The notes under the pieces were generated by a model. It was not told the DNA's origin and ran no database searches. It was given only the letters and a program-made list of their open reading frames with translations. Position numbers and translations under genes: made by a program. A stretch of 64,000 nt of DNA from a candidate division FCPU426 bacterium. GTDB lineage: Bacteria; Oederibacteriota; JAAXVQ01; JAUVAV01. Shown here piece by piece: positions 1 through 64,000 of this stretch. The DNA lies in the NCBI GenBank assembly GCA_040756875.1, contig JBFLYH010000003.1, forward strand, positions 1-64,000. Direction: 5' to 3'. Position 1 is the first letter of the stretch, and the number at the start of each line of letters is the position of its first letter.

Positions 1-132
1 GCCGGCGTCTGGCGCACGCACTGGGACATCCGCGACGTGGCTCCGGGCGTCTACCTCTACCGCCTCACCCTCCTTTACCCCGCGGAAACCCGCACCTTTG
101 CCTTCAAGAAATTCGTCATCATCAAACGCTGA
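1..132 (+). CDS. 3' end of a secreted protein with FlgD-Ig/T9SS-CTD-like C-terminal domain (partial)
   Basis: Frame 1 reads AGVWRTHWDIRDVAPGVYLYRLTLLYPAETRTFAFKKFVIIKR*; WD...V.pGVY.YRL...KK.vIIK matches C-terminal sorting domains. Confidence 0.7.
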   Translation, partial: AGVWRTHWDIRDVAPGVYLYRLTLLYPAETRTFAFKKFVIIKR

Positions 133-142
133 TACCCGGAGC

Positions 143-171
143 TTGACAGCCCCTCCCGAAAACCAGACAAT
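143..171 (+). promoter_or_regulatory. Putative sigma70 promoter for pncA-pncB
   Basis: TTGACA (143-148), 17-nt spacer, GACAAT (166-171). Confidence 0.55.
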
Positions 172-183
172 ACCTCCCACGAG

Positions 184-780
184 GTGATCCCCATGTCCGC
201 CTGCTTGCAACCGTCCGATGCGCTCATCGTCGTGGATGTCCAGCGGGACTTTTTGCCCGGCGGCGCCCTGGCCGTGTCCCACGGCGATCAGATCATTCCC
301 GTCGTCAACCGATTATTGACGCGATTCTCCTGCAAGGTGTTCACGCGGGATTGGCACCCGGCCGACCATCTCAGTTTTTCGGCCCAACCGGCTTTCACGG
401 ACAAATCCTGGCCGCCGCACTGCGTGCAAAACACCCCGGGCGCGGAATTTCATCCCGATGTGCGGGCGGACTTGGCGGACCGGATTGTCAGCAAGGGGGC
501 TGATCCGAAGCAAGAAGCGTACTCGGGTTTCCAAGGAACGGACCTCGCGTCCTGGCTGCAGGCCCGCATGGTCAAACGGGTATTCGTCGCCGGCTTGGCT
601 ACGGACTATTGCGTGAAAGCCACGGCGCTGGACGCCAAAGCCGCCGGGTTTTCGGTTTTCGTGGTCACGGACGCGGTCCGCGGCGTCGATCAGCCCGCCG
701 GAAGCGCGGCTGCCGCTTTGGATGATTTGGAACAAGCGGGCGTGCGACTCACCACCAGCCAGGAAATGCTGAAAACATGA
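184..780 (+). CDS. pncA: Nicotinamidase/pyrazinamidase
   Basis: VDVQRDF, TRDWHP..H.SF, WPPHCVQ, KG, YSGF, GLATDYCV motifs. Confidence 0.93.
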   Translation: MIPMSACLQPSDALIVVDVQRDFLPGGALAVSHGDQIIPVVNRLLTRFSCKVFTRDWHPADHLSFSAQPAFTDKSWPPHCVQNTPGAEFHPDVRADLADRIVSKGADPKQEAYSGFQGTDLASWLQARMVKRVFVAGLATDYCVKATALDAKAAGFSVFVVTDAVRGVDQPAGSAAAALDDLEQAGVRLTTSQEMLKT

Positions 781-2258
781 ACTCCGCCCGCCGTACGGAC
801 AATACGATGGCCGACGACCCGGCCAGCCGCTGGCAGCGGCGCGAAGGCATGGCCCTGCTGACGGATTTCTACGAACTCACCATGCTTTCCGGCTATCTCA
901 AACACGGCCTGGCCGAGCGCCGGGTGGCCTTCGAATATTTCTTCCGCACGCTGCCGCCGCATACCGGTTTCGTCCTCAGCGCCGGATTGGATTCCTTCCT
1001 CTCCTACCTGGAGCATCTGCGCTTTTCGGATGCAGATCTTGCCTATCTGGAAAGCCTCCGGTTTTTCGACCGCGCCACCCTGGATTATCTGGCGGCTTTC
1101 AAGCCGGACCTTGAGATCCACGCCGTGGCCGAGGGCACGCCCGTGTTTCCCCACGAACCCGTGGTGCGCGTGGTGGGGCCCCTGCCCCACGCCCAGTTGG
1201 TGGAGGCATTTCTGCTAAACGCCCTCAACTACCAATCTTTGATCGCGACCAAAACCGCCCGCATCTGTCTTGCCGCCCAGGGCGAACCGGTAATGGAATT
1301 CGGACTGCGCCGCGCCCAGGGGCCGGACGGGAGCCTCAGCGGAAGCCGTGCGGCCTATATCGGCGGCGCCGTGGCCACCAGCAATGTGCTGGCCGGACGT
1401 CTCTTCGGCATTCCGGTCCGGGGCACCCACGCGCATTCCTGGGTCATGAGCTTTCCCGGGGAGAAGGAGGCGTTCGAGGCCTTCGCCGATTCCTTTCCCC
1501 AAGGGTGCGTCCTGTTGGTGGATACCTATCATCCCTTGAAAAGCGGTGTGCCCAACGCCATTCAGGTCTTCAAGGCCCGGCCCCAGGTCCCGCCGGCCAT
1601 CCGCCTGGATTCCGGGGATCTGGCCAAACTTTCCAAAGCCGCCTACCGCCTGTTCTGCCAGGCCGGCCTGCCGGACGTCCGCATTGTGGGCACCAATGAC
1701 CTGGACGAGGATTTGATCGCAGATCTCAAGCGGCAGGGGGCCAAGATCAACACCTGGGCCGTGGGCACCCATTTGATTACCTCCAAGGACCATCCGGCGC
1801 TGGACGGCGTTTACAAACTGGTGGCCCTTGAAAAGGACGGGCAATGGTTGCCCCGACTGAAGTTATCCGGCAATCCGGAAAAAACCACAGATCCCGGATT
1901 GAAGCGGCCGCTGCGCTGTTACAACAGCGACCGCCAACCACTGGGCGATATCCTGCTCGCTGAAACAGAGCCCATGCCAGCCGGATCGGATTTAAGATCC
2001 TATGACCGCCGCTTCCTCATGCCCAAGCAGCTTGCGCAGGTCGCCTTCACGGAGGAATTGTTGCATCCGGTTTTCGTCCAGGGCCGGCGCGTGGCTCCGG
2101 CTCTGCCGGCGGCGGATATCCGCGCCCGCGCGCAAACGGCGCTGGCGGCTTTTCCCGAGGAATACCTGCGGCTGAGAAATCCGGAGATTTATTGGCTGGG
2201 CCTGTCGGAAATGCTCGCGAAAACCAAACAAGAGGCGCTGCGGGCGGTGGGTGATTAA
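777..2258 (+). CDS. pncB: Nicotinate phosphoribosyltransferase
   Basis: LLTDFYELTM, EFGLRRAQG, GTHAHSWV, LVDTY, IRLDSGDL, GVYKLV motifs; ATGA overlap with pncA. Confidence 0.95.
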   Translation: MNSARRTDNTMADDPASRWQRREGMALLTDFYELTMLSGYLKHGLAERRVAFEYFFRTLPPHTGFVLSAGLDSFLSYLEHLRFSDADLAYLESLRFFDRATLDYLAAFKPDLEIHAVAEGTPVFPHEPVVRVVGPLPHAQLVEAFLLNALNYQSLIATKTARICLAAQGEPVMEFGLRRAQGPDGSLSGSRAAYIGGAVATSNVLAGRLFGIPVRGTHAHSWVMSFPGEKEAFEAFADSFPQGCVLLVDTYHPLKSGVPNAIQVFKARPQVPPAIRLDSGDLAKLSKAAYRLFCQAGLPDVRIVGTNDLDEDLIADLKRQGAKINTWAVGTHLITSKDHPALDGVYKLVALEKDGQWLPRLKLSGNPEKTTDPGLKRPLRCYNSDRQPLGDILLAETEPMPAGSDLRSYDRRFLMPKQLAQVAFTEELLHPVFVQGRRVAPALPAADIRARAQTALAAFPEEYLRLRNPEIYWLGLSEMLAKTKQEALRAVGD

Positions 2259-3376
2259 CGGTTTTCGGCGCCCTGAGGCGCCGGTCCTTTCGGCAGCAGG
2301 ATCGTAAAACGACTTCCCTGCCCCAAACGGCTTTGGAGTGAAATCCGGCCGCCGTGCTGTTCCACCACGGTTTTAACGGTCCGCAATCCCAACCCCACGC
2401 CTTCGGTCTGCCGGGTATGGTTGCCCGGCACCCGGTAAAACGGTTCAAAAATTCGTTTTTGTTCCTCTTCGGGAATACCGATCCCGGTGTCTTCCACGCG
2501 GAATTCCACCAGATCCTGGCTCGTTTCCAAACGCACGCTGACGCGCACTTCGCCCTGCTCGGTGTACTTGAGGGCATTGACCAGCAAATTGCTGATCATT
2601 TGTTCCATCCGCTCTTCATTGCCCGCCAAGGTGCAGTCGCCGTCGGCCGGGGACTCATTGATCAGCGAGAGGCCCTTGGTTTTCGCCTGGGGCGCCAGCG
2701 CCGCGCAGACGCGTTCCAGCACCATCCGCAAATCCACCAGATGGCTGTGGGGCGGGCCGGGTACGAATTCCAGTTTCCCCATTTCCATGGTGGAATTGAT
2801 CAAAGTGGCCAGACGTTGGGCGTTGCGGTGGGCAACTCCGAGATACTCGCGATCCTGGGCAGTCATATTCCGCGACTTGTCCAGCAATTGCAAAAAACAC
2901 AGCACGTTGGTCATCGGACTCCGGAGTTCATGGGACATGCTCAACATAAAATGGCGCCGTCCCTCTTCCGTTTTTTTGAATTCCGTCAAATCCGTCATTA
3001 TGCCCAATCCCGTCTCCTGGCCGGGCAGCAGCATGGCCGTAAATACGGCCATGCGCCGTTCGCCTTGATGCGTCGTGTAGGAGACCTCCCAGGGACCTGC
3101 CTGCCTTTTTTCCAGCAGTATTTTCCTGGCGTCATGGGCCTTTTTCACCAGGCGGGGCGAGGTCAATTTCAGCCAGGATACTTTTCCCGCCGCCAGGTCA
3201 GCGGCCGTGTATTCCATCAGTTTTAAAAAACGGTCGTTGGCCGCAACGATTCTCCCGCTCATTTCGAATACGAATACACCCACGATCTGGGATTGAAACA
3301 ACAGCTGCCACATGGCTTCCGCCGGAGGGATGGGCGGAAGCTGCGTCTGGCTGGCCTTCACTTTTTCCTTGTCCAT
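2255..3376 (-). CDS. Cytoplasmic PAS-domain sensor histidine kinase (orphan in window)
   Basis: PAS (GRIVAANDRF), H-box SHELRSPM, N-box NLLVNALKYT, G1 VEDTGIGI, F-box IFEPFYR, G2 GVGLGL; start at ATG 3376 avoids overlap with the NYN gene. Confidence 0.9.
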   Translation of the reverse strand: MDKEKVKASQTQLPPIPPAEAMWQLLFQSQIVGVFVFEMSGRIVAANDRFLKLMEYTAADLAAGKVSWLKLTSPRLVKKAHDARKILLEKRQAGPWEVSYTTHQGERRMAVFTAMLLPGQETGLGIMTDLTEFKKTEEGRRHFMLSMSHELRSPMTNVLCFLQLLDKSRNMTAQDREYLGVAHRNAQRLATLINSTMEMGKLEFVPGPPHSHLVDLRMVLERVCAALAPQAKTKGLSLINESPADGDCTLAGNEERMEQMISNLLVNALKYTEQGEVRVSVRLETSQDLVEFRVEDTGIGIPEEEQKRIFEPFYRVPGNHTRQTEGVGLGLRTVKTVVEQHGGRISLQSRLGQGSRFTILLPKGPAPQGAENR

Positions 3377-3396
3377 GGCATTCGCCCCTGTTGGGT

Positions 3397-3927
3397 TCAC
3401 CACAGCGTCCGCGTTCGGCGCTGTTGTTTGGATGCCCGGCGGGGGTTCCCTTTTTTCCGGGTATGTCCGACCCAGCCGTTTTCCTCGCGTTTGCCGTGCC
3501 AAAATTCAGGTGAAGCGGGCACGCCGCGGGAATCCCGCGTTATCCTGAGCAATTGCTCCGGAGGCAGGATGCCTACCTGGCGCGTGCGGCAGGCCATCGC
3601 CAGGCTGCGGTCGGCAGTGACCACGACCCACCCGGACTGATGGCCCGACGCGGCTTGGGTCATGCCGAGAATGACGTCGTCGGCGGATTCCCCCCGTGCC
3701 GAAAAAACGACTTCAATGCCTTCGCGCTGGGAGCGTTGGCGGAAAGGCCGGTCGCCGCCGGCGCCGTCGAAGACCACCGTGATGCGATGGGCGGTCCCCC
3801 GCCGGTAACGGGCCAAGTGGCGGATCAAGGTTTCCTGAGCCCCGAGAAAATTCGCCCGTTCGATCCGCGACAATTCCGGATCGCGCCGGATGACATTGAA
3901 TCCGTCGACCACCAGGTGTTTGGCCAT
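3397..3927 (-). CDS. NYN-domain protein, YacP/Rae1-like endoribonuclease
   Basis: LVVDGFNV, ITVVFDG, ESADDVI, VVVTADRSL acidic motifs. Confidence 0.85.
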   Translation of the reverse strand: MAKHLVVDGFNVIRRDPELSRIERANFLGAQETLIRHLARYRRGTAHRITVVFDGAGGDRPFRQRSQREGIEVVFSARGESADDVILGMTQAASGHQSGWVVVTADRSLAMACRTRQVGILPPEQLLRITRDSRGVPASPEFWHGKREENGWVGHTRKKGNPRRASKQQRRTRTLW

Positions 3928-3940
3928 GCTCCGCCCTCGA

Positions 3941-3980
3941 AAAAAATAAAAACCGGGGCCCGCAGATCCGGGCCCCGGTT
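3941..3980 (-). terminator. Intrinsic terminator after OMP gene
   Basis: AACCGGGGCCCG/CGGGCCCCGGTT hairpin followed by U-tract on minus strand. Confidence 0.8.
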
Positions 3981-4000
3981 GAATGCTTGCCGCCGCTCTC

Positions 4001-4885
4001 CTACAAGCTGAATTGCAGGCTCAACCCGCCCAGAACCCGCCAGTCGGCCACAGGTGCGTAGGCGGGCCAGTCGTCCTTGCTGCTCAACGGAATCTCCACG
4101 CCCAGTTTGGCTTTCAAGGGGCCGGCATGCATGCGGACTCCCGGAACCACGGAAAGCAGCGTGCCCGAGGAGCCGGACACCGCCGCCCCGGCTTCCTTCG
4201 CTTCCGCATAGTTCGCAGCCAAGAGCTCGGCGTGCAGCGAAAACATATCCCCTGCAGGCACTTCCACGCCCACGGCAAAATGGATGGCATCACCCGGCTT
4301 GATTTTAACGCCCTGGTCGCCCGTAATCACCGGCAGGCCTGAAACCGGATCGATCGTAACCGTGTCGATCTTGATTTCGTATTCAGCCCGGTACCGGTAG
4401 CCGAGATTGGCATGCACCTTCAAGACCCCCGCGTCCACTCCGACGGCCACAAAAGGATCCAGATTCAACCCTTCGCCCAGCAGCTTCGCAGGATCGCCGG
4501 TGGGCAAGGTCGTGTCCAAACCCAAGGCAAAGCTGAAAACCGGAAGCGTCAGCAATCCGGTTTTTAGCATGACGTCGATATCCTTGATTCCGCTGAAGCT
4601 CTCATTGCCGACGCTCTCTTTGACCGTGCCGTAGGGCAGGGTGAGCTTGGCTTCGAGAATGGGAATGCCGGCGCGCACAAACACCGGAATATCCGTCAAG
4701 GTTTGCTCGGAAGCCGTCACTCCGCCGCTTTCCACCTTGGTATAGGCATAATCCACATCCGCGCCGACCTCAATGCCGGCCATGCCCGTCACATTAGCGG
4801 CCTGTTCAAAGGAGATCGGCTCCGCTCCGGCCAGCAGCGGCATGAAAAGACAAGCCAGGACAACCATTCCGATTTTCGCTTTCAA
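4001..4885 (-). CDS. Putative outer-membrane beta-barrel protein
   Basis: SD GGGAGG before TTG; signal peptide MKAKIGMVVLACLFMPLLAGA; LPTGD motif; amphipathic strands; C-terminus LGGLSLQFSL. Confidence 0.65.
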   Translation of the reverse strand: MKAKIGMVVLACLFMPLLAGAEPISFEQAANVTGMAGIEVGADVDYAYTKVESGGVTASEQTLTDIPVFVRAGIPILEAKLTLPYGTVKESVGNESFSGIKDIDVMLKTGLLTLPVFSFALGLDTTLPTGDPAKLLGEGLNLDPFVAVGVDAGVLKVHANLGYRYRAEYEIKIDTVTIDPVSGLPVITGDQGVKIKPGDAIHFAVGVEVPAGDMFSLHAELLAANYAEAKEAGAAVSGSSGTLLSVVPGVRMHAGPLKAKLGVEIPLSSKDDWPAYAPVADWRVLGGLSLQFSL

Positions 4886-5007
4886 GAACAACACCTCCCA
4901 TGGCGTTCGCGCCAAAATGTTTGACCCCGCAGCCTTTTAAGTTTATCCTCTCTCCGCCGCGGATTCAAGCCGAAAACGCCGGCAACAACCGCCTGACGCT
5001 TTCGTCC

Positions 5008-5046
5008 AAAAAAAATCCCCGTCCGGCGCCACGGCCGGACGGGGAT
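5008..5046 (-). terminator. Intrinsic terminator after rplL
   Basis: ATCCCCGTCCGGC/GCCGGACGGGGAT hairpin plus U8. Confidence 0.88.
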
Positions 5047-5063
5047 GGCAAGAATGCCTGCAG

Positions 5064-5453
5064 TTATTTCACTTCGATGACTGCGCCGGCTTCCTCGAGC
5101 TTCGCCTTGAGCGTATCGGCTTCCTGCTTGCTGACGCCTTCCTTCACCGGTTTGGGGGCCGAATCGACCAGGTCCTTGGCTTCCTTCAAACCCAAGCCGG
5201 TCAGTTCCCGCACCACCTTGATGACCTGGATCTTCTTGTCTCCGGCCGTGCTCAGGATGACGTCGAAGGACGTCTTCTCGGCTGCTTCACCGCCCGCAGC
5301 GGCGCCTCCGGCCATGGGCATCATCCCGCCCATCATGACCGGGGCAGCGGCGGTCACGCCGAACTTCTCTTCCATCGCCTTCACCAGTTCGGACACTTCC
5401 AAAACCGTCATGTTGCTGATCGCTTCGATAATCTGGTCTTTCGTGACTGACAT
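5064..5453 (-). CDS. rplL: 50S ribosomal protein L7/L12
   Basis: [38 protein letters not shown]. Confidence 0.99.
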
Positions 5454-5507
5454 GTCTTCTCCTCCTTAGAGAATGGATTCCGATTGTAGCGCCGGCCCGA
5501 CCGGTGG

Positions 5508-6041
5508 TCAGGCGGCTTTTTTCTCTTTCTCCGTTTTCACGGCTTGCAACGCATAAATCAATTTGCGGGTCGTGCCCTGGAATACGGACAGCAAGTTCCG
5601 CAAGGGCGACTGCAATCCCGAAACCAGCATGGTCAGCAGCACTTCGCGCGACGGCAGGTCGGCGATGGCCTTGAGACCTTCAACCGACAGCAGCTTGCCG
5701 TCCATAAACGCGGCTCTGACCACCAGCAGTTCATTCTGCTTCGCGTACTCCAACAGGGTTTTAGAGGACGCGCTGATGTCTTCTCCCAGAAAACCGACGG
5801 CCAACGGGCCCTTCAAAAACGGCACCATGGCCTCCATGCCGACTTCCTGGAACAGCTTCTTGGACAAGCTGTTCTTCACGACCTTGAGTTTGACGCCCGC
5901 CTTGCGCAACCGGGCGCGGAGATCCGTCATCTGTTCCACGGTAATGCCCCGAAACTCGGTCAGCACCACGTTGCGGTTTTCCTTGAGCACCTCCCGCATC
6001 TTTTCCAGCACCAGGCTTTTTTTGGCTTTATTCGTTGCCAT
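5508..6041 (-). CDS. rplJ: 50S ribosomal protein L10
   Basis: FRGITVEQMTDLR, KVVKNSL, LPSREVLL; ATG 6041 after SD. Confidence 0.97.
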   Translation of the reverse strand: MATNKAKKSLVLEKMREVLKENRNVVLTEFRGITVEQMTDLRARLRKAGVKLKVVKNSLSKKLFQEVGMEAMVPFLKGPLAVGFLGEDISASSKTLLEYAKQNELLVVRAAFMDGKLLSVEGLKAIADLPSREVLLTMLVSGLQSPLRNLLSVFQGTTRKLIYALQAVKTEKEKKAA

Positions 6042-6125
6042 AACACCACCTGCCTTCGTCAGGCGCTTTTTCTGCGCCGAATGTGCGCTTGGCCGCCATC
6101 CCAAGCACAAGAAACCTCAGCAAAT

Positions 6126-6275
6126 AAAAAACCCCGGCCTCACCGCGGCCGGGGTTTTCACGCGCAAAGACACGAATCAACGAGTCGTCTGCTGTGATAA
6201 ACGCCCGATCTCGGTGGGCTGTCCCGCCAGGCGGGCGGGACATTTACACCCCGTGAGGGGTACCTACGGTCATTG
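6126..6275 (-). promoter_or_regulatory. L10 leader (L10/L12 autoregulation) with attenuator hairpin
   Basis: Minus strand GACCGTAGG...AAAT...CCCACCGAG between rplA and rplJ, then hairpin AAAACCCCGGCC/GGCCGGGGTTTT with U-tract at 6126-6158. Confidence 0.75.
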
Positions 6276-6292
6276 ATCGGTGGAGCTCGCTC

Positions 6293-6991
6293 TTACTTCG
6301 TCGAAAATTGGGCCAAATCCAGCTTCAAACCAGGTCCCATGGTGGTGGAAACCGACACGCTGCGCATATACTGGCCCTTGGCGCCGGATGGCTTGGCCCG
6401 CAGCACGGATTCCACGGCATATTTGACGTTTTCCGCCAGTTTCTCGGGCCCGAAGGAAACCTTGCCGGCCCCAAAGTGAACCAGGCCTTCGTTGTTGACG
6501 CGAAATTCCAACCGGCCGGCCTTGACTTCCTTGATGGCCTGGGTAACGTTCTGCGTCACCGTGCCGGCCTTGGGATTGGGCATCAAGCCTTTGGTTCCGA
6601 GGATCTTGCCCAGCTTGGCCATGTCCCTCATCACGTCCGGCGTGGCGACCACGACATCAAAATCCAGCCAGCCTTCCTGGACTTTGGCGATCATATCTTC
6701 GAACCCGGCGAAATCCGCGCCCGCGGACAAGGCTTCCTGGATCTTTTCGCCCTTCGCGACCACCAGAATGCGCTTGGATTTTCCGGTCCCGTGGGGCAAC
6801 ACCATGGTGCCGCGCACTTGTTGATCCGCTTTCTTGGGATTCACACCCAGGCGGATGGCCACATCCACCGTCTCGTCGAACTTGGTCTTGGCCGCGGAAT
6901 GCAACACCGTCATGGCCTCGTTCACGGAATACGCCTTCGACCGGTCGACCAATTTCAAATTCGCCTGATGCCGTTTGCTGCTTTTATGCAT
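6293..6991 (-). CDS. rplA: 50S ribosomal protein L1
   Basis: KFDETVDVAIRLGV, LPHGTGK, GLMPNPKAGTVT, STTMGPG. Confidence 0.99.
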   Translation of the reverse strand: MHKSSKRHQANLKLVDRSKAYSVNEAMTVLHSAAKTKFDETVDVAIRLGVNPKKADQQVRGTMVLPHGTGKSKRILVVAKGEKIQEALSAGADFAGFEDMIAKVQEGWLDFDVVVATPDVMRDMAKLGKILGTKGLMPNPKAGTVTQNVTQAIKEVKAGRLEFRVNNEGLVHFGAGKVSFGPEKLAENVKYAVESVLRAKPSGAKGQYMRSVSVSTTMGPGLKLDLAQFSTK

Positions 6992-7003
6992 TTGCTTCCT
7001 CCT

Positions 7004-7044
7004 GTGGTCCTAGCGGGCCCGGGCAGATTCCCAGGTCCTCCCAC
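7004..7044 (-). promoter_or_regulatory. Putative L1-binding mRNA site before rplA
   Basis: Minus strand GTGGGAG...GACCAC hairpin next to the rplA SD. Confidence 0.6.
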
Positions 7045-7061
7045 GAAATCCCGCGAAATCG

Positions 7062-7089
7062 GCAGGGGCGTTCAATTGAACGCCCTTAC
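7062..7089. repeat. REP-like palindrome copy 1
   Basis: GCAGGGGCGTTCAATTGAACGCCCTTAC; 27/28 identical to 15630-15657. Confidence 0.8.
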
Positions 7090-7100
7090 TATCTCGGGCA

Positions 7101-7526
7101 TTAATTTTCGATCGTGATCCCCATGCTGCGGGCCGTGCCTTCCACCATGCGCATGGCCGCTTCCAGGCTGCCCGCGTTGAGGTCCGCCATCTTCAACTCG
7201 GCAATGGCCTTGACCGCCGAACGTTTCACTGAACCGATGACCTGCCGGCCGGGCGTTTGGCTCGCTTTGGCCAAGTTGGCTTCACGTTTCAACAACACCG
7301 AGGCAGGCGGAGTCTTGCAGATGAACGAGAAGGACCGGTCCGTGTAAACGGTGATCACCACCGGAATGATCAGGCCTTCCTGGCTCTGAGTCTGGGCGTT
7401 GAATGCCTTGCAGAACTCCATGATGTTGACGCCAGCCTGCCCCAACGCCGGCCCGACGGGCGGGGCGGGATTGGCCTTGCCGGCCGGCACCTGCAGTTTG
7501 ACTACGGATTTGACTTGCTTGGCCAT
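7101..7526 (-). CDS. rplK: 50S ribosomal protein L11
   Basis: [27 protein letters not shown]. Confidence 0.99.
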
Positions 7527-7538
7527 AAGCGTTCTCCT

Positions 7539-8069
7539 TTAATCCTTTTCCACCTGCACGAATTCCAACTCCACCGGCGTCTGGCGCCCGAAGATGGAGA
7601 CCATGACCTTGAGTTTTCCGCGTTCGAGGTTCATTTCCTCGACCACGCCCGTAAAATTGGTGAACGGCCCGTCGATGACTTTTACGCGTTCGCCGATCTC
7701 GAAGCTGACTTTGGGTTTGGGCTTGGATTTGGCGCCTTCCATTTGGCCCAAAATGCTCTCGATCTCCTCTTCGGTGAGGGGGATCGGTTTGTTGCCCGAA
7801 CCGACGAATCCCGTGACCTTGGGCGTATTGCGGACCACGTACCAGGCTTCGTCGTCGATTTCCATTTCCACCAGCACGTATCCGGGGAAAAAGCGTTTGG
7901 TGGAAATCTTCTTTTTTCCTCCCCGGATCTCCGACACTTCCTCGGAAGGCACCAGGACGCGGAAAATCCGGTCTTCCATGCCCATGGACTTGATGCGCTG
8001 CTCCAGGTTGGTCTTGACCTTGTTTTCGTTTCCTGAGTAGGTGTTAACCACGTACCACTTGGCTGCCAC
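7539..8069 (-). CDS. nusG: Transcription factor NusG
   Basis: WYVVNTYSGNE, FPGYVLVEM, KOW DGPF, FGRQTPVEL. Confidence 0.99.
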   Translation of the reverse strand: MAAKWYVVNTYSGNENKVKTNLEQRIKSMGMEDRIFRVLVPSEEVSEIRGGKKKISTKRFFPGYVLVEMEIDDEAWYVVRNTPKVTGFVGSGNKPIPLTEEEIESILGQMEGAKSKPKPKVSFEIGERVKVIDGPFTNFTGVVEEMNLERGKLKVMVSIFGRQTPVELEFVQVEKD

Positions 8070-8081
8070 GGCGCTCCCTCG

Positions 8082-8264
8082 TTAAACCAGCATCCTGACC
8101 AGCAAGGCCAGGACAAAATCAAACAAAGCGATGAAAACCATCAAAATACCGACCACCACGACCACGACCAGCGTCGAACCCAGTATTTCCTTGCGGGTCG
8201 GCCAAGTCACCCGTTTAAGCTCCGCAACCGACTCCCTCAAGAACGTCATCATTCTCTCGAACAT
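8082..8264 (-). CDS. secE: Preprotein translocase SecE
   Basis: ELKRVTWPTRKE plus single TM helix. Confidence 0.97.
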   Translation of the reverse strand: MFERMMTFLRESVAELKRVTWPTRKEILGSTLVVVVVVGILMVFIALFDFVLALLVRMLV

Positions 8265-8306
8265 CGTTCAACCTCGGAGGACGGAATATTTTAATCCGGA
8301 ACAGAA

Positions 8307-8416
8307 GATCAGGTGAGCAGGTGACCGCAGTTGAGCCTGCCCTGGCCTTTCCGGCTACTGTTCTCCTGATCGACTGCTCAACTGCTCCAAAAATTCGCCC
8401 TTCAGGGCGATTTTTT
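8307..8416 (-). repeat. tRNA-trailer structured repeat, copy after tRNA-Trp
   Basis: GAGCAGGT/GAGCAGTT-like 8-mers inverted against ACTGCTC units, plus AAAAATTCGCC/GGCGATTTTT hairpin abutting the CCA. Confidence 0.75.
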
Positions 8417-8493
8417 TGGCAGGCCAGGCTGGATTCGAACCAGCAACACCCGGTTTTGGAGACCGGTGCTCTAGCCGTTGGAGCTACTGGCCT
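8417..8493 (-). tRNA. tRNA-Trp (CCA)
   Basis: Cloverleaf AGGCCAG...CCGGT-CTCCAAA-ACCGG...TTCGAAT...CTGGCCTGCCA. Confidence 0.97.
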
Positions 8494-8557
8494 AATTTTC
8501 GCTTCGCGAAAATTCGAAACGACCGCGGGGAACGCGGATCGCCGCGCTCCCCACGAC

Positions 8558-8707
8558 CTATTTCGTTTCCTTGTGGAGGGTATGTTTCCCGCAGAAACGG
8601 CAGAACTTCTTCAGAGACAGTTTCTCCGGACTTTTCCGTTTGTCTTTCTTGCTGATGTACGTGCGGCGCTTGCAGTCGCCACAGCTCAAATAAATGATTT
8701 CCCGCAT
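8558..8707 (-). CDS. rpmG: 50S ribosomal protein L33 (zinc-binding form; not in ORF track)
   Basis: MREIIYLSCGDCKRRTYISKKDKRKSPEKLSLKKFCRFCGKHTLHKETK*. Confidence 0.96.
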   Translation of the reverse strand: MREIIYLSCGDCKRRTYISKKDKRKSPEKLSLKKFCRFCGKHTLHKETK

Positions 8708-8725
8708 ACATTCACCGCTCTTCGT

Positions 8726-9928
<1,203 letters not shown>

Positions 9929-9989
9929 GGAGTTGCCCTCCTTGAAAATTAAATCCTGCAAAATAGAAATTTAGCCCGAGTCGAAAATT

Positions 9990-10087
9990 GAGCAAATTGA
10001 GCAAGTTGACGGCCATTGAGCTTGTTCTATTTGCTCAATTCTCTATTTGCACAATTGCTCCAAAATTCCGCCATCGGCGAAATTTTC
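9990..10087 (-). repeat. tRNA-trailer structured repeat, copy after tRNA-Thr(GGU)
   Basis: GAGCAAATT/GAGCAAGTT units versus ATTGCTC units, plus AAAATTCCGCC/GGCGAAATTTT hairpin. Confidence 0.7.
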
Positions 10088-10163
10088 TGGAGCCCAAGAC
10101 CGGGATTGAACCGGTGACCCCGTCCTTACCAAGGACGTGCTCTACCGACTGAGCTACCTGGGC
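10088..10163 (-). tRNA. tRNA-Thr (GGT)
   Basis: GCCCAGG...GTCC-TTGGTAA-GGAC...TTCAAT...CTTGGGCTCCA. Confidence 0.97.
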
Positions 10164-10200
10164 GTGTAAAACCAGCTTTTTTGAGACACAGAGGAAAATG

Positions 10201-10229
10201 AGGATAACAAAAGGCTTTTATCCTGTCAA
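10201..10229 (-). promoter_or_regulatory. sigma70 promoter for tRNA-Thr(GGU)-tuf
   Basis: Minus strand TTGACA, 17 nt, TATCCT with TGn extended -10. Confidence 0.7.
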
Positions 10230-10292
10230 CCCTTTTTTCGAGAATTGCATTTCCTTCAGCGACAAGAATACCCTTATATTATAAGCGTATTT

Positions 10293-11171
10293 TCACTTGC
10301 GCCAGGTGCGCCAACGGCGATGGCCCCAGAACCATTGTTCCGGATCAGCCCATACCCAACCGCCGATAATCCGGTTCATGGCGGCAACCGCCTGCGTGAC
10401 GGCATCGCGCTTTGATTCCGTCTGTTCCAAAACCAATTCGGGTTCGATCAGCACCTGCAATGAGCCGTCGGCCAGGCGCCTGCAGTGGAAAGGAATCAAA
10501 GGCGCACCGGTTCTGAGGGCCAAATTGGCCGCTCCCAGCGACGACCCGGCCGGTTTGCCCATAAAATCAACATACACACCGCCGGTTTCCACCTGGTCGA
10601 CCAGCATGCCCACGGTTCCCCCGGCTTTGATGTGCGACAGCATGTGATAGGCGCAAGCGTGCCGGGGATTGTCCGCGATCAATCCGATGCCCAGCCGGCC
10701 GACCAGCCAGCGATAGAGGCGCGAGATCGCGGGCTGAGACGGATCGCGAAAAAGGAATTTCAGATCGCAAAACGGAACCACGGCCGCAGCCATCAGGATG
10801 AAATTTCCCACATGGCCAGAAAAAAGGATAAGCCCCTTGTTCTTGGCCAAGGCAGTCCGCAGATGTTCCTCCCCTTCCACGCGCACCAGGCGGAATACCC
10901 TGCGGGGGGCGCCCGCTGCCTGCAGGCTTTCGATAAGCACGCCGCCCAGATGGGCGAAATTATCCTCCGCCAGCCGCTGCCGGGCTTCAGGCGACAGTTT
11001 TTCCTGGTAGATCATCTGCAGATTGTCCACTGCCACCTGCTTCCGGCTCGCCATGCGGCGAAACACCCTACGGCCCAGGAAACGGCCGAACGCCAGCACC
11101 CAGGCATGGGGCAACAATGCCAAAACGGCGATCAGCCCGCGGGTTATCAGCCAAAAAATAAAGTAGCGCAT
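10293..11171 (-). CDS. LpxL/HtrB-family (lipid A / lysophospholipid) acyltransferase
   Basis: N-terminal TM, VEGEEHL, FSGHVGNF, MLVDQ, VDFMGKPA, GAPLIP, PEQWFWGHRRW. Confidence 0.85.
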   Translation of the reverse strand: MRYFIFWLITRGLIAVLALLPHAWVLAFGRFLGRRVFRRMASRKQVAVDNLQMIYQEKLSPEARQRLAEDNFAHLGGVLIESLQAAGAPRRVFRLVRVEGEEHLRTALAKNKGLILFSGHVGNFILMAAAVVPFCDLKFLFRDPSQPAISRLYRWLVGRLGIGLIADNPRHACAYHMLSHIKAGGTVGMLVDQVETGGVYVDFMGKPAGSSLGAANLALRTGAPLIPFHCRRLADGSLQVLIEPELVLEQTESKRDAVTQAVAAMNRIIGGWVWADPEQWFWGHRRWRTWRK

Positions 11172-11177
11172 ATACCG

Positions 11178-12332
11178 TCAGCTCCTTGTGAACACATGGG
11201 CGTGATTGTCGCCAAAATGATCGGTGGTGACCGAAAGCACCACCTCGCCGTCAAATCCGCCGGCCTCCGCGGGAATACGCACAGCCGGCAGGTCCGGATC
11301 AGGAACATGCCAGGGCGAGGCCGGCCAGCGCCGGGTCTGCAGCGCCAGGCAGGCACAGACCGCGCCCATGGCCTCGGCGGCGCCGCTGACATATCCGGTC
11401 AATCCGGAAAAAGCGTAGAGGGGAACGGCCGCCAGGCCCTTGCCAAACACCGCGTCCAGGGCGAGGGCCAATCTGCGGTCCTCGTCAACCAGTCCGCTGG
11501 CAGAAACCACGATCCCCCGGACATGACCGGGCTCCAGCCCGGCCCGCTCCAGCGCCAACTGTACGGCGCGTTGCAATTCACGGCCCTGCGGGTCCAGGGT
11601 GTCGAACCCCCGGGCGTCATACGTGCTGGCGTGCGCCCGGTAACGGGCGATGACCCGCGCTTTTCGCCCGCGGGCCCGTTCGCCGGGTTCCAAAAACAAA
11701 CCGGCCGCGCCTTCGCCCAGACGGCAGCCGTTGCGCCCGAGGCTCAGGGGGCGCGGAACCCCGTCCGCCCACTGCGCCACGGTCTGGCGTTGCGGCCCGG
11801 CGGCTTCCTCCAGGCCTGTGGCCAGCATGGCATCGGCGCGGCCCAGGCATAAGGCATCGAACGCCTCGGCCAGCGAACCGCTGCCGCACGTCGTGTTGTT
11901 ATGCCCGCGCAAGCCGGTTTCCAGGCAGGCGAATCCGGCGCTGGCGTTCAGCACTGTGCTGGGAAACTCCATGGGATTGGCCCGCTGCGGCCCGTGCGCA
12001 AACACCCGCCGGCTGAATTTCAAAATGCTGTCCAAGGTGCCTAAATTCGTGCTGCTGCACAATCCCACCCGGTCCGGATCAGGCACTGCCCCTGGGCCCA
12101 GGCCGGCCATGAGCTTGAGAATCATGACCGTCAGCATTTGGGACATGCGGTCCATGCGCCGCACGTGATCCTCCGGGATGAGCTCCTCGGGGGTAAAGGG
12201 GGCCAGCGGCACCACGCCCGGCGCCTCAATGGTCAGTTGGGGGGCGCGGCACGCCCAGGCCCAAAAATCCTCGGGGGTCTGGCCGGCTTGATGGAGCATG
12301 CCCAGTCCGGTGACCACCAGTTCCGGGGTCAT
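11178..12332 (-). CDS. Ketosynthase-like protein lacking catalytic His motifs (chain-length-factor/FabF2-like)
   Basis: KS fold motifs RRMDRMSQM, NPMEFPSTVLNASAG, GEGAAGLFLE; HGTGT replaced by SASGL and GH replaced by GY; ATGA overlap with upstream KS. Confidence 0.8.
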   Translation of the reverse strand: MTPELVVTGLGMLHQAGQTPEDFWAWACRAPQLTIEAPGVVPLAPFTPEELIPEDHVRRMDRMSQMLTVMILKLMAGLGPGAVPDPDRVGLCSSTNLGTLDSILKFSRRVFAHGPQRANPMEFPSTVLNASAGFACLETGLRGHNNTTCGSGSLAEAFDALCLGRADAMLATGLEEAAGPQRQTVAQWADGVPRPLSLGRNGCRLGEGAAGLFLEPGERARGRKARVIARYRAHASTYDARGFDTLDPQGRELQRAVQLALERAGLEPGHVRGIVVSASGLVDEDRRLALALDAVFGKGLAAVPLYAFSGLTGYVSGAAEAMGAVCACLALQTRRWPASPWHVPDPDLPAVRIPAEAGGFDGEVVLSVTTDHFGDNHAHVFTRS

Positions 12333-13558
12333 TTCCCTCCCTCCAAACCGAAAATCAGGCTGACGTTGTTGCCCGCAAAGCCGAAGGAATTGGAAAGCAC
12401 GGTCTTGACCGCCAGGAGCCGGGCTTGGTTGGGCACGTAATCCAGGTCGCACTCCGGGTCCCCGGGCGTGAAATTCAACGTGGGTGGAAGCATGCCCTGG
12501 AGCAGGGTCAGGACCGAAGCCACGGCTTCCACCGCTCCGGCCGCACCCATGCAGTGCCCCACCGCCGCCTTGATGGAAGAGAGCGGAAGGCGTCGGGCCC
12601 GTTCCCCGAAAACGCGTTTAACGGCCAGGGTCTCCATGCGGTCGTTCTGCGGAGTCCCGGTCCCATGGGTGTTGATGTAGTCAATGCGCTCCGGCGGCAA
12701 GCCGGCGTCCGCCAGTGCGGCGCGCATGGCCAGCTCGGCTCCCTTCCCTTCCGGATCAGGCGCCGTGATATGGTGCGCGTCATCCGAGAGTCCGGTGCCG
12801 GCCAGCACGGCCAAAGGCTTGGCGCCGCGGGCCAGGGCGGTCTCACGCGCCTCCAGGATCAGGATGCCGCTGCCTTCACCGATCACCAATCCTTCGCGGT
12901 TGGGGGAAAACGGCCGGCAAGCGGTCGCGGCGGCCGAACGCATGGCGTTGAACCCGGAAAAAGTGTCCTGGCTGAAGGCATCCGCCCCCCCGGTGACCAC
13001 GGCATCCGCGTAGCCCAGGCGGATCAAATCGCCGGCCCGGCTGATGGCCGTCCCCGAGGAGGCGCAAGCCGGACATGGCGTGGCCACGGGACCGCGAAAC
13101 CCGAACAACGAAGCGATGTACCGGGACAGGCTGGACAGGATAAAGACCGGATAGGTCGCTAAAATATCCAGGGGGCGCCCCTGCCGGATTTCACCGGCCA
13201 CGGCTTGCTCCAGGGTTAAAATGCCTCCCTGCAGCGTGCCGATGACCACGGCCGTCCGTTCTGCGGGCAGCGTTCCTCCGGCCTGCTCCACCGCTTCGCG
13301 GCAGGCGCTCACCGCCAAGTCGTACACACGGTCCGGATGTCCGGTTTCAGGCAATGCCTCCCGGATTTCGCAGCCCAGGTGGGTCCGCCACTCCGTAGCG
13401 TCAAAGCTCGCCACCGGCCCCACGGCCGATTCGGCGGCGATCAAACGCCTCCAAAATTCGCGGGCATTGGGGCCCAGACCCGTGACTGCGCCTAAACCGG
13501 TGATGACCACGGCGCGGTCGGAACGTCGGTCAAGAGCAGGATGGGAAAGTGAATTCAT
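12329..13558 (-). CDS. Beta-ketoacyl-ACP synthase (FabF-like, intact Cys-His-His)
   Basis: VVITGLGAV, PACASSG, CRPFS, DAHHITAP, THGTGT, KAAVGHCMGAAG, SNSFGFAG. Confidence 0.92.
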   Translation of the reverse strand: MNSLSHPALDRRSDRAVVITGLGAVTGLGPNAREFWRRLIAAESAVGPVASFDATEWRTHLGCEIREALPETGHPDRVYDLAVSACREAVEQAGGTLPAERTAVVIGTLQGGILTLEQAVAGEIRQGRPLDILATYPVFILSSLSRYIASLFGFRGPVATPCPACASSGTAISRAGDLIRLGYADAVVTGGADAFSQDTFSGFNAMRSAAATACRPFSPNREGLVIGEGSGILILEARETALARGAKPLAVLAGTGLSDDAHHITAPDPEGKGAELAMRAALADAGLPPERIDYINTHGTGTPQNDRMETLAVKRVFGERARRLPLSSIKAAVGHCMGAAGAVEAVASVLTLLQGMLPPTLNFTPGDPECDLDYVPNQARLLAVKTVLSNSFGFAGNNVSLIFGLEGGK

Positions 13559-13595
13559 GGCTGTTGGCTGACGGAGGCGCGGACGCGACCCGGGC

Positions 13596-13865
13596 TCATG
13601 CGCCCGGCTGGCTTTGCCCTTTTTTACGCTGCAGAAACGCGGCGATCGCGTTGACGGAATTAAGCTGTTGCACTTCCTCGTCCTGGATGCGAAGGTCAAA
13701 CTGCTCCTCCAAAACCGTCACCAGGGTCAGGATATCCACTGAATCGAGGTTAAGACCTCCGCCGAAGAAGGAATCACCGTCCGGGATGCTTTCGGGTTCG
13801 CGTTTGAGTTTCAAGCCTTCGATCAGAACCCGTTTGATTTTGGTTTTAAGTTCCTGCTCGGACAT
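13596..13865 (-). CDS. Acyl carrier protein
   Basis: GLNLDSVDIL phosphopantetheine Ser motif, LEEQFDLRI; 89 aa. Confidence 0.9.
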   Translation of the reverse strand: MSEQELKTKIKRVLIEGLKLKREPESIPDGDSFFGGGLNLDSVDILTLVTVLEEQFDLRIQDEEVQQLNSVNAIAAFLQRKKGQSQPGA

Positions 13866-15021
13866 CCCCGTTTTCCTCCCCTGGCTTGCGCGTCTCCGCA
13901 CCCAATGATCCTAGCAACCGGTTGGCCAACGCGTCCAGCAGAAATTCATCCGATCCTTCCACCAGGCTGAAGACGCGCGCTTGGCGGAACCACCGTTCCC
14001 AGGGATGGCCCTGCAGGTAGCCTGTTCCCCCGGCCAGTTGCAAAGCCCGGTTCGCCACGTTCAGCGCGGCCCGGCTGGCGTAAATCTTGGCCAGAGCCAC
14101 CGCCTGATTCCGTTCCTCGCCGCCTTCGGCCCATTGCCGCCACGCTTCATTTATCAATCCCCGGCAGGCTTCCACGTCCAGTTTCATTTCGGCCAGCGCA
14201 AATTGAACGGTCTGCCAATCCGCCAGCCGTCCGCTCCCGCGCGGCTGCCGCGCGTGGCGGACCGAAGCTTCAAGCATGGTCTGGCTCATGGCTAGGGCCA
14301 CCGTGCCGACGCACAACCGGCCGAGTTGCAGCCCTTCGTTAGCGATCTTCAACCCCCAGCCCGGCCTGCCCAGCATCTCCTCGGCACCCACTCGCACTTC
14401 GTCGAGAAAAACATCTGCCAGCACCAAGCCGGGAAACGCCATCTTCGCCCTGGGCGGGCTGAAACGCACGCCCTTCCGGTCTTTGGGGATTAAAAACACC
14501 GCAGGCCGGCTGGCATGCTCATCGCGTTGAAGCGTGGCCGCCACCAGATAATAATCCGCCACACCGGCCAGGGAGATCAAGTTTTTTTCCCCGGAAAGAA
14601 CATACCCGTCCCCTGCCGGAAGGGCGCGGGTGACGAACCCCCCGGAATCCCGCGCTTTGAGTTCCGAGTAAGCGAACGCGCACAGCGCCTCGCCGCGGAT
14701 CAACCGCGGCAGCAGGTCCTCAATCATCCGTCCCTGCCCATGGCTGGCCACCAAGTGCGTGGTAAATACGGGAATTCCCATGACCACAGCCAAGGTCGGC
14801 GACAACAAGCCCACCTGAAAGATCAGGTCCCTGAGCACTTCGCACGACAAACCCCATCCGCCCTGGGTTTCGGGGATGGCTACGCCAAACGCCCGTTCAG
14901 CCCCCAAAACAGCCAGATAATCGCGCGGAAAGGATTCGGCGGTTTCTATAGTTTCGGCAAAGGGGGCGATGTGTGTCTGCAGGTACTGCCGGGCATGGGC
15001 GAGAAACTCAGTCGGTTGCAT
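13846..15021 (-). CDS. Acyl-CoA/acyl-ACP dehydrogenase family protein
   Basis: AFAYSE, YVLSGEKNLIS, QTVQFALAEM, QLAGGTGY, RVFSLVEGSDE (catalytic Glu position). Confidence 0.9.
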   Translation of the reverse strand: MQPTEFLAHARQYLQTHIAPFAETIETAESFPRDYLAVLGAERAFGVAIPETQGGWGLSCEVLRDLIFQVGLLSPTLAVVMGIPVFTTHLVASHGQGRMIEDLLPRLIRGEALCAFAYSELKARDSGGFVTRALPAGDGYVLSGEKNLISLAGVADYYLVAATLQRDEHASRPAVFLIPKDRKGVRFSPPRAKMAFPGLVLADVFLDEVRVGAEEMLGRPGWGLKIANEGLQLGRLCVGTVALAMSQTMLEASVRHARQPRGSGRLADWQTVQFALAEMKLDVEACRGLINEAWRQWAEGGEERNQAVALAKIYASRAALNVANRALQLAGGTGYLQGHPWERWFRQARVFSLVEGSDEFLLDALANRLLGSLGAETRKPGEENGDVRAGT

Positions 15022-15054
15022 GGGTTTTACCAACGATCCGACCCGGATGAGAAG

Positions 15055-15129
15055 TGGAGCGGGGGACGGGGTTCGAACCCGCGACGTTCAGCTTGGAAGG
15101 CTGACATTCTGCCACTGAATTACCCCCGC
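15055..15129 (-). tRNA. tRNA-Gly (TCC)
   Basis: GCGGGGG...TCAGC-CTTCCAA-GCTGA...TTCGAAC...CCCCCGCTCCA. Confidence 0.97.
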
Positions 15130-15248
15130 GTAAAGTGCCTACGGTCTAAGTATAGCAGAAGGGCGAATTGAATAACTCGCCCCAAAAGGATATTTGAGTA
15201 CTAATCGGATAGGCGAAAAGGCTTATAACTGTGCCGACTTGAGAAATA

Positions 15249-15345
15249 GATCAATAGGGCAATAGACCGCAATGGAATCTTCTTTCTATTGCTCTATTTT
15301 CTATTGTTCCATTGCTCTGCCTTTTTCGCCTCCGGCGAAAAAGGC
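15249..15345 (-). repeat. tRNA-trailer structured repeat, copy after tRNA-Tyr
   Basis: GATCAATA/GGGCAATA/GACCGCAAT units versus TATTGCTC units, plus GCCTTTTTCGCC/GGCGAAAAAGGC hairpin. Confidence 0.75.
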
Positions 15346-15432
15346 TGGTGGACAGGGAAGGATTTGAACCTTCGTAGGGCAGTGCCCGACAGATTTACAG
15401 TCTGTTGCCATTGACCGCTCGGCCACCTGTCC
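15346..15432 (-). tRNA. tRNA-Tyr (GTA)
   Basis: GGACAGG...ACAGA-CTGTAAA-TCTGT, long variable arm, ...CCTGTCCACCA. Confidence 0.97.
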
Positions 15433-15629
15433 ACAAGGGTGGAGCCCCCCGGCGACCGCAGGAAGTCCCTTTAGAGAGCGGGCCCGGGGCACCTATCCTG
15501 CCATGCGTATTAAGCATGGCAGGCGGCGACATCCCCGCAGCAGGAGATTGGCATTCCTCCTGCGAAGGGGGTAGATAGTTTATCCAAAGCTTAAAAGCCT
15601 GTAAAGGCTAATTTTCAGGCCTGTTTACT

Positions 15630-15657
15630 GCAGGGGCGTTTAATTGAACGCCCTTAC
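15630..15657. repeat. REP-like palindrome copy 2
   Basis: GCAGGGGCGTTTAATTGAACGCCCTTAC. Confidence 0.8.
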
Positions 15658-15666
15658 AAGAAACCT

Positions 15667-15762
15667 GATCAGTTGAGCAGTTGACCGCAGTCGAGCTTTT
15701 TCTACTGTTCACCTGTTCCACTGCTCGACTGCTCTGCAAATTTTCGCTTTGCGAAAATTTGC
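15667..15762 (-). repeat. tRNA-trailer structured repeat, copy after the duplicated tRNA-Thr(UGU) 3' end
   Basis: GATCAGTT-GAGCAGTT-GACCGCAGT versus ACTGCTC units, plus perfect 12-bp hairpin GCAAATTTTCGC/GCGAAAATTTGC. Confidence 0.75.
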
Positions 15763-15777
15763 TGGAGCCACCGGTCG
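15762..15777 (-). repeat. Exact 16-bp duplicate of tRNA-Thr(UGU) 3' end (att-like)
   Basis: CTGGAGCCACCGGTCG at 15762-15777 and 15862-15877. Confidence 0.85.
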
Positions 15778-15862
15778 CCCCGCCTGCGCGGGACTCCCTA
15801 AGATAAATCGCGGACCCGAAGTTATATACTGCAAACGGCATTCTTACTTTCGCGAGTTATTC

Positions 15863-15937
15863 TGGAGCCACCGGTCGGAATCGGACCGACGACCATCCGC
15901 TTACAAGGCGGGAGCTCTACCACTGAGCTACGGTGGC
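15863..15937 (-). tRNA. tRNA-Thr (TGT)
   Basis: GCCACCG...CCGC-CTTGTAA-GCGG...T-loop TCCGATT...CGGTGGCTCCA. Confidence 0.93.
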
Positions 15938-15950
15938 TCGTTTTTCCGTT

Positions 15951-16712
15951 CTATACCCTATGGGTCATTCGCTGGCGTTCGGTCTCGAATAAAGCCACGC
16001 CTGCGGCCACGGCCGCGTTCAGCGAGGCGGTTTTTCCCTTCAGGGGGATGCGTACCAGCAGATCGCAGGCTTCGCGCGTCAGGCGCCGCAGGCCCCGGCC
16101 TTCATTCCCAATGACCAGGGCCAGCGGACGCCGCAGGTCCGCCTCCCAGATCGTTTGACCGGCGCCCGCGTCCAAGCCGACGACCCAAAGGCCGGCGGCC
16201 TTGATATCTCCCAGCGCCTGCTGCAGATTCCCCACCCGCGCCAGAGGAAGATGGGCCAGCGCGCCGCCGGCCGCTTTTTCGGTCACCGGCGTCCGCTGCG
16301 CGCTGCGGCGCTGGGTGATGACCAGCCCCTGGCTGCCTGCGGCTTCGGCGCAGCGGGCGATGGCGCCCAGGTTGCGCGGATCCTCGATTTCATCGGTGAC
16401 TACCAGCAACGCCTGGCTTCCCTGCTCCCGGCACTGGTCCAAAACATCCGCTAATTCGGCGTACTCGGCCCGCCGCAGGCACGCCATAACGCCCTGGCTG
16501 GGCAAGGCGCCGGACAACTTGTCCAGATGGCGGCGTTCCAGCCATTCCACCTCGACGCCCTGGGCCGCGGCTGCGGCCGCGATTTCCTGCATGATCGCTC
16601 CGTGGGTGCCCCGGGCCAACAGCACTTTTTCAACGGCATGGTCCTGGGCCCGCAGCGCTTCCAGCACCGCCCTGCGGCCGACCAAACGGGCCCACTGATC
16701 CGCGCGGTTCAT
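15951..16712 (-). CDS. rlmB: 23S rRNA Gm2251 methyltransferase (SpoU family)
   Basis: DPRNLGAIAR, IGNEGRG, IPLKGKTASLNAAVA. Confidence 0.93.
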   Translation of the reverse strand: MNRADQWARLVGRRAVLEALRAQDHAVEKVLLARGTHGAIMQEIAAAAAAQGVEVEWLERRHLDKLSGALPSQGVMACLRRAEYAELADVLDQCREQGSQALLVVTDEIEDPRNLGAIARCAEAAGSQGLVITQRRSAQRTPVTEKAAGGALAHLPLARVGNLQQALGDIKAAGLWVVGLDAGAGQTIWEADLRRPLALVIGNEGRGLRRLTREACDLLVRIPLKGKTASLNAAVAAGVALFETERQRMTHRV

Positions 16713-18169
16713 GCCGTACCGCCGGCAGCGCCCGGTGTGGACGGCTCGTCCGCGGCGCGCAGCACCAGGGTGCCGAAGGGCGTATCCTCGAGCAAAAAGC
16801 CGCGTTCCGCGATCCGGTCACGCAGCCGGTCGGATTCCGCCCATTCCCGGCGTTCGCGGGCGGCGCGGCGGTCTTCCACCCATTGCCGGACCTCGAGGGG
16901 GACGTCCACCGATTCCGCCGTCAGCCCCAGGACGTCCAGCATGTCCCGCAAATTATCCCGGACCTTTTGGAGCGTGGAAAACATTTTGAAAGTCCTGTCG
17001 GGCCGCCGGGCCAGCACCTGCTTGCTGCGGTTGGCCAGGGTGTATATCTGTCCGAGCGCGCCGGCGGTATTTAAATCATCGTCCAGAGCGGCCTCGAAAT
17101 GCTCCACGATGCCGTTGCGTTCCTGTTCCAAACGGTCGGCGGCGTCGTCCGCCCGGTAGTCTTCCGCGGCCGGGGTCCGTAACAGCTCATTCAACCGTTC
17201 CACGGTCCGCAGCAACTCGGCATGGCCCTGACGCGCGGCATCCAGGTTCTCCGGAGTCAGATCCAGCGGGCTGCGGTAGTGGGCCCCCAACAGAAAGATC
17301 CTCAGCACCGCGGCCGGATGGGTGCGCAGCACCTCCCGCGTGATCCAAAAATTTCCCAGCGACTTTGACATTTTCTCCCCCCGGATCTGGAGGTGTCCGT
17401 TGTGCAGCCAGTAACGCGCCAAGGGTTTGCCCGTGGCGCCTTCGCTTTGGGCGTTTTCATTTTCATGATGGGGGAAAACCAGGTCCTCGCCCCCGCCGTG
17501 GATGTCGAATTGCTCGCCCAGATACTTCATGGACATGGCCGAACACTCGATGTGCCATCCCGGCCGGCCCGGCCCCCAGGGCGAATCCCAGGCCGGTTCC
17601 CCTGGTTTGGCCGCTTTCCAGAGGGAAAAATCCAGCGGATCGCGCTTCAGGGGATTGACTTCCACGCGGGCGCCCTTCTCCAGTTCATCCAGCGGTTTGC
17701 CGGCCAAGGACCCGTAGCCCGGCAGGCTGCGCACCGAAAAAAACACGTCTCCGCCCGCCTGATAGGCGTGCCCCCGCTCGAACAGGCGCCCGATCAAAGC
17801 CAGCATCTCCGGAATATGTTCCGTGGCTTTGGGGCTGATATCAGCCGGCCGGCAGCCCAAAGCCTGCAGGTCTTCGAAAAAAGCCTGGGTAAAGGACTGA
17901 GCGACGGCTTGCGGCGAAGTGCCGGACTCCTTGGCCCGGCGGATGATTTTGTCGTCAACATCCGTGATGTTTTGAACGTACGTCACCTGATAGCCCCTGC
18001 GCTCCAAAACCCGGCGGAGGGTGTCGAAGACCACAAACGCCCGGGCATTGCCGACGTGAAAATAATCGTAGACCGTCGGCCCGCAGGCGTACATGCGCAC
18101 CTGGCCGGGGACCAGGGGCTTGAATTCCTCTTTAAGACGGGTCACGGTATTGTGAAGATATAGTGGCAT
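16709..18169 (-). CDS. cysS: Cysteine--tRNA ligase
   Basis: [30 protein letters not shown]. Confidence 0.99.
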
Positions 18170-18311
18170 ATCCGGCTCCCGAGACAGTGAAAACGGGTTT
18201 GATTATAAACCGCGGCCTGCAACCGCGAAAAGCACTTTTTATCCATATAGAACCCCCCGGCATGCCCGGGGTGCCCCTTCCTGCTCTGCGTTTCTGCAGG
18301 GTAGTGGAAAT

Positions 18312-18341
18312 AAAAAAAGGGCAGGCCCGAAGGCCTGCCCT
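18312..18341 (-). terminator. Intrinsic terminator after rplQ
   Basis: AGGGCAGGCC-loop-GGCCTGCCCT plus U-tract. Confidence 0.85.
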
Positions 18342-18358
18342 GCGATTTCAAGCCAAAG

Positions 18359-19087
18359 TTACTTCGGCGTGTTGGGTTTCTTGGCCTGGGCGGCCGAATG
18401 CCCCTGCGGTTTTTGCTTCTCCTGCTTTTTACGGGCGCGTTCGGCGGCCTTGGTTTTTTTCTGATGTTCCTTCTCGGCCCGCCGCTCGGCAATGCGTTTT
18501 TCCTTTTCCGCATCCCGGGGCGTCCGTTTGGACGTTTCCTTGTCCTGGGTTTTGTCCTTTTTAGCGTCTTTCTTGGCCTCTTTCTTGGCGTCCTTCTTCG
18601 TGTCCTTCTTATCGGCTTTTTTAGCCTCTTTCTTTTCTTTGGCCTTTTTATCCTTGGCGCTCTTGGCCGCTTCGTCCGTTTCCTCGACTCTGATGATCTT
18701 GGTCAGCTGGCCCGGCAACTTGTCGCCGGGGATCCAATCCACCAGTTCGATGAAGGCCATGGGAGCGCCGTCCCCTGGCCGCGGGCCGATTTTAATGATG
18801 CGGGTGTATCCGCCCTGGCGCTGCTTGTACCATTCGACGATTTGGTCGAACAGGCGGTTCACGACGTCCTGGCGCGGAATAAAGGCCATGGCCTGCCTGC
18901 GGTGATGCAGGGTTCCGCGCTTGGCGAGCGTCACCATCCGCTCCACCAGCGGTTGCGCGGCCTTGGCCCGGGTAATGGTCGTTTTAATCCGGCCGTGCAA
19001 CAGCACAGCCTCAACCAACTGTCTCAGCATGGCCTTGCGGCGTTTGGTGGGCACGCCTAATTTTCGCCCGGCAGTACGATGTCTCAT
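18359..19087 (-). CDS. rplQ: 50S ribosomal protein L17 with long Lys-rich C-terminal tail
   Basis: MRHR...GGYTRIIK..PRPGDGAPMAFIELV then ~110 aa K/E/D/A-rich tail. Confidence 0.97.
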   Translation of the reverse strand: MRHRTAGRKLGVPTKRRKAMLRQLVEAVLLHGRIKTTITRAKAAQPLVERMVTLAKRGTLHHRRQAMAFIPRQDVVNRLFDQIVEWYKQRQGGYTRIIKIGPRPGDGAPMAFIELVDWIPGDKLPGQLTKIIRVEETDEAAKSAKDKKAKEKKEAKKADKKDTKKDAKKEAKKDAKKDKTQDKETSKRTPRDAEKEKRIAERRAEKEHQKKTKAAERARKKQEKQKPQGHSAAQAKKPNTPK

Positions 19088-19111
19088 GGGTTCAACCTTT
19101 CAGGGTCAGTA

Positions 19112-20107
19112 TTAGTTCTTTTTCGCCGCCAGCTCCTGGCCGGAGAGGTAAGACAGGTCCATCCCCAGGCTCAGGCCCATTTCGGCCAGAATCTCCTTGA
19201 TTTCGTTCAAGGATTTCCGCCCAAAGTTCCGGTAGCGAAGCATTTCGCTCTCGGTTTTCTGGACCAGTTCACCGATCATCTTGATATTGGCGGTTTTCAG
19301 GCAGTTGCTGGAACGCACGGACAGTTCCATTTCCTCCACGCTGCGGTTCAGGAGCTCGCGCAGACGTTCCTTTTCCTCGTCCACTTCCTCGACTTCCTCG
19401 ACCGGTTCTTCCTCGAAATTGATGAATATCGCCATGTGATCCTTGAGGATCTTGGCGGCGTGGGCCAGAGCGTCCTCGGGCCGGATGCGGCCGTCGGTCC
19501 AGATTTCCATGATCAGCTTGTCATAATCGGTCATCTGCCCTACGCGGGTGTTCTCCGTCTCGATCTTGACTTTGGTCACGGGCGTGAAGACCGAATCCAA
19601 CGGAATCGTGCCCAGGGATTGGTCTTCCCGGCGGTTGCGGCCGGCATCCATGTAGCCGCGGCCCGAGGCGATCTCGATTTCCATCTCCAGGGTGGCGTCT
19701 CGGTCGTTCAGCGTGGCGATGTGCAGGTCGGGATTGATGATCTCCACCCCGGAGTCGGCTTGGATGTCCGCGGCCGTCACTTCCCGCTCGCCGTTGGCCA
19801 GGAGACGCACCACCTTGGGTCCGTCTTCCAGCAGTTTGACCTTCAACTGTTTCAGATTGAGCACGATGTCGGTGGTGTCTTCCACCACTCCCTGAATGGA
19901 GGCGAATTCATGCACCACACCATTGATCCGCACGGAGGTGGCCGCCGCAGCCTGAATGGAAGACAGCAGGATTCGGCGCAACGAATTGCCGATGGTGGTC
20001 GCGAAACCGCGTTCAAACGGTTCGGCCACAAACTTGCCATACTGTCCGGTCAGGCTTTCGCGATCGCATTCCAAACGCTCGGGTTTAACCAGGCTTTTCC
20101 ACTTCAT
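19112..20107 (-). CDS. rpoA: RNA polymerase alpha subunit
   Basis: [41 protein letters not shown]. Confidence 0.99.
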
Positions 20108-20199
20108 GGTTGTCTGCTCCCCTTTGGCGCCAGCAAAATTGTGAACTCCCTGCAGTCAACTGCAGGCTGAAGGTCAGGAAATCTAGCCCTGGCCCGGGA

Positions 20200-20829
20200 T
20201 TACTTCGAATACAATTCGACGACCAGTTGCTCCTGGACCGACAGGTCCAGTTCCGCGCGCTTCGGCACGGTTTTAAAGACCCCGGTCCGGGCTTCGTGAT
20301 TCACTTCCAGCCAGGCGGGAATGCCGCCCCGACGCGAGATGGTTTCGATCGCATGCTGAACGGGTTTCAATTCCTTGCTTTGGTTGCGGATTTCCACCCG
20401 GTCCCCCGGCTTCAGCTGGAAGGACGCAATGTCCACTTTGCGGCCGTTGACCATGACGTGCCCGTGGTTGACCAGCTGCCTGGAAGCCAGGCGGTTGATC
20501 GCGTAGCCCATGCGAAACAGCACGTTGTCCAGGCGGCGCTCCAGCAATTGCAGCATAATCTCGCCGGTGACGCCGTGCTTGCGGCTGGCCTCTTCGTAAT
20601 AGCGCCGGAATTGGCGTTCCAAAACGCCGTAAATCTTGCGCAGTTTCTGCTTTTCGCGCAACTGCCGGCCGTAGTCCGAAAGCTTGGCCCGGGTGTCCTT
20701 GTGCTGTCCGGGCGCGTAACCACGCCGCTCCATCGCGCATTTGTCCGTCATGCATTTATTGCCCTTCAGGAAGAGCTTGACGCCCTCCCGGCGGCATAAT
20801 TTGCATTCCGGGCCAATATATCTGGCCAT
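20200..20829 (-). CDS. rpsD: 30S ribosomal protein S4 (zinc-binding form)
   Basis: [18 protein letters not shown]...[16 protein letters not shown]. Confidence 0.99.
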
Positions 20830-20860
20830 AGTGCTGTTCCTCCTTGTCCGCTCTTGCGGC

Positions 20861-21253
20861 TTAGACGCGCCGCCGCTTCGGGGGGCGGCAGCCGTTATGG
20901 GGAATCGGGGTGACATCCTTGATCAACGTGATATCCAAACCCACAGCCTGCAGGCTGCGGATCGCCGCTTCGCGTCCGGCGCCAGGCCCCTTGACATAGA
21001 CTTCGATCTCTTTCATGCCCGCTTCCAGCGCCTTGCGCCCGGCCGCTTCAGCCGCCATTTGGGCGGCATACGGCGTGCTCTTGCGCGAACCTTTCAACCC
21101 CACCTGGCCGGCCGAGGACCACGAAACAACCGCGCCGGTTTTGTCCGTAATGGACACAATGGTGTTGTTGAAGGTGGATTGGATGTGGGCCATTCCCACC
21201 GTGGAAACTTTTTTTACTTTTTTCTTGCTGCGGACGGTGCTTTTCTTAACCAC
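20861..21253 (-). CDS. rpsK: 30S ribosomal protein S11
   Basis: [26 protein letters not shown]. Confidence 0.99.
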
Positions 21254-21305
21254 CTGTCGCCTCCTTTATGCCGTTCTGCCGCCTGTTCATTTCCCGCGGA
21301 AGGGA

Positions 21306-21442
21306 TTAACAGGGTGCTGAAAACCCATACATGTTCCGCTAGCACCCTGTTACCCCATGAAAAATCTCTGATTTTTCATGGGGTATTCCATGCAACGCAA
21401 TCGAAAAAGACCGCTCTGCGGGCTTTTTCATCAGCCTGTTAA
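21306..21442. mobile_element. Putative MITE-like element with terminal inverted repeats, flanked by TTAA
   Basis: TTAA-CAGGGTGCTGAAAA ... TTTTCATCAGCCTG-TTAA; internal perfect 16-bp hairpin at 21351-21385. Confidence 0.55.
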
Positions 21443-21822
21443 GTCTTTTCCGACGCCTGCTTCTTGTTGGCGATGGTTTTCCGCGGTCCCTTCCGGGTGC
21501 GCGCGTTGGTCCGGGTCCGCTGGCCCCGCACCGGAAGTCCCCGCCGGTGCCGAAAGCCGCGATAGCTGCCGATGTCGATCAGGCGCTTGATGTCCTGGCT
21601 GACTTCGCGCCGCAGGTCACCCTCGACCTTGTAGGATTTGTTGATGACGGTCTGCAGCCGGTGCACTTCGTCTTCGGTCAGGTTTTTAACCCGGACGTCC
21701 GGCGAGACACTGGCTTCCGCCACGATTCGGTGCGATAACGTCGAACCGATGCCGTAGATATATGTCAGCGCCACTTCCACGCGCTTGTCCTTGGGCAAGT
21801 CCACACCGCTGATACGAGCCAT
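21439..21822 (-). CDS. rpsM: 30S ribosomal protein S13
   Basis: [28 protein letters not shown]. Confidence 0.99.
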
Positions 21823-21844
21823 GCTCGGCCTCCTTACGCCGGGA

Positions 21845-21958
21845 TCAACCCTGGCGTTGCTTATGCTTGGGATTGGTGCAAATAACGCGAATGACGCCTT
21901 TGCGCTTGATCACTTTGCACTTTTCACACAATGCCTTGACTGACGCTCGAACTTTCAT
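21845..21958 (-). CDS. rpmJ: 50S ribosomal protein L36 (not in ORF track)
   Basis: [37 protein letters not shown]. Confidence 0.97.
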
Positions 21959-21977
21959 ACCTGCCTCGCTTTCACCA

Positions 21978-22271
21978 CTATTTGAACCGGTAGGTGATCC
22001 GCCCCCGCTCCAAATCGTAGGGGGACATTTCCACGGTCACGCGGTCGCCGGGAAGGATGCGGATGAAATTCATGCGCATTTTCCCGGAGATATGGGCCAG
22101 CACTTTGTGGCCGTTGTCCAATTCCACCCGAAACATGGCATTGGGAAGGGATTCCATCACCTTGCCTTCCAACTGGATGGAGTCTTCCTTGGCCTGCGTG
22201 CGGATTTCTTTGGCCGGTTTCGCTTTCCGGCTGTCCTGGGGGCGCCTGAAGTGATTTCCTCTGCCCTTCAT
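21978..22271 (-). CDS. infA: Translation initiation factor IF-1 with N-terminal extension
   Basis: [51 protein letters not shown]. Confidence 0.97.
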
Positions 22272-23011
22272 CCGGTTAGAACCTCCGCTTCGGATTCGCT
22301 GATCGCGACCGTATGTTCAAAGTGCGCCGAACGGCTGCCGTCGTTCGTGACCACGGTCCAGCGGTTCTTCAGCACGTGCACACCGTATTGCCCCGCGTTG
22401 ACCATGGGCTCGATGGCCAGAACCATGCCCGGCTTCAGCAAAACGCCCTGGTGCGGGGGTCCGAAATTAGGCACCTGCGGATCCTCGTGCAATTCCCGCC
22501 CGATGCCGTGCCCCACGAAATCGCGGACCACGGAAAATCCGGCTGCTTCCACGTGGCGCTGGACCGCATGCCCGATGTCGGACAGCCGGTTGCCGCTCCG
22601 GGCCTGCGCGATTCCCAGCTGCAGGGCGGCTCGCGTCACTTCCAGCAAGCGCAGGGATTCCTCCGCCACGGCGCCCACGGGATAGGTGCGCGCTGCATCG
22701 CCGTGCCACCCTTCCCAACAGACGCCCACGTCCACGCTGAGCAGGTCGCCTTCACGCAGCTTCCGGTTTCCCGGAATCCCGTGCACCACTTCCTCGTTCA
22801 GCGAAGTGCAGAGCGTGCCGGGAAACCCGTGGTACCCCTTGAACGATGGCTTCCCGCCGCGCTCGCGAATCAGGGCTTCGGCCCAGCGGTCGAGTTCCGC
22901 GGTCGTGACGCCCGGCTTGATCAACGCTTCCAAGCCGGAAAACACTTCAGCCACCACTCGCCCGGCCTGACGCATGGCCGCGATCTCCGCCCGGCTGCGG
23001 AGCGCAATCAT
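22268..23011 (-). CDS. map: Methionine aminopeptidase type I
   Basis: EVVHGIP, DVGV..GWHGD, GHGIG..LHEDP, AIEPM, AHFEHTV. Confidence 0.98.
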
Positions 23012-23012
23012 G

Positions 23013-23693
23013 CTACTGATTCCACTCCGCGGCGGCCCGGATCATGTTGACGATCTCCGTTATTTCGCCGGCCGCCTTTACAGTCCTCAGCAATCCCGCT
23101 TTCCGGTAATACTCGATCAGGGGCGCCGTCTGTTCCTGGTAAACCTGCAAGCGCTTGGAAATGGTCTCCACGGTGTCGTCCGAACGCTGCACCAACTGGC
23201 CTCCGCACTGGTCGCAGATGCCTTCCTGTTTCGGCCGCAGGTTGGTATTCACGTTGTAATTCGCGCGGCAGTTCGGGCACACCCTCCGGCCGGTCAGCCG
23301 GCGCAGGAGAACGTCCTGCGGCACTTCGATATTAATCACAGCGGTCAGGACCCCGCCGTCGCGTTCCAGCAGGTTTTGCAGGTCTTCGGCTTGCTGGATG
23401 GTGCGGGGAAATCCGTCCAAAATAAATCCGTTCGCCGCATCTTTTTCCCGCAGACGTTCGGACACCATGCGGGTGACCAGCTCGTCCGGCACCAGGGCGC
23501 CCTGGTCCATGTATGTTTTGGCCTGCTGCCCCAGGGGCGTCTGCTGCTTCACGTTCAGCCGCAGGAGATCCCCGGTTGAGATGGTGGGCACCTGCCAATG
23601 CTGGCTGAGCGGGCCGGCGTACGTGCCTTTGCCGGCGCCCGGCGCGCCCAGGAAAACCAAGCGCATGGTTTCGTTCATATCGCCTGTCTCCAT
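23013..23693 (-). CDS. adk: Adenylate kinase (Zn-binding LID)
   Basis: GAPGAGKGT, STGDLLR, LDGFPRT, CPNC...CDQC. Confidence 0.98.
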   Translation of the reverse strand: METGDMNETMRLVFLGAPGAGKGTYAGPLSQHWQVPTISTGDLLRLNVKQQTPLGQQAKTYMDQGALVPDELVTRMVSERLREKDAANGFILDGFPRTIQQAEDLQNLLERDGGVLTAVINIEVPQDVLLRRLTGRRVCPNCRANYNVNTNLRPKQEGICDQCGGQLVQRSDDTVETISKRLQVYQEQTAPLIEYYRKAGLLRTVKAAGEITEIVNMIRAAAEWNQ

Positions 23694-25030
23694 CAGAAAG
23701 CCGTGCGGCCTTTTAATTTGCCCTGCTTCATGAATCCTTCATAGTGGCGCATGAGCAGGTGCGATTCGATCTGCTTCATGGTGTCCAGGGCCACGCCCAC
23801 CACGATCAGCATGGTGGTGCCTCCGAAGTACCAGCCGATGGACATCTGCTTGGCCAGCAAGTCGGGGACAATGGCGATCAGAACCACGGCCAGGGCGCCG
23901 CCCAGGGTGATGCGGGAGAGCGTCTGGTCGATATACTCCGCGGTGGATTTGCCCGGACGCAAGCCGGGAATGAAACCGCCGTATTTTTTCATGTTTTCCG
24001 CCACGTCGGTCGGATTGAAGGTGATGGCCGTATAGAAGTAACAGAAAAACACGATCAAAACCGCATATAAAACCGTATACAACCAGCTGCCCGGAGACAT
24101 CAGGGTGATCAACGTGTGGATCATGCTTTGCCCCACACCCTCAGCCGCGGGGTTCTCAAAATACTTGGCCAGCGTGGTGGGTGTAATCAACACCGAACTG
24201 GCGAAAATGACGGCGATGACCCCGGAATAATCCACTTTCAGCGGCAGCTGGGTGGATTGGCCGCGATAAACCTTGCGGCCGACAATGCGCTGGGCATATT
24301 GCACCGGCACTTTTCGGTAAGACTGCTGGATCACCACCGTCAGCGCGACCAAGGCCAGGAGGACCGCCAGGAACAATAAAACCTGGAAAAGGTTGACCGA
24401 GCCCGCGGAAAACAAGGCCCACATGGTGCCCATTTCCATGGGAAGCCGCGCCACGATACCGGCAAAGATCAGCATGGACATACCGTTGCCGATGCCGCGT
24501 TCATTAATCTGCTCGCCCAGCCACATGATGAAAATCGTGCCGCACGTCAGGGTCAGCACCGTAGAGATCTGGAATCCCAGCCCCCAGTTGGGGACGATCG
24601 ATTCGCCGCCAGCAGGGCTGACATTGCGCAGCATATACGTCATGCCCACGGATTGGATCACGCACAGCAGCACCGTGCCATAGCGGGTGTACTGCGTGAT
24701 TTTCTTCCGCCCCTGCTCGCCTTCCTTTTGCAGCCGTTCCAGGTACGGCACCACCGTGGTCAGAAGCTGGATGATGATGGACGTCGAGATATACGGCATG
24801 ATGCCCAGGGCGAAAACGGAAAAATGACTCAAGGCACCGCCGGAAAACAGGTTCATGAAACCCAAAACGCCTCCCGCCTGGCTCTGGATCAGAGCCTCCA
24901 TGGCGGCCGCATTGATCCCGGGCGTGGGTACGTGGGATCCGATGCGGAAGACGAAAATCATTCCCAAGGTGAACAGAATGCGCCGTTTCAGTTCGGGAAT
25001 GGATATGGCGTTCTGGAAGGCATCAATCAT
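23693..25030 (-). CDS. secY: Preprotein translocase SecY
   Basis: FALGIMPYIS, WLGEQINERGIGNG, FIPGLRPGK, GGTTMLIVVGV. Confidence 0.99.
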   Translation of the reverse strand: MIDAFQNAISIPELKRRILFTLGMIFVFRIGSHVPTPGINAAAMEALIQSQAGGVLGFMNLFSGGALSHFSVFALGIMPYISTSIIIQLLTTVVPYLERLQKEGEQGRKKITQYTRYGTVLLCVIQSVGMTYMLRNVSPAGGESIVPNWGLGFQISTVLTLTCGTIFIMWLGEQINERGIGNGMSMLIFAGIVARLPMEMGTMWALFSAGSVNLFQVLLFLAVLLALVALTVVIQQSYRKVPVQYAQRIVGRKVYRGQSTQLPLKVDYSGVIAVIFASSVLITPTTLAKYFENPAAEGVGQSMIHTLITLMSPGSWLYTVLYAVLIVFFCYFYTAITFNPTDVAENMKKYGGFIPGLRPGKSTAEYIDQTLSRITLGGALAVVLIAIVPDLLAKQMSIGWYFGGTTMLIVVGVALDTMKQIESHLLMRHYEGFMKQGKLKGRTAF

Positions 25031-25467
25031 TTCAACACCTCTATTTTCCCGCCTGCGGCCGCTAATTTTTCGGCCGCGCTTTTTGAAAACTTATGCGCCT
25101 TGACGTTCAGCTGTTTCGGCGCTTCCCCGTCGCCCAGGATCTTCACGGGCAGGTTCTTGACGACCAGGCCGCGGGCTGCCAGCGCCTGCGGGTCGACCGT
25201 GGACCCGGCTTCGAATTTCGACAGTTCGCCCACATTCACCACCGCATACACGGTTTTGAAGCGGTTTTTAAAGCCCCGTTTGGGCATTTTTTGGGACAAC
25301 TGCATTTGTCCGCCTTCGAATCCCACGGCTTTGGGCCCGCCGCTCCGGGCGTTCTGGCCGTTGTAGCCCCTGGCCGAGGTTTTGCCCATGCCGGAACCGA
25401 TCCCCCGGCCGACGCGCTTGCGCGTGCGCCGGGAGCCGGGAGCGGGAGTAAGCTGAGAGAGTTGCAT
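25027..25467 (-). CDS. rplO: 50S ribosomal protein L15
   Basis: RVGRGIGSGMGKT, GFEGGQ, KILGDG. Confidence 0.98.
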   Translation of the reverse strand: MQLSQLTPAPGSRRTRKRVGRGIGSGMGKTSARGYNGQNARSGGPKAVGFEGGQMQLSQKMPKRGFKNRFKTVYAVVNVGELSKFEAGSTVDPQALAARGLVVKNLPVKILGDGEAPKQLNVKAHKFSKSAAEKLAAAGGKIEVLK

Positions 25468-25523
25468 GCCACGAACTCCTTTCATTTCCTTCAACCGTTG
25501 CCCTACAGCAGGCCCAGGGTCGT

Positions 25524-25715
25524 TCAATTGGCCTTGAGGGTCTCCACAATCACCAAGTGTTGGACCGCGCGGATCATGCCGCGGATTTCAGGACGGTCCG
25601 GCAGCAAATGGGAACTGCCCCGTTTGCCCAATCCCAGGGCCCGGACCGTTTCCCGCTGTTCGCGCGTCGTGCCGTTCACGCTGCGGGCCAAGGTGACTTT
25701 CAATTGCGCGCTCAT
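25524..25715 (-). CDS. rpmD: 50S ribosomal protein L30
   Basis: LKVTLARS...TVRALGL...IRGMI..VQHLV; position between rpsE and rplO. Confidence 0.96.
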
Positions 25716-26251
25716 GCCTTGACCGCCTCCTTCTCTTTCTCCTTGGCCGGCACCGGCGCGCCGGGCAGCTTGCCGCGCAGACGAACCACTTCCTCCTCAT
25801 TGAGGAGGGAACGGAAGCCTGCGAAGGTGGCGTACAGCACGTTGTGCGGGTTGTGCGTGCCGATGATCTTGGTCAACACGTCGTGAACTCCGGCCACGTC
25901 CATGACCGCACGCACGGCTCCGCCTGCGATGATGCCGGTACCCGGAGAAGCCGGCCGCATCAGGACTTTGGCGGCTCCAAAAATGCCGATGACCGGGTGC
26001 GGCAGGGTGTTGCCCCGCAGGGGGATTTGGATCATGTTCTTTTTGGCGGCTTCCACGGCTTTGGCGATGGAAACCGGGACTTCGCCGGCCTTGCCCAAGC
26101 CGAACCCGACCTGGCCCTTGCCGTCGCCCACGACGACCAGAGCGGAAAATTTGAACCGGCGACCGCCTTTGACCACTTTGGCGACCCGGTTGATCTTGAC
26201 CACCCGGTCTTTCATCTCCGTGGTAGCGGGATCGATCTTCTGCTGCGTCAT
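25712..26251 (-). CDS. rpsE: 30S ribosomal protein S5
   Basis: [23 protein letters not shown]. Confidence 0.99.
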
Positions 26252-26279
26252 GCTCTGCCTCCTCGCGGCTTCCGGCCGG

Positions 26280-26648
26280 TTAAAATTTCAGGCCGGCGGC
26301 CCGGGCCGCTTCGGCCAGGGCCTTGACCGCGCCGTGATATTTGAATCCGCCGCGGTCGAATACCACCTGGTTGATGCCTTTGGCCAGCGTCCGTTTTGCC
26401 ACCAGATCGCCGACGGCTTTGGCCGCGGACAAGTTGCCGCGGGCCTGCAGCGAACCCTTCAATTCCGGCTCCTGGGTGCTGACTGAAACCAGCGTTTTGC
26501 CGGAGGCATCGTCAATGACCTGCAGGAAAAAATGCCGGTGGCTTTTAAAAACATTCAACCGGGGCCGTTCCGGCGTTCCGGTCAACTGCCGACGTACCCG
26601 CGCTTGCCGGATGCTCCGGGTTTGATTGCGTGTGCGTTTTAGCAACAT
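26280..26648 (-). CDS. rplR: 50S ribosomal protein L18
   Basis: [29 protein letters not shown]. Confidence 0.98.
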
Positions 26649-26666
26649 ACTGTTTCTCCTCTATGC

Positions 26667-26744
26667 CTTACACCCCTTCACGAAGCCCCGCGGCCTGCCG
26701 AAGAAAAGCAGCGGGGGGATACAGTTCGAGGTGTGATATTCAGA
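26667..26744. repeat. Intergenic hairpin repeat, copy A (rplF-rplR)
   Basis: Ends CTTACACCCCTTC ... TTCGAGGTGTGATATTCAGA, similar to 31725-31800. Confidence 0.6.
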
Positions 26745-26770
26745 GGCCCCGCGGTTCACCGCGGGGAGCT

Positions 26771-27352
26771 TCACTTCTTGGCGCCGCCCGCCGCACCGGC
26801 TCCTCCGGTCGCTCCCGCGCCGGCTTTGCCGACCTTCTGGCGCACGTACTCGCCTTCGTAGCGGATGCCTTTGCCTTTGTACGGTTCAGGTTGCCGCACA
26901 AAACGCAGTTCCGCAGCCACGGCGCCCACCTTTTCCTTGTCCGTGCCCTTGATAACCAACTGGGTGGGTTTGGGCGCCTCCAGGGTGATCCCCTCGGGCG
27001 GCTGGTATTCCACCGGATGGGAAAACCCGACAAACAGGGTCAATTTATTGTTGCTGACCTGGGCGCGATACCCCACACCGCGGATCTCCAGGCTCTTTTC
27101 GAACCCCTCGGTCACGCCCTTCACCATGTTATAAATCAGCGTCCGCGTCAGTCCGTAGAGGCCCCGGAAGAGGCGGTCACGGCTCTTGGGCGGCTTGACG
27201 ACCACGGCCTGCGCCTGCACTTCCACCTCCATGGCGGGATGCAGATCGCGGACCAGCTTGCCTTTGGGCCCGCTGACCGTCAAGTGATGGCCTTTCAAGT
27301 CGACCGTGACGCCCTTCACGATCGCTACCGGCATTTTACCTACACGCGACAT
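26771..27352 (-). CDS. rplF: 50S ribosomal protein L6
   Basis: MSRVGK, GPKGKL, GVGYRA, PEPYKGKGIRY. Confidence 0.99.
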   Translation of the reverse strand: MSRVGKMPVAIVKGVTVDLKGHHLTVSGPKGKLVRDLHPAMEVEVQAQAVVVKPPKSRDRLFRGLYGLTRTLIYNMVKGVTEGFEKSLEIRGVGYRAQVSNNKLTLFVGFSHPVEYQPPEGITLEAPKPTQLVIKGTDKEKVGAVAAELRFVRQPEPYKGKGIRYEGEYVRQKVGKAGAGATGGAGAAGGAKK

Positions 27353-27362
27353 GGCGGCCTCC

Positions 27363-27761
27363 TCACCAAATATAGCAGAGCACTTCGCCGCCGATGCCGG
27401 CGCGGCGCGCCTGACGATCGGTCATGATGCCCTGGGAAGTTGACAGGATGGCGACGCCCAGCCCGCCCAAAACACGGGGAATGCGGTCCACCGAAGCATA
27501 CACACGGCATCCGGGCGAGGAAATTCGGCGCAGGTCTTTGATCACCCGCTCCCGGTTGGGGCCGTACTTCATGAAGATCCGGATGGTTCCCTGACGCCGG
27601 TCCTCAATAAAGCGGTAGTTCTTGATGAACCCCTCGTCCTTGATCAGGCGGACGATCTCCTGTTTAAGGCGGGAGAAAGGCACGTCCACCTTTTCATGGT
27701 TGGCCTGGTTGGCGTTGCGAATCCTCGTCAACAGGTCTGCAATGGAATCGGTCATCGACAT
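27363..27761 (-). CDS. rpsH: 30S ribosomal protein S8
   Basis: [34 protein letters not shown]. Confidence 0.99.
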
Positions 27762-27920
27762 CTTCGTTCACCCTCTCTGATGGGGCCCGCGAGCCCCATG
27801 TGTGACCTTGCGTCGCCCTGCCTTCCGGCAGGCGGCGCGAAGCTGATCCCCGTTTAACCGATCGGGGCGGCGTCTCTGGTCACCGGCGGGCCGGAGGCCA
27901 GCGACGAGGCCAGCGCCTGC

Positions 27921-28106
27921 CTACCAGCTGGCCTTGACCACGCCGGGAATCTGTCCCTGGCCGGCGAGGTTGCGGAAGCAGATGCGGCAAATCCCGAACT
28001 GACGCAAATAACCCCGCGGACGTCCGCACAATTTGCACCGGTTGTAGCGGCGCACCTTGTATTTAGGCTCCCGTTTCTGCTTGTTGATCAAACACAGCTT
28101 GGCCAT
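27921..28106 (-). CDS. rpsZ: 30S ribosomal protein S14 type Z (zinc-binding)
   Basis: 61 aa, RCKLCGR...ICRICFR..GVVKASW. Confidence 0.97.
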
Positions 28107-28119
28107 GAATCCTCCTCAA

Positions 28120-28662
28120 TTACTTCTTGGCGAACGGCGCGCCAAAAAGACGCAGCAGCTCTTCGGCCTCCGCGTCGGTCTTGGCCGTGGTGACAATGGT
28201 GACATTCATGCCGTGGACTTCCAAAATCTTGTCGAAATTGATCTCCGGGAAGATAATCTGTTCCTTCAAGCCCAGGTTGAAATTGCCGCTGCCGTCGAAC
28301 CCTTTGGGCGAGATGCCCCGGAAGTCCTTGATGCGGGGCAACGCCAGATTGAGCAGGCGGTCGAGAAACTCGTACATGCGCGGCCCGCGCAAGGTGACCG
28401 TGGTGCCGATCGGGTTGTTCTGGCGCAGGTGGAAATTGGAGATGGACTTTTTGGCCCGTTTGATAACGGGGTGCTGCCCCGTGATCTGCTCCAACTCCTT
28501 GGCCGCGGTTTCCAGGAGCTTGATGTTGCCGGTCGCCTTGCCGACTCCCACGTTGACCACGATTTTAACCAGGCGTGGCACTTGGAGCTGGTTGCGGTAG
28601 GAAAACTTCCCCATCAGCGCCGGCACGATTTCTTGTTTGTATTTTTCTCTCAGTCGAGCCAT
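28120..28662 (-). CDS. rplE: 50S ribosomal protein L5
   Basis: [29 protein letters not shown]. Confidence 0.99.
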
Positions 28663-28678
28663 GAACCTTCTCCTTGGA

Positions 28679-29008
28679 TTAGTCCAACATCTCCTTGCAT
28701 TTCTTGCATGTGCGCACGTACTGGTTGGTGTTGCCGGCCTTTTGAAACTTGACGCTCGTCACTGCATTGCATTTGTTGCAGATCAGCTTCAGCTTGGACA
28801 AGGCCAGCGGCGCTTCCTTTTCCAGGATCCCGCCCTGGGGCATCTTTTGCGTGCGGCGGGAATGGCGTTTGACGAAATTGACTTTCTCGACGATCGCCTT
28901 TCCGTCTTTCGGGAAAATCTTGAGGATTTTCCCGTTCTTGCCCTTGTCCTTGCCCGAAATGACGGTCACGATATCGTTCTTATGCAGTTTGGGTTTCACC
29001 GCAGCCAT
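28679..29008 (-). CDS. rplX: 50S ribosomal protein L24
   Basis: [20 protein letters not shown]-terminal CNKC...CKKC. Confidence 0.98.
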
Positions 29009-29036
29009 GAGCCTGTTCCTTTCACTCGTCCGCGCC

Positions 29037-29405
29037 TTAAACGACTTCCGGCGCCAGGGAAATGATTTTTGCGAAATTCCGGTCCCGCAACTCGCGGGCC
29101 ACGGGGCCGAAGATGCGGGTCCCGCGGGGATTCATCTGATCATTGATGACCACGGCCGCGTTTTCGTCGAACCGGATGTACGATCCGTCGGGGCGGCGGT
29201 GGTTGGCCGCGACCCGCACGATCACGCAGCGCACCACTTCGCTTTTCTTGACCTGGGCGCCCGGGATCGCTTCCTTGACGGCCGCCACGATGATGTCCCC
29301 CAGCCCGGCGTACCGGCGCCGGGTACCGCCCAGCACCTTGATGCACTGCACGCGCCGGGCTCCGGAATTGTCCGAAACCTTGAGCATGCTCTGGACCTGA
29401 ATCAT
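29037..29405 (-). CDS. rplN: 50S ribosomal protein L14
   Basis: [25 protein letters not shown]. Confidence 0.99.
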
Positions 29406-29695
29406 ATCTGAACATCCTCTTTTTCTGCGCTAGGCGCGACTTTGGCGCGTTCCATGACTTCAATCAGGACGTGGTACTTTTCCTTGGACAGCGGCCGGGT
29501 CTCCCGGATCCGCACCTTGTCGCCCACGCCCGCGGTGTTGGCTTCGTCGTGAACCTTATATTTTTTCGAACGGCGGATGTAGCGCTTGTATTTTGTATGC
29601 TGGATCTGGCGCTCCACTTCCACGACGATGGTTTTGTGCATGCGATTGCTGGTCACCATCCCGATTTTATCCCTGCTGGTGTTTCGTTCTGCCAT
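29402..29695 (-). CDS. rpsQ: 30S ribosomal protein S17
   Basis: [28 protein letters not shown]. Confidence 0.98.
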
Positions 29696-29722
29696 TTCAT
29701 CCTCCTCGGGCCGCGCCCGCGG

Positions 29723-29932
29723 TTACGCTTTGGTCTCCGCCTTTTTCAGGTCCATTTCCCGAAGCAGCGTCTTGATACGGGCGATGTCCTTGCGGGTGGC
29801 GGCCAGTTGGGCGGTATTTTCCACCTGCTTGGTCTGCACCTTGATTTTCAGTTTGAACAAGGCGTCCCGGCTCTCGGTCAGCTTCCGTTCCAGCTCCACC
29901 CGGCTCAGCTCGCGTAGTTTTTCGATTTTCAT
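29723..29932 (-). CDS. rpmC: 50S ribosomal protein L29
   Basis: LRELS...LFKLK...RKDIARIKTLL. Confidence 0.96.
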   Translation of the reverse strand: MKIEKLRELSRVELERKLTESRDALFKLKIKVQTKQVENTAQLAATRKDIARIKTLLREMDLKKAETKA

Positions 29933-29934
29933 GA

Positions 29935-30354
29935 TTACGCTCCCATCTCCTCGCGGGTCACGAAACGGGTCGCCACGGGCAGGCGATGGGAGGCCATTCC
30001 CAGGGCTTCGCGCGCTACGGTCTCAGGCACTCCGTCCAGTTCGAAAATCACCCGTCCCGGCTTGACCACGGCCACCCAGGCTTCGGGCGCGCCTTTGCCT
30101 TTGCCCATGCGGGTTTCGGCCGGTTTCTTCGTGATCGGCTTGTCCGGGAAAATCCGGATCCACAATTTCCCGCCCCGCTTAAGGTGCCGGGTGATCGCCA
30201 CGCGACAGGACTCGATCTGGGCGCTGGTCACCCAATCCGCGTTCAGGGCTTTGAGTCCGAAGCTGCCAAAGCTGACCTTCGAACCCCGGTACGACAGCCC
30301 GCGCATTTTTCCGCGCTGGACTTTACGATGCTTGATTCTTTTCGGCAGCAGCAT
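29935..30354 (-). CDS. rplP: 50S ribosomal protein L16
   Basis: [32 protein letters not shown]. Confidence 0.99.
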
Positions 30355-31009
30355 GCTGTTTGGCTCCCCCTGATTTCTCTTTCTCCTGCTTCTTCTCGTC
30401 CTGGTAGATCCAGACTTTGATCCCGATCTTGCCGTAAGTGGTGTTGGCCGTGGCCTGGCCGTATTCGATGTTGGCCCGCAGGGTGTGCAAAGGAATCTGG
30501 CCTTCGCGGTACCATTCCCGCCGGGCGATTTCAGCGCCCGCCAACCGGCCTGCGCAGGCAATACGGATCCCCTTCGCGCCCATTTCCATGGCCGCCTGCA
30601 CCGCCCGTTTCATGGCGCGGCGGAAGGCAATACGGCGCTCCAGCTGGCGGGCCACGTTTTCCGCCACCAACACAGCATCCAGTTCCGGATGCTTGACCTC
30701 GAGGATGTTCACGTACACTTGCTTGCCGGTCATCTGCTGGATTTCCTTGCGCAACTGGTCGATTTCCGACCCTTTCTTCCCGATGATGATACCGGGCTTG
30801 GCCGCGTAGATGCCCACGGTCGCCCGCTGGGAAGCGCGCTCGATCTCGACCTTGGAGACGCCGGCGTGGCTTAGCCGCTTTTGGATGAACCGGCGGATGT
30901 TGATGTCCTCGATCAGGAGGTCCGAATAATTTTTACGCGCGAACCACTGAGAGTCCCAGGTACGCGTGATGCCCAGCCGCAAGCCTACCGGATTGACCTT
31001 TTGACCCAC
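30323..31009 (-). CDS. rpsC: 30S ribosomal protein S3
   Basis: [32 protein letters not shown]-terminus overlaps rplP by 32 nt. Confidence 0.99.
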
Positions 31010-31019
31010 GTTGACCTCC

Positions 31020-31385
31020 CTATGCCTGCTTGGCGGTCTCGGTCTTGCCGTCCGAAACCACCAGCGTCAAATGCGATGTTTCCACCCGGATCTTGCTGGC
31101 CCGGCCCATGGCCCGGGGGACGAAACGCCGGGCATTACGCACCCGGGGTCCGGAATCCGCGCGCACTTCCTTCACGAACAAATGGGCGGGATCCATGCCG
31201 GGATGGCGGCCCGCGGCGGCCACGGCCGACTTCAACAGCCGGCTGAAAATCGGCGCGGCGGCCTTGGGAACGAACCGCAGGATATTCAGGGCCTCGTCCA
31301 CGCGCTTTTTCCGGATCAAGTCCGCCACAATGACCGCTTTGCGGCGTCCGAGTTTAACGAACCGGGCTGAAACTTTCTGATCCAT
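31020..31385 (-). CDS. rplV: 50S ribosomal protein L22
   Basis: [28 protein letters not shown]. Confidence 0.97.
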
Positions 31386-31401
31386 CTTGTGCCTCCGCTC
31401 C

Positions 31402-31707
31402 TTAAGCCGCCGCCGGCGGCGCCGCCGGCGCCACGGTAGTGGCTTTTTCGCTCCGGCTGTGACCTTTGAAGGTCCGCGTGGGGGCAAATTCACCCAGCTT
31501 GTGGCCCACCATGTTTTCCGTCAGGTACACTGGCAGGAATTTCTTTCCGTTATGCACCGCCAGAGTGAACCCGACCATATCGGGGGTGATGGTGCTGCGG
31601 CGCGACCAGGTTTTGATGACTTTCTTGTCGTTCGCCTGCCGCATGCGTTCGATTTTGGCCACTAATTTGGAGTCCACATAAGGACCCTTTTTAAGCGAGC
31701 GCGTCAT
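31402..31707 (-). CDS. rpsS: 30S ribosomal protein S19
   Basis: [28 protein letters not shown]. Confidence 0.99.
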
Positions 31708-31724
31708 GGATAGCGCCTCCCCTG

Positions 31725-31800
31725 CTTATACCCCTTCGCCGATGCCCAGCCGCTGTGCATACGGCTTAAGCGATTACGGCTTCGGGGTATGACATTCGGA
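31725..31800. repeat. Intergenic hairpin repeat, copy B (rplB-rpsS)
   Basis: Ends CTTATACCCCTTC ... TTCGGGGTATGACATTCGGA. Confidence 0.6.
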
Positions 31801-31829
31801 TACCCTGCAGCTTATAGCTGCAGGGGGAT

Positions 31830-32660
31830 TCATTTTTTCTTTCGCCGCCGGATGATCAGGCGGTCGCTGTATTTGTGCTTTCTACGGGTCTTGTAACCCT
31901 TGGTGGGCACGCCCCAGGGTGTCACGGGGTGGTGTCCGCTCTTGCTGCGGCCTTCGCCGCCGCCCATGGGGTGATCCACGGGGTTTTGCGCCATGCCGCG
32001 GCTCCGCGGTTTGAATCCCATCCAACGGTGCCGGCCGGCCTTGCCGATGGTGATGTTTTCGTGCTCCAGGTTGCCGACCTGCCCGACCGTGGCCTGGCAA
32101 TCCAGGTGGATCAGGCGCATTTCGCCCGAAGGCAGGCGGACGTGGGCATACTCGCCCTCCTTGGCCAGGAGCTGGGCATTGCTGCCGGCGGCGCGCACCA
32201 GACGGGCCGGGCTGTCGAGCTTGACTTCGATGTTATGGATCAGCTCGCCCACCGGAATTTTCCGCAAGGGCAGGGTGTTTCCCAGCTGGATGTCGGCTTC
32301 CGGCCCGGACAGGACCATGGTGCCGACCTTCAGGTTGTTGGGCGCCACGATATAACGTTTTTCGCCGTCCGCGTAATGCAGTAAAGCGATGCGGGCCGTG
32401 CGGTTCGGGTCGTACTCGATGGAGACGACGCGGGCCGGGACGCCCGGCTTGTTCCGCATAAAGTCGATCACGCGGTACCGGCGCTTGTGGCCGCCTGACT
32501 TGCGGCGGGCCGTATAGCGTCCGTAGCCGTTGTGCCCGCCGCTGCGCGGGCTGGGACGCAGCAGGGACTTCTCCGGCTGGGTGCGCGTCAGTTCCGAAAA
32601 GTCGTACCCCGTCATCTGCCGGCGGCCCGGGCTCGTGGGGCGATAGGATTTAACGGGCAT
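31830..32660 (-). CDS. rplB: 50S ribosomal protein L2
   Basis: [25 protein letters not shown]. Confidence 0.99.
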
Positions 32661-32694
32661 GCATGCTCTCCTTTGGCGGCTCGTTTACCGGGCT

Positions 32695-32982
32695 TTAAAC
32701 GCCCTCGTAGACCTCGATGCGGTCCCCGGCTTTGAGGGTGGCAATGGCCTTGCGCCAGTTCCGCTTCGGAGTCACGTGCGCGCCGAACCTCCGGCTCTTG
32801 CCGGGCACGGTGGTGGTGTTTACGCGCAGCACGGTCACCTTGAAAATGGTCTCGATCGCTTCCTTGATCTGCAGCTTGTTCGCCCGGGCGTCGACTTCGA
32901 AGGCGTAGGCGTTGATGGCTTCCTTGGCGCGGTTGGTTTTTTCGGTCAACAGCGGCCGCCGGATGATCGTATAGGGGTTCAT
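32695..32982 (-). CDS. rplW: 50S ribosomal protein L23
   Basis: PLLTEK, ANKLQIKEAIE.IF.V, WRKAIATL; ATGA overlap with rplD. Confidence 0.97.
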   Translation of the reverse strand: MNPYTIIRRPLLTEKTNRAKEAINAYAFEVDARANKLQIKEAIETIFKVTVLRVNTTTVPGKSRRFGAHVTPKRNWRKAIATLKAGDRIEVYEGV

Positions 32983-33605
32983 GCGTTCAACCTCTCTTCC
33001 AGCCGGTTTACCGCGTCGCGCGTCAGCAGCAAATGATCGCAGTTCACCAAATCGTAGGTATTGATGTTTTCCGGGTTCAGGATCCTCAGGGTGCCGATGT
33101 TCCGGCCGGAACGCCGCACGGTTTCGTCGGCCTGGGCCAGCACCATGGTGGTCTTGCCCGAGAGGTTGAGTTTCTGGAGAATGCCGGCCAACAACTTGGT
33201 CTTGATCTGGGCCAGCTTCAGTTCGTCCAGCACGACCACTTCTCCGTCCGCCACTTTGGCCGAAAGCGCCGACCGCAGGGCTTGCTGGCGCTGGCGCTGG
33301 GGCAGGAGCCAGGAATAGTCGCGCGGCTTGGGACCGAACACGGTTCCGCCTTTGTACCACAGCGGGGAACGGTTGCTGCCCGCGCGCGCCCGGCCGGTGC
33401 CCTTCTGCCGCCACGGCTTGGCGCCGCCGCCGCTGACCTCGCCCCGGGTTTTGGTGGAGGAGGTGCCGCGGCGCTTGTTGGCCAGGTGGCTTTGAACCGC
33501 TTCCCACAGCAGGTGTTTGTTGACTTTCGCACCGAATACTTTTTCCGATACGGTGACCTCACCGACCGGTTGATTTTCACGATTGACGATTTTAAGTACG
33601 GGCAT
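32979..33605 (-). CDS. rplD: 50S ribosomal protein L4
   Basis: [23 protein letters not shown]. Confidence 0.99.
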
Positions 33606-33607
33606 GG

Positions 33608-34243
33608 CTACCGCTTCCCTCCCCGCCGGCTTTCACGCACCAGCACCAGATCCCGGTTGGCGCCGGGAATGGCGCCGCGAATCAGCAGCAATTTCTGCTC
33701 CGGATCCACTTTGACCAGCTTCAGCTTCATGGCGGTCACCCGTTCGTGGCCCATGTGCCCCGGCATTCCCAGGCCCTTGAGCACGCGTGAGGGGTCCGAG
33801 GAGGCGCCGATCGAACCGGGCGCGCGGTGGAACATGGAGCCGTGCGAGTTGCGTCCTCCGGTGAAATGATGGCGTTTGACCACGCCCTGATACCCTTTGC
33901 CCTTGGAAACCCCGACCACGTCCACCCACTGGACGTCCGCCAGGACTTCCGGCCCGAAGGTCTGCCCGACCGCAAACGAATCCTTGTCCGCCAGTTCCAG
34001 CTCCCGCAGGATGCGGAACGGCTTGAGATTGCGTTTGGTGAACTGCCCCAGCCGCGGTTTGGTGATCCGCCGGGGCTTCTGCTCTTCGTAGCCCACCTGA
34101 ATGGCAGCGTAGCCGTCCTGTTCCTTGGTCTTGACCTGGACCACTGTGCACGGTCCGGCCGAAACCACGGTGACTGGAACGGCGTGGCCGTTTTCGTCGA
34201 AGATCTGGGTCATGCCGATTTTCCTGCCGAGTATGCTTTTCAT
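33608..34243 (-). CDS. rplC: 50S ribosomal protein L3
   Basis: LGRKIGMTQIF, SKGKGYQGVVKRH, HRAPGSIG. Confidence 0.99.
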   Translation of the reverse strand: MKSILGRKIGMTQIFDENGHAVPVTVVSAGPCTVVQVKTKEQDGYAAIQVGYEEQKPRRITKPRLGQFTKRNLKPFRILRELELADKDSFAVGQTFGPEVLADVQWVDVVGVSKGKGYQGVVKRHHFTGGRNSHGSMFHRAPGSIGASSDPSRVLKGLGMPGHMGHERVTAMKLKLVKVDPEQKLLLIRGAIPGANRDLVLVRESRRGGKR

Positions 34244-34273
34244 AGCCAATCCTCTTTTACAGGTCCCCGGGAC

Positions 34274-34582
34274 CTATAATTTGATCTCCACGTCGACGCC
34301 GGCCGGCAAATCCATCTTCATCAGGGCGTCGATGGTTTTGGCGGTCGGATCCACGATATCCAGCAGCCGCTTGTGCGTCCGGATCTCGAATTGTTCCCGC
34401 GATTTCTTGTCCACGTGCGGACTGCGCAACACGGTCACCCGGTTGATGCGGGTCGGCAACGGTACCGGCCCGAATACGCGCGCACCGGTCCTTTTGGCAG
34501 TCTCAATGACATCGGCCGCGGAACGGTCCAACAACTTGCTGTCGTAGGCCTTCATCCGGATGCGAATTTTTTGCTGCTGCAT
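34274..34582 (-). CDS. rpsJ: 30S ribosomal protein S10
   Basis: [27 protein letters not shown]. Confidence 0.99.
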
Positions 34583-34601
34583 GGTGCCCTCCGCTCTCCC
34601 G

Positions 34602-35804
<1,203 letters not shown>

Positions 35805-35821
35805 GGAGTGGTCCTCCTCGA

Positions 35822-37912
35822 TTATTTGCCTTGCATTTTTGACACGACGGCTTCCGCGATGCTTTTCGGCACCTCGGCATAATGCGCGAACTGCATGGTA
35901 AAGGTCGCCCGTCCCTGGGTCATGGACCGCAGATCCGTGGCGTAACCGAACATTTCCGCCAACGGCACATGGCCGTGGACCACGTGCGTATTGCCTTTTT
36001 TATCGAGGCCTTCGATCCGGCCGCGGCGCGAATTCAGGTTGCCGAGCACGTCGCCCATGTAATCCTCCGGCGTGACGACTTCCAGGGCGAAGATGGGCTC
36101 CAGGAGCACCGGCTGGGCCTTGCGGCAGGCTTCCTTGAAAGCCATGGAGCCCGCGATTTTAAACGCCATTTCCGAGGAATCCACCTCGTGGTAAGACCCG
36201 TCGAACAGCGTTACTTTGCAATCCACCACCGGATAGCCCGCCAGCACGCCGCTCTGCAGCGCGTCCTGGATGCCCTGGTTCACCGGCTGGATGTATTCCC
36301 GCGGAATGCTGCCGCCGCGGATGGCATCCACGAATTCGTAGCCCTTGCCGTTTTCCATCGGTTCCAGCCGGATCCACACATGGCCGTACTGGCCGCGGCC
36401 GCCGGTCTGGCGGACGAACTTCCCTTCCTGCTCGACCGACTTGGAGATGGTTTCGCGGTAGGCCACCTGGGGCTTGCCCACGTTGGCTTCCACGTTGAAT
36501 TCCCGCAACAGCCGGTCCACGATGATTTCCAAGTGCAGTTCGCCCATGCCCCAGATCAGGGTCTGGCCGGTTTCCTCGTCGGTCCGGATCTTGAAAGTCG
36601 GGTCTTCCTCCGAGAGCCGCTGCAAGGCCGTGCCCAGTTTGTCCTGGTCCGCCTTGGTCTTGGGCTCGATAGCCACGGAGATCACGGGCGCCGGGAAGGA
36701 CATGGATTCCAGCACGATGGGCTGGGACTCATCCGCCAGGCTGTCGCCGGTGGTGGTGAATTTCAACCCCACCGCGGCCACGATGTCTCCCGCGGAGGCC
36801 GACTCGATCTCTTCGCGCTTGTTCGCGTGCATGCGCATGAGGCGGCCGATGCGCTCCCGTTTCTCCCGGGTGGAATTCAGGACGTGGTCGCCGGTGCTGA
36901 TTTGCCCCGAATAGACCCGGAAATACGTCAGTTTTCCCACATACGGATCGGACATGATCTTGAACGCCAGCGCGGCAAAAGGCGCCTTGGGGTTGGCCGG
37001 CCGGTTTTCGCGCACGTCCTTGCCCGGAATCTCTCCGGAAACCGGCGGGATGTCCGTGGGCGACGGCAAATAGTCGGCCACGGCATCCAGCAGCGGCTGG
37101 ATGCCTTTGTTCTTGAAAGCCGAGCCGCACAGCACCGGCACGATCTTGCCGGCCACCACGGCTTTGCGCAGCGTCCGTTTGATTTCCACGGGTGTCACGT
37201 CCTCGCCGGCCAGGAACTTCTCCAGCAGGTGGTCGTCGAAATCCGCCAGGGCCTCGATCAACTTCTCGCGTTGGGCGCGGGCGACGAAAAATTCCGTCTC
37301 GGCAATCTGCTCGTCGATCTCGTATTCCGCGCCCAGGGTCTCATCGTTCCACACCAGCTGTTTCATCTCGATGATGTCCACCAAGCCGCGGAACCCGCTT
37401 TCGCTGCCCACCGGGATCTGGATGGGCACCGCGCGCGCCCCCAGTTTCTCGCGGATGCTCTTGACCGATTGCATGAAATCCGCGCCGATCCGGTCCATCT
37501 TGTTGATGAACGCCAGCCGCGGCACGTTGTACTTGTCCGCCTGGCGCCAGACCGTTTCGGACTGGGGTTGCACTCCGCTCACGCCGTCAAAGACCGCCAC
37601 CGCACCGTCCAACACCCGTAGCGACCGCTCGACCTCGACCGTGAAGTCCACGTGGCCGGGCGTGTCGATGATGTTGATGCGGTGATGCTTCCAGAAGCAT
37701 GTGGTTGCGGCCGAGGTGATGGTGATGCCGCGCTCCTGCTCCTGGACCATCCAATCCATCGTGGCCGTCCCCTCGTGCACTTCGCCCAGCTTGTACAGCC
37801 GGCCGGAGTAAAAGAGGACACGCTCCGTGATGGTGGTTTTTCCCGCGTCAATGTGGGCCATGATCCCGATGTTCCGGGTCTTGGCCAAATCTACAGACTG
37901 AGGCGAACTCAT
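35822..37912 (-). CDS. fusA: Elongation factor G
   Basis: [33 protein letters not shown]. Confidence 0.99.
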
Positions 37913-37970
37913 GTGCTTATGCTCCCGAATGCCGTCCGCGGAATGTTGACCGGGACAGCCAGCCTTCGTC

Positions 37971-38441
37971 CTACCAGCGATAATGGGCGAAGGCTTTATT
38001 GGCCTCAGCCATCTTGTGGGTATCTTCCCGTTTTTTGACTGCCGCGCCCTGGTTGGTGGCCGCTTCCATGAATTCGGCGGCCAGGCGCTCTTCCATGCTC
38101 TTGCCTTTGCGGGCGCGCGCGGCTTCCCGCAGCCAGCGGATGGCCAGGGACAGCTGGCGCTCCGGACGCACTTCCACCGGAACCTGGTAATTGGCTCCGC
38201 CCACGCGGCGCGACTTGACTTCCACCTGGGGCTTCACGTTGTCCAGCGCCTGTTTAAACGTGTTCAACGTGGGGTCCCCGGTTTTGGTTTTGATGATATT
38301 CAACGCGCCGTAAAAAATCTGTTCGGCGCGGCTCTTTTTTCCGCACTCCATGATGCAATTGATGAATTTCGTCACCACCGGACTGTTGAAACGGCCGTCC
38401 GGCTTGATTTCACGCTTGGCAGCACCCTTACGACGCGGCAT
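37971..38441 (-). CDS. rpsG: 30S ribosomal protein S7
   Basis: [25 protein letters not shown]. Confidence 0.99.
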
Positions 38442-38473
38442 GAATTACCATCCTCCCTTGCGAAACGCCATGA

Positions 38474-38845
38474 CTACTTCGGCCGTTTGAGGCCGTATTT
38501 GGAGCGCCCTTGCTTGCGGTTTTGCACGCCCGCGGTATCCAAGGTGCCCCTTATAATATGGTAACGAACACCGGGCAGGTCCTTGACGCGGCCGCCGCGG
38601 ATCATCACGATCGAGTGTTCCTGCAGATTGTGCCCCTCGCCCGGTATGTAGCACGTCACTTCCATGCCGTTCACCAGGCGCACGCGGGCCACTTTTCGCA
38701 AAGCCGAATTGGGCTTTTTGGGCGTTACGGTATAGACCCTCAGGCACACTCCGCGCTTTTGGGGACAGCTGCGAAGGGCGGGAGAAGACGTTTTGCTGCG
38801 CAAGGTTTCGCGCCCTTTGCGGATCAACTGGTTGATGGTCGGCAT
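38474..38845 (-). CDS. rpsL: 30S ribosomal protein S12
   Basis: [21 protein letters not shown]. Confidence 0.99.
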
Positions 38846-38878
38846 GTGCGCCTCCCTTTCCTTTTTATCCTTAAAAAC

Positions 38879-39125
38879 AAAAAAGACGGAAACATCCGTC
38901 TTTTTGGTCAGGACAAACCTGGGGTCCCGTTTGAGGGACCGATCCTGTAAGACCTGTACTCTGGGAAGACCTTCGCCCCGGCTTTCCGGCTAAGGGACGT
39001 GGTTTCTTCGAACGCCGTCCGTCCATGTAAAATGGACGGACGACAACCAACGCGAGCCTCCCGCGTACAAACGGATGCTGCCACCGTCTCGCCACTCACT
39101 TGCAGTGGTTATGTCTCAGGCCAAA
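38879..39125 (-). ncRNA. Putative structured leader/ncRNA upstream of rpsL ending in a terminator-like hairpin
   Basis: At least six hairpins, including a 13-bp stem at 39014-39044, and GACGGA/TCCGTC with U-tract at 38879-38905. Confidence 0.5.
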
Positions 39126-39135
39126 AAGAGAAATG

Positions 39136-39165
39136 AGTATATGTTATTAACTTAAAAACTGTCAA
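39136..39165 (-). promoter_or_regulatory. sigma70 promoter of str operon
   Basis: Minus strand TTGACA, 18 nt, TATACT in an AT-rich context. Confidence 0.75.
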
Positions 39166-39174
39166 GCGGTAATT

Positions 39175-43272
<4,098 letters not shown>

Positions 43273-43298
43273 TTTTTCTCCAAAGCCGCCCTCGACTC

Positions 43299-47126
<3,828 letters not shown>

Positions 47127-47212
47127 GCAGTCTCCTCCTTGCCCCACGGTCTGTAGAAAACAAACAAATAATGTAATAAAGGGTGTACGAGAAAGGGAAA
47201 AACAGAAATGTA

Positions 47213-47242
47213 AGGATAAAATATTTCGATGGCCTTTGTCAA
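47213..47242 (-). promoter_or_regulatory. Putative sigma70 promoter dedicated to rpoBC
   Basis: Minus strand TTGACA, 18 nt, TATCCT, with an A-rich UP-like tract upstream. Confidence 0.6.
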
Positions 47243-47298
47243 CCCTAAATTTATTTTTTTTTGCTTTTTTTATACCCGGCAGCCAGTGAGGAGGGGGC

Positions 47299-48039
47299 TC
47301 AGCCGGCCAGGACCTTCAATCCCCGGGAGCGCAGCTTCCGGGCGACCCTGGCCCAGAGGGCCCGGGACGGCGGTTTCAGGGTTTGCAGGGGGTAGGCCAG
47401 CCCCAATTCCCGCCATTTATGCACGCCCAAGCGGTGGTACCCGATCAGCTCGACCGGGGGTGTGTTTTCCAAGCTCAGCGCATAGTCCGACAATCCGTCG
47501 ATTTCTTCGGCGGAATCGTTCATTCCCGGCAGCAACACCCGTCTAAGCACCAGGCGGCCGGGAACCCGGGCCGCCTGGCGGCCGAACGCCAGCACCGGAG
47601 CCAGAGGCTGCCCGGTTAGCGAGCGGTGCAGTGCTTCTCGGCTGGCTTTAATGTCCAGCAGGACCACGTCGGTTTCAGCCAAAATCCGTTCGGCCGCGGC
47701 CGGCTTGCAGCTGCCGTTGGTATCCAGGGCGGTATTCAGTTTCAAATCATGGGCAATTTTAAACAAGCCGATCACGAAATCCGCCTGCAGGGTCGGTTCC
47801 CCGCCGGAAACAGTCACGCCGCCGCCGTGCTGGCGCAAATAGGGGGTCAACGGCTCCAGCCGGGCGCGGGCCTCGGCCAGGGTCATGCGGCCCGAAGCCC
47901 GGATGGACCACGTGTCCGGGTTCTGGCAGTACTGGCAGCGGAAGTTGCATCCGGCCAGAAAGAAGACGCAGCGCAGTCCCGGCCCGTCGCGGGTGCCGAG
48001 GGTTTCGACGGAATGCACGCGGCCAATGATGTTTTTCAT
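47299..48039 (-). CDS. pflA: Pyruvate formate-lyase activating enzyme (radical SAM)
   Basis: [34 protein letters not shown]. Confidence 0.95.
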
Positions 48040-48045
48040 GCCAGG

Positions 48046-48074
48046 CGACCTGTCCGACCGGTCCGACTTGTCCG
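48046..48074. repeat. 9-bp tandem repeat x3 in pflB-pflA spacer
   Basis: CGACCTGTC CGACCGGTC CGACTTGTC CG. Confidence 0.6.
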
Positions 48075-48086
48075 GTCCGTCAAAAA

Positions 48087-50315
48087 CTACATCATTTGGT
48101 GAAAAGTGCGCCGCAGGATTTCCTCCTGCTGTTCGCGTGACAGCTTGGTGAAATGCACCGCATAGCCTGAAACCCGGATGGTGAGCTGGGGATATTTTTC
48201 CGGATGGCGCATGGCGTCGCGCAGCAGCTGCCGGTCGAGGACGTTGACATTGATGTGGTGGCCGCCCTTGGTGAAATAACCGTCCAGCAAGCCGGTAAGG
48301 TTTTCCTTTTGGGCCGGCAGATCGCGCCCCAGGGCCTGCGGCACGATGGAGAAGGTGTTGGAGATGCCGTCCATGGCCGCGTAGTACGGCAGCTTGGACA
48401 TGGAATTCAAGCTCGCCAGCACGCCGTTCTTTTCACGGCCGTACATGGGATTCGCGCCCGGCGCAAACGGTTCTCCGGCCTTGCGGCCGTCCGGCGTGGC
48501 GCCGGTTTTCTTGCCATACAGCACGTTGCTGGTGATGGTCAGAATGGACAGCGTGGGCGTGGCGCGCCGGTAGACCGTGTGCTTGCGCAGCTCGGTGATG
48601 AAGGTGATAATCAAGTCCCGCGCCCGGTTGTCGGCCCGCTCGTCGTCATTGCCGAAGGCGGGGTATTCCCCCTTGATCTTGAAGGACTTGGTCAGGCCCC
48701 GGTGGTCGCGCACCGGCTGGACTTTCGCGTAGCGGATCGCGCACAGCGAGTCCACCACCACGGACAGTCCTGCCAGTCCGAACGCCATCAGGCGGTCCAC
48801 CTCGCTGTCCAGCAGGGCCATCTGGATGCTTTCGTAGTAATAACGGTCGTGGCACCAGTGGATCACGTTCATGATGTCCACGTATTTTTTCGCCAGCCAG
48901 GAAATGACGCGGATGAAGTTTTCGTACACCTGGTCGTAGTCCAGGGTCTTGCCCGTAAGCGGCGGGATGTTCGGAACCACCTGCTCCCCGTAAATTTCGT
49001 CCCGGCCCTGGTTGAGCGCCAAGAGCAGGGCTTTGGGCAGATTGCAGCGGGCGCCGAAATACTGGATTTGGCTGCCGGCCTTGAGCAGGGACACGCAGCA
49101 GGAAATCCCGTAATCATCCCCGGCCACCGGCCGCATCAGGTCGTCGTTCATGAACTGCAGCGTGCTGGTCTCGACGGCCATTTCGGCGGCAAACCGCTTC
49201 CAGGGCTCGGGCAGGCGCGGCGAATGCAGCACGGTCAGGTTCGGTTCGGGCGCGGGCCCCAGGTTGCGCAGGCTCTGGAGGAAGCGGAAATCGGTTTTAG
49301 TCACCTTGGGCCGGCCGTCGCTCCCCATGCCGCCCAACACCAGGGTCACCCAGACCGGATCGCCGGCGAACAGCTCGTCGTATTCCGGCGGCCGCAATTG
49401 GCGGATCATGCGCAGTTTGATGGTGAAATCGTCGATCAGTTCCTGCGCCTGGCTTTCGGTCAGGCGGCCGGCTGCCAAGTCCCGCTGGATGTAAATATCG
49501 AAAAAGGCGGACAAGTGGCCGATGGACATGGCAGCGCCGTCCGATTCCTTGGCCGCGGCCAGGTAGGCCAGGTAGGTCCACTGCACGGCTTCGCGCGCCG
49601 TCTCCGCGGGCCGGGACAGGTCGCAGCCGTAGCGGCGGCCGAGTTCCGCGAGCTCCTCCAGCGCCTGGATCTGGTTGGCCACTTCCTCCCGCTGCCGGAT
49701 GGTGCGGGTGTCCATGGCGTCCTCGATGCGGGCCTGGTCCGCGCGCTTCTCCTGGAGCAGACGGGCCGTGCCGTATAGGGCCGCCCGGCGGTAATCGCCG
49801 ATGATCCGTCCCCGGGCGTAGTTGTCCGGCAGGCCGGTGATGATGCCCAGACGCCGGATTTTTTTCATCTCCTCGGTGTATATGGAAAACACCGCGTCAT
49901 TGTGGGACTTGCGGTAGCGAGTGTAGGTTTCCACCACCCGGGGATTGACGGTATAGCCGTGCGCCTTGGCTGCCCGCTCGACCAGCCGGATGCCGCCGAC
50001 CGGCTTGATGGCGCGCTTGAGCGGTTCGTCGGTCTGCAAGCCCTTGATCAGCTCCTGCTTCCGGTCGATGTACCCCGCTTCGTGCGAGAGAATGCCGCCC
50101 GGAACGTCGGGATCAATGGCGCGCACTCCCCCTTTGGCGTGCTCTTCCTTCATCAGGGACTTGACTTTTCGCCAGAGGGCGAGCGTGCGCTTGGTGGCGG
50201 GTTTGAGAAACTCCGGCCCGCCTTCATAGGGCGTATAATTGTGGGAGATGAAATCCTGCAGATCGATCTTCAAAGCCCAGCGGCCACGCTGAAAGGGAAG
50301 CATTTTTTTCGCCAT
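48087..50315 (-). CDS. pflB: Pyruvate formate-lyase (formate C-acetyltransferase)
   Basis: [16 protein letters not shown] Cys-Cys pair, TIRVSGYAV glycyl-radical loop. Confidence 0.97.
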
Positions 50316-50343
50316 GTCGCGCCTCCTCGAGAGCGAAGACGGG

Positions 50344-50460
50344 AAAGAAAAAAGCCCGGACCACCGCTCAGGAAATGAGCGGAAGCCCAGGCGTTCGGCT
50401 TGATCACCCGCTTGACAGCCGTGTTCCCAGGTGGTGCTCCACCTTCGCCAGTCGCACGGC
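50344..50460 (-). promoter_or_regulatory. ZMP/ZTP (pfl) riboswitch with terminator expression platform
   Basis: Minus strand GCCGTGCGACTGGCGAAGGTGGAGCACCACCTGGGAACACGGC...GCCGAACGCCTGGGC matches the pfl consensus; overlapping hairpin and U-tract follow. Confidence 0.9.
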
Positions 50461-50467
50461 TTGATTC

Positions 50468-50496
50468 AGGCTACAATACCCTCGTTCTTTTGTCAA
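50468..50496 (-). promoter_or_regulatory. sigma70 promoter for riboswitch-pflBA
   Basis: Minus strand TTGACA, 17 nt, TAGCCT, 7 nt before the aptamer. Confidence 0.65.
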
Positions 50497-50539
50497 GCTC
50501 TTAATCAGGAATCGTTCCGGTTTATTGTCGAGGTATGCT

Positions 50540-51283
50540 TTACTCCAAAATCAGTTCGCTTTCCTTGATCCAATTATCCCCGACCAGGCGCCACTCTTCA
50601 TTTCGCTTCTCGAAGTAGAACGTTCCCGGATACCAGCGGATCGCCTTGGGATGGTCGTCGTCGAAATGATAGCTGATAATGATGGCGAACGTGGCGGTGT
50701 TTTTCTTCCGGTTGTCGTATTTGGCCTCGGTCTTCTGCTTGTCCACTTCCATGATCAGTTCCTCGGGGAAACGCGTGGGCAGGCGGTTGCGCAGCACGTC
50801 CCGCCCCCATTCCAGTTTGTCCGCCAGGGCCTGATCGACCAGTTTCTCGAATTTTTTCTTGATCTCGTCATCGACCTTGAAGGGATCGGTTTTGGCCGCC
50901 GGCTGCGAAGCCCATTTGACCGTCTGCATGCCCAACCAGGGCATGGCGATCAACACCGCCAGCACGCTGCCGAGCATGACCCAAAAACGCGGCTGCCGCG
51001 CCAGCCGCTTGGTAATGGTGACCAGCGGCCTTTCTCCCAGCCGGATACGGGGCGCGGGCGGAAGCGGCGGCAGGATGGGCAGCGGCTTGGCCGCGACCCC
51101 TGCCGCAGCGGCATGGGCCAATTCCATTTTGGAAAGCCGGGGCGGTTCGGAGGAAACAGGCGTTGCCTGGGGTTTCGAACGGGGTTTGACCGGTTTTTTC
51201 GTCCCTTTGGCTTGGTTGCAATGGGGACAAAATTCAACCCGGTCTTGTTTGACTGGTCGGCCGCAATATCCGCAAATCCACAT
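50540..51283 (-). CDS. Hypothetical bitopic membrane protein with N-terminal zinc ribbon
   Basis: WICGYCG...FCPHC, Pro-rich linker, TM FWVMLGSVLAVLIAMPWLG, C-terminal soluble domain. Confidence 0.7.
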   Translation of the reverse strand: MWICGYCGRPVKQDRVEFCPHCNQAKGTKKPVKPRSKPQATPVSSEPPRLSKMELAHAAAAGVAAKPLPILPPLPPAPRIRLGERPLVTITKRLARQPRFWVMLGSVLAVLIAMPWLGMQTVKWASQPAAKTDPFKVDDEIKKKFEKLVDQALADKLEWGRDVLRNRLPTRFPEELIMEVDKQKTEAKYDNRKKNTATFAIIISYHFDDDHPKAIRWYPGTFYFEKRNEEWRLVGDNWIKESELILE

Positions 51284-51354
51284 AATCAGGGTCCCGGAAA
51301 TTAGTCTATTCTATAATTTTAGCCCAGCAATCTTGCCCTGACAAGGGGATAAAT

Positions 51355-52386
51355 TTATTCTCTTCTCCACAGCGATTGCGCCAGTTTGAGCACTTCGTCC
51401 TCGGACAAATCGTCCAGGCAGGCCCGCCTTCCGGCCCGGCAGGTTTCCGAATGGCAGGGCTGGCAGGGCTGGATGCACGTGGCCACCAGCGTGCGGGGCG
51501 TGGAAGGATTGTTGTTCACGGAATCGGTCGGCCCGTAACATATCAGCGTCGGCACGCCAAAGGCCTCGGCGAAATATTTGGGGCCTGAATCATTGCCCAG
51601 GAACAGCCGCGCTTCCCGGATCACCGCCGCCGCCTGGCGCAACGGCAATCCGGCCAGGATCAGAGCCGGTTCCCGCAGCTGGGAGGCGCATTCCTCCAGC
51701 AGCGCGGTTTCGGCGGCAGACCCGGTCAGCACCACCTGGCACCCCGTGGACTCTGCCAGGCTGCGGGCCACGCGCCCGAATTTCGCGGCTCCCCACTGTT
51801 TGAGCGGCCATCCTCCGCCCGGCGACACCGCCAGCAAGGGCCGGCCGGGAGTCCATCCTTGGCGGGCCAGTTGTTGGCGGGCGGCCGCTTCGTCGTCCGG
51901 AGCGAGGAAAAATTCCAGCGAACGGTCCTGGCCCTGCCAGCCCAGCAGTTCGGCGAACTGCAGGTTGAGGTCGACGACATAGCGGTGCTTGGCCACCACG
52001 GCCTGGGTGTAGAAATATTTCCTCCCCCGCAGGGCAAATCCCAGGCGGTGCGGAATGCCGCCCAGCACGCCCCAGGCCGCGGTCCGGGTCGTGCCGTACA
52101 GGTCTATAAAGAGTTCAAACCGCGCCTGCCGGATGCGCCGGATCATGTCCGCCTGTTGTTTGAGGGCGAACCAGGCCCCGCGGCCGCGCAGGTCCCCCGC
52201 CGGATGCAGCCATAGCTCGTCCACGCGGGGGTTGACGGACACCAAGTCCTGGTAGAGGTCATCCACGACCAGGGTGATCCCGGCGGCGGGAAACCGCTCC
52301 TTGAGCGCCCGCAACAGAGGCAGGGCGGTCATGATGTCGCCCAGGGCCCTGAGCTTGGCCACCAGTATGCGTTTCGGTTCGATCAT
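51355..52386 (-). CDS. GT9 heptosyltransferase-family glycosyltransferase
   Basis: KLRALGD, LKQW, GNDSGPKY, GPT, PCQPC..C..CL. Confidence 0.9.
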   Translation of the reverse strand: MIEPKRILVAKLRALGDIMTALPLLRALKERFPAAGITLVVDDLYQDLVSVNPRVDELWLHPAGDLRGRGAWFALKQQADMIRRIRQARFELFIDLYGTTRTAAWGVLGGIPHRLGFALRGRKYFYTQAVVAKHRYVVDLNLQFAELLGWQGQDRSLEFFLAPDDEAAARQQLARQGWTPGRPLLAVSPGGGWPLKQWGAAKFGRVARSLAESTGCQVVLTGSAAETALLEECASQLREPALILAGLPLRQAAAVIREARLFLGNDSGPKYFAEAFGVPTLICYGPTDSVNNNPSTPRTLVATCIQPCQPCHSETCRAGRRACLDDLSEDEVLKLAQSLWRRE

Positions 52387-52413
52387 GCGAAACCTTTCCA
52401 CATTCGAAAGATC

Positions 52414-52532
52414 ACCACGAAGGGCACGAAGCAGAGCTTCCCCGGCATAAAATATTTTCCGGACAGCCTTGGGTTGGTGGTTTTAACCCCGGCCTTTGCT
52501 TCCCTTCTTTCTTCCTGCGTGTCCTTCGTGGT
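52414..52532. repeat. Inverted repeat element overlapping the 3' end of the WaaL-GT9 gene
   Basis: ACCACGAAGGGCACGAAG (52414-52431) versus CTGCGTGTCCTTCGTGGT (52515-52532), 16/18 complementary. Confidence 0.6.
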
Positions 52533-54720
52533 CCGCTTTTTTTCCGCTTTTGAGGATGGCAGCGAGCGCTTCCAGCACCAGCGCGGGCGTCACGTTGCGC
52601 CAGCATTGGGTGTCATCGCACGCGTCGCGGTGGCAGGGCCAGCACGACGGCGGCGCGTGCAGGGCCTTGTGGCCATTGCGCCCCGGATAAGCGAACCACA
52701 CCCTGGGGTCTCCGGGCCCGAACAAGCCGAGCGTGGGCGTGCCCACGGCCGGGCCCATGTGCATGGGAAACGCATCGTTCGAGACTACGGCCGCGCACTG
52801 TCGCCACAGGGCAGCCAGCTGGCCGGGCGTCAGCCCAACCGCGGCTTGCGAGCCTTTGCCGCCCAGGCGCTGGTAGGCCTTGAGCAACTCCCGCTCCAGG
52901 GGACCGAACACGAACACCGGCCGCAGTTTGAACCGGCCCTGCGCTTCGGCTGCCGCCTGCACAAAATTTTCCAGCGGCCAACGCTTGGCCGGATGGCTGC
53001 CGCCGGCGAAAAAGCCGACCAGCCTGCCCGGACGCAGGCCGCGCTGTTTGAGCCAGGCTTTGACCCACGCTTCATCCTGCCCGTCCACTTCCCAGCGCGG
53101 CCGCTGCGAAAGCTGCTTGAGGCCCAGCAGACGGAGCAGGTCATAATACGACTCCCAGGCCGGCCGCGGCCCGGGCCGGTCCGCATGAGTGACCGCGTCC
53201 AGCAGCCAGTCCCAGCCGCGGACCTGGGGCCCCAGCCGGAAGCGGGCTCCGCTGAACGCGGCCAGCAGCACGGTGCGGGGATTTCCGAAGAGGTCGCAGG
53301 TCGCGTCGTAATCCCCGCGCCGGATCGCGAGCAGTGTGCGCCACCAGTCAGCCAGGTCGCGCCGCGCCAGGACCAGGACCTGGCGCCAGCCGGCCTTGCC
53401 GCCGGCCGCGGCCGCGCTGGCAGGCTCGGTCAGCAGGTCGATCTCCGCGGCCGGATAGTCGCGCGCGAGCAGGCGCGGCACGCCGGAGGCGAGCAGTACG
53501 TCGCCTAAAAAGCGGGGCCGCAAAAACAGCACGCGCGGGGCAACGGGCAGCAGGCTGTCCGCGGCGCCCAGGGCCGGCAGCAGCCCGGCGAGGAAATATA
53601 CGAGGGTAATGACCTGCGAAGTCCCGAAATTGAACTCGAACAATCCGTTGACTGCAAAACCCAGAAAGGCCAGGCTGAGCCCCAGCGCGGTCCCGGCGCG
53701 CTCCGGCGCCGAGAAACGCAGGCGCCGCCAGAGGCCCAGGCCCCAGGCCAGCAGGGCGACGATCCACCACGCATACAGGCCCGCAGCGGCCAGGCCGCCG
53801 TTGATGGCCATTTGCATCAGGGTGTTGTGCACGTGCGGCGGCCGCTGCTCCAGGGCCCGGGGATCAGCCACGCTGCCGTACACTTCGGACAGATTGTCCA
53901 CGCCATACCCGAGCAGGGGGTTCCGCTGGATCAGTTTCAGGCCCGAGGCCCACATGTATTTGCGTTCCACGTTGCTGGAATGGTATTTGGAGGTGAGCGT
54001 CCACACGCGCTGAGCCACGGGCGAGCGCGGGAACAGGACCAGCCCCAGGACCGCAGCCGCCGCGGCCACGGCCACCCAGCGCCAGTCGCGGATCAACCCC
54101 AGCATTACCAGGGCCACGGCCGCGCCGATCCAGGAGGAACGGGTGTAGGTCAGGAGCAGGGCTGTCGCAAGGAGCAGCACGCAGGCCAGCCAGGCCCAAC
54201 GGTGGGGCGCGCGCGCGTACACCCAGCGGCTGGCCGCCAGAATCAGGGCCAGCATGAACATGCCCCCAGCTGCCATATAATCGCCGGAGAACGACTGGGC
54301 GCGGCCGCCGTCCAGGTGCAGCAGGTGCATGACGATCGCCCAGACAGCGCACAGCGAAGCGCCCAGCAGGAACCAGGTGGTGAGGCGCTCGGCTTTCAGG
54401 GGATGCGACACCAAGCCGGCTGTCGCGAAGAAGGCCAGCATCAGGCCGACTTTGCGCACGCCGAACAGGCTGGGGTTGAGCCGGCCGGCCAGGAAAGAGG
54501 ACAGGACCAGCACGGCGGCCAGGAGCAGCAAAGGCAGGGTCACTGGCGTGTCCGGCAGCTTCCAGCCGCGGCGCCAGGCCATGCCTAGAACCCAGGCTGC
54601 GGCCGCGAGCCAGATGAAATTCTGGAGCGAAATGCTGGCCACGGCGAACAGGGCGAAAGCGGTCAGTGACCAGCGCCCCAGCCTTTCGGCCGCCAGTTGC
54701 CGGGAGTCCGGGCGAGCCAC
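52483..54720 (-). CDS. O-antigen ligase-like (WaaL) domain fused to GT9 glycosyltransferase
   Basis: Multi-TM N-half with TYTRSSW, ERKYMW..G, PLLGYG, HVHN; C-half RFLGDVLL, AKRWP, SNDAFPMH, LFGP. Confidence 0.85.
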   Translation of the reverse strand: MARPDSRQLAAERLGRWSLTAFALFAVASISLQNFIWLAAAAWVLGMAWRRGWKLPDTPVTLPLLLLAAVLVLSSFLAGRLNPSLFGVRKVGLMLAFFATAGLVSHPLKAERLTTWFLLGASLCAVWAIVMHLLHLDGGRAQSFSGDYMAAGGMFMLALILAASRWVYARAPHRWAWLACVLLLATALLLTYTRSSWIGAAVALVMLGLIRDWRWVAVAAAAAVLGLVLFPRSPVAQRVWTLTSKYHSSNVERKYMWASGLKLIQRNPLLGYGVDNLSEVYGSVADPRALEQRPPHVHNTLMQMAINGGLAAAGLYAWWIVALLAWGLGLWRRLRFSAPERAGTALGLSLAFLGFAVNGLFEFNFGTSQVITLVYFLAGLLPALGAADSLLPVAPRVLFLRPRFLGDVLLASGVPRLLARDYPAAEIDLLTEPASAAAAGGKAGWRQVLVLARRDLADWWRTLLAIRRGDYDATCDLFGNPRTVLLAAFSGARFRLGPQVRGWDWLLDAVTHADRPGPRPAWESYYDLLRLLGLKQLSQRPRWEVDGQDEAWVKAWLKQRGLRPGRLVGFFAGGSHPAKRWPLENFVQAAAEAQGRFKLRPVFVFGPLERELLKAYQRLGGKGSQAAVGLTPGQLAALWRQCAAVVSNDAFPMHMGPAVGTPTLGLFGPGDPRVWFAYPGRNGHKALHAPPSCWPCHRDACDDTQCWRNVTPALVLEALAAILKSGKKADHEGHAGRKKGSKGRG

Positions 54721-54721
54721 T

Positions 54722-55435
54722 TTAACGCCTCCTCCAGCCGCGGTACCACAGATACCAGCCGGACACCTTCCGCCTAAACGCGGCCAGGGAATCCCCGGCC
54801 TTGACGTACACGCGGCGCAGGGCCAGGAGGTCCGCGGTCACGGACGCAGTCTGCGGCGAAGTGGCGCAGGCCGTCCAGTATCCGGCCCCGGCCACCGCGT
54901 CCCTGACCCGGCGGTCCCACTCGCCAAACGGATAACTGAAAGACAGAACCGGCGCGCCCAGCATCTGTTCCAGATCCTGCCTCGAGCCTTGGATCTCCCC
55001 GGCCAGCGCCGGGTCGTCGAGCCGGGGCAAATGGGCGTGCGTGCGGCTGTGAGACCCGATCTCCCAGCCCTGGCCGGCCAGGCGACGCAACTGTCCGGCG
55101 TCCGCGCAAGGCACGCGGCCGTCGTCCCAGAAATTATTCTTGCCGACTGCGCTCGAGACCGCGAAGGCCGTGGCCGCAAACCCCACCCCGGATAAAACCG
55201 ACTGCGCCCTCTCCAGGCTTGCCTGGTAAGCGTCGTCAAACGTAATGACCACCGGCCGCTTGGGCAGCGGCGCCCCGCCCGCGCAGGCCGCGGCCACCCG
55301 GCCCAGGCTCACGCTGTGAAAGCCGCTGCCAGCCAGCCAGCGCACCTGGCGGGCAAATGCGTCCAAGGTCACACCCAACTGGTCCTGGGGCTGGTCCAGC
55401 AGCAGATGGTGGTACATTAATATTGGAAGGTTCAC
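54722..55435 (-). CDS. Polysaccharide deacetylase (NodB/CE4)
   Basis: PILMYHH, ITFDDAY, IGSHSRTH, FSYPFG; GTGA overlap with upstream gene. Confidence 0.9.
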   Translation of the reverse strand: MNLPILMYHHLLLDQPQDQLGVTLDAFARQVRWLAGSGFHSVSLGRVAAACAGGAPLPKRPVVITFDDAYQASLERAQSVLSGVGFAATAFAVSSAVGKNNFWDDGRVPCADAGQLRRLAGQGWEIGSHSRTHAHLPRLDDPALAGEIQGSRQDLEQMLGAPVLSFSYPFGEWDRRVRDAVAGAGYWTACATSPQTASVTADLLALRRVYVKAGDSLAAFRRKVSGWYLWYRGWRRR

Positions 55436-57702
55436 GGTTGCTCCTGGCTGCCCAAGGACAGCACGCTGTTCTCCGCCTGCAGCGTCCCCAGGCGGATCCG
55501 GCCCGGAAACCCCGCCAGTTTGAACAGGGGGTTGAAATCCTCCACCCACGGTTGCAGCAGCCAGCCAGGGAGGGTCAGACCCAGCCCCGCCGCGCTTTGC
55601 AGGTCAAAACGCAAGTTCTGGGAGTCCGGAAGGTGCGGGTCCGGGACGACGCTCAGACGCAGCCGGACGCTGGCCTCGGGTTTGCCCTGCCAGAGGGCGG
55701 TGACCCGGCCGGCGCTGAATTCCAGGCTCAAGCGCTGCAGATCGCCTTCAGCCTCGGCCAGGTCGTCGTTGACCGCTTCAGCCTGCAAATTGAGGCTGTG
55801 CACGGTCAGGCTGCCGACATCGTACAGCACCAGGCGGCCCTCCTGCCAGGCTTCCCAGTCGAACACCACGGGTGCGACCTCCACGTCCAGCTGTTCGCAG
55901 TGCACGCCGAAAGGTTTGTGTTTGAAATCGCCGAGCAGGGCCTGCTGGGCGCGGACGCGGACCGACTGCAGATGCCCCAACTGGGTCTCCTGCTCCGAGG
56001 CGGGCGTCACCTGGATCGTCATGGCGGCCGCGTTCTTGACGTACGCGGCCAGGAGGGCGGCCAGGCCGCTCTCCACCTGTTTCAACATCTCAGGCGCGGG
56101 CGCGGCGGCGGCCGCCACTTCCCGGCGCCGGTAAAGCAGGGCTTCGCTCTGATCGGGCAGGGGGTACCGGCCCACCAGCTCGAACCTCCGGCCGGCCGGA
56201 CTGCCGGGGTCCAGCAGCTCGCGGGTGATGGCCTGGGGCTTTTCCACGGCGAAGTCCAGGCCCAGGCTTCCGGTCTTGGTGACCGCGAAATCCGTGAACG
56301 CGGGCCAATCCGTGGCGCCGGACAGCTGGACGCGGCTGCGCCGGCCGGCCTGCGCGACCACGAACGCCACTTTGGAAAACGCCGCGTGGTCCGGAATGAC
56401 CCGCAGGATGGGCGGACGCGCCATGCCCTGGGACAGGCTTTCCACTTCGGCCAGGATCGTCTCCAGGGGCCACACGCGCGGGTCAGGCGCCAGGGATTCC
56501 ACCAGGGGCGAACCGGCGAGGCGGAAAGACAACGCCTGGTGCACCCATCCGGCGTTTTGGCCTACGTGCACGTACGCCAGCTGGAGCAATGCCAGCAGCA
56601 TCAGCACCTGGACCGTGCGGCGCCGGGCCCGGGGGCTCAGGTCCGCCAAGGCCGAAACGCCGGCCAGGCAGATCAAGGGCAGCAGGGGCAGGGTGTAGCG
56701 GTTGTCCTTATTGCGGATCAGGGTCAGCACCAGATAAGGCGCGCCCAGCCACCAGGCCCACCACAGGCCCTGGCCCCGGCCCCGGCGGATCAGTGCCCAC
56801 GCCAGGCCGGCCAGCACGGCCAGGCCCAGGGGCCAGCCCAGCTGGCGCAGCACGCTGAGCAGGTAATACCACCAGGCTGCCGGCGACAGCAAAGAGGGGT
56901 CGTTTTCAAGCACGCCGCGGGCGTGGAAATAGCCCGACGTGTTCCGCACGAGCTTCAGCAGGTGGGCGGCGTACCAGGGGCCGGCCAGAAGCGCGGCCAG
57001 GCCCAGGGCCAAAAACGCGTTCCGTAGCCACACCGAGGCCCTGATTTCGCCCCGGCTCACGGCCGTGAGGCCCGCTCCCAGCGGCGGCAGCAGCAGGAAA
57101 AAGACCGCGCTCCACTTGGTGAGCAGGGCCAGGCCGAATACCGCGCCGAATCCCAGGGACCACCTCAGCCTGGCGAAGGCTTCGCTGCGAAGGAAAAAAT
57201 AATAGCCCAGCAGCACCCAAAAGGTCAGCGGCAGGTCGAGCATGAAAAATTTCGCCTGCAGGCACACCATGGAGCCGGCTGCGAACAGGTACGCAGCCCC
57301 TGCGCCCTGCAGGCCGTCGCCCTGCCTGCGGCCCAGGAGGAATAAAAGCAGCAGAATGCCCAACACGTAGACGGTGTTGAAAAAAGCCGCGCGGTCCGGG
57401 CCCGGACCGAACAGCAAAAAAGCGGCGCCGGCCGCGGACTCGGCCAGCGGCGGGTAGAAATCCGACTGGTACAGCAGGCGCGGCAGCAAACCCGGCCCGT
57501 GGTCGTGCAGGATGCGGTAATACCCCAGGGCGCCCATGTAGTGGATGGATTCATCCCAGGCGAACGGCCGCTGGTCCGCGGTCAGCCACAAGGCCTGGCT
57601 GAGGGTCCAGGCCACGGCCAGCGCGGCCAGCCACGCCCACGGCGCCCGGCCGGCGGCCTCTGGTTGCGGCCGGGCCGGGGCGGGAATTTTCAGTTTTCGC
57701 AT
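55432..57702 (-). CDS. ArnT/GT39-like membrane glycosyltransferase with C-terminal soluble domain
   Basis: WDESIH, YPPL, MLDLP, LLTKW, KDNRYTLPLLP; long extracytoplasmic C-terminus. Confidence 0.8.
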   Translation of the reverse strand: MRKLKIPAPARPQPEAAGRAPWAWLAALAVAWTLSQALWLTADQRPFAWDESIHYMGALGYYRILHDHGPGLLPRLLYQSDFYPPLAESAAGAAFLLFGPGPDRAAFFNTVYVLGILLLLFLLGRRQGDGLQGAGAAYLFAAGSMVCLQAKFFMLDLPLTFWVLLGYYFFLRSEAFARLRWSLGFGAVFGLALLTKWSAVFFLLLPPLGAGLTAVSRGEIRASVWLRNAFLALGLAALLAGPWYAAHLLKLVRNTSGYFHARGVLENDPSLLSPAAWWYYLLSVLRQLGWPLGLAVLAGLAWALIRRGRGQGLWWAWWLGAPYLVLTLIRNKDNRYTLPLLPLICLAGVSALADLSPRARRRTVQVLMLLALLQLAYVHVGQNAGWVHQALSFRLAGSPLVESLAPDPRVWPLETILAEVESLSQGMARPPILRVIPDHAAFSKVAFVVAQAGRRSRVQLSGATDWPAFTDFAVTKTGSLGLDFAVEKPQAITRELLDPGSPAGRRFELVGRYPLPDQSEALLYRRREVAAAAAPAPEMLKQVESGLAALLAAYVKNAAAMTIQVTPASEQETQLGHLQSVRVRAQQALLGDFKHKPFGVHCEQLDVEVAPVVFDWEAWQEGRLVLYDVGSLTVHSLNLQAEAVNDDLAEAEGDLQRLSLEFSAGRVTALWQGKPEASVRLRLSVVPDPHLPDSQNLRFDLQSAAGLGLTLPGWLLQPWVEDFNPLFKLAGFPGRIRLGTLQAENSVLSLGSQEQP

Positions 57703-57725
57703 ATCCAGCGTCAACAAGGTGTCGG

Positions 57726-58709
57726 TTATCCCTTCAGAAAATGATGCACCGCGGCCTGAAATAAATCCTCGGAACCGATGTCCGCGACCCGGCCGCTCTG
57801 CGAACGCACCACTGCGTGCTGGTCCTGGGCATAGGGATGCCATTCGGCCAGCGGTTCGTCGGTCCACAGGGTGAGGGTCTTCGCGCCCACGGCCACGGCC
57901 ACGTGCTTGGGCCCGGAATCCGCGGTCACCACGCCGGCGGAGAGGCGGAAGAGGGCGCCGGCCTGGCGCAGGCTCTGGTTGAAAATCACCGGCTCATCGT
58001 CCAGTTCGCGCTGGATGAGCCGGGCGGTTTCTTCCTCCGCCTGGCCGGCCAAAAGCACCCACGGTCCGGGAAACCGCTGCCTGGCCAGGCGCAAGAATTT
58101 CACGGCCAGGTCGAGCGGGCAGGCTTTGTGCGCTTTGCCCGCGCCCGGCGCCAGGACCCAGAAAGGCTGGTGCGGCGCCACGCCGTGGTCTTCCAGGTAT
58201 TCCTTCGCTGTGCGCAAGTCCTCGGTGGAGAGCGGGAAATCCAGGTCCGCGCCGTCGTCCGGCACGCCCAGGGCCCGGACAGCGTCCAGGTCCCGCTCGA
58301 TCGCGGATTTGGACACCTTGGGCGCCGCGATGGGGATCGTGGCGAAAAAATTCCGGCCGCTGTGGTTGTGGACCACGCGCCAGCCCGCGCCCGTGGCCAG
58401 GCCCAGCAGGGCCGTGCGCAGCGAGGCGTGCAGGGCCATCACGCCGTCGTAGTGGAAAGACCGCAGCTCGGCCATCAACCGCAGGGCGGCCGGCCAGCCT
58501 TTGTCCGCCATGACCATGACCCGGTCCACGTAGGGATTCGCGGACAGCACTTCCCTGCCCGCGGCCGAGACCAGTACGGACAATCCGGCGCGGGGATAGG
58601 CCTGGCGCAGGGCGCGCAGGGCCGGCGTGGCGAGCAATGTGTCGCCCAGTCCCCGGACCTTGATGACCAGCAGGTTGTCCGCGGCAGGCGGCAGGCGGGG
58701 GTCAGGCAT
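57726..58709 (-). CDS. GT9 heptosyltransferase-family glycosyltransferase
   Basis: KVRGLGDTLLATP, TADSGPKHVAVAVG. Confidence 0.88.
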   Translation of the reverse strand: MPDPRLPPAADNLLVIKVRGLGDTLLATPALRALRQAYPRAGLSVLVSAAGREVLSANPYVDRVMVMADKGWPAALRLMAELRSFHYDGVMALHASLRTALLGLATGAGWRVVHNHSGRNFFATIPIAAPKVSKSAIERDLDAVRALGVPDDGADLDFPLSTEDLRTAKEYLEDHGVAPHQPFWVLAPGAGKAHKACPLDLAVKFLRLARQRFPGPWVLLAGQAEEETARLIQRELDDEPVIFNQSLRQAGALFRLSAGVVTADSGPKHVAVAVGAKTLTLWTDEPLAEWHPYAQDQHAVVRSQSGRVADIGSEDLFQAAVHHFLKG

Positions 58710-59724
58710 TTTTTACGGACCCGGCTGAAAGCAGGGACAGCAGGGCCTGCTCGACTTGGTTGACCGTCAGTTTCAGCATGCAGTCCAGGTGCCCGGGCCG
58801 GCATTCGTTGCGCACGCAGGGCGCGCAGGCCACGCTGTTGTCCCGCAGAATCCGGCCGCTGGCCCCGAACGGCCCGGTGACCCGCGAGTCCGCAGCGCCT
58901 TGCAGCACCAGTACCGGTACGTTCTGAGCATAGGCCAGGTGCATGGCCCCGGAATCGTTGCTGACCAGGGCGTCAAGCCGCCGGATCACGGCCATCACCT
59001 CCCGCAGGCCGGTTTGGCCCGCCAGGTTCAGGAGCGGCGCGCCGGCCAGGCGTTCTACGGCCAGGGCCGCTTCCCGGTCGCCGGGGCTGCCGATCAGCAC
59101 CACCCGCTTTCCCTGCCTGATCAGGCGGCCGGCCAGTTCCGCGTAGCGTTCGGCCGGCCAGCGCCGGCTCAAGGCCACGGAACCCGGCGCCAGGCCGACC
59201 AAAGGTCCGGATTTCGGGCCCAGCCGTTCGTCCGCCCGCGCCAGCTCCGCGTCCGTGACTTTGAGGTCAAAGCGCCAGGACTCGCACAGGTCCGCGTCCG
59301 CCCCAGCCAGCCGGGCCAGGGCTAGATACGCCTTGGGCCTGGGCCACTGCTCCTGTTCCGTGCCCCAGGCCGCGGCCCGGGTCAACAGCCAGGCCCGAAG
59401 TTCCGTGGCATAACCCACCCGCTGCCCGCAGCCCGCCCGCCAGGCCAGCCAAGCCGAGGAAAAGGAATTCGGCAGGATCACGGCCGTGTGGTAGCGTTCG
59501 CGGCGCAGAGCGCCGAGGCTCGTGCCCCAGGGAACGATCCGCTCCACGTCCGGATGCCGTTCCCAAACCGGCGCCACCCAGGGCTTGGCCCACACGTGCA
59601 CTTGGCAATCCGGGCAACTGCCCTTCAGCGCCCGCGCCACGGGCAGGGCCATCACCGCGTCGCCCACCCAGTTGGGGCTGCGCACCAGTATTTTCACGCC
59701 CGCAGGCATGGCTTGGCCGGTCAC
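58702..59724 (-). CDS. waaF: LPS heptosyltransferase II
   Basis: PNWVGDAVMA, LPNSFSSA, RRWP, LAGQT.L, SNDSGAMH. Confidence 0.85.
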   Translation of the reverse strand: MTGQAMPAGVKILVRSPNWVGDAVMALPVARALKGSCPDCQVHVWAKPWVAPVWERHPDVERIVPWGTSLGALRRERYHTAVILPNSFSSAWLAWRAGCGQRVGYATELRAWLLTRAAAWGTEQEQWPRPKAYLALARLAGADADLCESWRFDLKVTDAELARADERLGPKSGPLVGLAPGSVALSRRWPAERYAELAGRLIRQGKRVVLIGSPGDREAALAVERLAGAPLLNLAGQTGLREVMAVIRRLDALVSNDSGAMHLAYAQNVPVLVLQGAADSRVTGPFGASGRILRDNSVACAPCVRNECRPGHLDCMLKLTVNQVEQALLSLLSAGSVKNA

Positions 59725-60545
59725 TGCGACACTTCCCCTTGTCGCCGGCCGCGGCCGCGGGAAAACAAGGTGGCCAGGACCGGCAGTTTCTCGCCGCGCG
59801 CCGAAAAAGTCTCCCAGGCTTTCAACTCGCTGGCGAACACGTACGCCGCCGAGAAAGCGTGGAACAGAAATCCGGCCAGGCCGTCCCTGAAGCCCGCCTT
59901 AAACACATAGGCTTTCAGCCAGCGGTGCCAGGGTTTGAGCAGCAGGTCATAGCCGCCGGGCCGCCGGCCCTGCGCCACGATCCGTTCGGCCTCGGCGTCG
60001 GTGTAGGCGTTGAACTTGCCGAAGTAATGCGCCAGGTTGCGGTAGGAAAAATGCAGCAGGTCTCCGGTCAGGTTCCCCTGGGGGCCGTCCACGGCCACGC
60101 CGCGGTGCAGGCCCACTTCCGGATACCCGCCCTTGCCCCGGCGGAAAAACCGCAGGTGCAGGTCCGGATACAGGCCGCCGTGCCTGAGCCAGCGGCCAAA
60201 ATGGTAATTGCGGATCGGGACCCAGTAGCCGTCGCAGGCGCCGGGATCGCTGTCGAGCCGCCGCAGTTCGTCCCGCAATTCGGGCGTCACCCGTTCGTCC
60301 GCGTCCACAATCAGCACCCAGTCCTGGGTCAGCTGCGCCAGCCCGAACACGCGGGCCGGCTCCGGGTACCCGTGGCGCCCGGAAAACACCGCTACCCGCG
60401 CGCCCGCGGCCCGCGCCAGTTCCACGGTCCGGTCCGTGCTCTCGTTGTCCACCACGACGATTTCGTCGCAGAACGCCAGCGAGGCCAGGCAGTCCGGCAG
60501 GTTGCGTTCCTCGTTGTAGGTGTGAACCACCGCCGAGATGGTCAT
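59721..60545 (-). CDS. GT2 glycosyltransferase (WaaE/KdtX-like)
   Basis: TYNEERNL, VVDNESTDRT, IVDADERV, YPDLHLRFF, KFNAYT. Confidence 0.88.
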   Translation of the reverse strand: MTISAVVHTYNEERNLPDCLASLAFCDEIVVVDNESTDRTVELARAAGARVAVFSGRHGYPEPARVFGLAQLTQDWVLIVDADERVTPELRDELRRLDSDPGACDGYWVPIRNYHFGRWLRHGGLYPDLHLRFFRRGKGGYPEVGLHRGVAVDGPQGNLTGDLLHFSYRNLAHYFGKFNAYTDAEAERIVAQGRRPGGYDLLLKPWHRWLKAYVFKAGFRDGLAGFLFHAFSAAYVFASELKAWETFSARGEKLPVLATLFSRGRGRRQGEVSQ

Positions 60546-61704
60546 GCCGCGGGCCGGCCCTTTTCCCGCGCCGTCTGCCGGTACAGGGCCTCGTAGGTGC
60601 GCATCATGAGGCGCCGGTCGAAATGCTGCTGCACGCGCATGCGGGCGTTCTCCCCCATTTGATGCCGTTCCAGCGGGTTGGCCAGCAGAAAAGCAACCGC
60701 GTCGGCCATGGCTTCGGGCGACTGCGGAGTCACCAGCAGTCCGGTCTCGCCGTGCACCACGATCTCCGGCACGCCGCCGGCCCGGGTGGCCACCACCGGA
60801 ATGCCGCGCGCCATGGCTTCGATCAGTACCAGGCCGAAGGGTTCGCAGTCGCTGGGCAGGACAAAAACGTCCAGAGCGGACAGAAAGCGGCCGATGTCCT
60901 CCATGAAGCCGGTGTACTTCAGGACTCCCAGGGTCCTCAGGTTGCGGCCCCGCATCCACAGGGAGGTGGCAAAGGCATTGTCCGCGGCATAGGCCTTGCC
61001 GCCCAGCAGAAACCGCGCCCAGGGATTGCGCTCGTACACCAGTTCGCAGGCCGCGATGAAATACGGGAAACCCTTGTTCGGGCGCCAGATGCCCGTGGTG
61101 CCGGCCACCGGCATGTCGATGGGAATTTCCAGGTCTTCCCGCAGGGGCGAGGGGAACTCTTTTTTAACGGCGGTTTGCGTGCCGCAGTGGATCAGGCGGC
61201 ACTGGTCCGCCGGCACGCCATAGCTTTCCACCAGCTGGCGCACGTAGTCGGAGATGCAGACGAAGCCGGCCGTGTATTTCGCCAGACTGCGCATGGCCCG
61301 GCCCACGTATCCGCCCGGACCCTGGCTCACGGCGCCACCACCCACAGCATGGGCACCTTGGCCCAGGCGCAGGGATACGCAGCCAGTTTGGCCTCCTGCA
61401 GGCCCGAGGCCTGGACCAGCCTGGCCCGGGTTTGCTTCAATATATTATAAAAACGCCGCCAAGCCTGCAGGGCCGTCAGGATATACCGCCGCTTGCCCTT
61501 GCCAAAGGGGACCATAATCGGCTCCACCCCCTTCTGCCTGAGCAGTTCCAGGAACGGCCCGTCCTGACAGCAGACCACATGGGGCGTGAATTGCGCACGG
61601 TCCAACTCATCCAACAGGGCCAGAAGGTGAATCTGGCCTCCGCCCACGGTGCCGTGATAATTCACGTAAACGATCGGGATGGGAACTTTGGCGCCCTCAC
61701 CCAC
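60542..61704 (-). pseudogene. GT4 glycosyltransferase split by a frameshift near 61327-61345
   Basis: N-half (GGGQIHL) stops at 61327; C-half (KG, DVFVLPSDCEPFGLVLIEAMA, GGVPEIV) continues in another frame; joined length ~385 aa. Confidence 0.75.
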
Positions 61705-61979
61705 GCGTATAACCTCCGCAAACCATCCAAAGATGGCCCTCAGTTTAGCAGGCTTGACCGGGCGGTGCAAGCGGGGTTTTGCTCTGGGCCAGGATCCGGC
61801 GCACCGCTTTGAACCCAGGGCGTGGAAAAAACGGTTTTTCCCGGTCGAGATCGCGTGCCCGGGGTCTATCAGACGTCAGTTTTTCCTTCAGCCCCATTGC
61901 TTTGCACGCGAAGTTAACGGATAATATTATTTCATCCTTCCTTAATTTATATATATGACCTAAACAGAAAGGATGCCTT

Positions 61980-64000
61980 ATGACCCTTCACGTTTCTTGC
62001 CGCAAAGCCTTCTTTTCATTCCTGTGGATAGGAGCCCTGATGATGACCGCCCTTCCTGCCAGCGCCGACAACTTCTCCAAACTGAAAACCCAAGCCGAAA
62101 AAGAGTACGCCGAAGGATCTTACCAACGGGCCCTGGCCCTGTACCAGCAGGCCCGGGACTGGGACCTGCCTAAAGCCGACAAGGAGTGGGTGCGTTTCCG
62201 GCTCGCGGACGCACTCTGGCGCAGCCAGGCAGCCAGCAAGCAGTCGGATTCCACGCAGCTGGAACAGGCGCGCGAAGAGCTTGAGGCCTTGCTGCAGTCC
62301 AAGCCCGACGAGGAAGACCGCGACCAGCTCTGGGCCGAGATCCAGGAATCGCTCGGCGATTATTACTGGGACCGCCAGGGCTATCAGGACTGGGGCGATG
62401 CCTGGTCCCACTACCAGCAGGCCCTGGACTGGTGGGCCGGTGCCCGGGACATCGAGCTCGCCCGCAAACGCTACCTGGCCCTGGTCTGGCGTTGCGCCCT
62501 TCCCTCCCAGCCTGAACCATATTACTACTACGGTTACTACGGCAATTACCTGCCCCTGGAAATCGTGGAAAACGTCCTGAAAATAAGCCAAACCAAGCAG
62601 GACCAGGCGCATGCCCATTACTTGCTGGCCATGACCTACCAGTATCAGGGCGGCGACTGGGAGCAGATGGAGCGGATCCCCGAGGAATTCGAGGCTGCGC
62701 TCGCAACCGGAAAAACCAGCGAATGGTACGACGACGCCCTGTTCAAGTACGCTGAATGGCTGTCCAACTACGGCCGGCGCCGCCGTTTGCCCAACGGCCA
62801 ATGGGAACAAAAGCCGGACCTGACCAAGGCCCTGGAGCTGTACCGGCGGCTGCTGAAGGAATTCAAGAAAGGCGAAACCCGCTATTACGAAGAAGCCAGG
62901 CAGCGGATCGAATCGATCACCGAGTCCACCCTGTCCGTGAGCGTGTCCAATATTTTCCTGCCCGGCTCCGAGATCCAGGCCTACCTGAACTGGCGCAACC
63001 AGAAGCGCATTGACCTGGCGATCTACGCCCTGGACCTGACCCAGGACGTGGCCTTTTCAAAAAAGCAGGAGAACGGCGACTGGCTGCAGGCCGTCAAGGT
63101 GTCGGGCCTGAAGAAAGTCAAAGCCTGGTCCAAGACCGTCGAACAGGGCGAATACCAGCCGGGCAGCGAAACCCTGCGCCTGGACAGCAAGCTCCCGGCC
63201 GGCGCCTATCTCATCGAAGCCAAGGGCAACAAGGCCAGCTCGCGCGACTTCATCCTGGTGACGGACGCCACCCTGGTGGTCAAAACTTCGGGCCGCCGGG
63301 TCCTGGCTTATTTCTGCCAGGCCGAGGACGGCTCGCCCGTGCCAAACGCCCGCGTGAAGCTGTGGCTGCGGGGTTATGAAAACGGCAAAAACACCTGGAA
63401 CGACCAGCAGAAGCAGACCGACGCCGACGGCCTGGCCATATTCGAGCTTAAACCCGGTTCGGGCAACGAGCTCTTCATCGCGGCCAGCGCCGGAGCGCAG
63501 GCCGAACAGCAGGCCTTTGCCCTGAGCTACGCGTATTACGAATCCGAAGCCCCTGAAGACTGGCGCATCTACGCCTTCACGGACCGGTCGGCCTACCGTC
63601 CGGGCGACCAGGTGCAGTGGAAAATGATCGCCCGCACCTATCAAAACGGCGGCTACACCACCCCGGCCAATTTGCAGGTGGAATACGAAGTGACCGACCC
63701 CCGCGGGGCGAAGGTCAAGGCCGGTCAAATGAAATTGAACCTGTTCGGCAGCGGCTGGGGGACCGTGGACCTCACCGAAGCCATGCCCCTGGGCGAATAC
63801 CAGATCCAATTCTACAGCCAGGGCCGCAAGCGCTCCCTGGGCGGGGCCACGCTGTTCCGCCTCGAGGAATACAAACTGCCCGAATTCAAGGTCAGCATCC
63901 AGACGCCCGAGGAACAGGGCCGCAAAAAAGCCTTCCGCCTGGGCGAGACCGTGGAGGCCGTCATTCAGGCCGATTATTACTTCGGCGGGCCGGTGGGCAA
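61980..64000 (+). CDS. Alpha-2-macroglobulin-family (MG2 domain) secreted protein, 3' end beyond window (not in ORF track)
   Basis: SD AAAGGA, signal peptide ..LPASA-D, TPR-like helices, FTDRSAYRPGDQV, FRLEEYKLPEFKV, ADYYFGGPV. Confidence 0.88.
   Translation, partial: MTLHVSCRKAFFSFLWIGALMMTALPASADNFSKLKTQAEKEYAEGSYQRALALYQQARDWDLPKADKEWVRFRLADALWRSQAASKQSDSTQLEQAREELEALLQSKPDEEDRDQLWAEIQESLGDYYWDRQGYQDWGDAWSHYQQALDWWAGARDIELARKRYLALVWRCALPSQPEPYYYYGYYGNYLPLEIVENVLKISQTKQDQAHAHYLLAMTYQYQGGDWEQMERIPEEFEAALATGKTSEWYDDALFKYAEWLSNYGRRRRLPNGQWEQKPDLTKALELYRRLLKEFKKGETRYYEEARQRIESITESTLSVSVSNIFLPGSEIQAYLNWRNQKRIDLAIYALDLTQDVAFSKKQENGDWLQAVKVSGLKKVKAWSKTVEQGEYQPGSETLRLDSKLPAGAYLIEAKGNKASSRDFILVTDATLVVKTSGRRVLAYFCQAEDGSPVPNARVKLWLRGYENGKNTWNDQQKQTDADGLAIFELKPGSGNELFIAASAGAQAEQQAFALSYAYYESEAPEDWRIYAFTDRSAYRPGDQVQWKMIARTYQNGGYTTPANLQVEYEVTDPRGAKVKAGQMKLNLFGSGWGTVDLTEAMPLGEYQIQFYSQGRKRSLGGATLFRLEEYKLPEFKVSIQTPEEQGRKKAFRLGETVEAVIQADYYFGGPVG

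Follow-up and report, generated by a model that had tools for sequence, protein, structure and literature searches.

The acyl-chain genes described here form a layered unit, rather than a fixed five-gene cassette, and are separate from the housekeeping FabF, AcpP and LpxL of the same organism. They lie within the window, the whole stretch of 64,000 nucleotides that was analysed. The explanation we favour, to which we give about an even chance, is that these genes supply acyl-ACP specifically to a second late acylation of lipid A, in a way that is analogous to the rhizobial system but independent of it. Here, we infer lipid A as the acceptor and likewise the length and chemistry of the chain.

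Results

Organization of the locus

Five tightly packed, co-oriented ORFs on the minus strand encode an ACAD-family flavoprotein, an ACP, an intact KS, a KS lacking His (CLF-like) and a PF03279 transferase, termed LpxL2. Both the ORF strands and the Pfam domains bear out the sequence-only reading, which had described five tightly spaced co-oriented genes. The cassette is positioned between tRNA-Gly(tcc) and tRNA-Thr(ggt), inside a tRNA-tuf operon, and the features of the region are as follows.

15863..15937, minus strand: tRNA-Thr(tgt), first gene of the tRNA cluster
15346..15432, minus strand: tRNA-Tyr(gta), same tRNA cluster
15055..15129, minus strand: tRNA-Gly(tcc), directly upstream of the cassette
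13846..15021, minus strand: ACAD-family flavoprotein, 391 aa from ATG (Pfam Acyl-CoA_dh_N/M/1)
13596..13865, minus strand: ACP, 89 aa, serine in LDSVD (Pfam PP-binding, 8.4e-9)
12329..13564, minus strand: intact elongating KS, 411 aa (ketoacyl-synt N and C domains, 3.9e-32 and 8.7e-39)
11178..12332, minus strand: degenerate KS (CLF-like), 384 aa (weak ketoacyl-synt, 2.7e-13 and 1.2e-9)
10293..11171, minus strand: LpxL-family acyltransferase paralogue LpxL2, 292 aa (PF03279, 1.6e-44)
10201..10229, minus strand: sigma-70-like promoter match between the LpxL2 stop and tRNA-Thr(ggt), TTGACA-17-TATCCT with TG before the -10, a consensus match only (3 sites found against 1.8 expected)
10088..10163, minus strand: tRNA-Thr(ggt), next gene after the cassette and ahead of tuf
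8726..9928, minus strand: tuf (EF-Tu; translation), downstream flank of the tRNA cluster

The tRNA-Thr/Tyr/Gly ... tRNA-Thr-tuf cluster around the cassette had been missed at first reading. EF-Tu is 88-95% identical across the related loci. From the coordinates, ACAD and ACP overlap by ~20 nt, the ACP is followed by KS after 31 nt, and 6 nt separate CLF from the transferase. In 8/8 loci, the last 4 nt of KS are also the first 4 nt of CLF, which points to coupled translation. For ACAD, a TTG at 15033 provides an alternative start. Given that the ACAD start lies 21-33 nt past tRNA-Gly and that no terminator match was found in the gap between them, ACAD is probably transcribed from the tRNA promoter. 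No RNA run was found that contains this stretch.

The housekeeping counterparts were all located elsewhere in the genome. FabF (637 bits, TIGR03150) resides in a plsX-fabH-fabD-fabG-acpP-fabF operon, in which fabD and fabG are thus both present; AcpP is at L015:7744-7989, and the canonical LpxL (GHLGNWE) belongs to a kdsD-kdsC-lpxL-lptC-lptA-lptB operon. Two other loci of the genome exceed the TIGR03150 cut-off of 493.75 bits (637 and 510 bits), whereas the cassette KS scores 381 bits and lies outside the fab operon. It can therefore be ruled out as the housekeeping FabF, and the circumstance that the sequence-only reading had named as fatal to its proposal, that this KS is the only such FabF, does not apply. 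The LPS genes placed by the same reading at 51-61 kb are real and comprise four ORFs of the GT9 heptosyltransferase family (a Wzy_C ligase domain is fused to one of them), together with members of GT2 and GT4 and an ArnT-like PMT_2 protein.

The LpxL2 acyltransferase

LpxL2 scored 152.7 bits with PF03279, against a gathering score of 22.3, and its length, hydrophobic N-terminus, conserved His, and DQ and EG motifs are as in LpxL, LpxM and LpxP. Its motif reads GHVGNFI, compared with GHLGNWE in the housekeeping LpxL, which is H[LI]GNWE in six genomes. LpxL2 departs from the HX4(D/E) pattern in that the His is invariant while the +5 residue is I, V, M, L or Y in 12/12 sequences. Tree analysis revealed LpxL2 to be monophyletic (support 100), in a clade separate from the housekeeping LpxL of the phylum. 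Scores of 118 bits with TIGR02207 (LpxL/LpxP) and 50.7 bits with TIGR02208 (LpxM) lie far under the respective cut-offs of 297.8 and 336.

It is unlikely, in our assessment, that the same anatomy serves another acceptor, with LpxL2 acylating a glycolipid, a lyso-lipid or an outer-membrane protein (OMP). The strongest structural and sequence match of LpxL2 is still LpxM (1e-12, compared with 1e-6 for PatA), its top NCBIfam models without exception describe late acyltransferases of lipid A, and the organism, which has the LPS machinery, carries just two PF03279 genes, as do many bacteria that perform two secondary acylations. Nevertheless, PF03279 also holds non-lipid A enzymes such as PatA, which acylates phosphatidylinositol mannosides, and the invariant H120 and D192 of LpxL2 align with PatA residues 126 and 200, which we take to be the PatA catalytic pair. 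Another acceptor would also be consistent with the missing HX4E Glu that housekeeping LpxL keeps, with the low LpxL/LpxP and LpxM scores, and with the OMP gene that comes after LpxL2 in five relatives (in G028 and G030 its product has an OmpA domain).

The KS and its CLF-like partner

Residues were assigned by alignment with the genome's own FabF and PDB FabF 8z5e. The cassette KS retains the full catalytic set of Cys (ACASS), His (HGTGT), Lys and His (GHCMG), and the gating Phe is present; Cys/His/Lys/His are retained in 7/7 KS orthologues. By contrast, the second KS lacks the Lys and either His (the positions being S/A and Y), and all three residues are missing in 8/8 CLF orthologues. The alignment thus agrees with the initial description of one KS with an intact Cys-His-His triad and a second without both His motifs, and the pair has the make-up required of KS/CLF, namely a triad-bearing subunit and a partner without both His and the Lys. 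The CLF Cys position is C, C, S, S, G, A, S and G across the eight orthologues, with C in this genome. CLFs of aromatic type II PKSs carry Gln at this position, and Gln was absent from it in 8/8 orthologues.

Structure prediction suggests that the two proteins form a heterodimer, with a score of 0.96 against 0.00 for the best control, a result that could stem from resemblance to KS dimers of known structure. That mark was reached by 116/157 solved complexes and by 2/215 mismatched pairs. In the model, the pLDDT of the partners was at least 90 and the contact agreement at least 94%. Close relatives of the CLF are few: a search of a 5.8-billion-protein collection returned only seven, and true orthologues occur in 8/99 genomes of the phylum, all of one family.

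In a small and quickly built tree, the KS orthologues form a single clade (SH-aLRT 96) that is sister to E. coli ApeO (SH-aLRT 96), itself a long branch; the KSs of the genome's other KS/CLF pairs group with the cassette KS and FabF falls outside, while the cassette CLFs join other degenerate partners in a 97-supported group. Given that the cassette KS groups with ApeO and not with FabF, a polyene-type product would also fit. ACP-KS-CLF could then be a minimal aryl-polyene (APE)-like type II PKS unit that makes an unsaturated or beta-keto chain anchored by LpxL2, with ACAD adding or shifting a double bond, and the 97-supported CLF group, the lack of an enoyl reductase in the cluster and the presence of ACAD in this genus are in keeping with such a unit. 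We regard this as decidedly doubtful. APE clusters, for which the E. coli CFT073 copy served as reference, own a KR, two dehydratases, an acyl-AMP ligase, a thioesterase, a LolA-like protein and an MMPL exporter, whereas no APE-type KR, dehydratase, ligase, thioesterase or exporter occurs in any of the nine module loci. Furthermore, ApeD is PlsC-type (NHPTLID), not PF03279, the CFT073 matches to that family being only LpxL, LpxP and LpxM. The ApeO grouping itself involves a long branch in a small, quick tree, and by identity the cassette KS is about equally near to the genome's FabF (41%) and to ApeO (37%).

There is also little probability, as we judge it, that LpxL2 receives a chain of non-FAS II type (3-oxo, 2-enoyl with ACAD, or polyunsaturated) and places a polyketide-like acyl group on lipid A in a growth-linked amount. 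If this were true, reading of the cassette with the tRNA-EF-Tu operon would tie the amount of the lipid to growth rate, and LpxL2 alone, LpxL2 with the module, and LpxL2 with module and ACAD would constitute a three-step natural series of outer-membrane chemistries.

The ACP and ACAD

The dedicated ACP scored below all ACP equivalog cut-offs of NCBIfam, and its orthologues are 56-84% identical in seven loci. ACAD possesses the ACAD fold, and the catalytic Glu of its "EG" motif aligns with that of PDB ACADs. No NCBIfam equivalog could be assigned to it (top score 176 bits, cut-off 640), and the acyl-ACP dehydrogenase models gave 85 bits (MbtN, cut-off 700) and 127 bits (RedW, cut-off 650). ACAD matched solved acyl-CoA dehydrogenases at 163 bits, compared with ~90 bits for two solved carrier-protein-linked members, the prolyl-ACP dehydrogenase and FkbI, a difference that weighs against the favoured explanation.

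ACAD was found only in the window and in L016, that is, in this genus only and in 2/9 module loci. Six other loci have tRNA-Gly followed directly by ACP, and one is cut. ACAD is therefore a genus-level add-on to the module, and the early proposal that it replaces the alcohol dehydrogenase as a core part must be abandoned.

Distribution of the module

LpxL2 occupies the same tRNA slot in 14/15 genomes of one order. Its clade, defined by scores of at least 364 bits, was recovered from 14 of the 99 phylum genomes (10/11 of family f1 and 4/4 of family f2), and the next match among the 99 scored 198 bits. In every related locus whose contig reaches that far, tRNA-Gly(tcc) precedes the module or LpxL2. 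ACP-KS-CLF is found upstream of LpxL2 in 8/11 genomes of one family, and the order ACP-KS-CLF-transferase is conserved in these eight genomes, at 31-76% CLF identity, and in one metagenome contig. A 54-residue CLF remnant in one further genome of the family, where the module is deleted up to the LpxL2 start, indicates module loss. At the same tRNA site, LpxL2 occurs without the module in six genomes.

The first reading had proposed a dedicated cassette whose genes would be co-conserved elsewhere. Co-conservation was indeed observed for ACP-KS-CLF-transferase, but the transferase is independent of the module. Given that LpxL2 stands alone in six genomes, it can work without a dedicated ACP, and the module may serve something else. 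Nonetheless, it is highly improbable that the module only provides a spare, second ACP and KS for the FAS II elongation of bulk membrane fatty acids and that its adjacency to LpxL2 has no functional meaning, as the six module-free genomes and the varying cargo of the tRNA-Gly/tRNA-Thr interval in relatives (351-aa and 504-aa ORFs with no assigned role, and the OMP gene) might suggest, because the gene order has been kept in eight genomes at such divergent CLF identity, a dead KS partner marks specialised KS/CLF systems rather than bulk FAS, and the module loss extended to the start of LpxL2, with the CLF remnant left behind. Additional ORFs in the related loci encode OmpA or belong to no Pfam family. 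No ketoreductase or dehydratase was present in any of the nine module loci; thus, full reduction of the chain is an assumption.

Discussion

A dedicated acyl-ACP supply for a second late acylation of lipid A would rest on three layers of genes. The base layer is LpxL2, a second LpxL-family late acyltransferase fixed in the tRNA-Thr/Tyr/Gly ... tRNA-Thr-tuf operon of one order of an uncultured phylum. In one family, LpxL2 is preceded by a second layer, namely an ACP of its own and a KS/CLF pair with apparent translational coupling. The intact KS, heterodimeric with its dead partner, would lengthen an acyl chain on the dedicated ACP, while housekeeping FAS II would presumably lend the steps of malonyl loading, keto-reduction, dehydration and enoyl reduction. 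LpxL2 would then move the chain onto lipid A as a secondary acyl group, beside the canonical LpxL. In this genus, a third layer, ACAD, apparently translationally coupled to ACP, may alter the C2-C3 bond by desaturation or enoyl reduction. The LPS core genes of the window and the OMP gene that comes after LpxL2 in five relatives are in keeping with this explanation.

Several known systems invite comparison. The solved LpxM of Acinetobacter baumannii (5kn7/5knk) shares the Pfam family, length and conserved His with LpxL2, but in comparison with LpxL, LpxM and LpxP only LpxL2 is linked to a private ACP/KS pair. The APE clusters are similar in having a KS with a catalytically dead partner, a dedicated ACP and a product passed to a membrane acyltransferase, and ApeO (KS) and ApeC (CLF) are reported to form a heterodimer (PMC8358021). 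The cassette ACP is 32% identical to ApeF, whereas ApeC is a short CLF of 240 aa in comparison with the 384-aa partner found here.

A close parallel in design is the rhizobial acpXL-fabZXL-fabF2XL-fabF1XL-adhA2XL-lpxXL cluster, which serves the very-long-chain acylation of lipid A and was taken from Sinorhizobium meliloti record CP090106.1, but the individual proteins differ. With the AcpXL model NF005079 (cut-off 83), S. meliloti AcpXL scores 189.5 bits, and this model is absent from the 14 matches of the cassette ACP at E values of at most 0.001. The cassette KS scores 296.5 bits with the FabF1XL model NF005076 (cut-off 629; S. meliloti protein, 770), the CLF 19.9 bits with the FabF2XL model NF005084 (cut-off 320; S. 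meliloti protein, 618), and LpxL2 130.7 bits with NF005120 (cut-off 273; S. meliloti LpxXL, 492.5), which is nevertheless its best model. Identities are 37% between KS and FabF1XL and 26% between LpxL2 and LpxXL, and LpxL2 does not group with LpxXL in the tree. LpxXL keeps the Glu (HSGNFE) that LpxL2 lacks. KS precedes CLF here, the reverse of the rhizobial order; the FabZXL dehydratase and AdhA2XL Zn-dehydrogenase are rhizobial only and absent from the window cassette, whereas ACAD is confined to one genus here. Unlike the rhizobial cluster, the cassette lies inside a tRNA-tuf operon.

Given that no protein reaches a rhizobial equivalog cut-off, the original view of a system analogous to, but distinct from, the rhizobial one holds. 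The S. meliloti architecture of a dedicated ACP, an intact FabF1XL, a FabF2XL that is degenerate (only 82 bits with the fabF model) and a co-oriented PF03279 transferase is found here as well. LpxXL and LpxL2 both have GNF, in contrast to the GNW or GSW of the housekeeping LpxLs of the phylum and of most motif-bearing members of the tree. The rhizobial system borrows the remaining FAS steps, as the cassette would, and the lipid A of S. meliloti cluster mutants is reported to be without its C28 acyl chain (PMC11901934). In a similar manner to the rhizobial cluster, the module probably provides a specialised fatty acyl chain for the outer membrane.

Organization and genomic setting of the cassette

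The genes of the cassette and the tRNA genes at its borders, in order of transcription, are as follows.

15055-15129: tRNA-Gly(tcc), upstream border
15021..13846, minus strand: ACAD, acyl-CoA dehydrogenase family protein
13865..13596, minus strand: ACP, 89 residues
13564..12329, minus strand: KS, ketosynthase
12332..11178, minus strand: CLF, a second, weakly scoring and degenerate KS
11171..10293, minus strand: LpxL2, PF03279 "lipid A biosynthesis acyltransferase"
10088-10163: tRNA-Thr(ggt), downstream border

ACAD and ACP overlap by ∼20 nt and KS and CLF by 4 nt, and the remaining gaps are 31 and 6 nt. Both KS proteins were aligned to two FabF references, the genome's own protein and a solved structure. 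Here, the first retained the Cys, His, Lys and His residues together with the gating Phe, and the CLF had neither His and no Lys. The sequence-only reading had described five tightly packed, co-oriented genes with one intact and one His-less KS, and these alignments bear it out.

Given its position between tRNA-Gly(tcc) and tRNA-Thr(ggt), the cassette lies inside a tRNA-Thr/Tyr/Gly/Thr-tuf-tRNA-Trp-nusG arrangement. Just 21-33 nt separate the 3′ end of tRNA-Gly from the start of ACAD, and no terminator match was found in this gap. A sigma-70-like match, at the level of consensus only, was present between the LpxL2 stop codon and tRNA-Thr. Over 7-17 kb of the window, Rfam returned five tRNAs and nothing else above the gathering score. 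A fixed position for a lipid gene within a tRNA-tuf operon is unusual and suggests high, growth-coupled expression. Recent horizontal insertion was ruled out, given that the GC content of the cassette (0.58-0.64) resembles that of its flanks and that the site is common to an order.

The spacers of the tRNA cluster are long (216 nt at 15130-15345 and 430 nt at 15433-15862). Each holds an element of ∼100 nt, in which a hairpin is followed by GCAGAGCA...TTGCGGTC...TGATC, and the two copies are 66% alike. The element begins directly behind the 3′ end of a tRNA or behind a 16-nt duplicated copy of the tRNA-Thr 3′ terminus. Elsewhere in the genome, 12 or more sites carry partial copies (23-79 nt, 82-96% identity), one of them just downstream of tRNA-Trp, and window positions 8307-8336 were also listed with it; it looks like a dispersed small repeat. 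Elsewhere in the window, a ribosomal protein L17-like open reading frame of 242 residues with a long Lys/Glu/Asp-rich C-terminal tail was observed (18359-19087, minus strand).

Relation to housekeeping genes

The sequence-only reading held that its proposal of a dedicated acylation pathway would fail if the cassette KS were the genome's only housekeeping FabF or if the genes were not co-conserved elsewhere. Neither is the case, since relatives keep the module (ACP-KS-CLF) and a separate FabF scoring 637 bits, above the equivalog cut-off, is present elsewhere in the 3.22-Mb genome (7 contigs), in a plsX-fabH-fabD-fabG-acpP-fabF operon that also encodes a canonical AcpP. With this FabF the cassette KS shares 41% identity, and its 381 bits fall below the cut-off. 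The second PF03279 gene of the genome lies in a kdsD-kdsC-lpxL-lptC-lptA-lptB operon and encodes the canonical GHLGNWE motif. The cassette ACAD was also ruled out as a duplicate of the other ACAD in this genome; the two are 28% identical, and the latter is followed by EtfB and EtfA.

Several further loci of this genome were recorded. At ∼733.5-744 kb of contig C2 (L012 and L013), one long minus-strand operon carries two more private KS/CLF pairs, in the order NfeD, SPFH, ACP, KS, CLF, three Lnt-like CN_hydrolase proteins (554-584 residues), KS, CLF, a 159-residue open reading frame and a PlsC-type acyltransferase. These pairs are tied to acyltransferase families other than PF03279, and the theme of a private chain plus a transferase may therefore recur in the genome. 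At ∼910.5-919.1 kb of contig C1 (L011), a pair of FabF-like genes, scoring 510 and 297 bits, adjoins an SDR, an HMG-CoA synthase-like gene, an enoyl-CoA hydratase, a second SDR and an aminotransferase, an arrangement reminiscent of the beta-branching cassettes in polyketide or lipid pathways. The LPS core cluster of the window, which has a high GC content (0.67-0.70), includes a 745-residue open reading frame (52486-54720, minus strand) that fuses an O-antigen ligase domain (Wzy_C) to a GT9 heptosyltransferase-family domain.

Distribution of the module

CLF-like proteins proved to be rare. In a collection of 5.8 billion proteins, where scoring was limited to the 8000 candidates with most words in common, seven relatives at 41-76% identity were followed by generic FabF at ≤34%. 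True CLF loci numbered three in 185,579 species genomes and one in the JGI metagenomes; a protein atlas search with CLF returned "ketoacyl synthase" clusters only. Within the phylum, true orthologues (≥254 bits) were found in 8 of 99 genomes, that of the window included, all belonging to a single family, of which they make up 8 of 11 genomes. The best match in each other genome of the phylum did not exceed 167 bits.

The loci read were those of the window, L016, L017 (cut), L018, L020, L033, L034, L035 and L036 (cut). The order ACP-KS-CLF-transferase was observed in every readable locus, and the 4-nt overlap of KS and CLF in 8 of 8. Given an open frame in eight loci, 57 invariant columns across eight sequences and a confident fold, decay of CLF to a pseudogene was ruled out. 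Among the module loci read, ACAD is limited to the window and its congener L016; in six others tRNA-Gly is followed directly by ACP. A second lineage with ACAD is hinted at by proteins P0125 (49% identical to ACAD) and P0133 (53% to LpxL2), for each of which the longest contig is 8325 nt.

In genus g6, an open reading frame of 351 residues lies between CLF and LpxL2 (L018:3537-4592 and L035:6130-7185; copies 89% identical). The N-terminus of the protein is signal-like and the sequence matches no Pfam family, and the best protein atlas score for the L018 copy (0.81) was not usable.

LpxL2 and its relatives

LpxL2 is older and more widespread than the module. Of the 15 genomes of the order, 14 encode proteins of its clade (≥364 bits); no other genome of the phylum does, and the best match below these scored 198 bits. 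In six genomes (G025, G031, G019, G020, G021 and G022), LpxL2 stands alone directly after tRNA-Gly(tcc). In G031, the stretch immediately before LpxL2 retains 54 residues of the CLF C-terminus (43% identical), so at least one genome with a lone LpxL2 represents secondary loss of the module. In a tree of PF03279 proteins, the forms alone and with the module were intermixed.

All 12 aligned LpxL2 sequences carry the motif H-x-[GS]-N-F-[I/V/M/L/Y], in which the His is invariant and the Glu of HX4E is gone. At precisely this position, one of the two solved LpxM entries, 5kn7 and 5knk, has Glu and the other Ala. The closest outgroup consisted of second PF03279 paralogues in family f3 (L061, L062, L066 and L067; sister, SH-aLRT 91), whose motif H-[YVF]-G-[GSP]-F-P also lacks this Glu, and the housekeeping LpxL proteins of the phylum formed a separate clade (support 99). 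A broader set of LpxL-family proteins without this Glu may exist, and the Glu-less motif marks an unstudied group of PF03279 enzymes. Ten columns separate LpxL2 with the module from LpxL2 alone, which, with few and related sequences, is a lead only; one is the Glu of a conserved EG motif, which all eight sequences with the module retain and which is replaced in all four that stand alone.

In five relatives, LpxL2 is followed in the tRNA slot by an outer-membrane protein gene (L033:7502-8590, L034:359-1585, L035:3217-5025 and L039:14-1126 among the copies). The protein is conserved and secreted, with an N-terminal domain of ∼350 residues that has no Pfam match and, in G028 and G030, a C-terminal OmpA domain. 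The orthologue in the genome of the window (C1:450418-451992, 51-62% identical) is not in the tRNA slot.

Proposed pathway

The predicted KS-CLF complex passed at 0.96 versus 0.00 for the best control (partner pLDDT ≥90, contact agreement ≥94%). Of 157 solved complexes, 116 attained that mark, as did 2 of 215 mismatched pairs. Because solved structures include many KS dimers, the score expresses likeness rather than binding. Because of this prediction and the conserved 4-nt overlap, the pair is taken to be a putative heterodimer, in which condensation would be carried out by KS alone.

LpxL2 would attach the completed chain to lipid A, in a second late acylation step. We consider the chances about even that the module feeds LpxL2 for lipid A acylation, with acceptor, chain length and degree of reduction as we infer them. 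The window contains LPS core genes at 51-61 kb. In LpxL2, His120 and Asp192 are invariant and align with residues 126 and 200 of solved PatA, which we take to be the catalytic pair of that enzyme; another envelope molecule as the acceptor of LpxL2 is possible, if unlikely.

No reductive enzymes were found in any of the module loci. For a lipid A chain made by the module, the simplest course would be for FabD, FabG, FabZ and an enoyl reductase, all of FAS II, to act on the private ACP; in rhizobia, FAS II enzymes partly serve the private ACP. That the product is instead a polyene or beta-keto chain appears improbable. ACAD, which keeps its catalytic Glu and whose gene overlaps that of ACP, could act on acyl-ACP, either by desaturation at C2-C3 or as an enoyl reductase; it is closer to acyl-CoA enzymes than to the two solved carrier-protein-linked members. 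That the module is a spare, functionally unlinked FAS set is very unlikely.

The relatives offer a natural series, with the transferase alone, with the module, and with module and ACAD (zero, one and two added layers), and the contribution of each layer is therefore testable by expression in Escherichia coli.

Comparison with rhizobial and aryl-polyene systems

To our knowledge, dedicated acyl-chain supply for lipid A is understood in detail only in rhizobia and their relatives, where the chain shapes membrane stiffness and host interaction. No report of a cassette such as the present one was found in the open-access literature; among the matches listed, the literature on Firestonebacteria and FCPU426 consisted of surveys, as far as titles and the beginnings of abstracts tell. 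Should the proposal be true, a private ACP, a pair of active and dead KS proteins and a late acyltransferase would be a recurrent solution, assembled independently in an uncultured, LPS-bearing phylum. The lineage is uncultured, and to specialists in lipid A the principle as such would come as no surprise; the unusual features are the place in the tRNA-tuf operon, the Glu-less transferase motif and the natural series of genomes.

The acpXL cluster of Sinorhizobium meliloti, taken from PLSDB record CP090106.1, was scored alongside the cassette against NCBIfam models.

NCBIfam scores (bits) of the S. meliloti and cassette proteins
AcpXL, NF005079: S. meliloti 189.5; cassette ACP no hit; cut-off 83
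FabF2XL, NF005084: S. meliloti 618; CLF 19.9; cut-off 320
FabF1XL, NF005076: S. meliloti 770; cassette KS 296.5; cut-off 629
LpxXL, NF005120: S. meliloti 492.5; LpxL2 130.7; cut-off 273

Given that all cassette proteins fall under the cut-offs, the cassette lies outside the AcpXL/LpxXL family, although NF005120 is the best NCBIfam model for LpxL2. In a quick tree of 41 KS-family proteins, where sampling was small and long-branch placement unsure, the cassette KS clade (96) was sister to ApeO, the aryl-polyene KS (96; a long branch), and near the KS proteins of this genome's other KS/CLF pairs, and housekeeping FabF grouped with E. coli FabF. The cassette CLF proteins (100) clustered with other degenerate partners in a group (support 97) to which FabF2XL, on a very long branch, also belongs.

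The aryl-polyene cluster of E. coli CFT073 has the idea of KS, CLF and ACP in common with the cassette but, unlike it, comes with a KR, dehydratases, a ligase, a thioesterase and an exporter, and its acyltransferase is of the PlsC type, whereas that of the cassette belongs to PF03279. The rhizobial system follows the same logic as the cassette, FabF2XL being itself a degenerate KS (82 bits to the fabF model). In summary, we read the cassette as a dedicated ACP and KS pair that would supply a late acyltransferase, with an origin independent of the rhizobial system.
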